This document shows positions 1 through 11,543 of a stretch of DNA of 11,543 nucleotides, piece by piece (position 1 is the first letter of the stretch; every line of letters begins with the position of its first letter). The stretch is taken from NCBI GenBank assembly GCA_040326155.1, contig JBEQLE010000102.1, positions 1-11,543 of the forward strand, given 5' to 3'. This stretch comes from Leptospirales bacterium (GTDB taxonomy: Bacteria; Spirochaetota; Leptospiria; Turneriellales; JAOUFE01). A model generated the notes under the pieces. It did no database searches. It had not been told where the DNA came from and was given only the letters and a program-made list of their open reading frames with translations. The position numbers were made by a program, and so were the translations under genes.

Positions 1-77
1 GAAAATTGCGAGACAGGTTTTTTCGATTTTCCCCCCGCTCCGAACCGCTGTGCGGTTCTACACTTCCCCTTTTATAT
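1..77. repeat. Structured direct repeat, copy A (probably extends left of the window)
   Basis: 1-77 matches 7771-7847 at 76/77 nt (C38 vs T7808). Contains the perfect hairpin GAACCGC-TGT-GCGGTTC (42-58). Confidence 0.95.
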
Positions 78-215
78 TTACTTTCCGGCTAACCGCCGGG
101 GAGTAATGTTCATTTTCTTTTGCCGTCAAAAGAAAACGAACCAAAAGAAAAGCGCCGAGCGTGCATCACCCCTCCCTGAGTGATGGCGCTCGGTTTAGCT
201 CGCCCTCCTGGCTCG
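78..215 (+). other. Cluster of consecutive stem-loops (structured ncRNA or palindromic dispersed-repeat element)
   Basis: 12-bp stem 78-89/95-106 with two G-U pairs. 15-bp stem 108-122/127-141 with one mismatch, followed by a second CAAAAGAAAA (142-151). About 14-bp stem 155-169/180-193. Confidence 0.55.
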
Positions 216-329
216 TAAGATTCAGCGTAGGTTTTATTGATGATTTGGTGTTGTTGAGCATCCCGGTATTGATTCACCTATGGAAGGATTCTGGCTGCGC
301 GTTTTATTGTGTGTTCGCTTGGTTATTGA

Positions 330-431
330 ATGCAAAAGGAGATTGATCATGAGGATGTTCGAAGTGGACGAGTTAAAACTATTCCAGGTGATGTTGCCTT
401 AGCACAAGTACGACAGTCGATCACAAAATGA
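330..431 (+). pseudogene. C-terminal remnant of an addiction-module antitoxin (TIGR02574/PF09720-like)
   Basis: Own translation: MQKEIDHEDVRSGRVKTIPGDVALAQVRQSITK*. Resembles the family C-terminus (EVRSGxVxxIPGDEALAQVR). Its stop overlaps the toxin start (ATGA at 428-431). The N-terminal part is missing. Confidence 0.7.
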
Positions 432-562
432 AATTTGAATTTCATCCAGAAGCACTTGACGAATATAAAGATACTGCTCAATATTATGAAGAATGTCAAT
501 CCAGTTTGGGACACCGTTTCATTGCAGCGGTCGAACAAGCAATTCTTCATTATAACTCATAG
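428..562 (+). pseudogene. Truncated RelE/ParE-family toxin (N-terminal 44 aa)
   Basis: Own translation: MKFEFHPEALDEYKDTAQYYEECQSSLGHRFIAAVEQAILHYNS*. Typical FHPEA..E...YYE....LG.RF N-terminus, about half the normal length. Not in the ORF track. Confidence 0.8.
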
Positions 563-678
563 AGATAACAACTACCGGCTTTACATGTTCAAGACGATAA
601 ACCTCCTCTGCTATAAAATTCATTTGTCTAATTGATTTTGAGAAACTTCTTCTGCGTTCCTACCGTGACAGGGCAATA

Positions 679-1212
679 TCAGTTATCGTTTGTACTAATC
701 TTCAACCAGCTATTTTGGTAACCTAGGGAATCTAGTATTTTCTTTTTATCCAAAGTTTCAATGGGACGGTCGATTTCCAAATATAGCGACTTAGGCGGAA
801 CTATTTCAATTATTGTGAATTGTGAACCATGAGGTTGCCACGTGAATTTATGAAGGTTCGAAGACGAATTAAATCCAATCAAATTATTATTTTTATTCCA
901 TTCCCATCTGTAGTTTTCAGTAGGATAAGGTACTGTACTGGTTTCAAAGACAACAACATTTTTTAAATCATCAGATTTAATTAGCACCACTGTTCGAAGC
1001 TCTTTGTAGTTTATTAGGATATTATTTACTCGTTCATTCCAAATTGAGAGAACCATCGCGCCTATTTTATTTGGGTCTGCATCTGATATTTTGTTTTGAC
1101 CAAAAGAGTACGTAGGCGAATTACGTCCTGAAATTAGTCTTACGGATTTTTGTGATTTGGGATTGTTAAATGTTGCTTTCTTTTTTATTGATTCTGGACA
1201 ATAAACTTGCAA
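679..1212 (-). pseudogene. C-terminal fragment of a putative type II restriction endonuclease
   Basis: Motifs VRLISGRNSP.YS, IWNERV, LRTVVLIKS, WEWNKNNNL and HKFTWQPHGSQFTI match, from memory, endonuclease-like partners of C5 methyltransferases. Similarity appears to begin only at about 1166, and the TTG start lies inside the neighbouring ORF. Confidence 0.6.
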
Positions 1213-1369
1213 CTGTTATGTCTTTCCGGTTTATATAATCGTTGCGGGCAGTATGTATAATCGTCATCACTTTGGTTATACTATGATTTGAACCCTTTTG
1301 ATCTAACATGCAAATAGCATTTAAAATGCGCTCAAACAAAATATTTATATCAGTATTATTTTTATCCAT
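1166..1369 (-). CDS. Small hypothetical protein (67 aa), possibly truncated
   Basis: ATG lies 2 nt after the DUF3883 stop, so probably co-transcribed. No recognisable motif. Confidence 0.45.
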   Translation of the reverse strand: MDKNNTDINILFERILNAICMLDQKGSNHSITKVMTIIHTARNDYINRKDITVASLLSRINKKESNI

Positions 1370-1371
1370 TT

Positions 1372-2145
1372 TTATTCGCTCCCTATATTAGCATTCCAGT
1401 TTATTTGAATATTTGTTACTTCACTAGATGAAAAATTTAATTTGCTGTTCAATGGGTTTTTATAAACAGTATGATATGGGTATTCCTTAAAGTTGTGCAC
1501 AATGTATAAAAAAAAACGATTTTTTAGTAAGCGGGCAACTTGATATTCTTTTGCAGTCAATTGGATATTCCCGGCTTTGTTTGCGAGTCCTTTCACTTCG
1601 ACAGCAATAAATGGCTTACGTAATATATCGATTTTAAAATCAAATCCGCACCCCCATTTGGTTGTATTTGTAAGTGTACAATTTTGAAAATAAGTTTCTT
1701 TTTGATAATTTCGTTCAAAGTAATGCTCCGCAGCTTGACCAGTGATTAATCGTTTTGCAAAAGTATTCTGACTATAGTTTGCAAGTTGATCTTCAATACT
1801 TTCAAGTTCGCCAAGTTCGGAAATAGATAATCTAAGAATTTCTACAAAATCTTTTTTGTTAAGTTTACAATAAATATCAAATATGTTTTGACAATTACTA
1901 CGCATAGACCTTTTATGCCAGCCACTGCGTGCATTTGGGAAGTATGGATCAAACTCATCTCTGTAATTCTTTATAGAAGCAGGCTGAGCATTTAAACTAA
2001 AGGCGATTGTATTAAATGCTTCAGAAAAACTATTAAAACCCAAAGCTTCTAATCCATCGCGATCAAATTTAGCTAAGAATAAACCGGTTAGAATTAGTTT
2101 TTCTCTATTAGTCAGTTTTTGGTTTCTATTAATATATTGGCTCAT
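1372..2145 (-). CDS. DUF3883 (NO VEIN C-terminal-like) PD-(D/E)XK nuclease domain protein
   Basis: C-terminal motifs G..AE.YF, GCGFDF, AVEVKG and IQLTAKEY. Conserved-looking N-domain SIKNYRDEFDP.FPN.R.GWHKR. ATG 2145 is preferred over TTG 2181, which lies inside the MTase remnant. Confidence 0.8.
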   Translation of the reverse strand: MSQYINRNQKLTNREKLILTGLFLAKFDRDGLEALGFNSFSEAFNTIAFSLNAQPASIKNYRDEFDPYFPNARSGWHKRSMRSNCQNIFDIYCKLNKKDFVEILRLSISELGELESIEDQLANYSQNTFAKRLITGQAAEHYFERNYQKETYFQNCTLTNTTKWGCGFDFKIDILRKPFIAVEVKGLANKAGNIQLTAKEYQVARLLKNRFFLYIVHNFKEYPYHTVYKNPLNSKLNFSSSEVTNIQINWNANIGSE

Positions 2146-2158
2146 ATTTCTGAATAGA

Positions 2159-2503
2159 TTATAAATGTTTTTTAGCTTCAATGCTCCGAGCTATATCAAA
2201 AAATAAGGTACCCCGAGTATCAATGAATCCATTACGTTTACCAATTATGCTAAAAGGTTGGCATGGAAATCCAGCAAACAATATATCATGATCGGGAATG
2301 AAATTTTCGTTTACTTTCGTAATATCCCCAAAAGGCTCTTCACCGAAGTTATCCCCGTAGATTTTTTGAACTGCGGGGTCAATATCACTAGAAAATACGT
2401 TTTTCGCTTCAAATCGATATTTCTTAGATACATTGTTCATCGCAACCCTAAAGGCACCGATACCACAAAAAAGATCAATATAGGAAATGTTCATATGTGA
2501 CAT
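2159..2503 (-). pseudogene. Truncated DNA (cytosine-5)-methyltransferase, motifs I-V only
   Basis: IDLFCGIG (motif I), SDID (II), GDI (III), catalytic AGFPCQPFS (IV), RGTLFFDI (V). Stops at 114 aa, before the ENV motif VI and the target-recognition domain. Confidence 0.92.
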
Positions 2504-2651
2504 AACAGATATTAATTATGGGACTGAAAATCAACCAAATAATTTTTACAAAGTAGGATCCCTGAATATATCATAGATTTTTTCCGACAACAAACTTTAT
2601 CCACTCGAAACCGCTCAACCCCCACATTGTCGAAAATGAGGCAGCAGTACT

Positions 2652-2897
2652 CTAAAAATAAATACCCAGAAATAGCTCGATTGCTACCGTAGTGCGTACC
2701 GATGGAGTGGTTACCTTTACGCCTCGTTTTTTCACCTCAGCTTCGCCAACCATATTAGTATATTGTAGATTACACTTGTATAATGATGGCTCACCTGAGA
2801 ATTGCCTCTATTCTAAATCTGCCAGATCGACGCGCACGATGACGCCCCAACCGGTACCTGAAAAAGAGCCGAATCCTGACTCTTTTGCTATGGCCAT
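2652..2897 (-). pseudogene. Possible decayed C-terminal fragment of a beta-barrel outer-membrane protein
   Basis: One frame with a single internal TAG (2808-2810): MAIAKESGFGSFSGTGWGVIVRVDLADLE*RQFSG...TTVAIELFLGIYF*. Alternating hydrophobic strands and a terminal Phe. Confidence 0.3.
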
Positions 2898-2929
2898 AAA
2901 ATAATCTCGTTTTAACCTCTCGTGTGTGC

Positions 2930-2945
2930 CCGACATCCTTGTCGG
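2930..2945. repeat. REP-like GC-rich hairpin
   Basis: CCGACA-TCCT-TGTCGG is a perfect 6-bp stem. A related hairpin lies at 7992-8005. Confidence 0.4.
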
Positions 2946-3204
2946 CCATGTATGAAACTAAAATGTGATTATGCTATTAAATAGATTTGACACATGGACT
3001 TTTTGTATAGAACTTGAGATGCACTCCAAAAAGTATATAATTTTATGCTAAGAGCGAACGTACGATTGTTGCCTGTCCAACTTTACATCAATTTGATGCT
3101 TTTTAGAGATATCAAGAAGTATTTTGAATCATTTAGCTTAAAAAATTATTCTTGTTGGACATTGCAGGTATTTTTTTGAAAATAAATATATTTTGAGAGA
3201 AAAT

Positions 3205-3513
3205 ATGAATAAAATATTTTTAGATAAAATTAGCTTATTAAAACAAAAATACAATACTGAGGGGTTTATCATTCTTGGTGTTTTTGGATCATATGCCAGA
3301 GGAGAGGAAACTCCAACCAGTGATATTGATATTCTTTATGAACTGGCTGAGAAATTTTATAATAAATATCCTGGATGGGGAATTATTTCTGCCATTGAAA
3401 ATATTCGAAAAGATCTTGAAACAACATTGGGAAAAAAAATTGATTTTGCAGATAAAAACGCTTTAAAAAATACCGGGAAAAAATATATTTTACCAGAGGT
3501 TCAGTATGTCTGA
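3205..3513 (+). CDS. Minimal nucleotidyltransferase (MNT) antitoxin of an MNT-HEPN pair
   Basis: Pol-beta-fold motifs GVFGSYARGE...SDIDIL and LGKKIDF, about 102 aa, overlapping the next gene. Alternative start TTG 3193. Confidence 0.92.
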   Translation: MNKIFLDKISLLKQKYNTEGFIILGVFGSYARGEETPTSDIDILYELAEKFYNKYPGWGIISAIENIRKDLETTLGKKIDFADKNALKNTGKKYILPEVQYV

Positions 3514-3724
3514 AAAAAGTGACCTTGCAAAACTCGATTCAATTTTAAATTATATTCAGGATATTGATACAATTATTAAACGCCACGAAACTATTGAAAA
3601 TGCACTGGATGACATTGAAGGTCAATACATTCTAAGGATGATGGCTCATCTCGGTGCGTTATCTGCAACTGTTGCTCGGTGTTTGCGCTCAGGGAATGTA
3701 TTTATATACGCGCGCCCGGTTTGA
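3506..3724 (+). pseudogene. Truncated HEPN (DUF86/HepT-like) toxin
   Basis: Start overlaps the MNT stop. The helical N-terminus (D..KL..IL.YI.DI) is HEPN-like up to EGQY (about 3628). The rest is a non-homologous GC-richer tail running into the convergent gene, and the C-terminal R-X4-6-H RNase helix is absent. Confidence 0.65.
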
Positions 3725-6526
3725 GGTATCTTTGAAGCCAATGTAAATGTTCCCGCTCGGATCTACTGCCAATGAGTGAGCGTTGTTTAAGTTCCCGTTG
3801 CCAGGATTGCCCAGATAGTCCCATGATGTTCCGCTATTCCAACGATACACGGAAAAACCGTTTGTGTTATCAATAATCACAACCGGGTTTGCTCCGTCGA
3901 CTGCGATGTCGAGACCGTAAATCTGTGTGGTTGGACCATAGGGGTAACCCATCAATGTCCATGTGGTTCCGTCATAGGAGTAGACTTTTACGTAATACGA
4001 AGAGCTGCTCGAAGAGTTTTTGTAGGCGAATGCAAAATAGATGGTGTTGCCAACGGCGACCATACTGTGCCAGCTTGTGTTCACTCCGTCAGGATAGGTT
4101 TTTAGTAGAGACGTAGTTGTGGACGCGGCGAGCGAGCGGTATATTTTATAATCGGTACCGCCATGCATAACCGATATGTATCGATTGCCATTTGTCGTTA
4201 CGGCAACGACAGGGTAATTAAAGTTTGTTCCAACCATGGTTCCCCCGCTGTCGCGATTTGACCAACTCGCGCCATTCCACTCTTTTAAGTGGATGTCATC
4301 GCTAAACTCAAAAGCGACCACAGGGTAGTTCGAGTAGAAAGGATTTAGCGCAATGGACGTATAATAATGAGTTCCGTTCGTTGTTGCTTTGCCACGGCTA
4401 ATCCAGCTTGCTCCATTCCATTCAAGTATATTGACTCTATTGAAATCGTCAGCATTGCCTACGGCAACAACAGGTGTATTCGCGTCTTTTGCGGTGATGC
4501 TCATGCGTGCGCCGGAGGCCCCCCCGAGAAGATTCCCCCCGACAGCTGTCCATGAACCCCCGGTTTCGCTGTATTTGTCGACGTAAACAAGGGTGCTTCC
4601 ACCGTCATTATAGACGCAGTATACGTTGTCTTTATCGACGGCGACAATGGCGGGGTAATTTGTAATACTCGCGCTGAGAAAACCAAGGTCGGTCCAGTGG
4701 GTAATGGTAAAATTATTGGCGCTTTGTGTGGTGAAAGCTGTTCCACCCAGGGATGTAATGACAACTTTATAGTTGGTTCCTTCAGCCTGCGCTCCGGGAA
4801 TTGGCCAGGAGAAAGAGCCATCGTTGGCGGTCGTTGCGGAAATAGTGCTGTTAAAAACCCCACCTTTGTATAATTCAATTTTTACATTGGCGCCCACCCC
4901 CAGATCATAATTCCAGGTGATTGTCTGGGAGGAGCCTACCTGGTATTTAATACCGGCAGTGTTCGGAGATATAATGTTCAGTTTCCCAATGGAAAACGCC
5001 AGATCACTGTCGTCCGTAAGGTCAACCCCGGCGCCATCAAATACGTCGGTAATTCTAATTTTATAGTTTGTGATATCGGTGGCCTGGGTCCCCGGAATGG
5101 TCCAGTTGTAAGTTCCATCGTTGGGTGTGCTGGCAATAATTGTGGAGTCAAATACATTCGACTTTAACAGCTCGATTTTAACATTTCCGCTGAAATCGGC
5201 GCCGCTTCCGGACGTCCATGTAATGGGTACGCTGTCTCCGGTTTCATAGATCAGGCCGGTGTTCGGGGCGGTTACCACAAGGGTATTTACCAGGGCAAAG
5301 TTCGCGTCGCTATCATCCGTAATCGAGTTTTCCTCTATAAAGGTCAAACGAATGGTATAGTCCAAACCGGTTTTACCCCCCGGGACAGTCCAGTTGTACG
5401 ATCCATCATTTGGGGTAGAAGCGATTATTGCGCTGTCAAAAATATTATTTTTCAGTAAATCGATTTGTACGGTTCCCGAATTGGTTGCCGACCAGGTAAT
5501 GTTAAAGTTTTCGCCGGTTCCGTAAGTTTCTGATCCATTGGGTGTTGAAACGAGCAAGGAGTCTACGATGGCAAAGTTTGCATTGCTGTTGTCGGTAATG
5601 GCAGCGTTTGATAAATGGGTGATGACAACTGTATAATCTTGTCCCCCCGCCTGCCCGGGGTTTATGTTCCAGGTATAACTGCCGTCGTTGGCGGTACTGG
5701 TTGTAATATTTGAATCGAACACTCCGCCTTTGAATAATTCAATTTTAACGTTCCCTCCGGCTACGGCCGTCCAGGTGACACTTGTCGCTCCCCCTGAACC
5801 AAGGACCTCGCCCCCGTCCGGCGCAGTCACCAGGATAGATTCGATAATGGAATAATCGGCGTCGCTGTCATCGAGTACCGCTCCGCTTTCAATCGAAGTT
5901 ATTTTAATGCGCGATTGAGAAGTATCCACTCCCGCAGGTATAACCCAGTTAAAAGCATTGTCATTTGCCGTTGAGGAAGAGATCGTTTGGTCAAAAATAC
6001 CACCAACCAGAAGTTCAATTTTTACCGTACCGCCGATATCCGAAGCCCAGGCAATGGGGATAGTGTCACCTACGGTGTAAAGTTCACCCCCGTTGGGTAC
6101 GGTAACAACAATCGTATTACTTATAACAGTAAAGTCTGCGTTGCTCTGGTCGGAAGTGGATGGGGTCTCAATAGATGTAATTTTAATACGATAATCGACT
6201 CCGGGAGTCAGTCCGGGCGGTACGGTCCAGGCATAGAGGCCGTCATTGGGAGTGTTTGCCGTTATTGTAGAATCTAATACCCCGCCTTTGTATAAATCAA
6301 TGCTCACATTTCCATCGATATCCTGGCTCCAGGTGATGTTCGTCAGAGTTGAGGGAATAATGGACTCCCCCCCGTCAGGTACGTCAACAACAATGCCGAT
6401 GCTAGATCCACCGTCACTGCTACTGTCGTCTCCTAAAAACTCTACGTCGAGACTTGGGGTATTGGCACAGTTCATCCCGAATAAAATAAAAATAAATATG
6501 ATTGTGAGTTGGACTTTATTTTTCAT
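3689..6526 (-). CDS. Large surface lipoprotein: six tandem Ser/Thr-rich Ig-like repeats (PF10342-like) plus a C-terminal beta-propeller-like domain
   Basis: Signal peptide ending in LFGMN-C20. Six repeats of about 92-100 aa with pattern V..PNGGE....G....ITW...G.VKIEL.K......I...T.NDG.Y.W..P.....Y.I.IT...D.SD..F.I (about 4700-6400). C-terminal region has repeated WNGASW/YDGTTW blades. Confidence 0.88.
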   Translation of the reverse strand: MKNKVQLTIIFIFILFGMNCANTPSLDVEFLGDDSSSDGGSSIGIVVDVPDGGESIIPSTLTNITWSQDIDGNVSIDLYKGGVLDSTITANTPNDGLYAWTVPPGLTPGVDYRIKITSIETPSTSDQSNADFTVISNTIVVTVPNGGELYTVGDTIPIAWASDIGGTVKIELLVGGIFDQTISSSTANDNAFNWVIPAGVDTSQSRIKITSIESGAVLDDSDADYSIIESILVTAPDGGEVLGSGGATSVTWTAVAGGNVKIELFKGGVFDSNITTSTANDGSYTWNINPGQAGGQDYTVVITHLSNAAITDNSNANFAIVDSLLVSTPNGSETYGTGENFNITWSATNSGTVQIDLLKNNIFDSAIIASTPNDGSYNWTVPGGKTGLDYTIRLTFIEENSITDDSDANFALVNTLVVTAPNTGLIYETGDSVPITWTSGSGADFSGNVKIELLKSNVFDSTIIASTPNDGTYNWTIPGTQATDITNYKIRITDVFDGAGVDLTDDSDLAFSIGKLNIISPNTAGIKYQVGSSQTITWNYDLGVGANVKIELYKGGVFNSTISATTANDGSFSWPIPGAQAEGTNYKVVITSLGGTAFTTQSANNFTITHWTDLGFLSASITNYPAIVAVDKDNVYCVYNDGGSTLVYVDKYSETGGSWTAVGGNLLGGASGARMSITAKDANTPVVAVGNADDFNRVNILEWNGASWISRGKATTNGTHYYTSIALNPFYSNYPVVAFEFSDDIHLKEWNGASWSNRDSGGTMVGTNFNYPVVAVTTNGNRYISVMHGGTDYKIYRSLAASTTTSLLKTYPDGVNTSWHSMVAVGNTIYFAFAYKNSSSSSSYYVKVYSYDGTTWTLMGYPYGPTTQIYGLDIAVDGANPVVIIDNTNGFSVYRWNSGTSWDYLGNPGNGNLNNAHSLAVDPSGNIYIGFKDTSNRARVYKYIP

Positions 6527-6559
6527 AATTTTTTTCCATTTAGGTTCATTTGTTTAACC

Positions 6560-7675
6560 TCATAGTTTAAAAAACACTCCCAGGTAAAATGATAACTGGC
6601 CGGATGAAGCGTTCTGAAATATAACCTGCTGATATTTTGACCCTGCTTCTAATCCCATTGTACTGTTCATATGGTAGCCAAATCGAACATCCGCAATGGC
6701 AAGCATGGAAGTGTATGTTAAATCTTGTTGTGAAATACTTTTTCCGGTAGAATCGACGGGCAAAACAGCGAGCTGTGAATAATCCAGGTTGATCGTTCCA
6801 TAAGAACCGCCCAGTCCCAGGGATGGGGTAATGGTGAGTTTCGGGGCTAAGGGGATGCTATAACCAAGACCAAGAAAACCGCTGAATATGGATACTGTAG
6901 CATCCACTTTGGCTGCATGACCTTCCGCAGAAAAAGAGTGAGCGCCGTTTTGATACTGCATACCGGCGATACCGATCACCCGTGCAAATAGAAAATTGTT
7001 TCTTCGATACTCCCCAAAAAAATTGAAAAGCACCTTAAAATCTCCGGGTTGCAAGCCGGAGTTTATCTGTAATTTCTGAGCAGAGTTGTCTGGGAATGAA
7101 AATGTGGAATACCCGCCATTTAAAGCCAATTGATTGGCATATATACTTCCGCCTTGGTTTTTTTCCCAATTATCTTTATTCGGTAAAATCGATTCAATTT
7201 CTTTGGCTATTTGTTGGGCAATTTTTTCAACGGAAGCAAAAATTCGATTGTCTGCATAACCTTTTATAACAAATTCTTTGACCAACTTTTTCTTCCCAAT
7301 GTCATAAATATGAACATTCGTATAAATTTTCCCCGAACGAATTTTATAACCCCCACCGATGACGATATCCTGGTTATTGATGAGCCCCAGCTGTAATGCG
7401 ACATTCTTCGTGTAAAATTCATCTTCGTGTAAAAAAAAGTTCTTCTTTGCTTTCGCTTTCCAGACTTTCGGAGCCAGCTCTCTAAATGCAAATTTTGCTT
7501 TCAGTGATTTTTTAACGGCATCCGTAATGGAGGACTCCAGATATTGATAAGATTCATTCTTTTCAATATTCTTAAAATCCATAATCATCACTTTTTTGAG
7601 CCCGGCAGCCACACTTTGCCCCGGCAGACAGAGGTAAAAAAGAACGAATACGATTAAAGCTCTGCTCAGACACAT
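6560..7675 (-). CDS. Outer-membrane protein: signal peptide, TolB-N/CsgG-like alpha/beta domain and about 8-stranded beta-barrel
   Basis: Signal peptide ending near SVAA. N-domain KVMIMDFKN....YQYL..SITD...DIVIGGGY. About eight amphipathic strands ending QLSFYLGVFFKL. Lies 33 nt upstream of the lipoprotein gene. Confidence 0.75.
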   Translation of the reverse strand: MCLSRALIVFVLFYLCLPGQSVAAGLKKVMIMDFKNIEKNESYQYLESSITDAVKKSLKAKFAFRELAPKVWKAKAKKNFFLHEDEFYTKNVALQLGLINNQDIVIGGGYKIRSGKIYTNVHIYDIGKKKLVKEFVIKGYADNRIFASVEKIAQQIAKEIESILPNKDNWEKNQGGSIYANQLALNGGYSTFSFPDNSAQKLQINSGLQPGDFKVLFNFFGEYRRNNFLFARVIGIAGMQYQNGAHSFSAEGHAAKVDATVSIFSGFLGLGYSIPLAPKLTITPSLGLGGSYGTINLDYSQLAVLPVDSTGKSISQQDLTYTSMLAIADVRFGYHMNSTMGLEAGSKYQQVIFQNASSGQLSFYLGVFFKL

Positions 7676-7682
7676 ACTATAT

Positions 7683-7711
7683 AATATGAATAAAACAAGT
7701 TAATATGTCAA
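7683..7711 (-). promoter_or_regulatory. Putative sigma70 promoter of the OMP-lipoprotein operon (possibly leaderless)
   Basis: TTGACA (7711-7706), 17 nt, CATATT (7688-7683). The ATG at 7675 follows 7 nt later with no Shine-Dalgarno sequence. Confidence 0.45.
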
Positions 7712-7757
7712 GTTTAAATCATTATTGTAAATGTATTTAATATGTTTTAATTATTAT

Positions 7758-7847
7758 GCGGGGAAAACGAGAAAATTGCGAGACAGGTTTTTTCGATTTT
7801 CCCCCCGTTCCGAACCGCTGTGCGGTTCTACACTTCCCCTTTTATAT
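7758..7847. repeat. Structured direct repeat, copy B
   Basis: 7771-7847 matches 1-77. 7760-7775 (GGGGAAAACGAGAAAA) pairs with 7788-7804 (TTTTTTCG-A-TTTTCCCC) with a bulged A. Second hairpin at 7812-7828. Confidence 0.95.
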
Positions 7848-8032
7848 GAACCAATAGTGAGCATGTTTATACGTGGAGCGATGTATTTTCGTGTTGCTTT
7901 GTTTAGGAATCGTTATATGCAAGAAAGAGTGCGAAAGTCGCGTTAAGATTATTCAAAGAAAGAACTAATTAAATCCCGCCCCTGTGCCGCCCCACGTCCG
8001 TGTGGTTCGGGTAATCAACTTGAATATGTAAA

Positions 8033-8389
8033 TTAATCTTCGATAATTTCAAATGCTTTGTCTATAAGATCAATTATTTGATTTTCTTTGCTATTCGATA
8101 ACTTTGATAATTTGCCGATTAATTCCATATGCTCTGGTTTTATCGCTTTATTAATATTATCAGTCACCATTATCATTTGCCCGTTTCCTGTAAATAACCA
8201 GTCTATTGATAATGAAAAAGTTTTAACATACTTTAATAAGAATTCGCTAGAAGGGAAAATACCGTTTTCAACTCGTGAGATATAAGAACGACCAATACCA
8301 GTTTTCTCCGCAATATCTTTCTGTGCATAATTCAATGCTTTTCGAAATTCAACTAATCGGTTACCTAAACCCCCCAAATCAATGCACAT
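8033..8389 (-). CDS. XRE-family helix-turn-helix transcriptional regulator (CI-like, no peptidase domain)
   Basis: HTH_3 pattern RL.EFRK.L..AQKDIAEKTGIGRSYISRVENG..PS ... SIDWLFTG.G.M. Confidence 0.93.
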   Translation of the reverse strand: MCIDLGGLGNRLVEFRKALNYAQKDIAEKTGIGRSYISRVENGIFPSSEFLLKYVKTFSLSIDWLFTGNGQMIMVTDNINKAIKPEHMELIGKLSKLSNSKENQIIDLIDKAFEIIED

Positions 8390-8451
8390 AGGTTAATGAT
8401 AGTCACATTTGATACAATTGAAAGCATTATTTTATAAAATTACAGGCCATA

Positions 8452-8508
8452 GTTTAATAATAGTAAACTTTTTGTTGACAGGCTGCCGTATGTTTAATAT
8501 TATTAAAT
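8452..8508 (+). promoter_or_regulatory. Rightward sigma70 promoter overlapped by palindromic operators
   Basis: TTGACA (8475-8480), 17 nt, TATTAT (8498-8503). Operators GTTTAATAATAGTAAAC (8452-8468) and GTTTAATATTATTAAAT (8492-8508). RBS GGAG at 8530-8533. Confidence 0.75.
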
Positions 8509-8541
8509 TATCAAATCGAAAATGTTACTGGAGAGCACAAA

Positions 8542-8778
8542 ATGGCGTATCCCCCTGAATTTAGTATGAAAGCAAGTTCAACTTTGAGAAGAATTGCCTG
8601 GGCAGTCGGTAAGCGTATGACAAAAACTGCAGAAGATATTATGGATTTTCTACCGCAAGTGATTGATAAGAAACTTGTTTGTCAGAAATGCAGGGATAAA
8701 ACGAAATGTAAGGATTGTGTTTTCTTTGGCCGAGTTAGTATGAAGAATGCGAAGTTGATTAAGACGATTATTAAGTAG
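8542..8778 (+). CDS. Small basic protein with a putative ribbon-helix-helix-like N-terminus and a CxxC-x5-CxxC zinc-binding motif
   Basis: Good promoter and RBS. Motifs LRRIAWAVGK.MT and CQKCRDKTKCKDC. Mostly synonymous differences from the second copy support coding status. Confidence 0.8.
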   Translation: MAYPPEFSMKASSTLRRIAWAVGKRMTKTAEDIMDFLPQVIDKKLVCQKCRDKTKCKDCVFFGRVSMKNAKLIKTIIK

Positions 8779-8866
8779 TTTGGTTGGGGGGTTGGGGAGG
8801 CGCGTGTTTAGGTGCGCCTTCGGAGATTATATTTTGTATGGCGTGGAGGAGTCAGCTAGGGATGAG
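8556..8866 (+). repeat. About 300-bp direct repeat, copy 1 (Cys4 gene body and 3' region)
   Basis: Aligns by eye at roughly 90% identity with 9559-9864. Both copies end at CTAGGGATGAG. Confidence 0.95.
8796..8821 (+). terminator. GC-rich stem-loop after the Cys4 gene (possible terminator, no strong U tract)
   Basis: GGAGGCGCGT-GTTTAG-GTGCGCCTTC. Identical copy at 9796-9821. Confidence 0.45.
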
Positions 8867-9060
8867 ATGTCTCTTTAAAATAAATAATTGATCGAATGTC
8901 TCTTTAAATGTAAGTATCATTTGCTGTATAATATGATGTGAGACTCAAAGGTGCGCGTATTCGCGTCTGAGAGAATTAGAATCTGTTGAGTCTCTAGAAC
9001 AAGTTCATGCATGACTATTCTCGTACATAAAATGTCATATGGCAAAATACAAAAATCATT

Positions 9061-9465
9061 ATGAAAAAGAAAACCTATGAAATAGTGATGCATGCAAAGA
9101 TATATATATCAATTCTACTATTTTTAATATCCTCATTATTGCTGATTATCTCGGAAATGAGAGCTTTTCCAATATTTGCATTATTCATGTCAATTTTGAC
9201 GCTTGTTGGTGGCTCCAATTATGATTACAGTAAAGGATCAAATGCTACTACTGAGGTCAAACAAACAAATAAACGTTGGATAAATTTATCAATGAATATA
9301 GCAACACAACTATTAATTATTATTTTTATATATGGTTTGTTATTTCTTTTTGCTGCTCAGGAAACAACTACCGGAATAATCATTATAATAGTTTCGATAA
9401 TTCTACTGCTAGCAGTTCGAATGATTAAGAAAGATAATCTAAAAAAGTCTGTAAAAAAGTTATGA
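9061..9465 (+). CDS. Four-TM membrane protein, probably the N-terminal part of a frameshifted TM-TIR gene
   Basis: Four long hydrophobic segments. Its stop overlaps the start of a TIR-like sequence in the +1 frame. Confidence 0.7.
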   Translation: MKKKTYEIVMHAKIYISILLFLISSLLLIISEMRAFPIFALFMSILTLVGGSNYDYSKGSNATTEVKQTNKRWINLSMNIATQLLIIIFIYGLLFLFAAQETTTGIIIIIVSIILLLAVRMIKKDNLKKSVKKL

Positions 9466-9574
9466 TTTTATTATATCGCATGCATATGAAGATAAAGATG
9501 ATTTTGTAAGACCTTTAGTACAAGAATTACAAAATCTAGGCTTAAATGTATGGTATGATGAATTTACTTTAAAA
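9455..9574 (+). pseudogene. N-terminal fragment of a bacterial TIR domain
   Basis: Own translation from 9461: YDFIISHAYEDKDDFVRPLVQELQNLGLNVWYDEFTLK. Matches the bacterial TIR consensus YDVFISHASEDK..FVRPLA..L...G..VWYDEFTLK (AbTir/TcpC-type). No start codon of its own, and cut before the catalytic Glu. Confidence 0.9.
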
Positions 9575-9864
9575 GCGAGTTCAACTTTGAGAAGAATTGC
9601 CTGGGCAGTTGGTAAGCCTATGACAAAAACAGCAGAAGATATTATGGACTTTCTACCGCAAGTTATTGATAAGGAAATGGTTTGTCAGAAATGCCGTGAT
9701 AAAACGAAATGTAAGGATTGTGGTTTTTTGGCCGAGTTAGTATGAAGAATGCGAAGTTGATTAAGACGATTATTAAGTAGTTTGGTGGGGGTTGGGGAGG
9801 CGCGTGTTTAGGTGCGCCTTCGGAGATTAACTTTGTATGACGTGAGGGGTCGGCTAGGGATGAG
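9559..9864 (+). repeat. About 300-bp direct repeat, copy 2: 5'-truncated, frameshifted Cys4 gene copy
   Basis: In frame with the TIR fragment: KASSTLRRIAWAVGKPMT...CQKCRDKTKCKDCGFLAELV* (stop 9743-9745). 1-nt deletion near 9722-9728 relative to copy 1. Confidence 0.93.
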
Positions 9865-9879
9865 CGTTAATCGATGCGA

Positions 9880-10158
9880 CTAATTAGAAATGATATTCTT
9901 TATTAAAAATACAAAACCACCAATAAAAATAAATGTAATAAAAATAGCTACGAAATGAAGCAGAATTGACATTTCACCTTGAAGTGGTTGTTGCATAATT
10001 AGTGCTAGAATTACAGCTACAGGATGTGCCAACCATGAGAGAATTTCTGACCAAATCTCCCGGGCCTTCGGAGGGAGAAAGAAGGACACAGTGAATTCTA
10101 CGACCGCTAAAATAAAACCGATAGTACTGCCTAAAAATATAGCCCGACAATTTTTCAT
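9880..10158 (-). CDS. Small membrane protein (2-3 TM), candidate immunity protein
   Basis: Hydrophobic 92-aa ORF starting 2 nt after the stop of the DUF4157 gene. Confidence 0.65.
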   Translation of the reverse strand: MKNCRAIFLGSTIGFILAVVEFTVSFFLPPKAREIWSEILSWLAHPVAVILALIMQQPLQGEMSILLHFVAIFITFIFIGGFVFLIKNIISN

Positions 10159-10160
10159 AT

Positions 10161-11543
10161 CTATATACGGTGTATTTGCAAAGAACCCTTGTCTGTTTTA
10201 GAATTGCCGACTCCCCAGTTACCGGTTAATTTTCTCTCCCCACTTGAAAGAAAGTAACCTTTTCCAGACTGGTCCCCTAGAGACCAATTGAATTGAATAT
10301 GAATACCAGATATTGGCGATCGATTTGTCTCTGAATTAAAAAGATTTTTCCCACGCACGGTTGTTTGTTTGTAGTTTATAATACCATTCAAAATATTTCC
10401 GGTGACTTTCTTCCCCCCTTTTTTAAGAGACAAAGTACCGTTTGCCAAGCCGTCAATATTAGCGTTTAGAGTAATCGATAACTTTTCTTTATTTGACGAT
10501 GTACCGGCCCAATTTCCGCTTAATAAATTGGCCCAAACCTGCCTCCCGACACCCTCTTCATAAAAGTTTGGATTACTCTCTTCATTCCATTGTGAGGAGA
10601 TATATTTTGCCATTGAAAAAGTCATTGCAGGATTACTTATGAGGTCTTTATAAAACTTTCCCCCCTGTCTATTGGCTTCCAAGTCCGCATTTGAAAAAAC
10701 TCCAGTCGTAAGCAAGCCAAATCCACCACCTTCGGAACGTTCACTACTTTCCTCAGCCGCATTACTTCCCTCTTTCAATGCCTTAGTAAAATACGATGCT
10801 CCCTGCTGGAAAAAATGACCGAGTTTGTCGCTACCAATACAAACTCCTTTTACCTTCATAGTAGGGTTAAGGATGGGAAATGTGGATTGCATCCATATTA
10901 CATAATTCACACCAGCATATTTTGTTTTACCTTTTTCAGGTAGTGATAACTTAGTTGGTGATAAAGTGTTTGCCCAGACCTCTATAGCAGTACGACCTGT
11001 TTTTACATCTGCACCTAATTTGCCAAATATCCCTTTTGCAACCGTTAGTCCTTTAGGTGGTTTCCCTGAAACTTTTCTCGATGCATCCAATGACATGTTG
11101 ACTTTAGTGTCGATGTCACTCAACGTGTCTTTAAGTTTCGAACAGCCCAACACCGTGTCAACTTCGGCTTTTTGAAGCAATTTTTTATTACCTTGCTGCA
11201 CAGTATGTGTCAACTCATGAGCCATTAACCTTTTACCCTGAACACTATTGGGGGAGTACTCTCCAGCCCCAAAATATATATTATTACCGGTAGTAAATGC
11301 ACGAGCATTTACCGAACGTGAAAGTTGAGCGGCATTTGAATCTGTATGCAAACGTACATTGGCAAAGCTTGTACCGAAACGTGGATCAAAATAAGAACGT
11401 TCACTCGGTGAAAGGGCTTTTCCGCCACCATTGGTCGAATTAATCGCAGATTCAATCCCATACGGGGCAGGTGTAGACAATCCCTTTCGTTGGACAGAGG
11501 AATTGAGCGGTATCCTAACAGAGCCATGTCCTGTTGCAGTGTT
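10161..11543 (-). CDS. DUF4157 (eCIS core domain) protein with a toxin-like C-terminal region; 5' end lies outside the window
   Basis: DUF4157 signature GG..L....R.YF.PRFG..F..VRLHTD....A..VNARAFT.G..IYF..GEY.P....G.RLMAHELTHTVQQ. The frame stays open from 11480 to the window edge (NTATGHGSVRIPLNSSVQRKG). Confidence 0.9.
   Translation of the reverse strand, partial: NTATGHGSVRIPLNSSVQRKGLSTPAPYGIESAINSTNGGGKALSPSERSYFDPRFGTSFANVRLHTDSNAAQLSRSVNARAFTTGNNIYFGAGEYSPNSVQGKRLMAHELTHTVQQGNKKLLQKAEVDTVLGCSKLKDTLSDIDTKVNMSLDASRKVSGKPPKGLTVAKGIFGKLGADVKTGRTAIEVWANTLSPTKLSLPEKGKTKYAGVNYVIWMQSTFPILNPTMKVKGVCIGSDKLGHFFQQGASYFTKALKEGSNAAEESSERSEGGGFGLLTTGVFSNADLEANRQGGKFYKDLISNPAMTFSMAKYISSQWNEESNPNFYEEGVGRQVWANLLSGNWAGTSSNKEKLSITLNANIDGLANGTLSLKKGGKKVTGNILNGIINYKQTTVRGKNLFNSETNRSPISGIHIQFNWSLGDQSGKGYFLSSGERKLTGNWGVGNSKTDKGSLQIHRI

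Follow-up and report, generated by a model that had tools for sequence, protein, structure and literature searches.

A decayed TIR defence gene joined to a copy of a multicopy Cys4 gene in a recombination-prone island of a Leptospirales bacterium

In this study, we analysed one stretch of DNA, referred to here as the window, which is a whole contig (C3) of 11,543 nt that belongs to a genome bin of 4.26 Mb in 171 contigs with a completeness of 94.7%. The assembly of this genome breaks at copies of a small gene that we call Cys4, inside which the contigs C5, C64 and C90 end, and two copies of the same gene lie in the window. The features of the locus, from 8033 to the end of the contig, are as follows.

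8033..8389, minus strand: XRE-type HTH regulator gene (Pfam HTH_3, E 1.7e-13), divergent from Cys4 copy 1
8449..8511, no strand assigned: 20-nt inverted repeat (90% complementary) and promoter-like site in the divergent intergenic region
8542..8778, plus strand: complete Cys4 gene (copy 1) of 78 aa with CxxC-x5-CxxC, assigned to no known family
8556..8866, plus strand: repeat arm R1, Cys4 from codon 5 onward with 88 nt of 3' flank that holds a GC-rich hairpin
8869..9020, plus strand: copy of the leader element, 5'-shortened (nhmmer, 102.9 bits, alignment of 18 copies)
9061..9465, plus strand: orphan 4-TM ORF, 134 aa, four hydrophobic segments, no homologue
9453..9458, plus strand: A6 run, where the 1-nt frame break that separates the TM ORF from the TIR stub most likely lies
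9455..9574, plus strand: TIR remnant of about 40 codons (first strand, first helix, second strand), without its own start codon
9559..9578, plus strand: junction tract, in which 8 nt identical to copy 1 are followed by 5 nt with the TIR-type T-L codons and by AAAGC, from which the Cys4 homology continues
9575..9780, plus strand: Cys4 copy 2, without codons 1-9 and with a 1-nt deletion at the T6 run 9724-9729
9781..9864, plus strand: 3' flank of repeat arm R2, in which the GC-rich hairpin of R1 recurs
9880..10158, minus strand: small membrane ORF (92 aa) that follows the DUF4157 gene and converges with Cys4 copy 2
10161..11543, minus strand: DUF4157 (eCIS_core) protein gene (Pfam E 2e-28), open at the contig end

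The HTH gene at 8033..8389 is one half of a multicopy HTH/Cys4 module. In the intergenic region of this module, the promoter-like site at 8475-8503 (TTGACA-17-TATTAT) agrees with the consensus at 11 of 12 positions, and the count of promoter-like sites in the scanned region was not above that of shuffled sequences. A terminator scan found none, an Rfam search of 8380-9950 returned only a chance snoRNA match (E 0.6), and the RNA fold of 8925-9060 was unremarkable (z-score -1.5). The membrane ORF at 9880..10158 had no family match in Pfam and is present as a single copy in the genome. Elsewhere in the window, two other gene fragments were noted. One corresponds to the N-terminus of a C5-methylase (profile 2-102 of 324), and the other is an ORF of 72 aa at 3506-3724, which overlaps its neighbouring gene. 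Cys4 copies lie within 3 kb of 5 of the 12 DUF4157 genes in the genome, and we know of no link between Cys4 and extracellular contractile injection systems (eCIS). The effector genes with DUF4157 (eCIS_core) belong to these systems (PMC8213781); the one in which the window ends is a neighbour of the TIR relic and not a part of it.

The start of a TIR domain is encoded just after the 4-TM ORF in a shifted frame, as the earlier note on this DNA had claimed. From 9455, frame 2 reads KS-YDFIISHAYEDKDDFVRPLVQELQNLGLNVWYDEFTLK, and the stub that it encodes, which is directly visible in the translation, matched the PADLOC models PDC-S66 (PDLC05062; E 5.8e-18, profile 149-193 of 282) and ThsB1 (PDLC00417; E 2.1e-15, profile 167-212 of 303), while its residues 1-42 were 62-82% identical to 12 full-length TIR proteins. 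All ten of the relatives that were scanned matched both of these models (E 2.5e-52 to 3.9e-94 for PDC-S66 and 6.8e-30 to 4.4e-87 for ThsB1). The expected match to Pfam TIR_2 (PF13676) was also obtained (E 1.1e-5, profile 1-40 of 122), but at 26.3 bits it falls below the curated cut-off of 28 bits because the stub is short; full relatives score 73-81 bits, and in a six-frame search of the genome with the same profile the stub reached 24.6 bits. The motifs SHA(S/Y)EDKDDFVRP and WYDEFTL are shared with the relatives, and in an alignment with ten of them the stub follows the family through WYDEFTL and then diverges. The TIR homology stops at EFTLK, beyond which the HMM alignments extend by at most 5-8 residues through a chance LRR match, and the frame then runs without a stop into the Cys4 paralogue, where it is open to the TGA at 9743-9745, which is also what had been described before.

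A complete TIR fold has about 120-135 residues, of which about 95 are missing from the stub, including the catalytic Glu. This conserved Glu is catalytic in TIR NADases and signalling enzymes. Its column, which follows a W-x-x-x-E-L stretch, is near-invariant in the ten relatives and absent in the row of the window; the earlier note had stated that TIR effectors need such a Glu downstream. Judged by its sequence, the frame 2 stretch 9455-9574 is the start of a real TIR domain that comprises the first strand-helix-strand only, and it cannot be a working TIR. A tblastn search with four full relatives as query found no displaced remainder of the TIR in the assembled genome, which is 94.7% complete. 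Besides the stub itself on C3, the same search matched an unrelated complete TIR on C33 (E 3.7e-5) as well as a stretch of C12 (E 0.022), the latter through the non-TIR N-terminal part of the relative P0016. The genome carries three other, complete TIR genes.

The ORF at 9061-9465 contains the four hydrophobic segments that the earlier note had reported, and it is a real gene because a 236-nt contig from a sediment metagenome, which is 97% identical over 9023-9258, keeps the TM frame open with conservative exchanges (8 differences that lead to 5 exchanges among I, V, L, F and M and to no stop; one contig of low depth, from three runs of one study). Between 9259 and 9864 these runs gave no informative coverage, and their other contig pieces, 31-40 nt long, were unrelated. 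The start of the ORF lies 201 nt after the aligned start of the leader, and most of the other cargo genes of the leader start at +130 to +255. An intact 4TM-TIR homologue, for which a search had been suggested, did not emerge, and none of 1.84 billion representatives is homologous to the TM ORF. Additionally, the ORF was found in none of the three other genomes of the family, none of 200 pattern stretches in metagenome contigs was confirmed, and the ESM Atlas gave clusters at 0.90 only and no usable family. P0015 was considered as a relative and rejected since it is a repeat protein that matches a loop. The TM ORF matches no effector family at threshold and has no sensor domain beyond its helices. 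Weak matches were obtained to the Pfam family DUF6768 (26.6 bits, cut-off 27) and to an RT-associated SLATT model (E 0.18), and no match to the Pfam families DUF2270 and SLATT was found at E values up to 1. Members of DUF6768 are stand-alone proteins of similar size, and the TM ORF may likewise be complete by itself, which speaks against a fusion. A literature search on DUF6768 and on PDC-S66 returned nothing useful.

The break between the TM ORF and the TIR stub can be read directly from the stop codons. Frame 2 has a TAA at 9452-9454 and frame 1 a TGA at 9463-9465, and therefore the frame change lies within 9455-9462. For the TM helices and the TIR to stand in a single frame, the present sequence needs one skipped base; when 9451-9454 is read as one four-letter step (X), an open TM-to-TIR reading results. 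The claim that the removal of one base joins the two parts was thus correct, with the skipped base most likely in the A6 run at 9453-9458. There is no ATG, GTG or TTG in the TIR frame between the TAA at 9452 and the first strand residue. The TIR homology starts exactly at the start of the domain, one codon before the stop of the TM ORF. Moreover, both parts are unusually low in GC (0.284 for the TM part and 0.242 for the TIR stub, compared with 0.396 for the genome and 0.38 for Cys4), and the change falls at the joint with Cys4. The position of the left edge and the shared composition both speak against a reading in which the stub is a stray 120-nt fragment with junctions on both sides, next to an unrelated and intact membrane-protein gene, since the edge would then have to fall at the domain start by chance. 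On the other hand, the locus is prone to rearrangement, with some 20 Cys4 copies, of which many are truncated and some mark the ends of contigs; the two other gene fragments of the window (the C5-methylase N-terminus and the ORF at 3506-3724) would suit such a reading, as would the lack of any precedent for a TM-TIR linkage in the related loci described below. On balance, we consider a stray fragment unlikely.

The related TIR loci comprise the best 80 of 573 confirmed matches to one query, and rarer forms may therefore have been missed. In 65 of these best 80 loci, the TIR is C-terminal to a domain of at least 60 aa, mostly 116-178 aa, which is the usual layout of PDC-S66/ThsB1-type TIR proteins; the TM ORF would supply 133 aa and so fits the common length of the N-terminal domain. 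The window differs from these proteins in that it keeps only a stub of the TIR and in that its putative N-terminal domain is the 4-TM orphan, and such a 4-TM N-terminal domain was seen neither in the 80 loci (best of 573) nor in the 12 proteins of the subfamily. Two or more TM helices N-terminal of the TIR occurred in 0 of the best 80 loci and one helix in 2. However, contrary to the earlier note, a membrane-linked TIR is not in itself unusual. Two of the 12 subfamily proteins are membrane-linked, P0020 with three C-terminal TM helices and P0017 with one N-terminal TM helix, and TIR defence systems of E. coli have been described that are experimentally active, one of which also contains a TM domain (PMC11350192); these have no sequence link to the orphan TM ORF. 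Hence, the proposal of a one-protein 4TM-TIR ancestor stands in so far as one indel joins the frames, but it is weakened by a TM ORF without relatives and by the absence of multi-TM segments before the TIR in the best 80 of 573 loci.

Among the Thoeris systems, types II, V and VII have membrane effectors and resemble this locus in that a ThsB-like TIR adjoins a small multi-TM protein; the effectors include that of type V with 3 helices and that of type VII with SLATT (bioRxiv 10.64898/2025.12.03.692087). It is conceivable that the window held a two-gene Thoeris-like system of this kind, where the 4-TM ORF was a separate effector and a downstream ThsB-type TIR gene lost its start and its 3' part. 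ThsB1 is among the best models of the stub, the effectors of the cited systems are likewise small multi-TM proteins, the TM ORF gave the weak DUF6768 and SLATT matches mentioned above, and a second strain keeps it open and apparently conserved. However, unlike in Thoeris, the overlap of the genes leaves the TIR without a start codon, and to place one in the TIR frame would take at least two substitutions, compared with a single indel for the fusion. Moreover, none of the best 80 of 573 loci has a same-strand upstream ORF with at least two TM helices within 200 nt (4 of the 80 have one downstream), no sensor domain of the ThsA type (SIR2, Macro, SLOG, DUF2270 or SLATT) reached threshold in the window, and the TM ORF itself has none, with the Pfam families DUF2270 and SLATT unmatched at E values up to 1. 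Two separate genes therefore appear improbable to us, and a single 4TM-TIR gene is the most economical reading; it is unproven, and we consider its chances to be even.

The right-hand end of the stub lies in a direct repeat that is plainly visible in the window. The arms 8556-8866 and 9559-9864 are about 92% identical at a spacing of 1003 nt, and both begin with TGAATTTA without a mismatch; in the coding part common to both, copy 2 is 94.3% identical to copy 1. Collapsed copies would not show the divergence of about 8% that separates the arms. Copy 2 is in register with the full copies of the gene at 8 of 8 positions in TGAATTTA and then at 2 of 5, after which the match is complete from AAAGC onward. 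The 5-nt patch after TGAATTTA still encodes the T-L of WYDEFTL, as the TIR family does, which places the crossover 3' of 9572 and not inside TGAATTTA. One TIR relative, P0018, has K-A after the motif. If the ancestor had K-A too, the tract would match at 15 of 18 positions and would have been a good substrate for short-homology recombination. A derivation of the Cys4 N-terminus from the TIR was considered and rejected, since the distant paralogues on C140 and C21 do not keep the EF and LRR residues. The evidence supports that a TIR gene lost everything beyond about codon 38-40 and was fused to a Cys4 paralogue. A second frame break, the 1-nt deletion at the T6 run 9724-9729 of copy 2, shifts the C-terminus of the Cys4 paralogue.

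Both frame breaks lie in 6-nt homopolymers, and the assembly is fragmented at Cys4 copies (C5, C64 and C90 end there), which raises the question of an artefact, i.e., of homopolymer sequencing errors, a contig chimera that was joined inside the Cys4 repeat, or both. Inside 9611-9786 lie exact repeats with lengths of 53 and 60 nt, which might in theory have mislinked the sequence to their right. The joint itself tells against this, as there is no exact repeat of 20 nt or more that spans 9540-9571 and the TIR-Cys4 join therefore cannot be a k-mer chimera; without a repeated k-mer of at least 20 nt on the left of 9559-9578, a graph assembler needs spanning reads. Furthermore, the TIR would still lack about 95 residues if the homopolymers were corrected. 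We consider an artefact very improbable.

Cys4 is observed as a multicopy family of about 20 members in this genome, with copy 1 matching 19 places as DNA and 21 as protein. Of the five full-length copies, four stand beside a full-length divergent XRE-type HTH gene, and the fifth (C90) has as its partner an HTH gene of which 43 residues remain. Paralogues of the HTH gene at 8033..8389 adjoin the full copies on C77, C29 and C140. Among themselves, the HTH genes share 34-47% identity, with 65% for the C90 fragment, while the Cys4 proteins are 83-94% identical. Outside this genome, Cys4 was found in 1 of the 33 other genomes of the order, with two copies at about 50% identity, and a set of 5.8 billion proteins held 12 relatives, all without a Pfam family. 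Copy 1 had no match in Pfam or PADLOC, and its structure model was poor and not usable (mean pLDDT 56.8).

Six 5'-truncated copies of Cys4, including the one in the window, begin within 3 nt of one spot at codon 9/10, and a seventh begins about 12 nt earlier. The sequences upstream of them are of at least three unrelated kinds, i.e., the TIR stub, the start region of an HTH gene (C77) and the reverse of an HTH gene at codon ~58 (C14/C90), with two derivatives of the last type on C14. A truncated copy always shares 92-94% identity with the full copy that lies on the same contig or on a sister contig, compared with 72-87% between groups. Since six copies share one break point, a one-off microhomology accident is not the whole story, and the right end of the deletion was not set by chance microhomology alone. 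Of the microhomology junction that had been proposed, the part that stands is the tract, which matches copy 1 in register; the crossover 3' of 9572 and a break point common to six copies call for it to be amended. Another possibility is that a site-specific process at Cys4 codon 9/10, such as a recombinase, a nicking or a fork-stalling site, made the right-hand joint. This concerns the mechanism only and is compatible with the other readings. Both the clustering of the six copies within 3 nt behind unrelated sequences and their closeness to the full copy of their own group speak for it. In the window, however, the long in-register match by itself explains the position of the joint, the site is flanked by neither a strong hairpin nor a recombinase gene that could be seen, and no integron integrase exceeded the cut-off in the genome (0 of 8 matches, best 102.7 against 265 bits). 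A single ancestral truncated copy that spread and underwent rearrangement upstream and then local gene conversion would also look alike. For these reasons, a site-specific process seems to us doubtful.

Upstream of the TM ORF, the window carries at 8869-9020 one 5'-shortened copy of a dispersed leader of about 160 nt, which includes a promoter-like site (TTTAAA-18-TATAAT) at 8903-8932 and has no Rfam match. A direct repeat of 13 nt lies there at 8867-8879 and 8895-8907. In the genome, 58 nhmmer matches to the leader were found, at least 20 of which are near full length, and in a survey across the order it was present in 3 of 34 genomes, with 24 matches in the genome of the window in that survey. 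After 13 of the 20 best copies, an ORF of at least 100 aa follows within 300 nt. Among 11 cargo genes of the leader that were scanned at other loci, four match PADLOC, and the carriage of defence genes by the leader elsewhere in the genome is thus a direct observation; these are IetA (followed by IetS), PRTase_III-A, an OLD/AriA/GajA-like gene and, weakly, PDC-M14B/AbiTi. Of the seven without a PADLOC match, one has Pfam PIN_12, and five to six have no Pfam match. The leader copies are spaced at 1.7-2.6 kb on C14, C140 and C161, and on C14 and C140 they alternate with HTH/Cys4 modules.

Arrays of integron cassettes have conserved attC repeats, as in sedentary chromosomal integrons. The leader is similar in that a repeat of about 120-160 nt, which is conserved and contains an imperfect inverted repeat, is found upstream of diverse single genes, several of which are defence genes. 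It differs from attC in that it has a promoter-like site, sits 5' of its cargo, has copies on many contigs and shows no clear R'/R'' core motifs. A search for the integron integrase (TIGR02249) gave eight matches, none of which exceeded the cut-off of 265 bits (best 102.7 bits), in a genome that is 94.7% complete. The leader as an integron element was rejected since no integrase was found over the cut-off.

The locus is a dead TIR defence gene in a modular, recombination-prone island. As to how it came about, we suggest that it is a decayed anti-phage cassette, in which a membrane-anchored 4TM-TIR gene driven by the leader was killed by a deletion and a 1-nt gain, an account that we regard as evenly balanced between right and wrong. 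The leader at 8869-9020 would have driven one gene, the product of which began with the 4-TM part and ended with a TIR of the PDC-S66/ThsB type (about 135 aa); that the two formed one gene, as well as the order of events and the mechanism of recombination, is what we infer rather than observe. A deletion may then have joined TIR codon ~38-40 to codon 9/10 of a second HTH/Cys4 module downstream, and it would have removed the rest of the TIR, including the catalytic Glu, together with the 5' end and the promoter of that module. The joint probably arose in the short tract where DEFTLK of the TIR and PEFSMK of the Cys4 N-terminus read alike. A gain of 1 nt in the A6 run would have split the TM part from the TIR stub.

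By itself, the relic matters little, as it is a dead TIR gene with a 4TM-TIR ancestor that is only proposed. It is, nevertheless, a clean example of the loss of a defence gene through a short-homology deletion against a multicopy repeat and homopolymer slippage. Taken more widely, and only as a tentative idea that we consider rather unlikely, the genome may keep much of its defence as units of a leader and one cargo gene that are interleaved with the HTH/Cys4 pair, with a fixed break site at Cys4 codon 9/10 where cargo would be deleted or exchanged. The cargoes would then be IetAS, the PRTase, the OLD-like ATPase, the PIN protein and the TM/TIR gene, and the HTH/Cys4 pair would be specific to the lineage. 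If this were true, the TIR relic would be the product of a new system of cassette exchange or co-regulation without an integron integrase. About six leader-linked cargo genes without a PADLOC match are candidates for new defence genes, and the shared leader, together with an expanded regulator pair that breaks repeatedly at one site, might reveal the way in which an uncultured lineage controls or reshuffles its immune genes.

The leader copy in the window belongs to a dispersed element of about 160 nt. For this element nhmmer returned 58 matches, of which some 20 are nearly full-length, and Rfam returned none. The element is nearly restricted to the genome bin of the window; outside it, one clear copy occurs in a different family of the same order. 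It contains a promoter-like site together with an imperfect inverted repeat, and the genes downstream of its copies are diverse, IetAS, a PRTase, an OLD-like ATPase and a PIN protein being among them.

Leader copies in the window and on other contigs (C numbers) of its bin; others exist
8869-9020, window
C161:2231-2401
C140:13476-13641
C14:7373-7537
C21:218-390

At the 5' edge of the window copy, the 13-nt direct repeat ATGTCTCTTTAAA occurs twice (8867-8879 and 8895-8907, 28 nt start to start); the second occurrence is the conserved leader motif, and the first stands in place of the leader's usual 5' part. The copy on C21 lies immediately 5' of a complete IetA/IetS defence pair (667-3980; PADLOC E-values of 5e-99 and 9e-230), and the same locus holds a gene that resembles the small multicopy gene Cys4 and has an interrupting stop (4122-4352).

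Six Cys4 copies are 5'-truncated and share, within 3 nt, a common start at codon 9/10. The sequences upstream of them are of at least three unrelated kinds. Every truncated copy shares 92-94% identity with the full copy in its group.

Starts of the 5'-truncated Cys4 copies
9575, window
C14:7128
C14:4621
C14:3940
C90:44779
C77:4618

Five of the 12 DUF4157 (eCIS_core) genes of the bin have a Cys4 copy less than 3 kb away. The C-terminal parts of these neighbours vary (annexin, polysaccharide deacetylase with LysM, or unknown), and in the window a membrane ORF of 92 aa lies downstream of the DUF4157 gene.

DUF4157 loci, with the membrane ORF of the window
10161-11543 (-), window, open at the contig end
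9880-10158 (-), window, the 92-aa membrane ORF
C14:2-3321
C90:37972-40650
C142:13902-15776

Elsewhere in the window, at 1372-2503 (-), a C5 cytosine methylase is cut to its first ~110 residues (profile positions 2-102 of 324) and overlaps a 269-aa ORF with a NOV_C/TmtA-like C-terminal domain; the fragment looks like another broken defence gene. At 3193-3724 (+), an ORF of 72 aa comes after an MNT-like nucleotidyltransferase gene; this ORF overlaps the end of a 945-aa surface-protein gene on the opposite strand and has only a weak Pfam match, to DUF5100. It may be a truncated HEPN partner, since MNT and HEPN genes usually occur as a pair.

In three contigs the end falls within a Cys4 copy (C5:10876-10980, C64:1056-1183 and C90:45580-45661). 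The assembly breaks at this repeat, and therefore several short contigs, the window (C3) together with C14, C21, C29, C32 and C41, may be parts of one larger island.
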